A stretch of DNA of 64,000 nucleotides from NCBI GenBank assembly GCA_951406725.2, contig OX597819.1:11408001-11472000 (forward strand). Reading direction: 5' to 3'. This document shows positions 1 to 64,000 of this stretch, piece by piece. Both the position numbers and the translations under genes were made by a program. This stretch comes from Octopus vulgaris. Its lineage: Eukaryota. Under the pieces are notes generated by a model. The model was given only the letters and a program-made list of their open reading frames with translations, did no database searches and had not been told where the DNA came from. How positions within the stretch are numbered: position 1 is the first letter of the stretch; every line of letters starts with the position of its first letter.

Positions 1-146
<146 letters not shown>

Positions 147-545
147 CATATGTATGTATGTTTGTGTGTGTGTAAAATCAATGAATGGAACTTATGGGTT
201 TATCTGTACGTACGGTATATATACAAAAACCTTTATGCGTCTATACATAGACGGATAGGCATAATACAAGGCTACACAAGAGTTCACACACATATATAGA
301 TGCCAGCGATTACAGGACCACTTGGTTATGTAACTAACTGCCTTCGTATTAATGTCGAGAAAATGGGCTCCATAAAACCATAAAGGACACGGGTAATTAA
401 GAAATTACATTTAGGAGCCATTAATGGAACAATAAAATTATGCAAAACATTCCTGAAGATCAGTCACGTGTAATTTAACATACTCAGGTGTGTGTTGTGT
501 GTGTGTGTGTGCGTGGGAGAGAGAGAGAGAAAGAGAGAGAGAGAG

Positions 546-577
<32 letters not shown>

Positions 578-779
578 TAAGAGAGAGAGAGTGAGAGAGA
601 GAGAGAGAGAGAGAAGGAGTGAGAGTGAGAGTGAGAGAGAGAGAAAGTGTGTGTGTGTAAATTCCAATGAAAACAATTGTTTACGGTTTAGAAACCGGTA
701 TTTTTTTCAATTAGTGAGAAATTTAAAATATATAATTAGAATAGTTTATTAATTGGTGTTGTATATGTAAATAAATACA

Positions 780-1006
780 TACATGAGGCCAGCTGGACAT
801 GGACACCGGCATTCAGAGTTGATACAGCACTCAGTGCCCTTGTGGGAGCTCCTACACGGACACACTGGAAGAGGGAGACCGAGGACGACATGTTGGTGCT
901 CTAAGGACAGACATTGGTCTCTGGGATATCAGGACATGGCAGCGATGATGAAGGACAAAGACCGCTGAAGAAAACTCGTCCATGGATCTCGGGAATTTTA
1001 CTCGCC
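780..1006 (+). mobile_element. Degenerate 3' fragment of an RTE-clade LINE
   Basis: Translation RPAGHGHRHSEL...LWELLHGHTGRGRPRTT...MAAMMKDKDR resembles the RTE C-terminal AGH..RH.E...LWEP.HG...RGRP...DR motif. Confidence 0.6.
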
Positions 1007-1021
1007 TTAGATAGATAGTCT

Positions 1022-1140
<119 letters not shown>

Positions 1141-1144
1141 CGAC

Positions 1145-1375
1145 AGGCGGCGAGCTGGCAGAAACGTTAGCGCTCCGGGCGAAATGCTTAGCGGTATTTC
1201 GTCTGCCGTTACATTCTGGGTTCAAATTCCGCCGAGGTCGACTTTGCCGTTCATCATTTCGGGGACGATAAATAAAGTACTAGTTACGCACTGGGGTCGA
1301 TGTCATCGACTCAATCCTTTTGTCTGTCCTTGTTTGTCCCATCTGTGTTTAGCCCCTTGTGGGCAATAAAGAAAT

Positions 1376-1378
<3 letters not shown>
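1145..1378 (+). mobile_element. tRNA-derived SINE family A, full copy inside (GATA)n
   Basis: Head GGCGGCGAGCTGGCAGAA, B-box-like GGTTCAAATTCC, central GTCGACTTTGCC(T)TTCATC.TTTCGGGG..GATAAA, tail AGCCCCTTGTGGG.AATAAAGAAATA. More than 10 related copies occur in the window. Confidence 0.9.
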
Positions 1379-1408
<30 letters not shown>

Positions 1409-1480
1409 GGATGGATGGATGGATGGATGGATGGATGGATGGATAGATAGATAGAGAGATAGATAGACAGATAGATAGAG

Positions 1481-1571
<91 letters not shown>

Positions 1572-1950
1572 CAGACACATACATTGAAACACGCTCACTC
1601 AGTGTAGACAATACCATGTCTTTCAGCAACAAAGACAAATGAAGATAAATCATATACGATGAAAAAAAGAATAAATGATTTAATGAAATTAGGTCTGCTT
1701 CGAGAGAAGATAGAGCAATCAGTTGGCTTTAATAGGGGTCGACTCCAGATGAGGAGAGAATCTCAAGAGTCAGCAATTCTCCAAATCTAACGTGTCAATA
1801 ATGAAAAGACTGCCTGATTGTGGAAGGAAAAGAGGATAGGTGTGAGGAGACGTTTCTGCCTCAACACTCATCAATGCATAACATTTGCGCTACTTTGTAA
1901 CTGGCAGATGAGATATTTATAAAGAGCAGAACACATATATGACCCAATAT

Positions 1951-2330
1951 GTTAGTTAGTTAGTTAGTTAGTTAATTTGGCTCAAAAGCAAAAAGCAAGG
2001 CCATGTAGGGGGACATGGAGTTAAGTACAGGGTGGTGTTCATGTAAAGAGTTCAGGCCACTTGAGGTCAAGGGAGACTTTGAACCGAGCGGTCGTCGGCA
2101 TCTTCACCATCTCGTCTGGCAGCTTGTTCCACGGATCCGCAACCCGGACGGAGAAAGCACCTCTCCTTCGATTGAGATGAAATCGTCGCAGGTAGAGCTT
2201 CTCGGAATGACCCCGCAGCCGACGCTCTGGAGCAGGAGTGAAGAACAGCTCTTTCGAGAGGTTACACTTTCCGCTTATGATGTTGTGGGCGAGAATGAGA
2301 TCACCACGGCGGCGGCGTTTTTCTAGAGAA
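1951..2330 (-). mobile_element. 5'-truncated CR1-clade LINE with (CTAA)n 3' tail
   Basis: YSLEKRRRRGDLI...RGH..KL......R...FSVRV...WNKLP...V.....FK..LD is the typical CR1 ORF2 C-terminus; (TTAG)n at 1951-1973 on + is the tail. Confidence 0.88.
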
Positions 2331-2428
2331 TATGTATGCATGTATGTATGTACGTATGTATGTATGTATGTATGTATGTATGTATGTATGTATGTATGTA
2401 TGTATGTATGTATGTATGTATGTATGTA

Positions 2429-2465
<37 letters not shown>

Positions 2466-2970
2466 ATGTATGTATGTATGAGTGTATGTATGTATGTGTG
2501 TGTATGTATGTATGTATGTGTGTATATATGTATGTATGTATGTATGTGTGCATGTATGTATGTATGTTTGTATGTATGTATGTATATATGTATGTATGTA
2601 TGTATGTATGTTTGTATGTATGTATGTATGTATGTATGTTTGTTTGTATGTATGTATGTATGTATCTATGTATGTATGTATGTATGTATTTATGTATGTA
2701 TGTATGTATTTATGTATGTATGTATGTATGTATGTATGTATGTGTGTGTTTATGTATGTATGTATGTATGTGTGTATGTGTGTATGTATGTATGTATGTA
2801 TGTATGTATGTATGTATTATGTATGTATGTGTTATGTATGTATGTATGTATGTATGCGTATGTATGTATGTATGTATGTATGTATGTATGTATGTATGTA
2901 TGTATGTATGCATGCATGCATGCATGTATGTATGTATGTATGTATGTATTTATGTATGTGTGTATGTGTG
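2331..2970. repeat. Long degenerate (TATG)n microsatellite
   Basis: Direct reading. Confidence 0.97.
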
Positions 2971-3177
2971 GAGGACGGGAGGACTTAAATGACATGCAAA
3001 GGTACATGAAGCCCAGTTACAACTACAGCCGGCTATTACCAGTAAAGGTTTTAGCTGCCAATTTTGTACAAGACATTGTAGATCTTTAGCTGGGCTAAAA
3101 AGTCACATTCGATCACAGCACCAATAACTGTTAAGCTTCGTGCAATGGTCATACTCGATAACGAGGGGGCAGCCATA
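2971..3177 (+). mobile_element. 3' end of an RTE-type LINE with C2H2 zinc-finger remnant
   Basis: Frame reads GGLK*HAKVH...KGFSCQFCTRHCRSLAGLKSHIRSQHQ* (C2H2 at about 3056-3121), followed by a short 3' UTR and microsatellite. Confidence 0.65.
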
Positions 3178-3641
3178 ATGTATGTATGTATGTATGTATG
3201 TATGTATGTATGTATACGTGTGTGTGTGTGTGTGTATCCTCCGGAAAGACCTGGGAAACGTACACGGGATGGCTGTATGGAGGAAGATGTCTTCAGAACG
3301 AAAATGAATCTCCGACTGTCAAGATTCTCAGGTGAAACAATTTCCCAGCAGGAAACGCAAATAAGGGCAGCAACGCCAAACTATATCATTCACCAAATGC
3401 CATGTATTAAACGATTAATAAAGGTGTAGTAACAGCAACTGGCAGTGCCCCAGTATGGCCAGGGTTCTCGAGCTGAAACTATACACACACGCACACGCAC
3501 ACGCACACGCACACGCACACACACACACACAAGCACATACACATACACATATATATACATACATATACAAACATATATATATAGATATATATCAAAGTTC
3601 ACATGCTCGCATGTGTCTTTCATGTGTGTGCGTGCGTGTGT

Positions 3642-3691
<50 letters not shown>

Positions 3692-4893
3692 CATACATAG
3701 CGTAATTTCCATAAACATAAAAGAAAACACAGGAAGAACAGTGTTGACAAAAGTGGTATTGTTTTAGTGCTAGTGAATGTGAAATGAAAGTGATGTATAA
3801 AGCAACGTTTCGGACGCTGGATCTTCATCAAAAGGGGAGGGTCACAGATAGAGAAAGATAAGTGAGAGTGAAATGGTGTGTGTATAACAAAAAGAAAATA
3901 AAACATTGTTTTTTTGCATTTACAGATAATAGAGAAGTGATGCAGGAAAAAGGTGTAAGAAATTGGTGAAGAATGCATCATATGGCGAAATCGGAAGGGA
4001 GGGAGAAAAGAATGGGTGTGTAGACCAAAGTGTCAAAGTATTTCTCAGGCCGGATACGGGCGCAAGGGCGAATGGTGTAAGCATGAGTGTTGGGGTGGTG
4101 TATGTCTGAATATAGATGGGTGAAAATGTGGCGATGTGATGGAGTTGGTTAGCTTCGCTGTGGAGCGACGTTGTGTGTGCGTGTGCGTGTGTGTGTATGT
4201 AATTGTGTAGTGTGTGTGGTTGGAAGCGTGTGTTTGAATCTGTCATTCTTTCTGCATGTGTGGTCTTTTTATGGGTGAAACCCATGTTAACGAAGCGCTG
4301 TCGGATGGCCAGAGAAAGGTAGGAGGCTTTACTTATGTGTGTGAATGTGCATTAGCAAATACATGTAAGCATGCAGGGCTGGGAAAACAATATTTTCTCT
4401 CAGGAATGTGTTTGTGAAACAAGAGGCAAACTGTTAAAAATGTTTAAGATGCTAAAAATTCGGATATAAAGGAACAATTTCTACAGAGATCTGGTAATTA
4501 TGTAAACCAACACAGGCTGTGCATAGTCCGGAATAGGGAGATGTACTTATAGGGCCATCAAGCATACTTGGTGAGGTTGATGACTTTTGGACTCCCCTGG
4601 GGGATGAAAAACAAGATTTGTGAATGGTGGGTGAACTCAAGAGAGTCATCAACTAATCATTAGTGTGTATGTGTGTACGCGCGCGCGTGTGTGTATGTAT
4701 TTGATTGTGTATATGTGTGTGTAGACAATGCTATATGTGACACACAAAATTCTGTTTTGTATATGCACTTAAGCATATACATTCCTGTTTATTCCTCACC
4801 ATGTGTGACTAACACACACGCGTGCGCGCACCTACACATATTTAGATACGTACATATCTACATACATGAATACATATATACGTATATATATAC

Positions 4894-4956
<63 letters not shown>

Positions 4957-5049
4957 CACACACACACATATATATACATAATTATACATACACAGAGACA
5001 CACACACACACAGACATACACACACATATATATATACATGTATACATAC

Positions 5050-5094
<45 letters not shown>

Positions 5095-5102
5095 TGTATA
5101 TG

Positions 5103-5144
<42 letters not shown>

Positions 5145-5484
5145 TATATATGTATATGTATATATGTGTGTGTGTGTGTATACATATATACATATATATG
5201 TGTATATATATATATATATATACACATACACATGTATATATAGACGTACATACACACACACAAACACACTCACACTCACACACACACATGTACACGCCAT
5301 TATCTTGCACTCTGTGCATGTCGTTTGTATTCACAGACCCCATATGTATGTACAAACATGTATGGACATACATACCTTCTGTTCACATAAAGGAAGTGTT
5401 GTCTGTATATAAATGGGTCTGTGTAAAGTATGATCATTAATAAATTATTTTTGTACAACTGAATATGTAAAAAAATCACGTCTG

Positions 5485-5515
<31 letters not shown>

Positions 5516-5866
5516 TATGTATGCATGCATGCATGTATACACGTATATGTGTGTGAGAATGTGTATGTGAGTGCGTATAACCCCGCATATCTATACAGAT
5601 ACATAATTATTTCTGCATGTTTGCAGTGGTGTGTATATGTGTGTGGGTATGATGCACGCGTGTGTATATATGCATATGTGTTACGATTGTGACTGTATAC
5701 GTATAAGTTTATGTGTATGATAGTAAGCACATTTGCGTCTGTCGATATCTTTGCTACGTGTGTTTGAAAGAAAACTTCGAATGACCCGTCCTTGTTTTTC
5801 CTTGTCCCTTTTTTGTATCATCTAACCATCTGGATGTTTTGCGTTCTTGTCCCATTTTTTGTATTC

Positions 5867-5947
<81 letters not shown>

Positions 5948-5952
<5 letters not shown>

Positions 5953-6070
5953 ATCCCCCGACTATCGCGAGTATTACGTTCCAAATATCCCCCAACCCGC
6001 GATAGGGGAAAATCCGTGAAGTAGAAACAGTACGGCATATTTTTTCGCTACATTTGTAATTTGTGTATAC
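5948..6070. mobile_element. One end of a pogo/Tigger-like MITE (same family as 25012-25258)
   Basis: CAGTAATCCCCCGACTATCGCG...TTACGTTCCAAA...GAAAATCCGTGAAGTAGAAACAGTAC matches the reverse complement of the right end of the 25012 element. Confidence 0.75.
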
Positions 6071-6109
6071 TTCATTATTAATGCAAAGCAACACCACTAT
6101 ATATGTATA

Positions 6110-6330
6110 GTGGCACTTCGTCGGTTACAACGACGGAGGTTCCAGTTGATCCTATCAACGGAACAGCCAGTTCGTGAAATTAACGTGTAAGTTAAACTGA
6201 GCACTCCACAGACACGTGTACCCTTAATGTAATTCTCGGGAGAGATTCAGCGTGACACAGAGTGTGACAAGGCCGGTCCTTTGAAATACAGGTACAACAG
6301 AAACAAGAAGAGTGAAAGAAAGCTGTATTG
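6110..6330 (-). mobile_element. SINE family B, 3' part (tail type B1)
   Basis: Reverse-complement match to about 31120-31326. Confidence 0.85.
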
Positions 6331-6601
6331 AATGTTAGAGTTTCCAAGAAAAACAACTTCCGATAATTTTTTTTGCACTACCAACTATTTCAAAAATTCA
6401 GTTTCCGCAGGTGCTAACTTTGCCTTTCATCCCTCACAAGATAGAGGACTGGCCAAGTACTTGGGTCCGAGAGTTCCGACTTATCCCTTCTCCTCAAAAC
6501 CTCTCGCCATTTGCTCGAAACCAGAAACAATTATTATTATCATTAAAGAAATGGTAATAGGAATCTGTATGCTTTGGTGCATTTTCTTTCCTTTTTAAGA
6601 C

Positions 6602-6634
<33 letters not shown>

Positions 6635-6909
6635 TGTTGTTGTTGTTACTGCTGGTGTTATCGTCAGTGAGCTTTATCAAGAAAACGAATTTTCCTGAAA
6701 ATGGTCCGAGACACTCTTCAAGACATCGCCTACGAGAGGCCTAGTAATTAAAATGGTTCTATCGCTATGAGGTCTTGATAAAATAGTTGAGAAAAGCTAA
6801 AAGAGGTGGGGTAAGAGAGAGAGAGAGGGGGTGGAGAGAGAGAGAGAGAGACAGAAAGAAAGAGAACGGAAAAAGAGATAAAGACAAAAAGAGAGATATT
6901 GAGAGAAAG

Positions 6910-6960
<51 letters not shown>

Positions 6961-7264
6961 GAAAGCGTAGTGAAAGCAGAGTGAGATAGGGTTAGAGTAG
7001 TAATGGCGATATAGAATATTTTATAAAACTATGAGGTTGGTGGGGGGGGAGTAAGTTGCGTTAGTGTGAATAATTGTGTATATTAAATTCTGTTATTGTT
7101 TATTTGTGGACATCATATGCATTCACAGCTTATATGTGTGTGTGTGTGTTCGTGTTTGTATAGACATACCCACAAACATATTTACATTAATACAGGTGTA
7201 TATATGTGTGTGTGTGTGTGAGTGTGTCTGCGTATGTGTGTATTTGAGTAGGTGAATATATATA

Positions 7265-7322
<58 letters not shown>

Positions 7323-7325
<3 letters not shown>

Positions 7326-7525
7326 TTACTACCCACAAGGGGCTAAACACAGAGGGGACAAGCAAGGACAGACAAACGGATTAAGTCGATTACATCGACC
7401 TCAGTGTGTAACTGGTACTTAATTTTATCGACCCCGAAAGGATGAAAGGCAAAGTCAACCTCGGTGGAATTTGAACTCATAACGTAACGGCAGACGAAAT
7501 ATGGCTACGCATTTCGCCCGGCGCC
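7323..7525 (-). mobile_element. SINE family A copy
   Basis: Reverse-complement match to 1145-1378. Confidence 0.9.
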
Positions 7526-7586
7526 GATCTTCTGATTACCTCATTTCTTCTAATATATAATACCTGTACATCATCTCCAAACCTTA

Positions 7587-7701
<115 letters not shown>

Positions 7702-8461
7702 TATATGTTTATGAAGACAAAGAAAGGGAGACAGAGCAGTTAAAGCCGAACTCCAACGCGTTGACTGGCCGTTGCTTTTAAAATAAGAATAAAATAAAAA
7801 CAAACGGACTTTTCTCCTTGATTTATTTAGTTTGTACGTTAATCGTGAAACTCGTTTTTTACTGAGCACAATCTCTTATTATAAAAGGCAGATTTTATCT
7901 GCCTCCCTTTAAGGAGTTATACAAATCTACAATATAGGATTTCTTCAATTACAATTTACCTAGCAATTTTAAGAGTACAATGCATCGCGTCATGCCAGGT
8001 CCAGTTTTTAAAATTTAAACTCCAATTAAGCAAAATTTACAGAAAACTCACATTCTGGTGTGTGTGTCAAATGCTTTTCTTAGTCTGGTTTACACCACAC
8101 GCAAACGCACACACACAGTGGGCAACGAATAAAGTGAAACTAGATGTAATATTTAAAAAGAAAGCAGCAAACAGAAACAAATAAATACATAATGATTTAC
8201 TCCTCACACAATTTCTTCAATTACACTTTATTTCTTCAATTACACTTTACCTATGATTTTTCAAAGAACTTTCATTGGATCATGCCATACAAAATTTCTT
8301 TCAATTTCACCCCCAATTAAGACAAAATTCGAGAAAACTCAATATTTTAACATTTCACTTTGAAGCCTTTACTCTGCCTATTACTCCAACTTCCTCTTTA
8401 GACATATAGACACGCTAATATATATGACAGTGTCAATTGTTGACAGACATTGTAAGCTAAC

Positions 8462-8493
<32 letters not shown>

Positions 8494-8513
8494 GTCTGTG
8501 CGTGTGTGTCTGT

Positions 8514-8569
<56 letters not shown>

Positions 8570-9038
8570 CAGGGGTGAGCCATTCAGACTGGTCATCCAT
8601 TTTGGCGAGAAGATCCCTATTATAATACATCAGTTCCACACATTTACCCTGGATTCCATTTCGGACAACTGCACAAACATTTGCCATTTCACACATGTAT
8701 GTAAACAAATTCCTTTCTTTAAAAAATTTCAATTCATTTTCTTTTTTCAATTTACGTTTCTATACACTTTACGCAAATATTTGATTAAACAACTAAAACA
8801 CTTCACATTTCGAACATGTACGTAAACTACTTCCTTTATTGCAAATCTAACTTTCTTTTCTGGCTTTTAACTCAAATTTCTATACATTTTACACACTCTG
8901 TCGCTATACTTGCATAAAAAATTTCTTTCAGCTGCTAATATTTATTTCTTTTCCTTCCACGCTTTACATTTTTCCACATTTCATTCAAATTACAATTTCT
9001 ATCTTTAAGTAACTTTCACCCTTTCTTTTTCACATAAA

Positions 9039-12000
9039 ATGCCACCGAAAAAGAGAAGTCACATCGGCCGCCATACTGCAGCAGCAGCTGCGAAAAAGGC
9101 GAAGCGCAGCGCCATAAACGCTTCTGCTGTTGCTGCACAAAGGGCTTCTCGACTGGCTACAACCGCTGCGGTTGCTTCATACGATGCTGCTTCCACGGCT
9201 TCAGACGGTCCGGAAACAAGGTCGAAGCGCAGCGCCATAAACGCTTCTGCTGTTGCTGCACAAAGGGCTTCAGAGGACCCACAACAAAGGGCCACTCGAC
9301 TGGCTACAAACGCTGCGGTTGCTTCATACGATGCTGCTTCCACGGCTTCAGACGGTCCGGAAACAAGGTCGAAGCGCAACGCCATAAACGCTTCTGCTGT
9401 TGCTGCACAAAGGGCTTCAGAGGACCCACAACAAAGGGCCACTCGACTGGCTACAAACGCTGCGGTTGCTTCATACGATGCTGCTTCCACGGCTTCAGAC
9501 GGTCCGGAAACAAGGTCGAAGCGCAGCGCCATAAAGGCTTCTGCTGTTGCTGCACAAAGGGCTTCAGAGGACCCACAACAAAGGGCCACTCGACTGGCTA
9601 CAAACGCTGCGGTTGCTTCATACGATGCTGCTTCCACGGCTTCAGACGGTCCGGAAACAAGGTCGAAGCGCAGCGCCATAAAGGCTTCTGCTGTTGCTGC
9701 ACAAAGGGCTTCAGAGGACTCACAACAAAGGGCCACTCGACTGGCTACAAACGCTGCGGCTACTGCTGCTTCAACATTTTCGACACATTCCCACGACTCA
9801 GACCAGCAACGTTCTACATTCCAGCGGAACAGTCGACGCCGCGGTCTGACGAGTCCAAACAGACCTTACTGGCATCTACGTGCTTTCAAGTATGAGCTCA
9901 ACTTCAATTACTCGATGCACGCTGACATAAATATTGGGGAAATGTTCTTCAATTGCCAATTCTGCAATGCTAAAAAGTGGGCTGGGGAACCACCTGCGAT
10001 GTGCTGCTTAAACGGTAAGGTCAGCTTGCCCCCTCTTCGGGAGCTGCCAGACCCTTTGAAGGAATTACTTACTGGTTCCACCTCAAGGTCATCAAAATTC
10101 CTTCAACTCATCAGGAAATACAATTGTGCATTTCAGATGACTTCTTTCGGGGCTAACGTTGTCAGAGAAAGTGGTTGGATGCCTACTTTCAAGGTCCAGG
10201 GCCAGGTGTACCACCTTATTGGGTCACTCCAGCCACTACAAAATTGCAAACCTTCATTCATTCAAATTTATTTTATTACAAATTATAATAGGCAACTTGA
10301 TTTGCGTTTAGACGTAATTCCACAACATGCAAACACTAACGCTGACAATTTCGACAGGGACGTGCTGCTCACTCTGCAAAACATGCTTCATGACCACAAC
10401 AGCTATATTCGCAGTTTCAAATACGCCTTGGAAACAGCCCCTTCACCAACATTCACCATTGTCATCGATGCTGACAAAAGGCCTTCTGGGGAGCACGCGC
10501 GGCGATATAACGCTCCTTCGTGCAATGAAGTGGCCATAGTTCTCCATGGTGAACAGCACAAGCAGCGGGACATAGTTCTTCAAAGCCGCGACAGTGGTCT
10601 TCAGCGTATTAATGAGACGCATCGGTCATATGACGCCCTGCAGTATCCCCTTCTTTTTCCGTATGGAGAAGACGGGTACCATTTCGGCATTCCTCACCAC
10701 AAACCAAACGAGCCCTCGGCTGCGACATCTAAAACTGTTTCATGTATGGCTTTTTACTCATACCGCTTCATGACAAGGCATAATGATTTCAACCCCCTGC
10801 ACAGATCACGGCAACTGTTTCACCAATTTGCAGTTGACATGGCTGCAAAGATGGAGTCCGAGAGACTGGGCTTCATCAAATTGAATCAGAAGCAGCTGCG
10901 CTCAGACTCCTACATCCATTTGCGTGATGGCATCAGGAATGACACTGACGCCCGCAATATCGGCAAAATGTGCATTCTCCCCTCAACCTATACAGGGGGC
11001 CCACGGTACATGCACGAGCGAACGCAAGACGCTATGACTTACGTTCGGCATTATGGGCGACCCGATTTATTCATTACCTTTACATGTAACCCAAAGTGGG
11101 TTGAGGTAACGCGAGAACTTCTCCCAGGGCAGCAGTACTGTCATCGCCATGATATTATTGCAAGGGTTTTCAGGCAGAAACTGGCTAAGCTCATTCTTTT
11201 AATAAAAAAAGGCCAGGTTTTTGGGCCTGTTAACTGCCACATGTATACTGTTGAGTGGCAGAAAAGAGGGTTGCCACATGCGCACATTTTGCTTTGGTTG
11301 GTCAACAAAATAGACCCAACAGTTCTTGATGATCTCATTGCAGCAGAAATTCCGGACCCAACTGTTGACCGGCACCTGTACGACATTGTGAAGGCACACA
11401 TGGTACACGGTCCGTGCGGTCCTGGTTTTCAAAAGTTCTCCTCATGCCACAAAGACCACGTGTGCACTAAACGGTACCCAAAGAGGTTCGTGGACGAGAC
11501 CCAGACCGGCCGCGACGGATACCCACTGTACAGAAGAAGGCACCCTGACAATGGTGGATTCACTATAACGTTACGGGGTCATCAAGTGGATAATAGGTGG
11601 GTAGTGCCGTACTGTCCATTTCTGATGAAAACTTTTAACGCTCACATAAATGTGGAGTTCTGTCATTCAGTTAAGTCTATAAAGTATATATGCAAATATG
11701 TTAACAAGGGTTCTGACGCTGCCATGTTTGGCCTTCAAAAGGACAATAGCATGGACGAGGTGTCACAGTACATGGCAGGTCGGTACATAAGCAGTGGTGA
11801 AGCTTTTTGGCGGATATTCGGGTTTCCACTTCACCAAAGGCACCCCGCCATCATACAACTAGCGGTTCATTTGGAAAATGGCCAATGAATTTACTTTACT
11901 GAACAGACTGCAGCTGATTTGGCGGCAAATCCAAAACAAACAACTTTGACCGGTTTCTTTAGGCTTTGCCAACTTGACACATTTGCTAAAACACTTTTAT

Positions 12001-14010
12001 ACCCTCAGGTCCCGTCCTACTACGTGTGGTCAAACAACAATTGGGTGCGTAGGAAGTCGGGTCAGGATGTTGAAGGACATCCTGGTGTCAAGTTTAACAG
12101 TTGTCTAGGAAGAGTATACACTGTACCTCCAAACCAACATGACTGTTTTCACCTGCGCCTTCTCCTCCATGAGATTTTAGGCCCACAAAGTTTTCAAGAC
12201 ATCAGAACTGTTGATGGTGTATTATGTGATACTTTCCGTGAAGCCTGTTTTCGGCGTCGACTTTTGGAGGATGATTCACAATGGGGCGCCACTATGGCAG
12301 AAGGTGTTTCATTAAAATCTCCTAAAAAAATAAGATCGCTTTTCGTTATTCTATTACTATGGTGTGACTTGGCTAATCCCGCCTCTTTATGGCTTACCTA
12401 CAAAGATGATATGTCTGAAGATTTCCTGCATCACGCTCAATCGCTACATCCATCAATGGAGGTCGGGTACACTGACCTCATTTACAACAGGGCGCTGCTT
12501 GAAATCGAAGATACTGTACTCGATATGGGCGGTAGTGCCTTGCCGGTCTATGGCCTACCTTCAACAAACCGGGAAGGCACAAACACTCTGTCTTCACATT
12601 TGCTGCGTGAGACATGTTTTAATGTTGACGAGCTTGCCGAGTACATAGCCGACAATGAGCCAAAGCTCATTCCAGAACAGAAGTTCGCTTACAACTCCGT
12701 TGTTAATTCAGTCCGGGCCAAAGCTGGGGACATTTTTTCCTGGACGCTCCTGGGGGCACTGGGAAAACTTTTGTCAACAAATTAATATTGGCTGAGATTA
12801 GGCGAACACAAGGCATTGCCCTAGCTGTGGCATCATCTGGAATTGCGGCTACTTTGTTGCCAGGCGGCAGGACAGCTCACTCTACTTTCAAACTCCCACT
12901 TGACTTAGCGAAGACTGAGACACCAACTTGCAACATCAGTAACAGCTCCGATCAGGCAGAAGTCTTCAGACGATGCAAGCTTATCGTTTGGGATGAATGC
13001 ACGATGGCCCACAGAGGTGCTCTTGAGGTACTAGATAGATCTCTCAGAGACATCAAACACTCTTCAGCTCCCATGGGAGGCATAACACTTCTTCTTTCAG
13101 GGGACTTCCGACAAACACTTCCCGTTATTCCCAAAGGGACTAGAGCTGATGCTGTAAGTGCGTGTCTTAAGTGGTGAAGACTCTCAAACTTCACACCAAT
13201 ATGCGTGCTCATATGCGACGTGATATCACATCAGCAGCATTTTCTCACACCCTCCTTGCACTTGGCGAAGGCAAAATACCAGGGGATGAAAATGGTAATA
13301 TTGCCATCGATTCCATTTGTACCATTGTTAACACGCCTTCTGATCTCAGAGATGCAGTCTTCCCAGATCTACAAGCTAATTATCAGAATATGGATTGGAT
13401 TGGCCAAAGGGCTATTCTGGCCCCGAGGAATAAAACTGTTCACCATATTAATGATGAAATGCTAAAACTCATTCCTGGGGATGTCTATGTATATAAGTCT
13501 ATTGATACAACTCCTGACCCAGACGACGTCATCAATTATCCAATAGAGGTACTCAATTCCTTTGAGCCCCCCGGACTACCACCACACATTCTCAAACTTA
13601 AAGTTGGTGCCCCTATAATGCTCATTAGAAATTTGGTTCCCCCAAAACAATGTAATGGCACACGTTTGATCGTTAAGTCCTTATCTCCCAATCTGATTGA
13701 GGCCACCATTATCACAGGGTGCGGTCGAGGCAACGTTGTGCTCATACCTAGGATGCATCTTTTCCCATCAGGAGCAGACCTACCTTTCATATTTCGGAGG
13801 TCCCAGTTCCCAGTAAGGCCATGTTTCGCAATGTCAATTAACAAAGCGCAGGGTCAAACACTGTCTGTGGCAGGAATACATTTGGGAGAGCCATGTTTCT
13901 CTCATGGTCAGCTTTATGTTGGCTGCTCACGTGTCGGCAGCAACAGTGATGCTTTCGCATTCCTTCCACAACGAAAAACAAAAAACATTGTGTACAAGGA
14001 GGTTTTATAG
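9039..14010 (+). pseudogene. Helitron RepHel protein (HUH Rep plus PIF1-like SF1 helicase), disrupted
   Basis: Rep motifs DLFITFTCNPKW, VEWQKRGLPHAHIL and IKYICKYVNKG; helicase motifs DAPGGTGKT, IVWDE, GDFRQTLPV, FAMSINKAQGQT and HGQLYVGCSRV. Lesions: TGA at 11886-11888, frameshift in the T-run near 12733-12738, deletion/frameshift near 13171. Confidence 0.93.
9101..9760 (+). repeat. 147-bp (49-aa) coding tandem repeat, about 4.5 copies, in the RepHel N-terminus
   Basis: GAAGCGCA.CGCCATAAA recurs at 9101, 9224, 9371, 9518 and 9665; the first unit lacks 24 bp. Confidence 0.95.
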
Positions 14011-14979
14011 GATTACTACGTTTCATCATTTTCAAACACGTTAGTATTCCACTTACATACGACTCTCTTTTATGACGGCATTTACATTTCTAGGCGTTTC
14101 ATTACATTAATTCACACTTAACCAACACCTGTCCTTCGCTCAACTCTATTTCTATCCATTCATCATCAAACCACCAGCCTCATCTTCTATATCCAACGTA
14201 CATGACACATCTACCCCCTACATCTACACTCTCATTGTTAAAGTTTACATGAGCGACAACACGATCGCAACATACACTTTCGAAACTAATCAACAGATCA
14301 TTTTATACAACAACAAATTTAATCAAAACGCCCATCAATGAAAACATCTCCACCACTGTATTGTGATTCACCTAATCAGCACCACTACAGTCTTGCCGGT
14401 CTGACATATGGTGAGTAGATGCTATTGTTCTATATTTTATAAATTACACATATTTACTTACCCATGCTTCATTCCTCTCTTGCCTACATATGAAATCCAC
14501 TCTCTTTTAACACAGCATCAAGTTTTGTAACAGCACATCCGCTGCCATTCGTGCAAAACGAAGAGACCCTATTCACCTGCGAACGTTTTACATCGCCTTC
14601 CACGACTATCAAATTCTTACAATTATGAGAACAATAACATGGCTCATTTCAAGGCAACCTCACATTCAATTCTTACACCATTCTACGAGGGGGTAGGAAC
14701 ACCTTTACATGGCTTTCTATACACTTACAAATACATTCATTCGCCGTGAACTTATATCAATATTTGCCTGAATAATCATCATAATTCAGTGCAATCATTA
14801 ACAGTACTTTCAAGCAATTCAGCCCCGAGCAACGCCGGGCAATTCAGCTAGTAACTAATAAAATAGACTTCATCTATCTCACTCGCCTTCCATCATTTTC
14901 GTACAAAGGAGAAAAGTCCGTTTGTTCTTATGTTATTTTTATTTTAAAAATAACGGCCATTCAATACGTTGCAGTTCGG

Positions 14980-15291
14980 CTTTACTCTTTTACTTGTTTC
15001 AGTCATTTGACTGCGGCCATGCTGGAGCACCGCGTTTAGTCGAGCAAATCGACCCCAGGACTTATTCTTTGTAAGCCCAGTACTTGTTCTATCGGTCTGT
15101 TTTGCCGAACCTCTAAGTTATATACATATATACGACGAGCTTCTTTCAGTCTACCAAATCCACTCAGAAGGCTTTTGTTGGCTCGAGGCTATAGTAGAAG
15201 ACACTTGCCCAAAGTGCCACGTAGTGGGACTGAACCCGGAACCATGTGGTTGGTAAGCAAGCTACTTAGCACACAGCCACTCCTGCGCCTA
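14980..15291 (-). mobile_element. tRNA-derived SINE family C (internally deleted)
   Basis: Head GGCGCAGGAGTGGCTGTG.., GGGTTCAGTCCC, TTGGGCAAGTGTCTT, tail GAAACAAGTAAAAGAG. Many copies in the window. Confidence 0.9.
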
Positions 15292-15385
15292 TATACATAA
15301 TTTGCCGCTATCGGTCTAGCGACAGATTAGAAAGCGTGTTCGAATGTGGATGAAGAAGCATGTTTCTTCTCCTTCTCTTACATTT

Positions 15386-15468
<83 letters not shown>

Positions 15469-15470
<2 letters not shown>

Positions 15471-15756
15471 AGGCGCAATGACCCAGTGGTTAGGGCAGCG
15501 AACTCGCGGTCTTAGGATCGCGGTTTCGATTCCCAGACCGGGCGTTGTGTGTGTTTATTGAGCGAAAACACCTAAAAGCTCCACGAGGCTCCGGCAGGGG
15601 GTGGTGATCCCTGCTGTACTCTTTCACCACTCTTTCTTCTGTTGGCCTGCTCGCTTAGCCAGCGGGGTGGCGTTATTCGAAGGCTAAAACAATGCGAACG
15701 CATTGTGTCCAGCGATGTGTAACAACATCTGATGGTCTGGTCGGTCATGTGATCAT

Positions 15757-15760
<4 letters not shown>
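15469..15760 (+). mobile_element. tRNA-derived SINE family B with tail type B2
   Basis: A-box-like TGACCCAGTGG, B-box GGTTTCGATTCCC, tail ...GGTCGGTCATGTGATCATGTGA. Confidence 0.9.
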
Positions 15761-15812
<52 letters not shown>

Positions 15813-16217
15813 TACTTGTATATATGTATGAAATTCTGGATGGATGGGTGGATGGATTGATGGATGGATTGATGGATGGATGGATATCTGTTTATTTCGG
15901 CGGTGACTATTCTGTTCTTCGATTTCCTACTCATTGAAGTGTATGTGGCCGAATATTCATCCGACATGCTTCGACTTAACATAATTCTGAGGTAGAGTCA
16001 GCGTGCTATACAGTGTGTCTCGGGGTGCACTTTATAATTACTGGTATAATCAATCGAGCAGGCTTCTATACAGTTTCCATCTTACAATTTTTAGGTGAAT
16101 GCAAAGCTGTAGAAAATGACATTTGTCCAAAGTGACACACGGTGGGATCGAACTAAAGTACTCGAGATTACTGAACGAACTGACTCATAGAGCCATATTA
16201 CACCTATATACATACTT

Positions 16218-16248
<31 letters not shown>

Positions 16249-16653
16249 TATATATACATACATACATACATACATATACATACATACATACATATATACA
16301 TACATACATACATATATACATACATACATACACACACACATATATATACATACATACATACATACATACATACATACATTCATACATACATACATACATA
16401 CATACATACACACATACATACATACATACATTCATTCATACATACATACATACATACATACATACATACATACATACATACATACATACATACATACATA
16501 CATACACACACATACATAAAGAGTATACTATCTTGTATAAATTCATTCTTGCCATCCATGATGTTTTGTCTATCTTTTCTCGATATACATACTTATATAC
16601 ATACATATACATAGATACACCTATACGTAGTCATATGAATTTATGTGTGTGTC

Positions 16654-16704
<51 letters not shown>

Positions 16705-17509
16705 GTATTGTATTAAAGCAAATTTGGCCCACAATATCGAGATCGGCGATAACAGCAGTATATATAAAATAAAACCAGAAAGTCAGTGTGTATAAAATCC
16801 AGAACAGCAGATTGCTTCGAGTAAAGTCGGTGAAATGTATTTTTGGAAATATTCTAAAAATCTTCCTAATCAAGAAACGGTCGCACAATACAGACATATA
16901 CGCAGCCTTTATGTACATCCATACAAAGATAGGCAGATATACGCACGCACGCACATAAAACTCCATTTATCTAAGACAAATACACACACACAAACATGCA
17001 AATATGTTGCTGTTTGTCTATTTATATTGGTTACGAATGTGTTTATTTGTAAATGTATAAATGAATATATATATACGTGAGAAGTTATGTATATAACTGT
17101 AAGTATCTTTATGTGTTATCTTTCTTTTTAATTCTTTGAATTCTTTCTCTAAAGAAGGCACTAGTTTCTAACTAAGACACAAAGCTCAATCGCTGGAACT
17201 AAGATAACAAGGGTGAAGAGTTACTGAACTTTTAGCAAAGTTTTGCATGCTTCCATTGTTCCGATTATAGATTGACTTGGCTAAGTACGTGTTACTAAAA
17301 GCCACATTTTCGAGGTTACCACTTAGATATTCAATAGCATAAACAAGTTTACCTTCAAGAAGAAGTGTACATTTATAAATTGGTCGTTCCAAAATTGGTA
17401 GACAGAAATAGCGCCGCTACAGTGAAGCCTTTTCTTGTCGGCAGGACTTAGAAATAATTACGTATACATATATACTTACAAGTACAAACATACATACATA
17501 TGAATGTTT

Positions 17510-17577
<68 letters not shown>

Positions 17578-17599
17578 GTGTGAATATATATAGGTATAT

Positions 17600-18665
17600 A
17601 TTGCTTCGGTTCGTGCTCTTGTTTGATGAGGCTGGGGTCATCCCAGATTAGTGGTCCCAGATTAGTGGTCCCAGAGGAATCATCATGTGTAGAGCCGACC
17701 AGGTCCACCAGTAGTTTCCTATTTCTTTACTGCCCACAAGGGGCTAAACACAGAGGGGACAAACACGGACAGACAAACGGATTAAGTCGATAAGACCGAT
17801 TCCAGTACGCAACTGGCACTTAATTTATCGACCCCGAAAGGATGAAAGGTAAAGTCGACCTCGGCGGAATTTGAACGCAGAACGTAACGGCAGATGACAT
17901 ACCTATTTCTTTATTACCCACAAGGGGCTAAAGACAGAGGGGACAAACAAGGACAGACATAGGTATCAAGTCGATTACATCGACCCCAGTACGTAACTGG
18001 TACTTAATTTATCGACCCCGAAAGGATGAAAGGCAAAGTCGACCTCGGCGGAATTTGAACTCAGAACGTAACGACAGACGAAATACCGCTAGGCATTTCG
18101 CCCGGCGTGCTAACGTTTCTGCCAGCTCGCCGCCTTACTGGTCCACCGGTAGTTTCCATCGCTGGCGGTCCCGTACCAGCCCCTCTGCATCATCCAAGGT
18201 GACGTTGAGCCTCTGGAGATCTTTCCCAATCACGTCCGGCTGCCTGGTGCCTGGCCTGCCACGAGCCCTGTTCCACTCCGCAGCTGCTACGTTGATTTAG
18301 AGTGAAGTCGGGTAAGATGGTCTCACGGGAGACAAAGGACCCACGCATGCGACGGATGGGAGGCTGCGCGTACGCAATTCAATATTGGAAACGTGATGGT
18401 ATCATCTGATAGTCTAGATGATCTTCAGGGTTCTGCTACCGAAGCCGTCGATCCTCTTTGCCAGGATCTTCGAGAGGGACCATTTTTCTTCCGCATACAG
18501 GAGAATGGAGAGGGCTTGATGCGTTCTAGATGCGGAACTTCGTCTTCCAGGACATAGAGCCATATCGCAAAATGGGCTTCCACAGGGAGTAGATGAGGCC
18601 GGCGACCAGATCAATTCTGCGGCTGGTCTCCAAGGTCAGGTCTCCATTATTGGTGGCTGTGGAGC
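17600..18665 (-). mobile_element. Degenerate RTE LINE 3' portion, interrupted by a SINE A dimer
   Basis: Minus-strand LSILLYAEEKWSLSKILAKRIDGF...W..ARGRPGTR..DVI.KDL..LNVTLDDA..LVRDRQRW are RTE motifs. Confidence 0.8.
17720..18135 (-). mobile_element. Dimeric SINE A with 18-bp target-site duplication
   Basis: Two tandem units; GGTCCACC(A/G)GTAGTTTCC at 17702-17719 and 18140-18157. Confidence 0.88.
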
Positions 18666-18741
18666 TCAGATAGTTGAAGGAGCTCTATGTATATATATGT
18701 ACGTATATATATATTTCTATAAGTGTATTTATATGTATATA

Positions 18742-19044
18742 CAGTGGCGGCCAAAATGTTCAGAACGGCATTGTTTTCGTCAGAAAAGTAAGTATAAGTT
18801 TTTATCAAAGTGGTTTTATATTCTATAATTTTCACAGACAATAAATACAATATAAATTGTTATTGTCTGAGATTTTGGTATAATTTGAGAGGATAATACA
18901 AAAGTTATGGATGATTTAGTGATTTACTGCAAAACCCATGGCGGCCAAAATGATCAGAACGGTTGCTTTTACTCCGTGTTTTAGTATATCATATCTACTT
19001 TTCTGACGAAAACAATGTCGTTCTGAACATTTTGGCCGCCACTG
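18742..19044. mobile_element. Tc1/mariner MITE, ~49-bp TIRs, TA target
   Basis: TA|CAGTGGCGGCCAAAATGTTCAGAAC...GTTCTGAACATTTTGGCCGCCACTG|TA; an internal direct copy of the terminal motif sits at 18939-18962. Confidence 0.92.
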
Positions 19045-19185
<141 letters not shown>

Positions 19186-19599
19186 GTGTGTGTGTGTATG
19201 TATATATGTATACACACATGCATATAGGAATCTCATGGCGCGAATTATAAATATGAATAATATGGGTGTGGAGGGGGAAATACTCGAGAGAAGCGTTTCC
19301 CATTCTCTCGACAAATATTATAGGATCTCAAAAATGCAATATTATGAGCTGAAAAATCTGTATTCAGTTGAGATTATCCTAATCATATGTAGACAAAACC
19401 TTCCCCTAAGAATGCGCAAGATCTATAAAATTACATTTTCAAGAAGATCAGCTGGGAGAAAATTTTGGGAGATATGGAAAATGAAGGAACAGAGTAGCTC
19501 TGGTGTTTAGTGTGTATATGTGGGTATATATGTTTATATGCACAGATTAAACAAAGATGAAATCTACCCATTGATGTTAAGAGGTGTATGATATATTTA

Positions 19600-19683
19600 T
19601 TACCACTACAACAACAGTACTAACACTACAACCCTCACTACCACCAATTCCATCATCATCACCACCACAATTAATTTGACTGT

Positions 19684-19722
<39 letters not shown>

Positions 19723-20087
19723 CGCTGCAACCCAGTGCGAAACCTTCACTGCCAGTGCCTCCACTACCACTTCTACTACCATTACCATCGCACCACCACC
19801 ACCACCAAGAACAAAAATAACAACACCCCCTCCCCAATCCCACCACCCACACGACGACGACGACCACCACCACCACTACAACCAGTAGCACTACCACAAC
19901 CACCACCTCCATCACAACCACCATCACTAATACAACCACCACCAACAACAACACTAACAACACCACCACCACCATCAACACCACCATCAACACCATCAAC
20001 GCCACCACCACCAACGACAACACCAATGCAACCACCACCACCAACAACAACAACAACAACACCGCCACCAACACCAACACCACCACC

Positions 20088-20118
<31 letters not shown>

Positions 20119-21270
20119 CGATAAATTCGACTAACACCGTTACGAACGCTAACCACACTAGCCCTACCACAACTACACACACCGATACTATCAGCAACAC
20201 TGCGCAAACACTACCACCATCACTGCATAAATACCTATTTCTTTACTACCCACAAGGGCTAAACATAGAGGGGACAAACAAGGACAGACATAGGTATTAA
20301 GTCTATTACATCGACCCCAGTGCGTAACTGGTACTTAATTTATCGACCCCTAAAGGATGAAAGGCAAAGTCGACCTCGGCGGAATTTGAACTCACAACGT
20401 AACGACAACCGAAATACCTATTTCTTTATTACCCACAAGGGGCTAAACACAGAGGGGACAAACAAGGACAGACATAGATATTAAGTCGATTACATCGACC
20501 CCAGTGCGTAACTGGTACTTAATTTATCGACCCCGAAAGGATGAAAGGCAAAGTCGACCTCGGCGGAATTTGAACTCACAACGTAACGACAGCCGAAATA
20601 CCGCTAAGCATTTCGCCCGGCGTGCTAACGGTTCTGCCAGCTCGCCGCCTTACCAACATCATACAACCACAGTCACAACATCACAACCACCAGCACTCCT
20701 ATAATTAAGTTAACCATCACCACTATTAACCACAACCGGTGCTACCTACCCCGCACCACCTCCCTTACCAACAAAATCCGACCACCAACGCCACTACCAC
20801 CACAATCACCACCACCACCACATCACCATCGCTACTAACACCACCTCCACCACCACCACCATCACCATCGCTACTACCACCACCTCCACCACCACTACCA
20901 TCACCACCACCACCACCACCACCACCACCACCATCACCACCACCACCACCACCACCACCATCGCTATTAACACCACCACCACCCACCACCACCACCACCA
21001 CTACCACCACCACCACCACCACCACCACCACCACCATCACCACCACCACCACCATCACCACCACTCACACCACCTCCACCACCACCACCACCACCACCAC
21101 CACCACTACCACCACCACCACCACCACCACCACCACCACCACCACCACCACCATCACCACCACCACCACCACCATCACCACGCTACTAACACCACCTCCA
21201 CCACCACCACCACTACTACCACAACCACCACTGCCACCACCACCACCACTACCATTATCACTACAATCAC
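19600..21270. repeat. (CAC)n/(CAA)n/(TAC)n low-complexity tract, interrupted by a SINE A dimer
   Basis: Direct reading; the source of the poly-T/P/V/G ORFs. Confidence 0.95.
20230..20650 (-). mobile_element. Dimeric SINE A
   Basis: Two tandem ~184-bp units plus head. Confidence 0.9.
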
Positions 21271-21411
21271 CCTACATGTACTCCCCACCCAACGCCGTCA
21301 CAACCAGACAGAGAGTCTTCAGGACTCACGTGACTTTCCAGGATCCCACAGGTGGCCAGCGGACATCTCACGTGAGTAATGTCGTTTTCTTTGACAGGCG
21401 AACCCGACATT
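21267..21411 (-). CDS. Candidate host-gene exon (possibly terminal)
   Basis: Unique island between microsatellites; acceptor CACCTTTGCAG; frame MSGSPVKENDITHVRCPLATCGILESHV...VG* is phase-compatible with the 27375-27467 exon. An alternative donor CAC|GTGAGT exists near 21329. Confidence 0.35.
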
Positions 21412-21553
21412 CTGCAAAGGTGTGTTGGAATGATGGTGGGGAGGGAGGGAGGTGATGTTAGTTTTCGGCGGGAATTGGGGGGGGGGGTTATAGACAGAAG
21501 GGGGGTGACGGGAGAAGGTGCAGGGGAATGGTGGAAGAGAAGGGTGGTTTTGT

Positions 21554-21789
21554 AGAAGAAGAAGAAGAAGAAGAAGAAGAAGAAGAAGAAGAAGAAGAAG
21601 AAGAAGAAGAAGAAGAAGAAGAAGAAGAACAAGAACAAGAAGAACAAGAACAAGAAGAACAAGAAGAACAAGAAGAAGAAGAAGAAGAAGAAGAAGAAGA
21701 AGAAGAAGAAGAAGAAGAAGAAGAAGAAGAAGAAGAAGAAGAAAAAGAAGAAGAAGAAGAAGAAGAAGAAGAAAAAGAAGAAGAAGAAG
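21554..21789. repeat. (GAA)n microsatellite
   Basis: Direct reading. Confidence 0.97.
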
Positions 21790-21876
21790 GGAACGGTAGT
21801 GGTGGAGGTGGTGGTGATGATGAAACTAACGAAATAACAAAAATCACAAATATGTTAACGACAGTAACAACAGCCG

Positions 21877-22392
21877 CGGAGGCACGATGGCCCAGTGGTT
21901 AGGTCAGCGGACTCGCAGTCGTAAGAACGCGGTTTCGATTCGCAGACCAGGTATTACTCTTCTACTTGTTTCAGTCATTTGACTGCGGCCATGCTAGAGC
22001 ACCGCCTTTAATCGAGCAACTTGACCCCGGGACTTATTCTTTTTTGTAAGCCCAGTACTTATTCTATCGGTCTCTTTTGCCGAACCGCTAAGTAACGGGG
22101 ACATAAACACACCAGCATCGGTTGTCAAGCAATGCTAGGGGGGACAAACGCAGACACACAAACACACACACGAATATATACATATACATATATACGACGG
22201 GCTTCTTTCAGTTTCCGTCTACCAAATCCACTCACAAGGCTTTGGTCGGCCCGAGGCTATAGTAGAAGACACTTGCCCAAGGTGCCACGCAGTGGGACTG
22301 AACCCGGAACCATGTGGTTGGTAAACAAGCTACTTACCACACAGCCACTCCTGTTAGTGTTTATTGAGCAAAAGCACCTAAGCTCCACGAGG
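21877..22392. mobile_element. SINE C (-, about 21955-22352) nested in the head of a SINE B (+)
   Basis: The B head at 21877-21950 resumes at about 22355 (AGTGTTTATTGAGC...AGCTCCACGAGG) after the C copy. Confidence 0.85.
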
Positions 22393-23264
22393 ATATCTAT
22401 CTATCTAGCTGTCTGTCTGTCTGTCTGTCTATCTATCTGTGTGTACGAAGGGCTTCCAGAGTGTCCGACTACAAAATCCACTAAACAACATGCCAGCCGA
22501 TGTTATAGTCGAAGACATTTGCCCACACATTTGCACAGTCAGACAGAAACCCCTACGCAAGTATGGCTGCAAAGCGAACTTTTTGATCGCACAGTCATGC
22601 TTCCGCCTACCCACGCTGTCTGACCTTTATCAATTGTATTTCCTTAAAATCTTGAGGCAAAATAAACAGACGACATCAGAAATGTCACTAATTTATCTTA
22701 TCTAGCAAAACTCATTGTAAGAAATATGCAATGATTTACTTACTCAAATGTTTGGATAGAAAATAATCTGATGTTTATATTTATTAACTCTCAGTTATTT
22801 TACGGATAAAAATGCCTTTCAACATTTTGCAGAGTTGCAGCTATACAATTGCAGCAGATTTGTTTATTAAGCGGAAATACTTAATGATACACGAAGCTCT
22901 GTTAGGGGATGATGTTGGCGAATCCTGCTGTAGACCACAATTTCTATATTATCCTGTTTCTGTTTTCCTGTGTTCTCACACTTGTGTCACGCTGATGAGA
23001 ACTACGTTTTAATACCTGTCTGGATGCTACCACAATTATTATAAGGCTGCTTGATGAATAACTGTTGTCTCTGAATTTAGAATTCAAAGAATATTATGCA
23101 ACCACCAGTACTACTGTTTCCATCGATAGCTATTAACCACAATGTTGTTGTTGGTGATAGTGGTGGTTTCGATAGTATTTTATATCAGTGGTGTCATAGT
23201 ACCACGAACTTAGAACATTCTTCGTTAAAAGAATTTAAAAAGTGGCAAATGCAGAGTATTACTT

Positions 23265-23466
23265 TTTTTTACTCTTTTACTTATTTCAGCCATGTGACTG
23301 TGGCCCATGCTGGAGCACCGCCTTTAGTCGAGCAAATCGACCTCGGGACTTATTCTTTGTAAGCCTTATTCTATCGGTCACTTTTGCCGAACCGCTAACT
23401 TACGGGGACGTAAATACACCAGCATCGGTTGTCAAGCAATGTTGGGGGACAAACACAGACATACAA

Positions 23467-23537
<71 letters not shown>

Positions 23538-23703
23538 TATATATGTATCTTTCAGTTTCCGTCTACCAAATCCATTCACAAGGCTTTGGTCGGCCTGAGG
23601 TTTATAGTAGAAGACACTTGCCCAAGGTGCCATGCAGTGGGACTGAACCCAGAACCATGTGGTTCGTAAGCAAGCTACTTACCACTCAGCCACTCCTGCG
23701 CCT
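23265..23703 (-). mobile_element. SINE C, near full length with internal microsatellite
   Basis: Match to 45708-46160. Confidence 0.9.
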
Positions 23704-24264
23704 ATTGTTGAAAAACATTGTTGAAAAATATTTAGTTTTGCTCAGACATATCAACAGTTACGGCAGAGTAACGTCAACTGCACATAATGTGTACACATGA
23801 AGAGTCGTTAACGCGCCGAGCAAAATGCTTAGCGGCATTTCGTCTGTCTTTATGTTCTGAGTTCAAATTCCGCCGAAGTCGACTTTGCCTTTCATCCTTT
23901 CGAGGCCGATAAGTAGCAGTTGAGCACTGGTGTCGATGTGCTCAACCCGAAAGTTGCTGGCTTCGTGCCAGAATTTGAAACTAATATTTATGCAATGATG
24001 TGAGGAAATTTTCATGTCAGCGCTTTTCGTTGTTCGAAATTTTTCAAGCACAAATGCGTTTGAAAAGCTTATTCAGAAACTTTCTTCCATCTTATCTGTT
24101 TTAACCCGCTTCTTTTAAAGATTTTCCAATATTATTATAAATTATAATTAAAGAAAATCTGTCTTCATTCTAGTCATTCTGTGATTGTGTGTGAAATGAA
24201 GAACTGCATACTGATTACATTATTTACATTTGACGAATATTTGTCCTCATCTTGTTTGTTGTTA

Positions 24265-24312
24265 ACACAACGTTTCGGCTGTTAATACAACCCTCCAGCT
24301 GTCTTCAGGTGT
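24265..24312 (-). ncRNA. Minimal type I hammerhead ribozyme in a PLE-type terminal repeat fragment
   Basis: Minus strand: ACAC CTGAAGA c AGCTG..CAGCC GAAAC GTT GTGT. Stem I ACAC/GTGT, stem II GCTG/CAGC, palindromic AACGTT at stem III. Confidence 0.8.
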
Positions 24313-25011
24313 CATCGGAAAATTTCGAATCTGGGTTCTCATTCTTAAGGTATTTTTCGATGTTGTTGTTGTTGTTATTATTATTATTATTATTATTATC
24401 CAGGTCACTGCCTGGAATCGAACTCGGAATCTTGGGGTTAGTAGCCCGCGCTCTTAACTACTATGCCATATGCCCGTGGGTTAGTAGCCCGCGCTCTTAA
24501 CCCAAAGATTCCAAGTTCGATCCAGACAGTTAGGCTGGAGGTTATATCTGCCGAAACGTTATGTTAACAACAAACAAGATGAGGACAAATATCCGTCAAA
24601 CGTAAATAATGTAAATAACTCCTCATCTCTTAAATATAGAACTTCGTACTGATTATTATAAAGAAAGTCATGGCTGCATTTGTAGACGCAATAACTCTCC
24701 AATGTGTCCAAGCAATCAAGGACAGTTGAGGTCTTGCATTTGTAAGATTTGTATCTGTTGCTCCGCAAGGTGCCATTCTGTTGCGAACACAGCTCATTTT
24801 TAGTTAAGTGAACAGAAGCAGTGTGAAATAACCTGCTTTAACACAAAAAGCATAACGCACTTCCCCATCCGAGAACCGAAACAACGACCTTATGATTGTC
24901 AGTGCAACAACCTATGTACTAGGCCACCCACCTCCACATTTAAGCTGTGGTGGATTAAACCAGATAATTTTTTCTATTTACTTTTGCTGTTATTTGTCGT
25001 AGGATGCTATA

Positions 25012-25258
25012 CATTAATCCCTCGCCATACCGCGGTTCACCTATCGCGGTTCATCTATCGCGGTTCACCTATCGCGGTTTATTATTTAAGCTTTTATCGG
25101 CACCTCCGTGGTGTTGTTTTGCATTTATAATAATATATATATATATATAAATCATCAAAATAATTTTCAAAAAATACAGTACTGTTTCTACTTCGCGGAT
25201 TTTCACTTATCGCGTGGGGTTTTGGAACGTAACACCCGCGATAGGCGAGGGATTACTG
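25012..25258. mobile_element. pogo/Tigger-like MITE with TA target
   Basis: TA|CATTAATCCCTCGCCATACCGCGG...CCGCGATAGGCGAGGGATTACTG|TA; four tandem 15-bp CCTATCGCGGTTCA-like units at the left end. Confidence 0.88.
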
Positions 25259-26059
25259 TAAATATTTTGACTTGGTGTTAAAAGAACTGGTATTTATGTT
25301 GTTTTTTTTTATTTTGGTGTGGTGAATCTTTTTTTGGATGTATTTCTGTTCGACGATGCTTTAGATATGCATCTACTAATACTGTCTGCATGATTCTGTG
25401 ACCACAGGCGAGTAACAGGAGCTGCAAGTTATTGTTTCTTAGAGTTGATGCAGACATTGTTGCTTCAAGAAAATGTTAACTTCTTCAGGTTTATATCTAT
25501 CGTAACTTTAAGCAATCATTCTGAATTTGTTTATGTCATGCCCATTCATGTTATGGGATACTGTAAGCCCATCGTCCTTATAAAGTCCTCCTAGTTCTTT
25601 ATTTCTATGTTGGTACATCCAATTTTTCGTCTCCCTCATACCTGTATTTCTGTATTTCTTAAAGCTTCAGGGAAAAGTGGACAGAGTTATCTTTGTATGA
25701 ATCTTTTTGTAAAACATTTCAGTTCACTAGTCATGAAAATATCTTATTATTTTAGCAGCGAACTGAGTGATCGTTTGAATTTAAGCATGAGTAACATTGA
25801 TTGTCGTTGAATTGATACATGAGTAACATTGATTGTTGTTGAGCAGGCAGAATCGTTTGAACATCGGAGAAAATGCCCTGCAGTATTTATTGCGGTTCTT
25901 TGCGTTCTGAGTTCAAATCCCGCCGAGTTCAACTTTGCCTTTCATTCCTACGGGATCGATATAATTAAATGCCAGTTAATTACTGGGGTCGATGCAAGCA
26001 TCTAAATCTTCACTTCAAAAACGACTGCCCTTGTGCTTAAATTTGAAACCTATATTTTT

Positions 26060-26420
26060 TTAGTACCCGGACAACCAGTATACACAATCAATCCAAAATC
26101 CTTCCAACATTTTTTCAAATGCTAGAGGTACATCTCTTTCTATTTTTCGAAGATAGATTCTAGTACCCTCTTTCAAAATCTTTAAAGCTGCCACCCGTTT
26201 CTCTTCCAAGGCGGATCGTTTCTCTGTTAAGCTTCCTGTTACTTATTATTCTAATCGTTTTCCCTTCGAACTGCGCTCTCTGGAACTCACTACCATCGTC
26301 CTGTATTCTCAGGGTTATAATATTCAATTCTTTAAAGTCTTTCTCAATCAACATCCTTTCAATTTTCTTTCTTTACCCAGGGGCCTCAAGTCATGAACTG
26401 GACAAAATCGTTATAAAACA
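26060..26420 (-). mobile_element. Very decayed CR1/L2-like LINE fragment
   Basis: Weak minus-strand motifs resembling SLERRRERY...WKMLEG. Confidence 0.35.
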
Positions 26421-26771
26421 TAGAGGGGTATTTTGAGTAAGATTTGGCTGATATTTTTAATTGGTTATCGACCAGGTAGAGGCTCCCTCAATAATTTAAG
26501 AATCAGTGGTTGGTGCAGGGATGGCGTAGTAACGAATGGAGCAGAGGTGGATTCTCGGTGGATTCCTGACGGGTCACAACCTTTCAGCTTCTGTCTAAAT
26601 ATTTCTGGCAAATGTTAGAAAAAATAAATCAAATCAAATCGACACTTGGTTAGTGGTAAAAGAATGTGAAGAATAAACACACACACACATACACACACGC
26701 ACACATGCATACGTGCGCGCACTCATATGTACATATACACACACGCGCGCACTCATGTATGTGTTGAAATA

Positions 26772-26809
<38 letters not shown>

Positions 26810-27374
26810 TTTATATATATATATATATACATTCATAAATACACACACATATATATACCCATATATATACATACATTCATAGATATACACACACACATAT
26901 ATACACACATACATATATATATACATATATACATACATATATATGTGTGTGTGTGAGTATATGTATATATATGTGTGTATATGTATATATATGTGTGTAT
27001 GTGTATATACAATATGTAATACCATTCACACACCGATGTTGGCGCACGTATAGAAACTTACACAATCACACACACACTCACTTACACATCCCCACAAATA
27101 ACAAACATACGCAAACAGACACACACATAGATATATGTAAATGTACTCAAACATATGTACATATATAGAAACATGTATACATAGACACATACAGAGACAT
27201 TCATACATGCACACACGCAAAGTACATATGTGAACATATACATACACTTTCATTCCAATATACATACCTATATAAATATATACCAGCCTCCATACGAACG
27301 TACATGCATACCAGCCGACGGTGTCCATTAAAGCTGACAGCCGTTCTTATGTATACATGCATATAATTAATTAC

Positions 27375-27467
27375 GTATGATATCCCTTAGTTCCCTGCTT
27401 AGGAAGACCCAGACTGACCCCTGAAGCACCTGAAGATGTTGATCTACTCCCGCCTACATCCAAATAT
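27375..27467 (-). CDS. Candidate 93-bp internal exon of an unidentified host gene
   Basis: Long polypyrimidine tract plus CAAG acceptor, donor AC|GTAATT, length a multiple of 3, only one open frame: YLDVGGSRSTSSGASGVSLGLPKQGTKGYHT. Confidence 0.5.
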
Positions 27468-27705
27468 CTTGGTTGGTGGAGGGGAACAAAGATATTGGAT
27501 GGAAGAGAGTAAAGAAAAAAATAAGAGGATATGATGTACCAAAGAGTTGAGTGTAAACTGTAGACAGTCTGATAAAGTGGCAGTAATAGGTGTGTGCATG
27601 TGTGTGTGGGCGGGTGTGTATACTTACATATGTAGTGTGTGTGTGTATACATACAGATACTCACAAAGCATGTACGCACACATATACGTATGTATGCATG
27701 CATAC

Positions 27706-27740
<35 letters not shown>

Positions 27741-27865
27741 GCCGAACTTGCGAAGATGATCCGGTTCTTGACTGAAGATTGAAGGCTTCGAATGTCCCGT
27801 CCGTGTTTTTTGTATCGTCTTCTAAATGTTTCACGTTCTTGTCCCAGTTTGTATTTTTTTACATT

Positions 27866-27927
<62 letters not shown>

Positions 27928-27928
<1 letters not shown>

Positions 27929-28310
27929 TAGCAGCATAGCCCGGCGTTGCCCGGGCCCCTAAGAGTAGGCAACGACTAATCCCGATCTAGTCCTTTCCCT
28001 CTAGGGAACGAAGGCGCATGTGTAGGTTGCAATGTCTTCTCTTCACTCCAATACTTCTGTGTATACGACGTTCGTAGCTGTCCCTTTGGGCGAAAACATG
28101 AAAACATCATAGCGCCTCCCAACGCGTGAACAACCTACGTAGAGTTGACCGTGGGCGAAGCACTGTTCGACTTGTAGCGTTTGGCCTTGGGATTTATTGA
28201 TGGACATTGCGAAGCAGAGTTTAACAGGAAACTGAGAACGCCTGAAGTGGATTGGTAGGTCAGCGCCCGACGGTTGAAGGTGCATTCCTGGTAGGAATTG
28301 GTTCACCAAA
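27928..28310 (-). mobile_element. 3' end of a second Helitron with helicase C-terminal remnant (5' boundary unresolved)
   Basis: Minus-strand hairpin CCCGGGCAACGCCGGG plus CTAG|T; PSGADLP..FRRSQFPVKLCFAMSINKSQGQTL..CFAHGQLYVGCSRVG resembles the RepHel C-terminus at about 13765-14010. Confidence 0.9.
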
Positions 28311-29988
28311 ACTTAGGTTAGTCTGGAGGTTTCGATGTAATCTTTGGTTTGTATGAAGCCATCTTGATCGTAACTCTGAGTTTTCTGTTACCGAATTTGA
28401 AAGCGTTGAAGAAGTGAAACAGTAAGGAATATATATGCAAAAAATATACACAAACTCATCGAAATATGCTTAAAGCTACATTTGTTTGATTTCTGGAGAG
28501 CAGCTAGAAAATATATCACACAACCATCTGTTTAATACACAGAACGTGTGTTTTTTTATCATGTCGTAAATGTCATATGTATAAAACACACGGAAACAAG
28601 GAAGATGACTGCTCGTAATGAAGTTTTTGTATTGATGTATACAACTGAAAGTGTATTTCTATAAATGATTTCATTTCAGAGTACGGGAAAAACCATTATG
28701 AGTGAAATAAAGTGCTTACGAGTTTGGTAAAAAATTCATCATTTCGAGTCTTTATTCCAAATTGCGAAATGTAATGCTATCCTTCTCTGAGAGAGTCTAA
28801 GTTTGGTAATATTAATTAATTAAACGGCTAATTAATTAATTAGTTAATTAATAGAAACTCAAACAGTGGTGCATAGGTAGAAATTTATAGCAAACTTATG
28901 AATGTTTGGTAAGTATATATTTTAGCTTCACTATGATGAAAAACAGAGTGAGGCTAAAATTTGATTATTTTGTGTATGTCCAGAAAAAGAGATAAATTTA
29001 ATTAGTTTCAGCATTAATTAACACGTCAACAGTGGTCAGTTACTGATTGCTGTCCACAGAAGGGATAATGGATTATAGCTATTTATAATGCATGCATACT
29101 TGGACAGTGCTGAATTAATCTCTCCAATTAATAAATTGGTAGCCTAATTAATTAATTAACGTTGCCAAGTTTGCACTTGTATAACATATAAATTCAAACA
29201 AACTATTCCGCTGAAAATATGATTCTATTCTATTTATAAGTACAGGATGGGAAATATACTTCGCTTGCTTGTAGATTATTTTGGCTGCCATTAACCTGAT
29301 CGACAAGAACATTAGTGTAACATATGTCTTCAATTTTCGACGTCAACAATATATGGAAAACATTGAGGTAAATACAGAAACACAAATCATATTTTCATGC
29401 ATGTGGGCTTGTATGAATTATGCACTCAAACTACGAGTTTGTATCCGGTGACCGTTCATGAAAGTGAATCTGTATGACGTATGCAGCCATACAGGTGAAT
29501 CTATAATCGCTTTTTGCAAATGATATATATATGGCGTGCGCGCCTACATATGTTACCTTACGGGCCCGCTACCACGTGCCTGTTATGAAAGCTATACTGG
29601 ATGTTAAGCGATTATAGTTTGTCTTAAAAATGTCGGCGTCACGTTTGAAATGTTCACGATGATGGTTTGCTAAGTAATTTCTGGTGAATGTCGAAATCCG
29701 ACTTCTCAGTAAAAAGTTAGTATCATGGTTGTTGCTAAAAGCCCGTTTGTCGCCGCTGTGGGCGCTGTGGCGCTGGTCTTCGTTACAGCTACTTTCGATA
29801 TTACTGTTATTGGCGACTTTGCCTTTCATCCTTTCAGGGTCGATAAATTAAGTACCAGTTACGTACTGGGGTCGATGTAATCGACTTAATCCGTTTGTCT
29901 GTCCTTGTTTCCCCTCTGTTTAGCCCCTTGTGGGTAATAAAGAAACAAATACTCTCTTTCTCTCTCCTTCTTTCTCTCTCTCTCTCCT

Positions 29989-30027
<39 letters not shown>

Positions 30028-30945
30028 ATCTCACTCTCTAACGACTCGAAATGCCTGTTGAAATAACCTGGCACTAAAGCTGGTTTTAGAAATGGTTGAT
30101 TTACGGCTGATACTGCTTCTGTTATTGCCATCAGATGCCACAGCTCTCAATGGAAAAGTGACAGGGATTATTTCACGACTAATAATCAAATCGAAGGGAG
30201 AGCTCAATTTTTTGATATGCTGATGAGTTTCAATAGAGTGCTGTTTTCTTGAATATTTCCTAGTTATACAAAAGGCTGGATATCTTCTTGCTTAATGCTA
30301 TAAAAACTATAGCTGAGCTGCAAAATCTTGTGTCTTTGTAAGTTAGTTTCTCGCTAGATTTTCTATAAGGTTTGTGGATTTTAGTGACAATTTTAGAGTG
30401 ACATGTAAAACAAAATTTACACTTGTGAAGTTGGTCACGATGGCTATTGTAAGTCTTAAAGTGTTAAACGGCTGTACAATGTTTCCTAAGCTTGCTTACT
30501 ATGTGATCGTTTCCGTCTTTAGACGTAGGTAGCCCGTCATCTCTGTATAATCCGAAATTTCTGGATGCGCAGCAGGAAAGCGCCCTCTTCTCCAAAGTAT
30601 ATACATGTCTAAGAGATATATAAGTGATCTGAGATGTTTAGCAAATGTAAACATACCAAGAACCATTTGCTACGATACCTGTGCCTGCTACCAATAACAT
30701 GCCGTGTTAATATTACACTAACAGTAAGTTATGATCTGAGTGAGATTTGGCTGCTATTTCTCGTACGTCGAGCGACGACGTAGCGTATTCCTTCGTTTAC
30801 TTGATACTGGTATTTGTGTAATCGATCACAGAGGAAGCAAAAAATAAGTAAACTTCGATGGAATTTGAACTCAGAACACAGAAGACGAACACTAAATACT
30901 ACTAGAAATTACTAGACACCACTACCTCAGTTAATAAAGGCGGTG

Positions 30946-31326
30946 TGGAGGCGCAATGGCCCAGTGGTTAGGGCAGCGGACTCGCGGTCGTAGGATCGCG
31001 GTTTCGATTCCCAGACCGGGCGTTGTGAGTGTTTATTGAGCGAAAACACCTAAAGCTCCACGACGCTCCGGCAGGGGATGGTGGTGATCCCTGTTGTACT
31101 CTTTCACCACAACTTTCTCTCACTCTTACTTCCTGTTTCTGTTGTACCTGTATTTCAAAGGGCCGGCCTTGTCACTCTCTGTGTCACGCTGAATATCCCC
31201 GAGAACTACGTTAAGGGTACACGTGTCTGTGGAGTGCTCAGCCACTTACACGTTAATTTCACGAGCAGGCTGTTCCGTTGATTCGGATCAACCGGAACCC
31301 TCGTCGTCGTAACCGACGGAGTGCTT
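30946..31326 (+). mobile_element. SINE B with tail B1, full length
   Basis: A box TGGCCCAGTGG, B box GGTTTCGATTCCC, tail ...CGTCGTCGTAACCGACGGAGTGCTT. Confidence 0.92.
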
Positions 31327-31998
31327 ACATATATATATATAATAAAGGCGATATGGTATCCCTTGATACGCTAGAAATAATAGCCAAATTCCTTCAGATC
31401 ACATCTTCATCGTCTTTAAAATGGCGAAACACATTAGCCAGTGTGTTCAAAGATAAATAATACAGGCATGTTAGTCAAAAGTGGAACGGTATTCATTGTA
31501 GTATTATCTGTCAGATCTGACCTGATGTTAAACAACAACAGTATTAACAAGTCAGACATTATTTAATTTAGTTATTTGCTAAGCGGAGCTGGCCTCCAAT
31601 TTTTGACAAGGCTCGGATGAAGGATCATAAGTGCTGTGGTAGAACGCAAAAAATCAACGATTCTCATAATTCTTCCGAATTTATCTTCATCTAAATGTCT
31701 GACATTACTGGTTACACTGGCGGCATCTCAATTTAAAAAATTCCCGTTGCTTTAATATAGAATGTATCTGTCTGTGTGATAATGGAGATAATTATATCGA
31801 GGCTGACAAAATGCATGGTTGACTGATTGCTCTAATTAGTTGAGCTCTGACTAAACTATGTCACACACATATCATTATTATTATTACACAAGTGTTTGGG
31901 CTGCCAAGTGAACTTTGAAATAGGATTCGTCAAAACTATTACATCACTGTATAAATGACAAATGGAGATTGACTACGTGGAGAAAGGGAATCTTATAT

Positions 31999-32082
<84 letters not shown>

Positions 32083-32281
32083 TGACCTGCTCGCTTAGCC
32101 AGCGGGGTGGCGTCATTCGGAGGCTAAAACAATGCGAACGCATTGTGACCAGCGATGTGTAACAACATCTGATGGTCTGGTCGGTCATGTGATCACGTGA
32201 TATATATATATATATATAATTATACATGTATATATATATATATGTACATACAGCTATATGCATATATATATATAAATATAC

Positions 32282-32323
<42 letters not shown>

Positions 32324-32386
32324 ACATACATGCATATATACATAGATATATATACATATATATATATAGATATGTACATATACCTA

Positions 32387-32470
<84 letters not shown>

Positions 32471-32835
32471 TCTCTCTCTATATAAACGGCAGTTTGTCTG
32501 TGCGTGTTTCTGTGTGTCTGTTTGCTTGTACCCTCACCCTGACCACGGCTTTCAACCGATTCTGATGAAACTTGACACACACATAGCCCAATGTCATAAT
32601 TCAAAACTAACGCAGCGAAAATTTTGAAAAGTTCCCCCAGTTCTGAAAAAAATCGATAAATTCGACATGGGGTCGAGAATCAGAAACACAAACCGTCTAG
32701 GGGACGCAACTCCACTTTTTTTTACTCTCAAAAAAATTTACCATCATTTTTTTCCATTTTTTGGTTATAACTCTCTAAAAATGCTTTATAGTTATTTCCC
32801 TTACAAACCTGAGCAACACCGGGCGATACTGCTAG
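32471..32835 (+). mobile_element. Non-autonomous Helitron, 365 bp
   Basis: A|TCTCTCTCTATATAAA start, CCTGAGCAACACCGGG hairpin, CTAG|T end, inside (TA)n. Confidence 0.88.
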
Positions 32836-33000
32836 TATATATATATATACATATATGTATAAGGAAATGGATGCGTGGCGTTCAATCATATAATAATATA
32901 AATTATATACATGCATACATATACATACATATATGTACATACATACATATATATGTATAAATATATAAATATAAATAAATAAATGGATATATATATATAT

Positions 33001-33305
33001 CACGTGATCACGTGACCGACCAGGCTATCAGATGTTGCTACACATCGCTGGTCACAATGCGCTTCGCACTGTTTTAGCCTTCAAATGACGCCACCCCGCT
33101 GGCTAAGTAAGCAGGCCAACAGAAAAAAGAGTGAGAGAAAGTTGGAGCGAAAGAGTACAACAGGGGTCGCCAGCATCCCCTGCTGGAGCCTTGTGGAGCT
33201 TTAGGTATTTTCACTCAATAAACACACGCAACGCCCGGTCTGGGAATCGAAACCGCCATCCTCCGACCGCGAGTCCTCTGCCCTAACCACTGGGCCATTG
33301 CGCCT

Positions 33306-33308
<3 letters not shown>
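33001..33308 (-). mobile_element. SINE B with tail B2 (an inverted partial B2 copy lies at 32083-32200)
   Basis: Reverse-complement match to 15469-15760. Confidence 0.9.
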
Positions 33309-33345
<37 letters not shown>

Positions 33346-33602
33346 GCATAAATGGATACAGGACGTCACAAAACGTCAACTACATGAAATACGAATACGA
33401 AAACAATTCGTCACGGCTCAATATCCCTTAATGTTTGTCTACGTCGATTGTTAACTCTTTACTTCCACTCCATCGTTGTTTGTTCGTTCGAAGCTCTAAC
33501 TCTCCATGAATTTTATATTTTAAAAATCTCTGGATGCTGCTGTCTTATGAGGTTTCCCTATCTTGTTGTTAAAAGCACGAAATAGGAGTAATGAACAGTC
33601 CG

Positions 33603-34229
33603 ACAACTGATGGGGAGTTGACAAGAGGCAATAACTTCGAAACCGGTCCGTATGTAGTATCCGTATCTTCGGGGAGGCTGATCTCCCTTTGCAGGCTGGC
33701 AAGGACACCGAGATGGTGTCAGCTCTTCTGGTGACGTTGATGTTCGCCTGGGGCTAAATGCATCAGTAACACCCCCACCACCCCGCCCTGACCCTAGCCA
33801 CATTCAGATGGCTGATCCCCCTTATGTTATAGAGCAGTTACTGTTTATATCTCGCTCAGAGATTTATTATTGTTTTCGAACGGATTTTCTACGCCAGTGA
33901 CTGTGGTTACTGTGAAAATCTATATATCCAGCCTGTAGAGGAAGTCCCTCAACGAAGAGCGGTGCTTACCATACGTTGACAATAGGCAATAACCTCGAAA
34001 CCGGTCCGTATGTAGTATCCGTATCTTCGGGGAGGCTGATCTCCCTTTGCAGGCTGGCAAGGACACCGAGATGGTGTCAGCTCTTCTGGTGACGTTGATG
34101 TTCGCCTGGGGCTAAATGCATCAGTAACACCCCCACCACCCCGCCCTGACCCTAGCCACATTCAGATGGCTGATCCTCCTTATGTTATAGAGCAGTTACT
34201 GTTTATATCTCGCTCAGAGATTTATTATT
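33603..34229 (+). repeat. ~255-bp direct repeat (offset 358 bp) beginning with a hammerhead-like motif; PLE pseudo-LTR-like
   Basis: 33617-33871 matches 33975-34229; CTGATGG GGAGTT..AACTTC GAAACCGGTC at 33607-33648. Confidence 0.75.
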
Positions 34230-34825
34230 ATGTATATATATATGTATATATAACCTTTAACCTTTAAAGGTATTTTTAATATGCTGGCCATGGATAACAT
34301 TTTTTTGGGAAAAGAATTTTTTCGAAAAAAATTTTATCCTACATTAGATATATGTATATATATATACACACACATATATATACACACATGCACATACTCA
34401 CTCACACACATACGTACACACTCACACACACACGCTCACACGCATACACACACACACACACACACCTATGTTACGCTGAATCTCCAAGGGTACTATGTTA
34501 AGAATCCCCCCGTGTCTTTATAGTGCGCGACCACTTGCACGTCAATTTCACGGGGAGGCTGTTCCGTTGATCAGCTCAATTGGGACACTCGTCGTCATAA
34601 CCGACCCAGTACCAGTTAATATTCTTTTATTCTTTTACTTGTCTCAGTCATTTGACTGCGGCCATGCTGGAGCACCGCCTGTAGTCGAACAAACCGACCC
34701 CAAGACTTATTCTTTGTAAACCTAGTACTTATTTTATCGATTTCTTTTGCCGAACCGCTAGATTCTGTTATTGAATGTTGATATGTTCGCGTTTTTTTTT
34801 TCTTGAGATGTCTACTATATCAGGG

Positions 34826-35180
34826 TGGAAGCGCAATGGCCCAGTGGTTAGGGCAGCGGACTCGCGGTCATAGGATCGCGGTTTCGATTCCGAGACCGGG
34901 CGTTGTGAGTGTTTATTGAGCGAAAACACCTAAAAAGCTCTACGAGGCTCCGGCGGGGGATGGTGGTGATCCCTGCTGTACTCTTTCACCACAACTTTCT
35001 TTCACTCTTACTTCCTGTTTCTGTTGTACCTGTATTTCAAAGGGCCGGCCTTGTCACTCTCTGTGTCACGCTGAATATCCCCGAGAACTACGTTAAGGGT
35101 ACACGTGTCTGTGGAGTGCTCAGCCACTTACACGTTAATTTCACGAGCAGGCTGTTCCGTTGATTCGGAGTGCTTCCACA
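34826..35180 (+). mobile_element. SINE B with tail B1
   Basis: Match to 30946-31326. Confidence 0.92.
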
Positions 35181-35390
35181 CTATATCAGGATTTTAACCC
35201 ACATAGATCTACGCAGGATTGCACCTAAGGATTCATGCTCTGGTTTCTATAACTTTGGAAAGTTGAACTACGAACTTTTGTGCTTCCCTTTTTTTCTTCC
35301 TTTCCATCTCCTTATTCTTTTACTCCCTTCCCCTATGCCGTCATCTCATTAACATATACCATTCCCATTTTGCCTATATTTTCCCTATTT

Positions 35391-35446
35391 GTCTCTGATG
35401 ACGGAATATCCCATACTCGGAGATATCCCAGAAAGAGCTGTAAGAT
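35391..35446 (+). ncRNA. Type I hammerhead motif with one stem III mutation
   Basis: GTCT CTGATGA c GGAATATC..GATATCCC a GAAAG AGCT GTA AGAT. Confidence 0.65.
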
Positions 35447-35575
35447 TTTGAATTCCTTCCTATAATAATATAATAATATTGTATACGACTTGAGATGTTT
35501 GCCTTGCCTTAATGTTTGCTGTCCTGTTTAACATATTATACATATATATATATATTTGTATGTATGTATGGATGC

Positions 35576-35623
<48 letters not shown>

Positions 35624-36146
35624 ATGTATGTATGTATGCATATATATATATATATATATACACATATATACATATATGTATATATATATATATACACCCC
35701 TACTCCACCTTCCCTATCCTTCCCATCCCCCATCCCATCCCCCATCCCATCCCCCATCCCATCCCCCATCCCATCCCCCCATTCCATCCCCCATCCTATC
35801 CCACACCCCTCGCCCACATACCCCACAACATCACACCACACCACACTACACCATACAACATTACACATCACATCACAACACACCACCCACACACCTATCC
35901 CCCATCTTCACACCTACACATACACGCACATGTCCAGACCACCAGCCCTCTTTCACACGCACATACATACTCTCTTATACACACACGCACCTTTGTGTTG
36001 GGGGTACCTTTGTGTTGGGGGTCATCTTTACCTTGTTATCTCCCCTACTTTCCTCCTTGTATTTGACCCTTCTGTCCGGCACTAGTCGCCATGATAGATC
36101 GTTAGCCACAACACACATTTTTTCTCTCCTTGTTTTTTCTGTGTCC

Positions 36147-36411
36147 CTTTCTGTAGAAGAGCGTAGGCTCGAAACGTAAAAGACTTTTTCTATTCCTGAG
36201 CGTTATACTAATACATCTATTTGGTTTGTATACCATCTGTCTTCGTCTTTTGTTTTTTTCGTAAACTCTCCCTGTATATATATATATTTCAAATTTACAG
36301 AAAACGTAAGTTGAAGATAGGTGAAAGAACAGCAAGCAGGTATATTTGCCTAAAGCTCGGGATGAATGCAAAAGTCTTTGACATTTCGAGCCTATGCCCT
36401 TCGACAGAAAG
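36147..36411. ncRNA. Tail-to-tail pair of minimal hammerhead-like motifs with CUGUnGA core (36147-36182 +, 36376-36411 -)
   Basis: CTTT CTGTAGA a GAGC gtag GCTC GAAAC GTA AAAG and CTTT CTGTCGA a GGGC atag GCTC GAAAT GTC AAAG. Confidence 0.6.
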
Positions 36412-37063
36412 GATTGAGAGGAAGATTGAACGGAAAAAAGAGGGAGCGAGGGAAAAATGGGTAGGATTCAACGGTTCAACATCATGAAATGGCGAGAAGA
36501 AAGAAGCTGAGTGAAAGAGAGATAATAATGGCCACCCGGTCGAACTAGGGTGAGTAAACACAGGTTTGTATGTGAGAACCGTGTGTGTGTGTATGTGTGA
36601 ATGGAGATAAGTGGGTGCTTATGTATGTGTGGGCGAGCTTAAAATAATGTGGGCCTGTGTGTATGTGCATAAATAACCTAGTGTGTATATTTTGTGGAGT
36701 GATGTGCGTTTCATGTGCTGGGGGACATGTGTGTGTGTGCGTATGGACGTGTGTACTTACATGCGTGTGCGAGGTTATCATATGTGCGTATACATACATA
36801 TATATATTATATATCATATATTATACATATTTACATATACATGTATGTATATCTATCCATTTACCCCCTCTCTCTCTCTCTCTTTCTCTCTCTCTATATA
36901 CATACATTTACATATACATACAAGTATATGTATTTATATTTATATATGTTTATATATAAATATGCACCTCTATATATATATGTATACATCTATGAACATA
37001 TGAATGCATATGTACGTATATATGTAAGTATTTATATATATATATATACATATATATATATAC

Positions 37064-37158
<95 letters not shown>

Positions 37159-37349
37159 TTACATTATATAAAAGGGCTTAGTAAAATAAATTACTTTGCC
37201 GCATACTGAATTCATTAGAAATAGCAGCTAAAAAACTTTTTAAAACTATTTCTAATACTTAAAGAAAACCTCTCTCATATAGTGCTTGCTCAACTCAACT
37301 CACGAAAGTTTGGGGTAAAGACATCAAAAAATCAAATGCAAAGGTTATT

Positions 37350-37401
37350 TGAGAACGTACGTTTCAAGATTAGTCAACACGACACTTCTATCATCAGCTC
37401 A
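37350..37401 (-). ncRNA. Type I hammerhead ribozyme (inverted unit)
   Basis: Reverse complement of the 38231-38282 motif. Confidence 0.85.
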
Positions 37402-38230
37402 GAAACTCCTTGGTTTGGATTTGAAAACACTGAAAGTGAGAGCATACCCTTTCGGCTTCTCATCGCTTTCGAAGATCTGCTCGTAACTAACAGTGCTAAC
37501 AAACTCAAATATGCAAGCGAAGAATTTCTGTTCTCCTTTCCACCAGCGTGGGTTAAAATCAGCAAACACTATGCTTATTTCGGTAAAATCCGAAGCATTA
37601 ATTAGAGGGAGATTAATTATAATTTCAACAATTGAGGGTAAAATTAATTAATTATTAATCAATTTCACCAAGTGTTCAGTATGCAAAGGGACCATTTAAG
37701 GCGAATTCAAATTATTACATTATATAAAAGGGCTTAGTAAAATAAATTACTTTGCCGCATACTGAACTCATTAGAAATAGCAGCTAAAAAACTTTTTTAA
37801 AACTATTTCTAATACTTAAAGAAAACCTCTCTCATATAGTGCTTGCTCAACTCAACTCACGAAAGTTTGGGGGTAAAGACATCAAAAAATCAAATGCAAA
37901 GGTTATATAATGTAATAATTTGAATTCGCCTTAAATGGTCCCTTTGCATACTGAACACTTGGTGAAATTGATTAATAATTAATTAATTTTACCCTCAATT
38001 GTTGAAATTATAATTAATCTCCCTCTAATTAATGCTTCGGATTTTACCGAAATAAGCATAGTGTTTGCTGATTTTAACCCACGCTGGTGGAAAGGGGAGA
38101 ACAGAAATTCTTCGCTTGCATATTTGAGTTTGTTGGCACTGTTAGTTACGAGCAGATCTTCGAAAGCGATGAGAAGCCGAAAGGGTATGCTCTCACTTTC
38201 AGTGTTTTCAAATCCAAACCAAGGAGTTTC

Positions 38231-38282
38231 TGAGCTGATGATAGAAGTGTCGTGTTGACTAATCTTGAAACGTACGTTCTCA
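38231..38282 (+). ncRNA. Type I hammerhead ribozyme, predicted cleavage after 38278
   Basis: TGAG CTGATGA t AGA..GTC gtgtt GAC..TCT t GAAAC GTAC GTT CTCA: full core, stem I TGAG/CTCA, palindromic AACGTACGTT at stem III. Confidence 0.87.
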
Positions 38283-38790
38283 AATAACCTTTGCATTTGA
38301 TTTTTTGATGTCTTTACCCCCAAACTTTCGTGAGTTGAGTTGAGCAAGCACTATATGAGAGAGGTTTTCTTTAAGTATTAGAAATAGTTTTAAAAAAGTT
38401 TTTTAGCTGCTATTTCTAATGAGTTCAGTATGCGGCAAAGTAATTTATTTTACTAAGCCCTTTTATATAATGTAATAATTTGAATTCGCCTTAAATGGTC
38501 CCTTTGCATACTGAACACTTGGTGAAATTGATTAATAATTAATTAATTTTACCCTCAATTGTTGAAATTATAATTAATCTCCCTCTAATTAATGCTTCGG
38601 ATTTTACCGAAATAAGCATAGTGTTTGCTGATTTTAACCCACGCTAGTGGAAAGGGGAGAACAGAAATTCTTCGCTTGCATATTTGAGTTTGTTGGCACT
38701 GTTAGTTACGAGCAGATCTTCGAAAGCGATGAGAAGCCGAAAGGGTATGCTCTCACTTTCAGTGTTTTCAAATCCAAACCAAGGAGTTTC

Positions 38791-38842
38791 TGAGCTGATG
38801 ATAGAAGTGTCGTGTTGACTAATCTTGAAACGTACGTTCTCA
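38791..38842 (+). ncRNA. Type I hammerhead ribozyme, predicted cleavage after 38838
   Basis: Identical to 38231-38282, shifted 560 bp. Confidence 0.87.
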
Positions 38843-39350
38843 AATAACCTTTGCATTTGATTTTTTGATGTCTTTACCCCCAAACTTTCGTGAGTTGAGT
38901 TGAGCAAGCACTATATGAGAGAGGTTTTCTTTAAGTATTAGAAATAGTTTTAAAAAAGTTTTTTAGCTGCTATTTCTAATGAGTTCAGTATGCGGCAAAG
39001 TAATTTATTTTACTAAGCCCTTTTATATAATGTAATAATTTGAATTCGCCTTAAATGGTCCCTTTGCATACTGAACACTTGGTGAAATTGATTAATAATT
39101 AATTAATTTTACCCTCAATTGTTGAAATTATAATTAATCTCCCTCTAATTAATGCTTCGGATTTTACCGAAATAAGCATAGTGTTTGCTGATTTTAACCC
39201 ACGCTAGTGGAAAGGGGAGAACAGAAATTCTTCGCTTGCATATTTGAGTTTGTTGGCACTGTTAGTTACGAGCAGATCTTCGAAAGCGATGAGAAGCCGA
39301 AAGGGTATGCTCTCACTTTCAGTGTTTTCAAATCCAAACCAAGGAGTTTC

Positions 39351-39402
39351 TGAGCTGATGATAGAAGTGTCGTGTTGACTAATCTTGAAACGTACGTTCT
39401 CA
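39351..39402 (+). ncRNA. Type I hammerhead ribozyme, predicted cleavage after 39398
   Basis: Identical to 38231-38282, shifted 1120 bp. Confidence 0.87.
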
Positions 39403-39684
39403 AATAACCTTTGCATTTGATTTTTTGATGTCTTTACCCCCAAACTTTCGTGAGTTGAGTTGAGCAAGCACTATATGAGAGAGGTTTTCTTTAAGTATTA
39501 GAAATAGTTTTAAAAAAGTTTTTTAGCTGCTATTTCTAATGAGTTCAGTATGCGGCAAAGTAATTTATTTTACTAAGCCCTTTTATATAATGTAATAATT
39601 TGAATTCGCCTTAAATGGTCCCTTTGCATACTGAACACTTGGTGAAATTGATTAATAATTAATTAATTTTACCCTCAATTGTTG

Positions 39685-39737
<53 letters not shown>

Positions 39738-40059
39738 TGGCATACATACGTACATACATACATATGCTATAAAGATGATTAATGGACGACAAGTTAACAA
39801 TTTAATGTGTCTCTATCAATTTGACATTCAAAGTGAGTTTACAAGAAACAGCTTAAACGGCAAATTACAGTTTTTATATCAGTTTCTAAAGATATATCAT
39901 AGCATCTCCGCTCCACTCTTTCGCTACCCGTAACCCTCACTATCTTTGGCTCGCCCTCTTTCTCTCACTTCCTCTGTTTACTTCTGTCTCCCCCATTCGT
40001 TCTCTCTTCCCCTCTCTCTCTCTCTATCTGTATATTTATCTATCTATCTATCTATCTAT

Positions 40060-40239
40060 CTTTTTTATTATTTTTTTTTTGTTCTTTTCTTCCCTTTTAC
40101 GATCCCTCTTGATCGAAAACCTACGCCACCCCCTTTTTTTTCTTTCTTTTGTTTTTTGTTTTTTTCATCCCCCAAAAGAAAAGCTCTACCTTGTAACTTG
40201 TCCCATCTGTGTGCAGCCCTGTGTGGCCAATAAAGAAAC

Positions 40240-40240
<1 letters not shown>
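40060..40240 (+). mobile_element. 3' UTR-only fragment of the Tx1-like LINE, inside (TATC)n
   Basis: Matches the reverse complement of about 62043-62190 (TTGATCGAAAACCTAC...TGTCCC.TCTGTGTGCAGCCCTGTGTGGC.AATAAAGAAAC). Confidence 0.88.
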
Positions 40241-40301
<61 letters not shown>

Positions 40302-40304
40302 GTA

Positions 40305-40433
<129 letters not shown>

Positions 40434-41913
40434 CTATCACTACCTTATTCTCATACTTTACCAACTTTGCTTTTCGTTGAATATTGCCAAATATAAGAGA
40501 TATTTGGAGTACTTGTCTATGTGTGAATGAAAAGTGTCACACACACGCACACAAACGCACACACAAACATAAACACACATACGCACAAACACACACATAT
40601 ATGTATGTATGCATGTATGTATGTATGTATATATGTATGTGTATGTGCATGTATAATTTTACAAACAATGAGCCTAAGAGAAGTACAGCTAAAACAAATG
40701 CAGGCTTATGAAATACCATACAATATAAAACCTTGGTTTATTAAAATTATCTCCACCTCTAGATGAGTCAAGGTCATGTTTCTGCATCAATAGGCGTTAT
40801 CAGCACAGCAACCATCCTATTTAGACGTATGCAAAAAAAGAAAGAAAAAATTTAGACGTATGCAAAAGAGTTGAACACATTTATGGCCGAGGTTATTTAA
40901 ACTAGAATTATTTAAGAGAAATAACTCAGAGAAGCCAGTGGCGTTTATTTGAACAACAGATAAATGCCGGTCTATCAAATATCATACGTGATTGTGTCAT
41001 AATTATTAAATGGCTATTAATACCTATTTCTTTACTACCCACAAGGGGCTAAACACAGAAGGGACAAACAAGGACAGACAAACTGAATAAGTCGATTATA
41101 TCGACCCCAGTGCGTAACTGGTACTTATTTAATCGACCCCGAAAGGATGAAAAGCAAAGTCGACCTTTTATTAATACCAGCTCCACAATAGGAGAGCAAT
41201 CACAAGATTCAAGGAACCTCCAAAGTTGACCTGCCGTCAAGTGTATGGATGGATGGATGGATGGATGGATCCCGTACTCGAGCACTGGGTTACACGGCAG
41301 CGGATTACCTTTCCTTGTCAGTGAGAGACCATAAGGAATCAGCGAATTTATATTGTGTGGTAGAAATAAGTAATTGTGTTTCGTTCAGCAGGGACTGAAG
41401 CGGTGAGTAGTCACCAAAATATCTTGATGTCTCTCGAGGTAGCTTTGCGAATGTTGAGCCTCTTCACCCAAATAAGAAATAAAGCAGATTGTTGTATCTG
41501 TATTATAATGTTCACCGGTGCACTGGAACGCATTAAAAGTGAAAATCCCACTGCATTAGCCTGCTGATTGAGCTAACGATGATACCACGTGTGTGCTGAA
41601 CCATAGCCCCTGTCGAATTAACAAATACAGACATCTTTTTAGTAGCTATGCACAAATATCTATTCCCCATTCTTGTCTTGAGACTCACTCACAATTCAGT
41701 CGCTGCTTAAACCTCAGAAGTTATTTCCTCCCAATTAGCATCTAACACACCCCACTCACTCTATGATAAAAGCACGTTTATTTTGTTAATTCGATAGGAA
41801 AAAAATGTGTATATACACATTCCTAAATACATACACACACATATGTGTGTGTATGTCTGTGCGTGCAATTTATACTTCTAAATTGCTGAGATAGAGTTTG
41901 TATAAATATATGC

Positions 41914-41972
<59 letters not shown>

Positions 41973-41979
41973 CATACAC

Positions 41980-42082
<103 letters not shown>

Positions 42083-42220
42083 ATATACGCGTACCTATAT
42101 ACTCAGGCGCGCGCACACAAACACACTCACGCATACACACACAATGCACACATACATACGTATATAGACATGTATACATACTTATACGTGAGTGTATGTG
42201 TGTGTAAGAGTGAGAGAGAG

Positions 42221-42337
<117 letters not shown>

Positions 42338-42631
42338 GTGTGTGTGTGTGTGATTGAACGTGTTTAACAGCAGAAGAACTGGATTTTCAACAGTCGTATA
42401 CAGCAATTTTCGCGTCGATGCTTTTCAAATCAACACTTCACATTCAATTGTGATTGTTTACAAAAGCAACCAAAAGAGACTCGGAGTAGGCAGCAGCAGC
42501 AGCAGCAGCTGTTGCAAAGCCAATCCTGCCAGTGTTACTCCATTGTACTCTACGTTCTGAGTACCATCTCTTTCGGTCGCTCTATGAAAGTGAACTCTAA
42601 ACCATGCGATTACAAAGGGAAGCTTATATTT

Positions 42632-42789
42632 AGGCGCAAGCGTGGCTGTGTGGTAAGAAGCTTGCTTCCCAACCATATGGCTCCAGTGTTCAGTCCCACT
42701 AGATGGCACCTTGCTGTAGCCTCGGACCGACCAAAGGCTTGTTAGTGGATTTTATAAGCAGAAACTGAAAGAAGCCTGTCGTATATGTA

Positions 42790-42877
<88 letters not shown>

Positions 42878-43260
42878 GATATATATATATACCTACAAAA
42901 TAAGAAAATGGAGAAATACATTCAAATCAAATATCAATTACCAGATAATACCCAATCACATACTTTATTGTGGTTTAATAAAGTATGTGATTGGGTATTA
43001 TCTGGTAATTGATATTTGATTTGGATGTATTTCTCCATTTTCTTATTTTGTATTATGAATTTGTGGTAAAACATTTTACCTTTGCCCATAGAACGCAAAA
43101 CATACAGGCAGTTATGTGATACAAAAGGAGGACAACAAAACATCCAGATACAAAGAAAACATGGACGAGTCATTCGGAGTTTTCTTTCCTCAGTCGAGTT
43201 CCAGATCATCTTTGCAATTTTGGCTGATATATATATATATGTACATGCACACACACACAA

Positions 43261-43293
<33 letters not shown>

Positions 43294-43515
43294 TATTATG
43301 TATGCGTCTGTGTTTGTCTCCCCACCATCGCTTGACAACCGATGTCGTTGTGCTTACGTTCCCGTAACTGAGCGGTTCGGCAAAAGGGACCGATAGAATA
43401 AGCACCAGGCTTATAAAGAATAAGTCCTGTAAACGATTTCTTCCACTGGACAGAAAAAAAAAATTCACGGCAATGCTCCAGGATGGCCGCTGCCGAATGG
43501 TTGAAGTAATAAAAA
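42632..43515 (+). mobile_element. Older SINE C, interrupted at its internal microsatellite by a palindrome-bearing insertion
   Basis: C head at 42632-42785 and C tail at about 43300-43515. Confidence 0.8.
42894..43052. repeat. Near-perfect 76-bp inverted repeat with 7-nt spacer
   Basis: Arms 42894-42969 and 42977-43052, one mismatch. Confidence 0.95.
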
Positions 43516-43694
43516 AAGAATTTAAAAAATAACATACAGAATCTTAATACGTTGCTTTATTACTCATCTCCAGTAGATGTCGCTTTACTCCCAGACACAT
43601 AACATTCTTCAGAATTACACCCTGAAGATGAATGCTGCAAGCAATGGAATGTCAGGCGAATGTAACGACACGTGCATGAGTGTACGAGCGCTTA

Positions 43695-44198
<504 letters not shown>

Positions 44199-44381
44199 TA
44201 ATCCAAACAAGAAAGCACAAAAATCACAACAACGCGAGGACGTGGAACAAATACAGTATTATAGGACGCTCAGGAAAGAACGTTTCGAGCGGAGCTCTTC
44301 GTCGGAAACATAGGAGAAGGAAAGATCCAGAGAAGGGAAGACAGAGGAAAAAAATCGGCAACGGTACACACGAGGTCCATT

Positions 44382-44434
<53 letters not shown>

Positions 44435-44435
<1 letters not shown>

Positions 44436-44830
44436 TACGACGGGCTTCTTTCAGTTTCCGTCTACCAAATCCACTCAGAAGGTTTTGGTAGGCCCGAGGC
44501 TATAGTAGAAGACACTTGCCCAAGGTGCCATGCAGTGTAACTGAACCATGAACCATGTGGTTGGTAGACAAGCTACTTACCACACAGCCGCTCCTGCGCC
44601 TATATATATATTCTTTTATTTGTTTCAGTCACTTGACTGCAGCCATGCTGGAGCACCGCCTTTAGTCGAACAAATCGACCCCACTACTTATACATTGTAA
44701 GCCTAGTACTTATTCTGTCGGGTACTTATGCCGAACCGCTAAGTTACGGGGACGTGAACATACCAATATCGGTTATCAAGCGATGGTGAGGTACAAACAC
44801 ATACACACACACACATACACACATATATAT
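44435..44830 (-). mobile_element. Two adjacent partial SINE C copies
   Basis: Head half 44435-44601 and tail half about 44610-44830. Confidence 0.85.
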
Positions 44831-44993
44831 ATATACGAGATTTTATAACCAGCTACTTTCTTTGTAAATCAGTGACCGGCGGTCACTTTGTTTACAATAT
44901 GTTGCTGGCAGAAGCGGACCTTAGATATCGCCCCAGTGCGCAGGTGCGCGTGGCTGACAAAGAGACAACTATACATACATATATATACACACA

Positions 44994-45103
<110 letters not shown>

Positions 45104-45172
45104 ATAAATAAATAAATATATGCATATATACATACATATATGTACATACTTACATCTACATGTATATATACA

Positions 45173-45210
<38 letters not shown>

Positions 45211-45707
45211 TACAGGACACCACAAATAAACGTAGAACACAACGAGAGCACAACATAGAACACTACATAAAATCAAACAAGGAAACAGACTTTTTTTAAA
45301 CAACGAAAAAACAGAGTACAGGACAAACAATACAAGGAAAATTCCCCTTCATCAGCTGTCCCTGGTTCGACTCAATGCGTGTTTCGAAGGTACGGACAGA
45401 ACACGGCCGAAGTAGTCCTTCCTACAAAAGGAATTAAATAAAAAATTTTTGCAGAGGGGTAAAACAAGTGACAAAAACAGGACGTAAAAGCAATGCAAAT
45501 GAAGAAAAAACAGTACAAATAAAGAAACAGGACAGGGAACCAACAATAAGGGCTTTTTTTTGCCTAGACGGTGGAAAAATTAGTTAGAACGCATGTGAAA
45601 AATCGGCTTACGAACGACAGAAGTCGATCTATACTTGTTGAAGCACGAAGCTGAAAGAAAGTTTAACGGCCCTCTGGTCAGGAGGAGGAGGAGGAGGAGA
45701 GAGAGAG

Positions 45708-45870
45708 AGCGCAGGAGTGGCTGTGTGGTACGTAGCTTGCTAACCAACCACATGGTTCCGGGTTCAGTCCCACTGCGTGGCATCTTGGGCAAGTGTCTTC
45801 TGCTATAGCCTCGGGCCGACCAATGCCTTGTGAGTGGATTTGGTAGACGGAAACTGAAAAGAAACCTGTC

Positions 45871-45946
<76 letters not shown>

Positions 45947-46160
45947 ATATGTTTGTGCGTCTGTGTTTGTCCCTCTAGCATTGCTTGACAACCGATGCTG
46001 GTGTGTTTACGTCCCCGTCACTTAGCGGTTCGGCAAAAGAGACCGATAGAATAAGTACTGGGCTTACAAAGAATAAGTCCCGGGGTTGATTTACTCGACT
46101 GAAGGCGGTGCTCCAGCATGACCGCAGTCAAATGACAGAAACAAGTAAAAGAATAAAAGA
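45708..46160 (+). mobile_element. SINE C, full length with internal (TA)n(TG)n
   Basis: GCGCAGGAGTGGCTGTGTGG...GAAACAAGTAAAAGAATAAAAGA. Confidence 0.92.
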
Positions 46161-46195
<35 letters not shown>

Positions 46196-46571
46196 TACAT
46201 ACATACATACATACATACATACATGCATACATACACACATACATACATACATACATACATACATACATACATACATACATACATACATACATACATCAAT
46301 ACATACATACATACATATATATATTCACACACACACGCGAGCATATAGCTGTGTACATACGTGTGTGTGATTGTGTAAATGTATGTATGATGCTGTGAAT
46401 GCTATGTAGATGGGTGGATGTTATTTATAGCTGTGGCTGTCGGAATGGTGTGGGCGTTGAAACGAATCTGTGCCTCCCATTTCAAGTGCTTTTGCAAAAA
46501 GTTTTAATTAATCAGTTTATTTATAGACATGTCTGTATCTAGCTATTCATACATACGAGTGTATGTATAAA

Positions 46572-46677
<106 letters not shown>

Positions 46678-46776
46678 AAATATATATATGACATATAATA
46701 TATATATACATATATAATATATATGTATATGTGTGTGTGTGTATGTATGTGTGTGTAAATACATATATGACATATA

Positions 46777-46904
<128 letters not shown>

Positions 46905-46910
46905 ATGCAT

Positions 46911-46941
<31 letters not shown>

Positions 46942-46955
46942 TCAGACAGACAGAC

Positions 46956-47055
<100 letters not shown>

Positions 47056-48267
47056 GATGGATGGATGGATGGATGGATGGATGGATGTACACATATTTAC
47101 AAACACGTGTATATATTATCTTCCGTTTTTAATGCTTTGAAATTTTCATTTTAAAGAAGGGCAGGTCCCCAAATTAGAATCAAAGAATCACCGCAAGAAT
47201 TTAGACAAACCCAAAGAGGAATAATAACATTGATGAATTTGAGAAAACCGCTGCATCCTCTTCCTGTTCGTCTAACATGTTGTATTTGTAAGTTGGCATT
47301 TCTTTGCCTGAAGCCTCTACCTTTTCCAGATTGGCATTTAGACATTTACAGATGAAAACCAAACGTGCCATTAATTATGGGTACAAATAAATACTGTAAG
47401 TTTGAATGCACTTCTAAAATACAGATATATGTCCACGGGTGGAGACTTGGAAGCCGAATAATGGGCATCTATTAATTATTTAAAATTTATTTTGACAATA
47501 GACGTAGGTATTGCTATTTGGGGAATAAGCGTTCAAAGTTAGCTTGATTAGAAATATACGTATAGAACAAATTTTGGCAATTTTCCATCCGAAATATTTT
47601 ATAATTTATGAGAAAACTGCAAAAGTGAAACAATCCTCTCTGTATGGAATCATTCTCTCATCTATGTCTGCATGTTTATGAAACGTTATACACACTGTCT
47701 GCCGAGTTATATTTATGAAGACACACTCTGTTGTGGCGGTGGTTATTCATTTTTTTTAAATGTATGTTTAGCAAGGAATTATGTAAGCTTTCTTCTCGGT
47801 GTGTGGCTGGGATGTAAACTTCTTAACTACAAGGACAGACTAATCTCTGCTCATCGATCAATGCTACATTGCATAAAATGGAAGTCCAGATACGCCGCCC
47901 GACGCAAACAACAACACACACACGCACACACACTCATACGTCTATATATATATGTATGTATGCATGTATGTATGTATGTATGTATGCATGTATGTATGTA
48001 TGTATGTATGTATGTATGTATGTATATATATATTTATATATATATGTATATATGTATGTATATATATATATATATGTATGTATGTATGATTTGAAAACCC
48101 CACTAGAATGGGAGAAAGCGCTAATGATCTAAGTGATATGATATATATATATAAAAAATGTAATATATAAATAAATATCTGTAAATATAAACCATCCGAT
48201 CTTCTGAGTACCTCATTTCTTCTAATATATAATACCTGTACATCATCTCCAAACCTTCTAATATATA

Positions 48268-48387
<120 letters not shown>

Positions 48388-48430
48388 ATATATATATTTA
48401 TATATATGTATGTATGTATATATGTATATG

Positions 48431-49501
<1,071 letters not shown>

Positions 49502-49513
49502 GTGTATATATAC

Positions 49514-49547
<34 letters not shown>

Positions 49548-49997
49548 CTGCATATATACATAGGGAGAATTCACGAAAAAAACAAAAAACGAAGCCAGGT
49601 GGTGTAGACAACAAACAGATGTATTAGTATAACGCTCAGGAATTGAAAAAGTCTGTTGCGTTTCGAGCCTACGCCCTTCCAAAGAAAGTAACACAAAAAG
49701 AAACTGGGAGAGAAACAAGGACAGAAAAAAAATGTGTGTTGTGGCTACCGATCTATCATGGCGATATGCATAGGTGAGGCACGCGTGTGTGTGTGTGTGT
49801 CTGCACTTAAATAATTTCATGTAACTAATACGTGAAAACTGAATTATTAATTGTGGTTTTGATGTCTATCTACTATCGATGGTGTATTAGCAGAGCTGTT
49901 AGGACGTCAGATAATGACGTCCTACAGCATTTGTTCTACTCTGCTGGGAGTTCCATCCCTACGTAAGGTGTCGATTTTAATCCAGCAACCTTTTTTT

Positions 49998-50121
49998 TTA
50001 AACACTACTACGTGGCACCAACGGTAACTTTGTCGGAGCCCACTCATTTGAAAGAATTTCGACCCGATTTCTGGTTTGAGGGTACCTGCTTTCTCCCCGC
50101 CCCCGTCCAGACTTGGATCCC
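49998..50121 (-). CDS. Candidate host exon, possibly terminal
   Basis: Unique GC-richer island; acceptor GACCTTTTCAG; one frame gives GSKSGRGRGESRYPQTRNRVEILSNEWAPTKLPLVPRSSV*. Another frame is also open. Confidence 0.3.
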
Positions 50122-50271
50122 CTGAAAAGGTCATAACCACAAACTTCCTTCTTTACTATAACAAAACCTAAAGATTCGCTGATGAATGTAGCCGAATTAT
50201 GACAGTCTGGTGAAGAGGTTCGCTTCGCCTTCACATATCGAAAATACGATTACTAATTTCTTTTTCTCTAG

Positions 50272-50590
50272 GAGCAGGCGTAGCTGTGTGGTAAAAAGTT
50301 TGCCTCTCGCCCACATGGTTCGGGGTTCAGTCTTACTTGTGGCACCTCGGTTAAGTGACTTCTTCTATAGTCTCAGGTCGACCGAAGCCTTGTGAGTGAT
50401 ATTTGTAGACGGAAACTGAAAGACGCCTGTCGTATATGTGTACGTGTTTGTCCCCACCACCGCTTGACAACCGGTGTTGGAGAGTTTTCCTCGCCATAAC
50501 TTAGCGGTTCGGCAAAAGGGACCTATAGAATAAGTGCCAGGCTTAAAAAGTAAATACTGAAATTCGATTCGTTCGACTAAAATTCTTGAT
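50272..50590 (+). mobile_element. Older SINE C
   Basis: Diverged match to 45708-46160. Confidence 0.8.
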
Positions 50591-50891
50591 AAACTATGAA
50601 GATAAAAGATAGAATGAAACCGATAAGAATATGAAGAGTTTCCATAAGTAGACAAACAGACGAGCAGACAGAATATACAGCGTTTCATAACATGTACATA
50701 CGGTTAGATTATAAAATGGCGTCATCCAGTTAATTTTGTTTCATTCTGACAGTGATGTTATTAATTATGAAATATTTCGGATGAAAAATTGCCAAACTTT
50801 GCTCTGTGCATATTTCTAATCAAGCTAATTTTGATCTTTTATGTTGTATCTCAGTAGCAGAGTGTCCCAATGCCAATAATAAACAGACTAA

Positions 50892-51307
50892 AGGCAACAA
50901 GCTGGCAGAAACGTTAGCACTCCGGGCGAAATGCTTAGTGGTATTTCCTCTGCTGCTACGTTCTGAGTTCAAATTCCGCCGAGGTCGACTTTGCTTTTCA
51001 TCCTTTCGGGGTCGATAAATTAAGCACCAGTTACGCACTGGGGTCGATGTAATCGACTTAATACCTATGTCTGTCCTTGTTTGTCCCCTCTATGTTTAGC
51101 CCCTTGTGGGTAATAAAGAAATAGGTATTTCCTCTGCTGCTACGTTCTGAGTTCAAATTCCGCCGAGGTCGACTTTGCTTTTCATCCTTTCAGGGTCGAT
51201 AAAATAAGTACCAGTTACACACTGGGGTCGATGTAATCGACTTAATCCGTTTGTCTGTCCTTGTTTGTCCCCACTGTGTTTAGCCCCTAATGGCAGTAAA
51301 AGAAATA
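50892..51307 (+). mobile_element. Dimeric SINE A (184-bp internal period)
   Basis: GGTATTTCCTCTGCTGCTACG at 50940 and 51124. Confidence 0.9.
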
Positions 51308-52268
51308 ATAAACACACTAATTCTATTTCACTGGAGTAGAGAGGGCAGCCATTGTTGAGGTTGTGAATAGCGACGAAATGATTTTGACAAACTTAACTCA
51401 TTGTTTGAGCGACCGGACGATTAATCAAACCATCGATTAGTTAATTAGTTACATAGTTAAGTAATTGACAAATAAAGAAGAAAGAAGTGAGGTAGTACCA
51501 GTGCCTGTGTCTATTATTGGCATAATTAACCTCCCGAAATGCAACAAAATATGTTTCACATCAAGATGCTTGCAAGACAAATACAAAAACTAAATCACTT
51601 TCAATTTTATTTTCCAAACAGAAAGAAAAAGGCTGATGATTACCTCCAGGGTCAGAATTGGCAATAATTCATTATCGACATCCCAGGTCTCCACTTGGAT
51701 TTTACAAATGACTTCACACGTACAACTTACATCGTTGCTCATAATTCTTGGTGCCTTTCATTTCGCTAGTAAGCGCCTAGACACTGGATGAAGAAATTCC
51801 AAATCACCTCTGCATATATATGCAGTTGTGACGTTCGAGAAACTTTCCTCCTTGTGCCTGGATATCCAGGTTGATCCAATAATTACATGTAAACCGTGAA
51901 AACCTGTTGCCTCAAAAAAGGTTGTACCATAAATTCTATCTGAAATAGAAAATGATGCTTCTATATATTCTATTATTTGGAGGATTGTGAAATAAAATCC
52001 TAGGGAGATAGTAATGATTATAGAGTGAGTTACAGATTTTAAATTGTTATTTATTAGTGAATGGTGTGCTCAGGTGACGGATACACCAGAGGCTAGTAAG
52101 ATTGCTGTACTTAGTAAAGGGATTTGAAATGGATTAAGGGGAAAAATATAAATGGATGTAGCAAGCGCGTTGTATTGCACCGTTGAAAAGGGCAACATTA
52201 CTTTGATATCAAGTCAACAGTTGACAAGGAGAAAGTCACACTGTGGTACCTATATGTTGACTATGGTT

Positions 52269-52617
52269 GCTTTAAAACATCCTGAACGTTGATGCCCTCA
52301 ACGCTAACCATTTGAATTCACCCCACCTCCCCCTGGGCAATAACCCCGCCCAAGGACAATGACTCCTGAGGACAACAGATGATGATTTAAAACGTCTTAA
52401 TATATTGGAGAGGGGGTAATTAACCAAGGGTGGAATAATTGTCCAGGGGTAGTTGTCGTCGGAGGGTTGGGAATTGTCCTATGGGGCGATAATTGTCCTG
52501 ATACCGTTTGAGACATATGCTCAACGTGAAGTAGATCGTGTACTCCGGACTCTGAAGTTCAAGAAAAAATTCAAATGGTTAGCGTTGAGGGCACCACCGT
52601 TCGGGATGTTTTAAAGC
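52269..52617. mobile_element. MITE with 50-bp TIRs
   Basis: 52269-52318 GCTTTAAAACATCC..GCCCTCAACGCTAACCATTTGAATT is the reverse complement of 52568-52617. Confidence 0.88.
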
Positions 52618-53120
52618 GGCGTGGACATCTTGTTCGAATGAGTAAGACCAGAATTCCAAAGCAACTATTTTATGGAGAATTGTACAAAGTAAAGAAGAAA
52701 AGTTCAAAACACGGACACAGGTATAATGACTTTTCGTAAGATGAACTTGTGTTGTTTCTGTTGAGAACTAAGAAGAATTAGCTGTTGATAGAACAAAGTG
52801 GAGAAAGACAATCTTTGATAGTGTGGAATTATTTGAGAGAGAAAGAATTCATCATGCGCAATATATAGAAATAATTCGAAAGAGGAAGCAAGCAACGTCA
52901 AAAGCTGCAGACAAAATTAGTGCGAAATACGGGGAAGAATCTGTGTTTCTGTCGCTGGTTTCAAGAGTCACTTGAAAAGGAATGATGAAAGGCAATTTGG
53001 CTTCAAGTACGATCTGTATGGCAAAGTGACGAAGCTGAAAGATAGCACGAAGAGTCATTTACGAAGTCATACAAGGACAGAGGCTCAAGAAATTCCAAGA
53101 CGTCATACTCGAGGGCGTTG
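52618..53120 (+). mobile_element. Degenerate RTE LINE 3' end
   Basis: RGHLVRMSKTRIPKQLFYGEL and decayed zinc fingers CEIRGRICVSVAGFKSHL...KSHLRSH. Confidence 0.8.
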
Positions 53121-53131
53121 TGTACTAGTAT

Positions 53132-53165
<34 letters not shown>

Positions 53166-53295
53166 CACAGACTACACACACGTACACATACTACACACAC
53201 TACATACACGCACACAGATAGACAGACAGATGGATAGACAGACACACAGACAGACATACGGGCGGACGGACAGACAGATAGATAGATAGATAGAC

Positions 53296-53405
<110 letters not shown>

Positions 53406-54162
53406 ATAGATAGATGAAGCAGATTTCAGTGTGACTGGTGGTGACATGTATTATTTGAAAAAAGCTTCAGAAATAGAATGAAATTACCATGAAGAGTATG
53501 ACATGCAACATTTCGGATTGAGTCAGTCTTCAAGATTAAAATGAAAAGCAGGAGAAAAGGAAAGACAACAAACTTTTCGCTCCTTAATGTTTGGATAACT
53601 GGCTGCAACTGATGGGGAACTGACGAAGAAGTAGTAAGAGAGGAAAACTAGGTGTGAGATGTAGAAAGAAAGAGAAAGGAAATGAGGAAGAGAAGTGGGT
53701 GGTGGTGAGATGGAGGGAAAAATTGAAATCAGAACTGAAAAGAAAAGACAGCTGAGATTACTGAACTAAGATAGGGTGGGGAAGGAGTTGAAAGGAAAAA
53801 GATCATTTAAACTCATTAGTGCCATGGTTCTGAGTTTGAATATGAAGCATTGTTCTTTTCGTTTCTTTGACTGTGTGAATCTATGGTGTATGAACATACT
53901 GCACATCGAGAAGTGGGTAATGGAATGACCCGTTCACTTGAATTGACGATAGATTGGCCTGGCATACGTTGTGGTGTTTTGAAATCCCTCGCGAAAACTC
54001 TCGGGAAGGCGACAGACAAATGTAAAGTTTGCAAATGAAACAATATATAAAATTGGCAATATGTTGCACCGGGTCTAAGTAGCAGTCACGTGGTACTGTT
54101 ACTTAGGGCCGGTAACGAATGTAGTGTTGTTTATCTAGAAACAGGTGTTGCGTCATCGGAGA

Positions 54163-54552
54163 GTGAGTGGAAGCACTCCGTCGGTTACGACGACGAGGGT
54201 TCCGGTTGATCCGAATCAACGGAACAGCCTGCTCGTGAAATTAACGTGTAAGTGGCTGAGCACTCCACAGACACGTGTACCCTTAACGTAGTTCTCGGGG
54301 ATATTCAGCGAGACACAGAGAGTGACAAGGCCGGCCCTTTGAAATACAGGTACAACAGAAACAGGAAGTAAGAGTGAGAGAAAGTTGTGGCGAAAGAGTA
54401 CAGCAGGGATCACCACCATCCCCTGCCGGAGCCTCGTGGAGCTTTTAGGTATTTTCGCTCAATAAACACTCACAGCGCCCGGTCTGGGAATCGAAACCGC
54501 AATCCTATGACCGCGAGTCCGCTGCCCTAACCACTGGGCCATTGCGCCTCCT
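54163..54552 (-). mobile_element. SINE B (tail B1) with 12-bp TSD
   Basis: CGTCATCGGAGA at 54151-54162 and 54553-54564. Confidence 0.93.
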
Positions 54553-54929
54553 CGTCATCGGAGAACACACTCAGAAGAGTTTGGTTGTGAGGGACTCAAT
54601 GTCGCAGAGTTTCTAACTCGGAGGTTGCTGAGATCCCAACCTTTCTTGAAGGCGAAGGTGAAGTGGGGAGGGAACGAATCGTAGCGGGGCTGACAAGTCG
54701 AATTCGGGGGTTGTGGAGAAGTGGAAGGATGGACTGGTGGAAGGTGAGTGGGAGAGAGTGGAATCTGATCTGTAGATGTATGTAAACACGGTAGAAGAGG
54801 GGAGGCGTGGTCGATGGCTTGGACCTTGCGAAATGCAGAGTTCGCTTGATTCAGCGAGAAATATTGCATTTCTTCAAATCGGGATTTGAATACCAAATAA
54901 ATGACGTAGAATCGGTAAAGCTACAGACA

Positions 54930-55338
54930 CTCTTTACTCTTTTACTCTTTTACTTGTTTCAGTCATTTGACTGTGGCCATGCTGGAGCACCGCCTTTTAG
55001 TCGAGCAACTTGACCCCGGGACTTATTCTTTGTAAGCCCAGTACTTATTCTATCGGTCTCTTTTGCCGAACCGCTAAGTTACGGGGATGTAAACACACCA
55101 GCATCGGTTGTCAAGCAATGCTAGGGGGACACACAAACACACACACACACATATATACATACATACATATATACGACAGGCTTCTTTCAGTTTCCGTCTA
55201 CCAAATCCACTCACAAGGCATTGGTCGGCCCGGGGCTATAGCAGAAGACGCTTGCCCAAGGTGCCACGCAGTGGGACTGAACACGGAGCCATGTGGTTGG
55301 TTAGCAAGCTACTTACCACACAGCCACTCCTGCGCCTA
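54930..55338 (-). mobile_element. SINE C, full length
   Basis: Match to 45708-46160. Confidence 0.92.
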
Positions 55339-55759
55339 TGAGAGAATGGTAAGAAAGAAGGAGTAGAATTGGGCTGAGAGATAGATTAGTGGGGGGGAGC
55401 AGCGGCAGTGGGTTGGTCTGTTGTAGACGAACGTGAACAGGTGGATATTGTAGATAGTGATGAAGGTGTCGAGAAAACTCTGTATGTGTGTGTATATGGA
55501 AGTGGGGGGGGTGTTCGTGGAAATGAGATTCACAGAAACTAAACACTACATATCTACTCGCTTAAAAGAATAACTCACTGAGAGTTTTCAAAGAATAATT
55601 ATTAATTATAAATTAAATTATATATATATATATTTATATATATATACACACGTGTGTGTATGTCTATGTATGTGCGTATGCATGTATATGTATATATAAA
55701 ACTAATTTATAATTAATAATTTTCTTAGAAGGCTATCAGTTTCAGCTATATATGTGTAC

Positions 55760-55817
<58 letters not shown>

Positions 55818-55903
55818 TATGTATGTATGTATGTATATCTATATATATATACATATATATATATATATACCCACACACACACATATATATATACACACAC
55901 ACA

Positions 55904-55952
<49 letters not shown>

Positions 55953-56045
55953 CACATATATATGCACACATACACACTCAGGTTAGCACACAAACACACG
56001 CACAGGCATCTATAGATGGATGGCTATTATGTATGTTATGATTTA

Positions 56046-56116
<71 letters not shown>

Positions 56117-56476
56117 CGTGTGGTTATACATGTCTATGTATAGAATGCAAGATTATTTAATTAAATGAAAGACATTTCAACAAGATAAAATACTGGACTG
56201 GTTCGTTTGACCGAAATTCCTCACATAACTCCACTAATGCCGTCCCTTGTTTCAGCATTCCTTCCTTCTTTCCTTCTTTCCTTTCTTGCTTCAGTTATCT
56301 ATATATTGCGGCAGCAACGGAGCAGGAAGAGGTGCTCAGGGGGTGGTGATGGCGGTGATGGTGGAGATGGTGGAGGCGGTGGTGGAGGTGGTGGAAGTGG
56401 TGATGGTGGTGGTGGTAGAACAAAGCCAAACTGTGCTGCACTCTGGACAGTTGGAGGTGATGTTTGCACACTCTCC

Positions 56477-56526
<50 letters not shown>

Positions 56527-56735
56527 CTGTCCTTATTCACTCTCTTTCAGATCTACCGAAGAGCCATTGTACATGTGTGTGTGTGTGTGTATGTGTGTGT
56601 GTGTGTGTGGACATGTGTGCATGTATCTTGCGTTGCAACGAATATGCTTGTGCTACAATTATGTATCTGTATGTGTAAGTGTGTACGCGTACATATTTGT
56701 ATGCATGCACATACATACACATGCACACCCACTCT

Positions 56736-56786
<51 letters not shown>

Positions 56787-56863
56787 AGAGTGGATCGTAT
56801 ACGAGTGGGTATATATTTGTAAAAAAGAAGTTTGAAAATGCCACTATATTAGATAAATTTTAA

Positions 56864-56908
56864 TTTTTACATGTTTCGGTTCTTGAAATAACGAACCTTA
56901 TCAAAAAG
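56864..56908 (-). ncRNA. Minimal hammerhead motif with U3-A8 core
   Basis: TTT TTGATAA GGTTC..GAACC GAAAC AT GTA AAA. Confidence 0.6.
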
Positions 56909-57356
56909 AATTTTTTTATAATAAAGAGTATAATGGAACAGTTCATAATTGTTACATACATTCAATAGAGTCCATGCTATATACATTCAATAGAATCCAT
57001 GTTCTTGAAAAGGCGAAAAATATAAGTCTAGTGCAGGAGTTCATTATAGATTTTACCTTGTGTTCCAATGGGAGCAACAGTAGTAATTCTTGGTCGTCGA
57101 CTGTTAGCGTAATTTTTGTATATATATACACACAAATATCATATCTAAACATACTCGTACATATACACAAGATCTATCTAATTATTTATCTATCCATATT
57201 TCGTTTCGTGAATTTTGATTACAACCGTAACTGACCATGTCCAGTTGTAGATAGACTTTGTGTCTCCAGCCAACGAGTCAAACGAGTCGCCTATACTGCT
57301 GAGACCGTTTTTGGTACGAAACCAATAATCTCTTTCTGACTGGCCATAAGAAACAA

Positions 57357-57420
<64 letters not shown>

Positions 57421-57893
57421 GCATATATATATATATATATATATCTTCTTCGGTGCCAAGAATTCACAACGACCTCGAACCCACAAGAGTAAACAAGAGA
57501 GACAGAGACAGGCAGAAACAAGGAAAATGCCTCTTGTATTTGAATACTATGCGAATATTCTTATATAATACTTTGCATTTAATTTTTCCAAAATTTAATT
57601 GTTTTCCACTCTTACAATTGAAAAAGTCTCAATGACCGAAACCGGTACTGAAATGTTTGTTATAAAATTATTTAAGCATTTTCTACCTTGACTCTTTTCC
57701 ATATATATGTATATTGTAGAATCAGAAACAAAAAGTCCTTGGTACAATATTACATATATGAAAACAATGAATAGAAATGTTTTTTCTAATTTTTCCACTT
57801 TAATAATTAAGTTATTATATTAATAACTTACAAGTGTATAATTATTAAATTGGAAACATTTTCAAAGGTGCCATTGCTGTTCATTTTTTTAAA

Positions 57894-57974
<81 letters not shown>

Positions 57975-57982
57975 CTAGAGAA

Positions 57983-58212
57983 GGAGGCGAGCTGGCAGAA
58001 ACGTTAGCACGCGGGCGAAATGCGTTGCCGTATTTCGTCTGCCGTTACGTTCCGAGTTCAAATTCCGCCGAGGTCGACTTTGCCTTTCATCCTTCCGGGG
58101 TCGATAAATTAAGTACCAGTTACGCACTGGGGTCGATGTAATCGACTTAATCCGTTTGTCTTTCCTTGTTTGTCTCCTCTGTGTTTAGCCCCTTGTGGGT
58201 AGTAAAGAAATA
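57983..58212 (+). mobile_element. SINE A, full copy
   Basis: Match to 1145-1378. Confidence 0.92.
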
Positions 58213-58224
58213 TATACATATATA

Positions 58225-58968
58225 CTAGCAATGGACCCTGACATTGCCCGGGTGTTATGACTGAGAGGCACTTTGTATTATTTGTTCCTTTCTTATGGGG
58301 CAGAATCGGCACACGACGAGTATGAAGCTAACAACCTTTCTTTATGAACATGTTTTTCTCTCATTTCCCGATGAAAAATGCTGCAGTTTCCGTCTACCAA
58401 ATTCTGTCACAAGTCTGTGGTTGGCCGAGGGCTATGGTAGAAGCCACTTGCCACGGTACCATGCAGAGGGACTGATCGTAGAACCATTTGGCTGGGAAGC
58501 AAATTTCTCAACCACATTGTCTTTGTTGAACCTAATATGTGTGTGTTTACATTTGTTGTTAAATCGAGTATTCTGTCCCACTATGTCACAAATCTAGCAG
58601 TTCATGAAGCCGAGATCTATATAATAAACACCAGGTTGAGATATGTACTAAGGTCGTTATGATCAATTAAATTTTTGAAGGTGATACTCCATCTTGACGA
58701 CAGTTGAAAGACTAAACCCAGTAAAATAACGTTTAAAGACTTAATGGCTTCAAATTTAAGATAATGGATTACTAACCACAAGATGATTAGTTCAAAACTT
58801 CGTATTAAACTTCCACTTTGTACGATAACACTATATGTACATCTCAGCCAACTTGACTTCCAACAATTGTAATTTGAAGTCGAATGGCTACAAGTAAGAA
58901 AGATGTCCAGATTTCTTTAAAAATTATTGTGCAAAACATTCTGAGAAAAAGCTTTGTACCACAACAAA

Positions 58969-59018
<50 letters not shown>

Positions 59019-59549
59019 AGATGTCTCTATGGTAACTTGAGGTACTATAAATAGCAGCCAAAACTCTCCTAAAGCACATCCTTTCATCAAAAGAAAGATA
59101 CAGATTTACAGTATTTCAGGAATAAACAAAATGTATGCGATGGGTCTGCTACATCAGAGGCAACTCTGTGCTAAACAAAATGCAGACAATCATACTTCAC
59201 ATTAAAAGATTATCTGCTAAATAATATTAAGCAAGTTGACGGTTTATCTTCGAAGTTTCATTCCCTGGTAAAACTCCATGTGTTTTAAACATTTTCTGAT
59301 TATGCTCTATGTAAGATATAAAAATTGCTGAGACAGAGTTGCCTCCCTTAGCTAAAGACCTCAAAATTCTGCGACCCGACCTCGTTTTCGAGGTTACTTT
59401 TGTAGTAAAAAAGAGTTGGTAGCCGAATGAATAAATGTTTTTAATACCTCATACGTCAAAATCGACAACTCAGTTTTCAAATCCATAAGGAAAATACGCG
59501 CGTGCACACACACACACACACAAACACAACTCTCTTTTATTATATAAGA
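58225..59549 (-). mobile_element. Probable non-autonomous Helitron with nested decayed SINEs
   Basis: Minus strand starts A|TCTTATATAATAAAAGAG at 59549 and ends CCCGGGCAATGTCAGGG...CTAG|T at 58225. The two ends could belong to separate copies. Confidence 0.6.
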
Positions 59550-59867
59550 TATATATACACGGAGCAAATAATTCAGGAGAAAATATTTGCGAAGATATTA
59601 TTGACTATGTTATTATCTAGAGAAACAATTAAAAATGATAATAACAGAATCGATAATATAGGCTGAGGAAAGTGAGTCTATAATTCCAGTCCAGAAACCG
59701 GTCCACGTGAGTCCAAATCCTTGAATATATGTTGAGAGATTGTCTCAGCCCGTTTGTCCGCAGATGGTAGATTTCTGTAGTTATCATCAGTTTTTTCGGC
59801 GATTTAAATAAGAGTTTTGACTGTTATTTCCAGCAGGTAAACATACTTAGCATGTCTTTTGATCAAT

Positions 59868-59901
<34 letters not shown>

Positions 59902-60315
59902 CATGCATGCATGTACGCACACGCACACACATATACAGGCATACATATATGCTTATATGTGTATATTTGTGTTTGTGTGTGTGTGCGCGCGCGCATGTGC
60001 GTGTGTGCGTGTTAAATGGGTTACAGAGGTAGAAGATTCAGAACTACTTCCGAATAAGCAGTCTAATCTGTTTTATAAAACCTACCTCACTCAAATAGTG
60101 CCATCGGAATGATTTGAACTGCATACTCTAATGCCTTAAAGTAAGGAAATTTGGTACCAAAGACTAAATGCCGCTAAGCATTTAGCCTGGCGTACTAACG
60201 ATTCTGTCAGATGGCCGCCTTAAGGAAAGATAGGATATTAAATATTTGTACAGTGTTATTGTTTCGTATGATTTTATTTTCTCTACTTATACTATCTTAC
60301 ATTTTCTGTATATTT

Positions 60316-60418
<103 letters not shown>

Positions 60419-60657
60419 TATACAGAAGATGAGAGATTTTGGTGTTCAGGAGGCCCAAAAGGCAGGTAAAGCTATGTAGGTGCTACGGAAGGACCGCTGT
60501 CAGACTCCCGGTTCAATAATAGTTGGAACGACAACTGTAACAACCATCATATACTTTTATTCTCATATTTCCCTTTATACTTCCTGTAACTCTCCCTTTC
60601 CAAAATACGTTCTTATATTGAACTCTACTATTACCTTCATGTTAACTCTCTCGTATC

Positions 60658-60705
60658 GTCTCTGATGATGGGATATCTTTTGTATCCCTGAAACAGTTGT
60701 AAGAC
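60658..60705 (+). ncRNA. Type I hammerhead ribozyme
   Basis: GTCT CTGATGA t GGGATAT..GTATCCC t GAAAC AGTT GTA AGAC: full core, 4-bp stem I, 7-bp stem II. Confidence 0.8.
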
Positions 60706-60770
60706 TACTTTTCTCTTTATAAATGTCTTAGAAATTTCACACTTCCTTGGCTTTGTTTTCTCATTTAATT

Positions 60771-60842
<72 letters not shown>

Positions 60843-61530
60843 GCAGTTGGGAGCGTATACACACAGATATATACATATACGTATCTAGTGGTGAAGCATA
60901 TTACATTTACAATCGTGACACCGTGGTTTCGATTCCCAGACCGGGCGAGGTGTTGTGTCATTGAGTAAAACACTTCATTTTATAAGCTCCAGCCCTCTCT
61001 CCTTGCAACAGGATGACCTTTCGATCAGGCAGGAATGTTGGCCTGCTTGCCTTGCCAGTGGGGCGGCATCATTCGAAAGCTAAAGCAAAAACGATGCAAG
61101 GGAGCATTGTGACCAGCGATATATAACAACCTCGGATAGTCCGGTTGATTACGTAATAAATACATACATACATACATATAATACACATACACAAACATTT
61201 ATATATGAATATAAACGGACACACTATATCGCCACCATCACCATCACAACCGGGACACAAGGTATTATTGTATAGAATTAATTAATTCTGTGGTCTGTTA
61301 CGTAAATGTTTTTCATACATTTATTGCGAAATTGAGATTATTGGAAATCTAAATTACATCTCGGTTATCAACAGAAATCCAGTTACACAAGTACGACACC
61401 CAATAAACATAAACTCAACGTGGACATAATTCAATTTCCTTCAACTGCACAAATACATATTCACTGCACACGTCAAGAGGACGCTTTTTGGTTAGGAAGA
61501 CCGCATTGCAACTGCGTCGAAGTTAAATAA

Positions 61531-62041
<511 letters not shown>

Positions 62042-62042
62042 T

Positions 62043-64000
62043 GTTTCTTTATTAGCCACACAGGGCTGCACACAGACGGGACAGATTACAAAACAGAGCT
62101 TTTCTTTTTGGGGGAGAAAAAAAAAAGGTGGGGTAGGTTTTCGATCAAAAGGGATCGTAAAAGGAAAAAAAAGAAAGAAAAAAAGGAAAAGAAACAAAAG
62201 AAGAAAAAACGATCAATAGTGATCGTGTATCACAGTGTCATGATGTAAGGTGTAAAGGGGGAAGCAGATAAGGTTTATCCGTGGGCAGAAAAGCCTACGG
62301 AAAAGACCACGGTAACCTCGGTCAATATTGTTACATGTTACCACATTTGTTTGCAAGTAGGTAACCCCCTGTTTTAAGTTTCCGGGTTCATAGGATTATG
62401 CTCAAGGTGGCTTCGTCATTCATACGTGCCATCATTGCTACATTCACCCATCTTTTTTTAAACATTCGCTAGACAAAACTTGCCTCTCTACTCTCACTTT
62501 CCTTTTCAAGTGGTACTTGAAGAAGTTGATGAGAGATTGACTAGAGAGAAAAGTGTTTGTCTCCAAACCTTTCAGACGCGTCCACCAGATACATTCTTTC
62601 GCCATAGCCACAAGGATGATGAAAATAGCTTTTCCTTCCCGTTTGAAGGAAGGATGCGTGACAATATTGACGATAGACTCGGCTGATAAACCGACTCGTC
62701 CCACACGTGACAGCAGTTGTTCGACATAAGCCCATAGGTCGGAAATTGTTGGATACTGCACGAGTGCGTGCAGAACGGTTTCGTCGCTCTGACCGCATCT
62801 CGGGCAGGTCGGCCCCGTGTTTCTCGAGCCGTGTCTGTAGAGCTTATCCCGAACGGGTAGCGCTTCTCGGTAGCACTGCCAGGCCAGGGATCTCTGGAAG
62901 TTGTCCATGGGCCCTGGCCCGAAAGTCGTCCTGAACAGGCGAGTCAGGTATTCCTCGTCGACGTCCAGGTTCGCCCCGAGCTCGTCGTCGTACCTCCCCT
63001 CCACTAATCCCCTATAGAATGCTTGGGTTGTGTTGAAGTCACTCAAGATCGACCCGGGACGGCATAGTTGCTTGAGAGCAACGCGACACTCGCGGTGCCA
63101 TTCGCCCTTCTCGGCCTCTTTTTGATCCACGACTGCAGTTCGGTCATGGAGACGAGTTGCGGGAAAGCGTGCCTCACAAACGGCGACTACACCTGTTCAC
63201 CGTCATCTACATAGAGCCTGAGATGTCGCAGTCTCAGCGCGTGTCTGCACATCATCAACCACGGCATGCCCAGTCCTCCTTTTAACGGGTGTTGACAGCA
63301 AATAGATCGCCTGACCATCGGGACGCATCCTTTCCACAAGAAGCGAAAGAGAATGCGTTCTAGTTTGGTGATGGTAGGGTCGGGACAAGGCACGACGGTC
63401 AGGCGGTAGTAGACGACGGACGCGATGTACGAGTTCGCCACCTCCGCCCGACCTTGTCGGGACAGTTTCCTCTGGGCCCATTGCCTGGCGGGAGTGACCA
63501 CCCTACTCGTTATCTCGTTCCAGTTCTTCTCCATTTGGAGGTCCGGACCAAACCAGACCCCGAGCAACTCGACCGGACCGTCGGTCCAGCGTCCCACGAC
63601 GGAGGCGCTGGTGGACGGCATGGGCTTGCTTCTCCAGGTGCCGAGTCGCAAGCCCACTGATTTTTCCCGGTTGATTTTCGCTCCTGTCACCGCTTCGTAG
63701 TCTTTCAGTGTCTCGCCGACCTGCTCGATGTGCTCGTGGCTAGACACTATGACGGTGACGTCGTCCGCGTATGCAGACACGCTCGTCCCGCATCCCAATT
63801 CTCGCGGGATGCCCCTCAGAGTTGCCAGCTTCCGCAATAATGGCTCGAGAGTCAATACGTAGAGAAGCGACGAGAGGGGGCATCCCTGGCGAACCGAGCG
63901 TGCAATGTCGAAAGGTCTCGATAGATGTCCATATACGCGAATTACCGAACGGATTCCTCTGTACAAAGAGGCTATCCATCCGCGGAAGACGGGACCGAAG
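62043..64000 (-). mobile_element. Tx1/L1-clade non-LTR retrotransposon, 3' portion (extends beyond the window)
   Basis: RT motifs SVRQGCPLS..LY.L.LEPL and SAYADDVTV; C-terminal CPRCGQSDETVLHAL zinc knuckle; 3' UTR ends AATAAAGAAAC and abuts (TC)n. Confidence 0.93.
62444..64000 (-). pseudogene. LINE ORF2 (reverse transcriptase plus zf-RVT-like domain), disrupted
   Basis: In-frame stop at 63187-63189 and a frameshift near 63110 split the ORF. Confidence 0.88.

Follow-up and report, generated by a model that had tools for sequence, protein, structure and literature searches.

Hammerhead repeat arrays at two loci

We analyzed a window of 64,000 nucleotides (nt) of the Octopus vulgaris genome (assembly GCA_951406725.2, contig OX597819.1, positions 11,408,001 to 11,472,000 of the forward strand), and all coordinates without a locus prefix are those of this window. 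It contains two arrays of hammerhead repeats, referred to here as loci A and B (strand in parentheses):

37154-37890 (-): inverted arm of locus A, 1.3 units, with (TA)n at the proximal end (equivalent to 38480; both ends are defined below) and without the tail
37903-39692 (+): direct arm of locus A, 3.2 tandem 560-nt units that are 99.7 to 100% alike, with (TA)n at the distal end (equivalent to 38572)
38231-38282 (+): type I hammerhead motif of family A, from a motif scan and direct reading, with core CUGAUGA at 38235 and GAAAC at 38267
48547-48696 (-): short inverted arm of locus B, with (TA)n at the proximal end
48701-49450 (+): direct arm of locus B, family B, unit of ~565 nt, two copies of the domain described below, with (TA)n at the distal end
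49094-49156 (+): type I hammerhead motif of family B, with core CUGACGA and a predicted cut after the GUA triplet at 49150

Locus A (37154-39692) reads (TA)n, inverted arm, 12-nt junction, direct arm and (TA)n, and locus B (48547-49450) has the same layout, with sequences that are 77 to 84% alike. In the family A hammerhead, helix III is short and palindromic, and the cut is predicted after the GUU triplet at 38278; more copies lie within locus A at +560 and +1120 and on the minus strand at ∼37350-37401. Hammerheads were called by motif, using a consensus that was compared with PMC4209133. The Rfam search left the hammerhead motif of the locus A units undetected, and a regular expression found the motif in 82 of 88 tandem units from eight families. 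The core has C3:G8 in most families and U3:A8 in families D and E, the latter being a variant described in PMC4209133. Unit length is mostly 545 to 650 nt in all eight families, and the structured domain considered below starts ∼100 nt downstream of the hammerhead in each unit. No meaningful open reading frame (ORF) was found in locus A, where stop-to-stop frames span only 123 to 126 amino acids (aa).

The element is a non-LTR retrozyme built like a non-autonomous Penelope-like element (PLE), a class that is already known. Its hammerhead units are tandem, noncoding, a few hundred nucleotides long and low in GC (0.26 to 0.28 in the domain), and its insertions combine a partial tandem with an adjacent inverted, 5′-truncated copy, a tail on one side and a microsatellite target, in a 2.8-Gb genome that is rich in microsatellites. 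The hammerhead motif is no guarantee of activity, since only one of nine Xenopus elements tested was cleaved according to the accessible text of 10.64898/2026.07.22.740005. None of the records listed as containing the repeat is an RNA record, which speaks neither for nor against expression.

Several other repeats were seen. A different hammerhead repeat (L054:430-1030, minus strand) has a unit of ∼490 nt and a P5-like hairpin near its end (helices are named below); the covariance model gave no match to it, and it is a distant or unrelated retrozyme family. In the window, the plus-strand frames of 959, 298, 156 and 279 aa at 9009-14010 are presumably those of a Helitron Rep/PIF1 helicase-like gene; they contain 147-nt internal repeats and are split by stops or frameshifts. 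We take the minus-strand stretches 62444-63196 and 2039-2330 to be fragments resembling C-terminal regions of LINE reverse transcriptases. A common SINE-like element forms two-copy 184-nt tandems at 17718-18087, 20229-20602 and 50940-51288.

A conserved block in many diverged families

The repeat is abundant: exact genome-wide matches number 3,183 for one 20-mer of its conserved block and 3,918 for a second block motif, compared with 0 for the controls. A 14-mer from the domain gave 28,701 matches, but the domain was present at only 21 of the 60 loci fetched, which were drawn from the first 100 matches listed, skipping known A and B sites. As the 14-mer is this unspecific, a figure of about ten thousand domain segments is a rough extrapolation only. 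About 38 of these 60 loci (L262-L321, e.g., L293:3758-3980 and L301:3468-4010) hold another old, diverged repeat with a conserved core of ∼60 to 80 nt that has 14 bases in common with the 3′ arm of P2 and sometimes occurs as 107-nt tandems; the core is possibly a SINE-type central domain. A shorter repeat that carries the P2 3′ motif and ends in (TA)n was seen at L084:1330-1458 (-), L082:5380-5527 (+) and L297:3780-3900 (+). The covariance model matched it weakly at L084 (E = 0.016) and L082 (E = 0.29) and gave no match at L297; this repeat may carry a distantly related version of the domain.

Families C, D, F, G, H and I were reached one at a time, outward from chance neighbors. Eight clusters (A, B, C, D, F, G, H and I) account for 177 of 196 full-length sequences, the other 19 (singleton clusters and chimeric junction copies) being excluded from the family-level counts. 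Identity between families is 50 to 78%, with A and B at 89%, and the extra families E/K, J, N and I2 are represented by one to a few loci each.

Conservation is unevenly spread over the unit. The first-pass annotation, which was made from the window alone, had described a block of ∼100 nt as almost invariant between families. This holds for A versus B, which are identical at 91 of 99 positions of the block and at 66 to 68% in the spacers and ribozyme. When nine families are compared, identity to A in the block is 70% and 28 of its 99 positions are invariant, so it is better called the most conserved part of the unit than an invariant one. Across the eight families other than A, identity to A is 70 to 72% in the domain, 57% in the ribozyme region and 42 to 48% in the spacers. 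In four runs that carry the labels of other organisms, contigs cover 30 of 30 bins of the unit, and 1 of the 40 differences listed for these contigs lies inside 38423-38572.

A multi-helix domain outside the ribozyme

The domain comprises six helices, all on the plus strand (coordinates for locus A):

38373-38376/38517-38520 (+): P1, enclosing helix, only 4 bp in A and B
38377-38420 (+): P2, core 38380-38387/38410-38417 kept in most families
38423-38433/38506-38516 (+): P3, which closes a multiloop
38434-38459 (+): P4, hairpin with an internal loop and two compensatory pairs (C-G/U-A and U-A/C-G)
38488-38499 (+): P5, small hairpin, in a different register in families I and I2
38521-38553 (+): P6, hairpin, pairs kept in eight families, basal G-C replaced by A-U in family N

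P3 and P2 correspond to helices 1 and 2 of the first-pass annotation, and P1 was not part of it. All eight arm strings that it quoted are present where it placed them, the family B arms of helix 1 coming from one B copy (48734/48818) and those of helix 2 from the next (49256/49291). Compared with shuffled sequences, the region folds with z = −6.05 in A (38370-38580) and z = −5.37 in B (49245-49445). Helix 1 is present in the minimum free energy (MFE) structures of both A and B; helix 2 appears as quoted in A and as a hairpin in partly different register in B. P1 was scored apart from the 29 core pairs; outside A and B, each of the six families has 4 to 6 of its 6 scored pairs, and the MFE structures of C, D and I include it. 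At gathering score, no Rfam family matches the window, and 38150-38900 has seven matches at chance level (E = 1.3 to 7.2).

The folds of A and B by themselves had already predicted P3, P4, P5 and P6; RNAalifold recovered these four helices, and families C, D, F, G, H and I keep them. In the eight family majorities, 10 of the 29 core pairs vary; 12 of the 16 alternative states pair, and the 4 breaks are all at helix ends. The nine internal pairs of P3 are kept in all eight majorities, pair 4 appearing as A-U, G.U or G-C. Measured on the A1 reference, 91.7% of cells pair, compared with 35 to 44% for slid partners. Variable columns are matched to their partners (P = 1.7 × 10⁻⁴; internal pairs only, P = 0.016), the plain test of pair retention being weaker (P = 0.02). 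Changes on both sides were found in 9 pairs, compared with a mean of 4.2 in shuffles that ignore relatedness. In the family majorities they are clear for two P4 pairs and for pairs 4 and 10 of P3, four in all. A fifth candidate, P5 pair 1, is left out of this count because its register in family I is probably wrong. The covariation thus rests on few independent events. Families N and I2, which stood outside model building, add G-C/A-U changes in P6 and P4 and G-C in P5.

The pairing also has a strand. Among wobble states in the eight families, G.U occurs seven times and A.C not once on the ribozyme strand, and in every one of these families that strand has a more stable fold than the antisense, which points to the transcript rather than to symmetry in the DNA. 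The deeper family alignment, proposed in the first-pass annotation as a check on its covariation claim, thus yielded both partner-matched variation and a bias of G.U over A.C.

The two compensatory changes on which that claim had been built turned out to be the weakest, and not the conserved covarying ones. The C-G to U-A change in helix 1 is real between A and B and recurs within family A (41 copies: C-G, 29; U-A, 10; U.G, 2; C.A, 0), but it concerns the terminal pair, which is U.U in C, U.C in D and F, a C.A mismatch in N and unpaired in 6 of 17 rows. The U-A to G-C change in helix 2 is likewise present between A and B, but it lies in an outer extension of P2 that forms only in these two families (7 of the 13 rows with letters, all A or B). 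The larger claim, that a second conserved RNA domain lies outside the ribozyme, is borne out by helices that covary, are tied to the 3′ ends and have no Rfam match. We regard this covarying domain of ∼200 nt in a noncoding repeat, kept across eight families, as confirmed. A literature search (Repbase and Dfam aside) returned no description of a multi-helix domain of this kind.

Two insertion ends and a one-sided tail

We located the element boundaries at segment ends that abut (TA)n. Two sites dominate:

38470-38482 (+): proximal insertion end, in the AU-rich loop inside the P3 multiloop, after P4, most commonly at ∼38475
38475-38572 (+): tail, the block of ∼95 nt between the two ends, with the distal end at ∼38569-38572, just after P6

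Among 241 such ends from eight families, 84 are proximal, 148 distal and 9 elsewhere, so that 232 of 241 fall at the two sites. The first-pass annotation had placed the conserved block just upstream of one shared 3′ end; the tie to the ends stands, but there are two shared ends, and the block lies between them. With the ends ∼95 nt apart, the near-invariant block is an unusually long PLE tail.

The two ends are not combined freely. Of 75 two-armed insertions, 72 have one proximal and one distal end and 3 have two distal ends, in a sample in which most loci were chosen with tail-containing queries and double-proximal insertions were largely excluded by that selection. Both loci in the window are mixed. 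Independent 50:50 choice of ends would give ∼25 double-distal insertions among the 75 instead of the 3 observed (P ∼ 6 × 10⁻¹⁰). A sample not selected for the tail provided two usable two-armed loci, both of them mixed.

Search for an autonomous partner

The first-pass annotation had also proposed looking for the block at the ends of autonomous elements encoding reverse transcriptase (RT). We used a GIY-YIG family search (best 150 of 6,136) and two protein searches, with 2,905 to 16,552 candidates and 150 scored in each. About 105 PLE-bearing loci were scanned by blastn, nhmmer or covariance model, and ∼14 families were separated by eye from their 3′ sequence. This search was negative: the domain was absent from the ∼14 PLE families sampled (best 150 candidates per search), and at PLE-bearing loci it was seen only as separate insertions bounded by (TA)n. 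Apparent links of the domain to a following ORF at L235 and L271 were rejected, as a (TA)n tract divides two insertions; the 3′ end of the L235 element was found, without the domain. A 2,250-nt spacing at C1:33.47 Mb was also discarded, as it reflects two unrelated insertions with no ORF. In the accessible part of the PMC8557442 supplement, the searched motifs were absent from the octopus Naiad and Hydra consensus sequences, and two domain motifs had 0 matches in the supplement as a whole. The matches listed for two other motifs (2/2 and 2/3) were set aside as GC-rich, Chlamys-type entries.

The genome is nevertheless rich in PLE families, including intact Neptune-type frames of 776 to 847 aa. 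Among its autonomous Neptune-type elements, several also carry a U3:A8 hammerhead motif, insert in (TA)n and end at two sites ∼40 nt apart, so that suitable machinery exists in the genome. An abundant intact Neptune-type PLE (L081:1-5172 and L085) has a unit of ∼4.8 kb, a 781-aa RT/GIY-YIG frame, a U3:A8 hammerhead and its own hairpin tail of ∼40 nt; its long 5′ region is possibly another ORF. The PLE family at L242-L261 is very abundant (16,552 first-look candidates) and has a pyrimidine-rich 3′ untranslated region and a minimal hammerhead near the end. In the window, visual comparison shows a match between 48088-48150 (+), immediately to the left of locus B, and the 3′ end of the L162 PLE family.

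A probable recognition and priming domain

The domain, with P1 to P6 and both insertion ends, is likely a cis-acting RNA at which a borrowed PLE protein (RT plus GIY-YIG) binds and starts. The first-pass annotation had suggested an RT recognition or priming domain, and this is still the best interpretation, strengthened by the location of two ends within the domain and by the one-of-each rule. It draws on two-site initiation in the assayed PLE, the PLE-type layout of the insertions and the argument linking retrozymes to PLEs (all three discussed below). Several points count against it: no autonomous PLE with the domain was found in the search above, the covariation comes from few independent events, the AU-rich ends could be set by (TA)n microhomology, and the tail measures ∼95 nt, compared with 30 to 40 nt in described PLEs.

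The following sequence of events would produce the insertions. Tandem units would be transcribed, and the hammerhead would cut the transcripts into ∼560-nt monomers or circles. A PLE protein, probably as a dimer, would bind the domain and cut both strands of a (TA)n tract. One DNA end would prime at the distal site, just 3′ of P6; the other would do so at the proximal site, in the AU-rich loop of the P3 multiloop, perhaps helped by 3 to 6 nt of UA pairing with the target. Both cDNAs would be extended toward the 5′ side and beyond the ribozyme site, which would need a circular or uncut multimeric template because the arms span 1.3 to 3.2 units. The cDNAs would then join head to head, leaving the ∼95-nt tail on one arm only.

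Of the alternatives, the one that survives best takes the fold as real but serving another step (stability, export or ligation of circles, or the state of the hammerhead), the ends being merely unpaired UA-rich stretches that pair with a cut (TA)n tract. We consider it unlikely, while giving it more weight than the others. Both ends are indeed unpaired and AU-rich and have a few bases in common with the adjoining TA run, so (TA)n microhomology could place them without a protein recognizing the fold. The whole 560-nt unit is strongly structured as well (z = −6.24), and the failure to find a partner among the ∼14 PLE families fits this reading too. However, other AU-rich stretches, such as the P6 loop and the spacers, hardly serve as ends (the 9 of 241 elsewhere), the rule of one distal and one proximal end needs coordination, and conservation falls sharply just beyond the distal end.

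It is less probable again that the tail is read as DNA, as an endonuclease site or a promoter, with pairing secondary. Promoter-type conserved blocks occur in amphibian satellite 2, and many positions of the domain are invariant in sequence, unpaired ones included (the 28 of 99 in the tail). In addition, the tail of Drosophila virilis Penelope was reported to be necessary for DNA recognition by the endonuclease (cited in the accessible text of PMC11167929). A duplex signal would not, however, favor partner-matched changes or G.U over A.C on one strand, and conservation reaches back ∼100 nt from the tail on its upstream side, taking in the 5′ arms of these helices. Finally, compensatory changes might be by-products of events in DNA (quasi-palindrome template switching or tail swapping between families) rather than of selection on the fold, as many inversion junctions fall at helix arms and the two originally cited pairs are lineage specific and lost elsewhere, but we hold this to be very improbable, since copying from arm to arm would make both strands perfectly Watson-Crick symmetric instead of favoring G.U by 7:0 on the ribozyme strand, the arms of P3 enclose 72 nt that are not palindromic, and families only 50 to 78% alike keep the same helices, with N and I2 adding new compensatory pairs.

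Returning to the domain as a binding and start site for a borrowed PLE protein, a more specific version is that it acts as a template-positioning scaffold for a PLE dimer, whose two active sites would each extend one end of a single DNA break into cDNA, the start points lying ∼95 nt apart. We put this forward tentatively, as a possibility that is more apt to fail than the general reading. If true, a single step would account for three features of Penelope insertions, namely their tail, their inverted arm and their head-to-head junction. The domain would also be the first recognition structure for a PLE enzyme to be defined by covariation, kept by at least ten parasite families, perhaps after the autonomous donor had changed or was lost.

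PLE enzymes are the closest retrotransposon relatives of telomerase, and to our knowledge only one PLE has been assayed in vitro. How PLEs choose their RNA and make tandem, inverted, tailed insertions was named as the next task by Craig et al. (in the accessible text of PMC8557442). The octopus families amount to a natural mutational scan, with thousands of insertions, at least eight diverged families, a defined fold and two mapped ends, and together with the strict one-of-each rule this makes the two-primer model directly testable. The anatomy of the insertions also supports the view that PLE machinery mobilizes animal retrozymes.

Comparison with known systems

Animal retrozymes have been argued to be non-autonomous PLE derivatives (10.64898/2026.07.22.740005 and PMC7229834, both in their accessible text). 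Those described there share with the octopus element tandem, noncoding type I hammerhead units, low GC content, high copy number and many families. In contrast, the accessible text of the two sources mentions neither a conserved structure apart from the ribozyme, nor 3′ ends fixed at two sites, nor a head-to-head arrangement, and the samples described there include no cephalopod. As a further difference, the octopus element showed no homology to an autonomous pLTR in our searches.

The tandem, inverted layout with a one-sided tail at microsatellites is typical of PLEs, according to the accessible text of PMC8557442. PLE insertions and Chlamys MRC1 in that study share with our loci the partial tandems, the inverted 5′-truncated copy, the tail at one end, the microsatellite targets and the existence of non-autonomous derivatives. 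Their tails, however, measure 30 to 40 bp rather than ∼95 nt, and the non-autonomous elements there resemble an autonomous family at the 3′ end, a likeness that we did not find here.

The Poseidon element PAc of Anolis carolinensis comes closest in mechanism. On AT-rich DNA, its protein cuts both strands and extends them, and on the RNA it initiates at two internal sites within a stem-loop, the tail being the stretch between them (accessible text of PMC11167929). As in the octopus element, a hammerhead is followed after ∼100 to 150 nt by two internal start sites, and PAc also has AT-rich targets and a predicted protein dimer (PMC11167929, same part). The PAc sites differ in lying within an ORF, in an AC-rich stem-loop, 30 to 40 nt apart and not homologous to the target (PMC11167929). 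The octopus element is noncoding, with UA-rich sites ∼95 nt apart in a multi-helix domain, and while PAc has been assayed, the octopus element is described here from its sequence.

A broader parallel is with SINEs, whose 3′ tails mimic the stem-loop of a partner LINE. In both cases a parasite diverges over the rest of its sequence but retains a structured 3′ signal for the reverse transcriptase that it borrows. LINE priming uses one site, at the RNA 3′ end, whereas the octopus element has two internal sites, a ribozyme and inverted arms. Compared with these systems, the multi-helix domain, the ∼95-nt tail and the rule of one end per arm are new here.

Follow-up and report, generated by a model that had tools for sequence, protein, structure and literature searches.

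Among the closest described systems is PAc, a Poseidon PLE of the green anole. The Poseidon protein, which prefers AT-rich DNA, cleaves and extends both strands in vitro, and reverse transcription starts at two fixed internal RNA sites downstream of the hammerhead (PMC11167929). Target homology is not needed and the RNA is unprocessed (PMC11167929). The stretch between the two start sites corresponds to the 30–40-nt genomic tail, and RNA-seq reads ending at the hammerhead cut were not found for this element (PMC11167929).

PLE insertions are further marked by partial tandems, an adjacent inverted 5′-truncated copy, tails, and (TA)n targets, the same bias being cited for Neptune (PMC8557442). 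Head-to-head inversions of PLEs have been described, with self-priming proposed as their origin (PMC3846280). Twin priming and dual priming were defined for L1 (PMC2837659); a search on twin priming together with Penelope returned no paper on PLE inversions, as judged by title or the start of the abstract. Non-LTR retrozymes were defined in a study that proposed copying of circles by PLE enzymes (PMC7229834), and retrozymes have been linked to PLE terminal repeats in a preprint that leaves the mechanism open (bioRxiv 10.64898/2026.07.22.740005). Recently active Penelope-like families have been reported for Octopus vulgaris in a paper whose main text does not mention ribozymes or retrozymes (PMC13282606). 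No mapped retrozyme insertion ends and no tail of ∼90 nt were found in the literature searched, a body that excludes most subscription papers and Repbase.

We analyzed a 64,000-nt stretch of the Octopus vulgaris genome (contig OX597819.1), referred to below as the window. Two arrays of hammerhead-bearing repeats, A and B, share one layout: (TA)n, an inverted piece, a forward partial tandem, and (TA)n again (Table 1). The unit of A is 76% identical to that of B. In both arrays, the inverted piece is a 5′-truncated copy adjoining the forward part head to head, and it matches the unit from 39040 to 38284 in A and from 49351 to 49210 in B. Offsets (+n) are counted from the first base past the predicted ribozyme cut.

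Table 1. Coordinates of the two arrays, their flanks, and the motifs within them
Feature	Positions	Strand	Details
Array A	37154–39692		unit 560 bp
Left (TA)n-rich microsatellite of A	36895–37154		pure TA from about 37070
Inverted piece of A	37154–37906	−	753 bp; unit +6, one full period, to +202
Head-to-head junction of A	37903–37906		4-nt overlap TTAT common to inverted and forward pieces
Forward tandem of A	37903–39692	+	3.19 units of 560 bp; start +185
Hammerhead, A inverted piece	37350–37401	−	descriptor core 37397; span mapped from forward copy
Hammerhead, A unit 1	38231–38282	+	core 38235; predicted cut after 38278
Hammerhead, A unit 2	38791–38842	+	core 38795; palindromic helix III; predicted cut after 38838
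Hammerhead, A unit 3	39351–39402	+	core 39355; predicted cut after 39398
Conserved block	39529–39688	+	+131 to +290; A versus B
Proximal end site	39583–39600	+	+185 to +202, TTATATAATGTAATAATT, last unit; predicted in AU-rich loop
15-bp hairpin before right end	39641–39673	+	predicted; folded one period earlier, 39081–39113
Right (TA)24 of A	39689–39736		39689–39692 common to unit, the distal end site
Array B	48555–49445		unit 568 bp
Left (TA)n-rich microsatellite of B	48261–48556
Inverted piece of B	48555–48696	−	142 bp; +60 to +201, B numbering
Extra AAAA at head-to-head junction of B	48697–48700
Forward partial tandem of B	48701–49445	+	1.31 units of 568 bp
Hammerhead, B	49094–49156	+	core 49100; GUA triplet; predicted cut after 49150
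Right (TA)24 of B	49442–49489		49442–49445 common to unit

The forward units of A show a single difference, G at 38086 versus A at 38646 and 39206. The A at the latter two positions (units 2 and 3) is nearly absent from other copies in four sequencing runs, hinting at local unit duplication or a mixed source array. The inverted piece of A differs from the forward units only within its outer half (37211–37544); besides the shared SNP, the differences comprise three homopolymer contractions and two C-to-T changes (plus strand), and these five may be sequencing error.

The arrays resemble animal non-LTR retrozymes, which are non-coding, low-GC tandem units with one type I hammerhead each and have been proposed to be non-autonomous PLE derivatives (PMC7229834; bioRxiv 10.64898/2026.07.22.740005). 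[quoted passage not shown] At 560–568 bp, the units exceed the 150–450 bp first described (PMC7229834) and lie within the 51–972 bp of bioRxiv 10.64898/2026.07.22.740005. An antisense 126-aa frame of the repeat units gave no significant Pfam match, and inspection of the arrays by eye revealed no apparent LTR, primer-binding site, or polypurine tract. The ORF of an autonomous PLE (reverse transcriptase plus GIY-YIG endonuclease) is absent from the non-coding units. Six ORF stretches of the window, chosen out of 125 ORFs, were scanned; none carries a PLE domain, and no autonomous PLE partner was identified among them. The BLAST matches listed for the arrays against the 64-kb window include no third array copy.

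The window comes from an animal genome very rich in microsatellites and holds several other repeats and gene fragments. A Helitron-like Rep/helicase gene occupies 9009–14010 on the plus strand in three frames and starts with a 147-bp coding tandem repeat (STPR repeats). On the minus strand, a COX3 fragment at 51758–52069 (Pfam E 2.8e-25) is probably a nuclear copy of mitochondrial DNA, and a LINE C-terminal fragment at 62444–63196 has a zf-RVT match just below the Pfam cut-off. The region downstream of this LINE fragment resembles 40073–40245, and (TATC)n follows both. Dimers of a 184-bp SINE-like repeat are found at 17718–18087, 20229–20602, and 50940–51288.

A descriptor search found one type I hammerhead motif per unit on the forward strand. 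The whole window gave seven matches (five in the arrays and two elsewhere) versus a total of two in 20 shuffled windows. The hammerhead core and helices are preserved between units that are 24% apart, and self-cleavage of the units of A and B is predicted from these motifs. Hammerhead families are absent among the Rfam matches listed (150 of 283 in one search and all matches in two others), the top matches among those 150 being microsatellite hairpins. Helix III, a short palindrome, forms well only as a duplex of two copies (dimer energies −9.8 and −10.8 kcal/mol), and a dimer-dependent hammerhead type with self-complementary helix III has been reported for metazoan PLEs (PMC4209133). Isolated hammerheads fold no better than shuffles (z 0.74 and −0.28), a result that is uninformative either way because it is expected of dimer-dependent motifs.

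All four outer ends of the arrays adjoin (TA)n, in agreement with a sequence-only reading of this DNA that had placed both arrays in such microsatellites. At the right ends, the unit match runs to 39692 in A and to 49445 in B, and the TA run (pure in A) begins at 39689 and 49442, respectively. Possible right breakpoints lie after +290 to +294 in A and after +286 to +290 in B (aligned, in A numbering), and exactly one position is common to both intervals; the earlier claim that the arrays end at the same position is thus true to within 0–8 nt. The distance from the predicted cut is 291 nt in A (to 39690) and 292 nt in B (to 49443), close to the roughly 290 nt given before. Read on the minus strand, the left ends are sense 3′ ends entering (TA)n, like the right ends. 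They lie at +201/+202 in A and at +199 to +201 in B numbering (aligned +193). These outer ends of the inverted pieces fall 10 nt (A) and 1 nt (B) beyond the TTATATAA motif, which bears out the description of both arrays as starting with an inverted segment near an internal motif. The two end sites are spaced 88–93 nt apart in A and 90–96 nt apart in B.

Pure (TA)10+ makes up 3.2% of the window, and the chance that both insertions lie in it is ∼0.001. Coincident right ends would have a chance of ∼0.016 if ends were uniform over the unit. Alternating TA runs of at least 4 nt occur at four sites in unit A and six in unit B; if ends are confined to such runs, coincidence amounts to about 3 of 24 pairings (0.13). 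The two copies alone are modest evidence. The two insertions and the contig junctions described below display a PLE insertion signature of a fixed 3′ end, variable 5′ truncation, and a partial tandem. A 30–40-nt tail, another PLE feature, was not found; the arrays have two end sites ∼90 nt apart, a spacing two- to threefold that described.

Conservation between the arrays changes sharply at the distal end site. Over the 160 nt that lead up to the right end, A and B are 92% identical, compared with 62% over the 160 nt that follow (+131 to +290, 148 of 161 columns; +291 to +450, 99 of 160). Folding of the unit RNA is more stable than that of shuffled sequences (z −6.5 for A and −4.1 for B). In the predicted fold of the conserved block, a long stem surrounds an AU-rich loop with the proximal site and is followed by the 15-bp hairpin before the distal site. 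A two-sequence fold contains 11 double changes among 136 predicted pairs, which is weak because the fold was derived from the same two sequences. The predicted structured block upstream of the start site fits a protein-binding region, and we infer that +131 to +290 is likely the binding and start region for the reverse transcriptase. Homogenization among truncated copies could give the same conservation boundary. Taken together with the junctions and contigs, the boundary at the distal end supports a fixed internal start site, a feature already known in kind. Of the single fixed priming site proposed earlier, "fixed" therefore holds and "single" does not: two sites are likely, since the left ends recur near +200.

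Contigs from other sequencing runs contain the same repeat. The unit or part of it is present in 20 of 24 runs listed, and short-read contigs of four runs (X1, X2, X3, and X14) were aligned on one period at 80% likeness. The numbers of contigs aligned per run, 4848, 898, 1835, and 192, are not copy numbers. None of the listed runs with the unit was identified as RNA, X3 being at most a guess, and neither point was used as evidence on expression. In X14, the unit gives way to (TA)n at 39132, one period before 39692, in 11 contigs, which may stem from fewer loci; of the 24 loose ends listed (out of 271), this one has the highest contig count. This exit is absent among the six loose ends listed for each of X1, X2, and X3. 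One X3 contig leaves at 39031 into (AT)n, which is the aligned position of the left end of B. Head-to-tail joints across the unit boundary occur in all four runs (6, 1, 1, and 2 contigs) and strand-switch joints in two, X14 and X3. The X14 strand-switch joint (38988/39024) lies at the motif where the forward part of A starts, and the X3 joint may reflect an inverted repeat internal to the unit. A drop in depth to 20–39% past the distal site in all four runs was rejected as evidence because contig depth is not copy number, the region is more divergent, and X1 recovers. Two metagenome scans gave 0 matches to unit copies. Two viral matches and one prokaryote match, considered as extra copies, were discarded as chance, only an 18–23-nt seed being common.

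The best reading of the arrays is that they are likely a non-autonomous PLE passenger, i.e., a non-LTR retrozyme. It is probable, in our judgment, that they were inserted by a borrowed PLE reverse transcriptase-endonuclease that copied from two fixed sites inside an RNA longer than one unit; the analysis covered two full insertions. A source array would be transcribed into a multimer, of which the dimer-dependent ribozyme would cut only part. The PLE protein would bind the conserved, structured block (+131 to +290), and the enzyme would nick both strands of the (TA)n microsatellite. One nicked target strand would prime at ∼+290 and copy toward the RNA 5′ end over 1.3–3.2 units, yielding the forward tandem. 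The other would prime at ∼+200, most simply upstream on the same RNA (twin priming), yielding the inverted piece. Finally, microhomology (TTAT in A) or the addition of a few A residues (B) would join the two cDNA ends. The offset between the two sites would correspond to the PLE "tail", here ∼90 nt.

The unit overlaps the TA run by 4 and 4 nt at the right ends and by 1 nt (A) and 2 nt (B) at the left ends. Annealing to nicked (TA)n, as the sequence-only reading had proposed, stays conjectural at overlaps of this size, and the start site of the Poseidon enzyme has no target homology. A few base pairs with (TA)n could assist priming at the distal site and would be dispensable at the proximal one. 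The 5′ inversions and partial tandems that had been named as PLE hallmarks are backed by the relevant parts of PMC8557442 and PMC3846280.

The inner ends of the inverted pieces bear on the form of the template. In A, the outer end of the inverted piece and the forward start share 18 nt (modulo the period), and the inner end is at +6 to +10, 5–9 nt past the predicted cut. This geometry fits second-strand priming further upstream on the same RNA with run-off at the ribozyme-cut end, and the second cDNA of A would accordingly have run off a cut 5′ end. In B, with an overlap of 83 nt (modulo the period) and an inner end at +60, the agreement with twin priming is looser than in A. Priming on two separate RNAs may also account for these inversions. 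The chance that at least one of the four truncation points lies within 10 nt of the cut is ∼7%. A template length of "4 units + 294" was discarded as evidence, as this sum holds by construction.

A template that is circular or multimeric, as suggested before, follows from the forward part of A crossing the cut site three times: more than one unit is required by the anatomy. Circle and linear RNA are not separated by these data, which lean weakly toward linear, and given the PLE reading we consider a linear multimer slightly the better description. The variant within the PLE reading, in which the same enzyme and start sites would be used on a monomeric circular RNA copied round and round, corresponds to the published retrozyme model. 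It would account for the near identity of units within an array (one difference in the 3.19 forward units of A) and for minority alleles shared by units, such as the G at 38908 that is common to array units and makes up ∼2% of the depth in X1. Circular RNAs have been found for related repeats of coral, mussel, and axolotl (PMC7229834), and circles have been proposed for PLE tandems (PMC4209133). However, the inverted piece of A stops next to the cut, as a cut linear end predicts, although at p ∼0.07 this is weak. The same private A in two consecutive units is unexpected from independent copying errors unless it was later duplicated, and the Poseidon enzyme uses unprocessed linear RNA in vitro (PMC11167929). 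We consider the circle doubtful.

The inversions could also have arisen by self-priming, that is, by fold-back of a single cDNA (or from an antisense template) in place of a second target-primed event. Such an origin has been proposed for head-to-head PLE inversions (PMC3846280), and the 4-nt overlap at the junction of A would be usable for it. The junctions are not palindromes, however, and loops of ∼380 nt (A) and ∼510 nt (B) would be needed. The allele of the inverted piece is, in A and B alike, that of the 5′-most forward copy, not that of the copy a fold-back would read; this identity argues against fold-back, an argument that is void if the mutations post-date insertion. Furthermore, the outer ends recur near +200 with (TA)n directly attached, and both target strands are extended by the Poseidon PLE (PMC11167929). 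Fold-back is therefore an improbable source of the inverted pieces.

Even less probable is a satellite-like repeat spread and trimmed at the DNA level, by recombination or repair with (TA)n at TATA/ATAT words and without reverse transcription. Three of the four outer junctions do lie at or beside alternating TA words, of which the unit has only four to six, and the shared private SNP suggests some local duplication. Against this origin stands a strict polarity: in A as in B, each outer end is a sense 3′ end, and 5′ truncations of variable position form the inner ends. The overlap at the left end of A is only 1 nt, the preservation of the hammerhead core and helices extends across units 24% apart, and conservation stops at the distal site.

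We regard it as very improbable that the inverted pieces or unit numbers are assembly artefacts. In A, the contractions and substitutions across the outer half of the inverted piece look like long-read error, and no contig of the four runs spans an array. Yet two independent arrays have the same geometry with different junctions, short-read contigs include strand-switch joints as well as a proximal-site junction with (AT)n, and the unrelated hammerhead element at 24214–24650 is likewise head to head. Slippage of the reverse transcriptase as the source of the flanking (TA)n is disfavored, as the flanks pass gradually into compound microsatellites of a kind common in the window.

The PLE-mediated insertion that we favor can be compared with what is known of each system. 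PAc and the arrays have in common two fixed internal sites past the hammerhead, an AT-rich target, extension of both strands, and genomic ends on those sites. PAc differs in being autonomous and in having its sites in an AC-rich stem-loop inside the start of the ORF, 30–40 nt apart and without target homology, whereas the arrays have no ORF and AU-rich sites ∼90 nt apart, the distal one with a 4-nt (TA)n match. Naiad and Neptune are like the arrays in their (TA)n targets, target-site duplications that are unresolvable because they cannot be read within (TA)n, and partial tandems with an inverted 5′-truncated copy (PMC8557442). In contrast, both have 30–40-bp tails and encode reverse transcriptase and GIY-YIG, and Naiads are described as being without canonical hammerheads (PMC8557442).

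Twin and dual priming of L1 resemble the proposed route in that the second target strand primes on the RNA to give a 5′ inversion joined by microhomology (PMC2837659). In L1, first priming takes place on the poly(A) 3′ end and the second at variable internal sites (PMC2837659), whereas in the arrays both sites are internal and recurring and poly(A) is absent. As for retrozymes, the relevant portions of PMC7229834 and bioRxiv 10.64898/2026.07.22.740005 contain no mapping of insertion ends, inversions, or (TA)n targets. The preprint favors local amplification from a PLE terminal repeat, whereas the arrays here look inserted as ready-made tandems (bioRxiv 10.64898/2026.07.22.740005).

Two further hammerheads are present in the window. 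One is an unrelated minimal hammerhead element at 24214–24650, whose core is at 24308 (minus strand); it comprises a minus-strand copy at ∼24214–24345 and a partial head-to-head plus-strand copy at ∼24525–24650. Between them are tRNA-like SINE pieces, as judged by eye; ARAGORN found no tRNA at 24214–24650. Both copies match as far as ATAATGTAA, at which point the minus copy breaks off and the plus copy continues like a tail; ATAATGTAA is also the motif found at the proximal end site of A and B. The window has nine occurrences of the 10-mer ATAATGTAAT, of which eight lie at the proximal site in the arrays and one at the end of the 24-kb minus copy (∼1 expected by chance); this sharing was spotted post hoc and serves only as a lead. 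The other hammerhead, a single type I motif at 60658–60705 (core 60662), is unlike those of the arrays and lies in a ∼350-bp piece (60425–60772) between (TA)n(CA)n and (CA)n, of which no other copies were found in the window.

A more far-reaching version of the PLE reading, offered tentatively and with more doubt than belief, would have a dimeric PLE enzyme insert ready-made tandems by priming both strands on a linear, ribozyme-trimmed multimer at sites fixed 90–93 nt apart. The hammerhead would then define the template's 5′ end rather than make a circle, and the ATAATGTAA end motif in common with an unrelated hammerhead family would be a common start signal.

The principle of a fixed internal start, two sites, an AT-rich target, and inversions is already published, which limits the surprise. 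What is unusual here is the 90–93-nt offset between the ends and an inverted piece that stops 5–9 nt from the ribozyme cut. The means by which animal non-LTR retrozymes move, with respect to both the enzyme and the route (circle, linear multimer, or local amplification only), is stated to be unresolved in PMC7229834 and bioRxiv 10.64898/2026.07.22.740005. The arrays link retrozymes to the insertion signature reconstituted in vitro for a Poseidon PLE. If the more far-reaching version is true, the junctions of many genomic copies would read out the template form and start sites of animal retrozymes in vivo.
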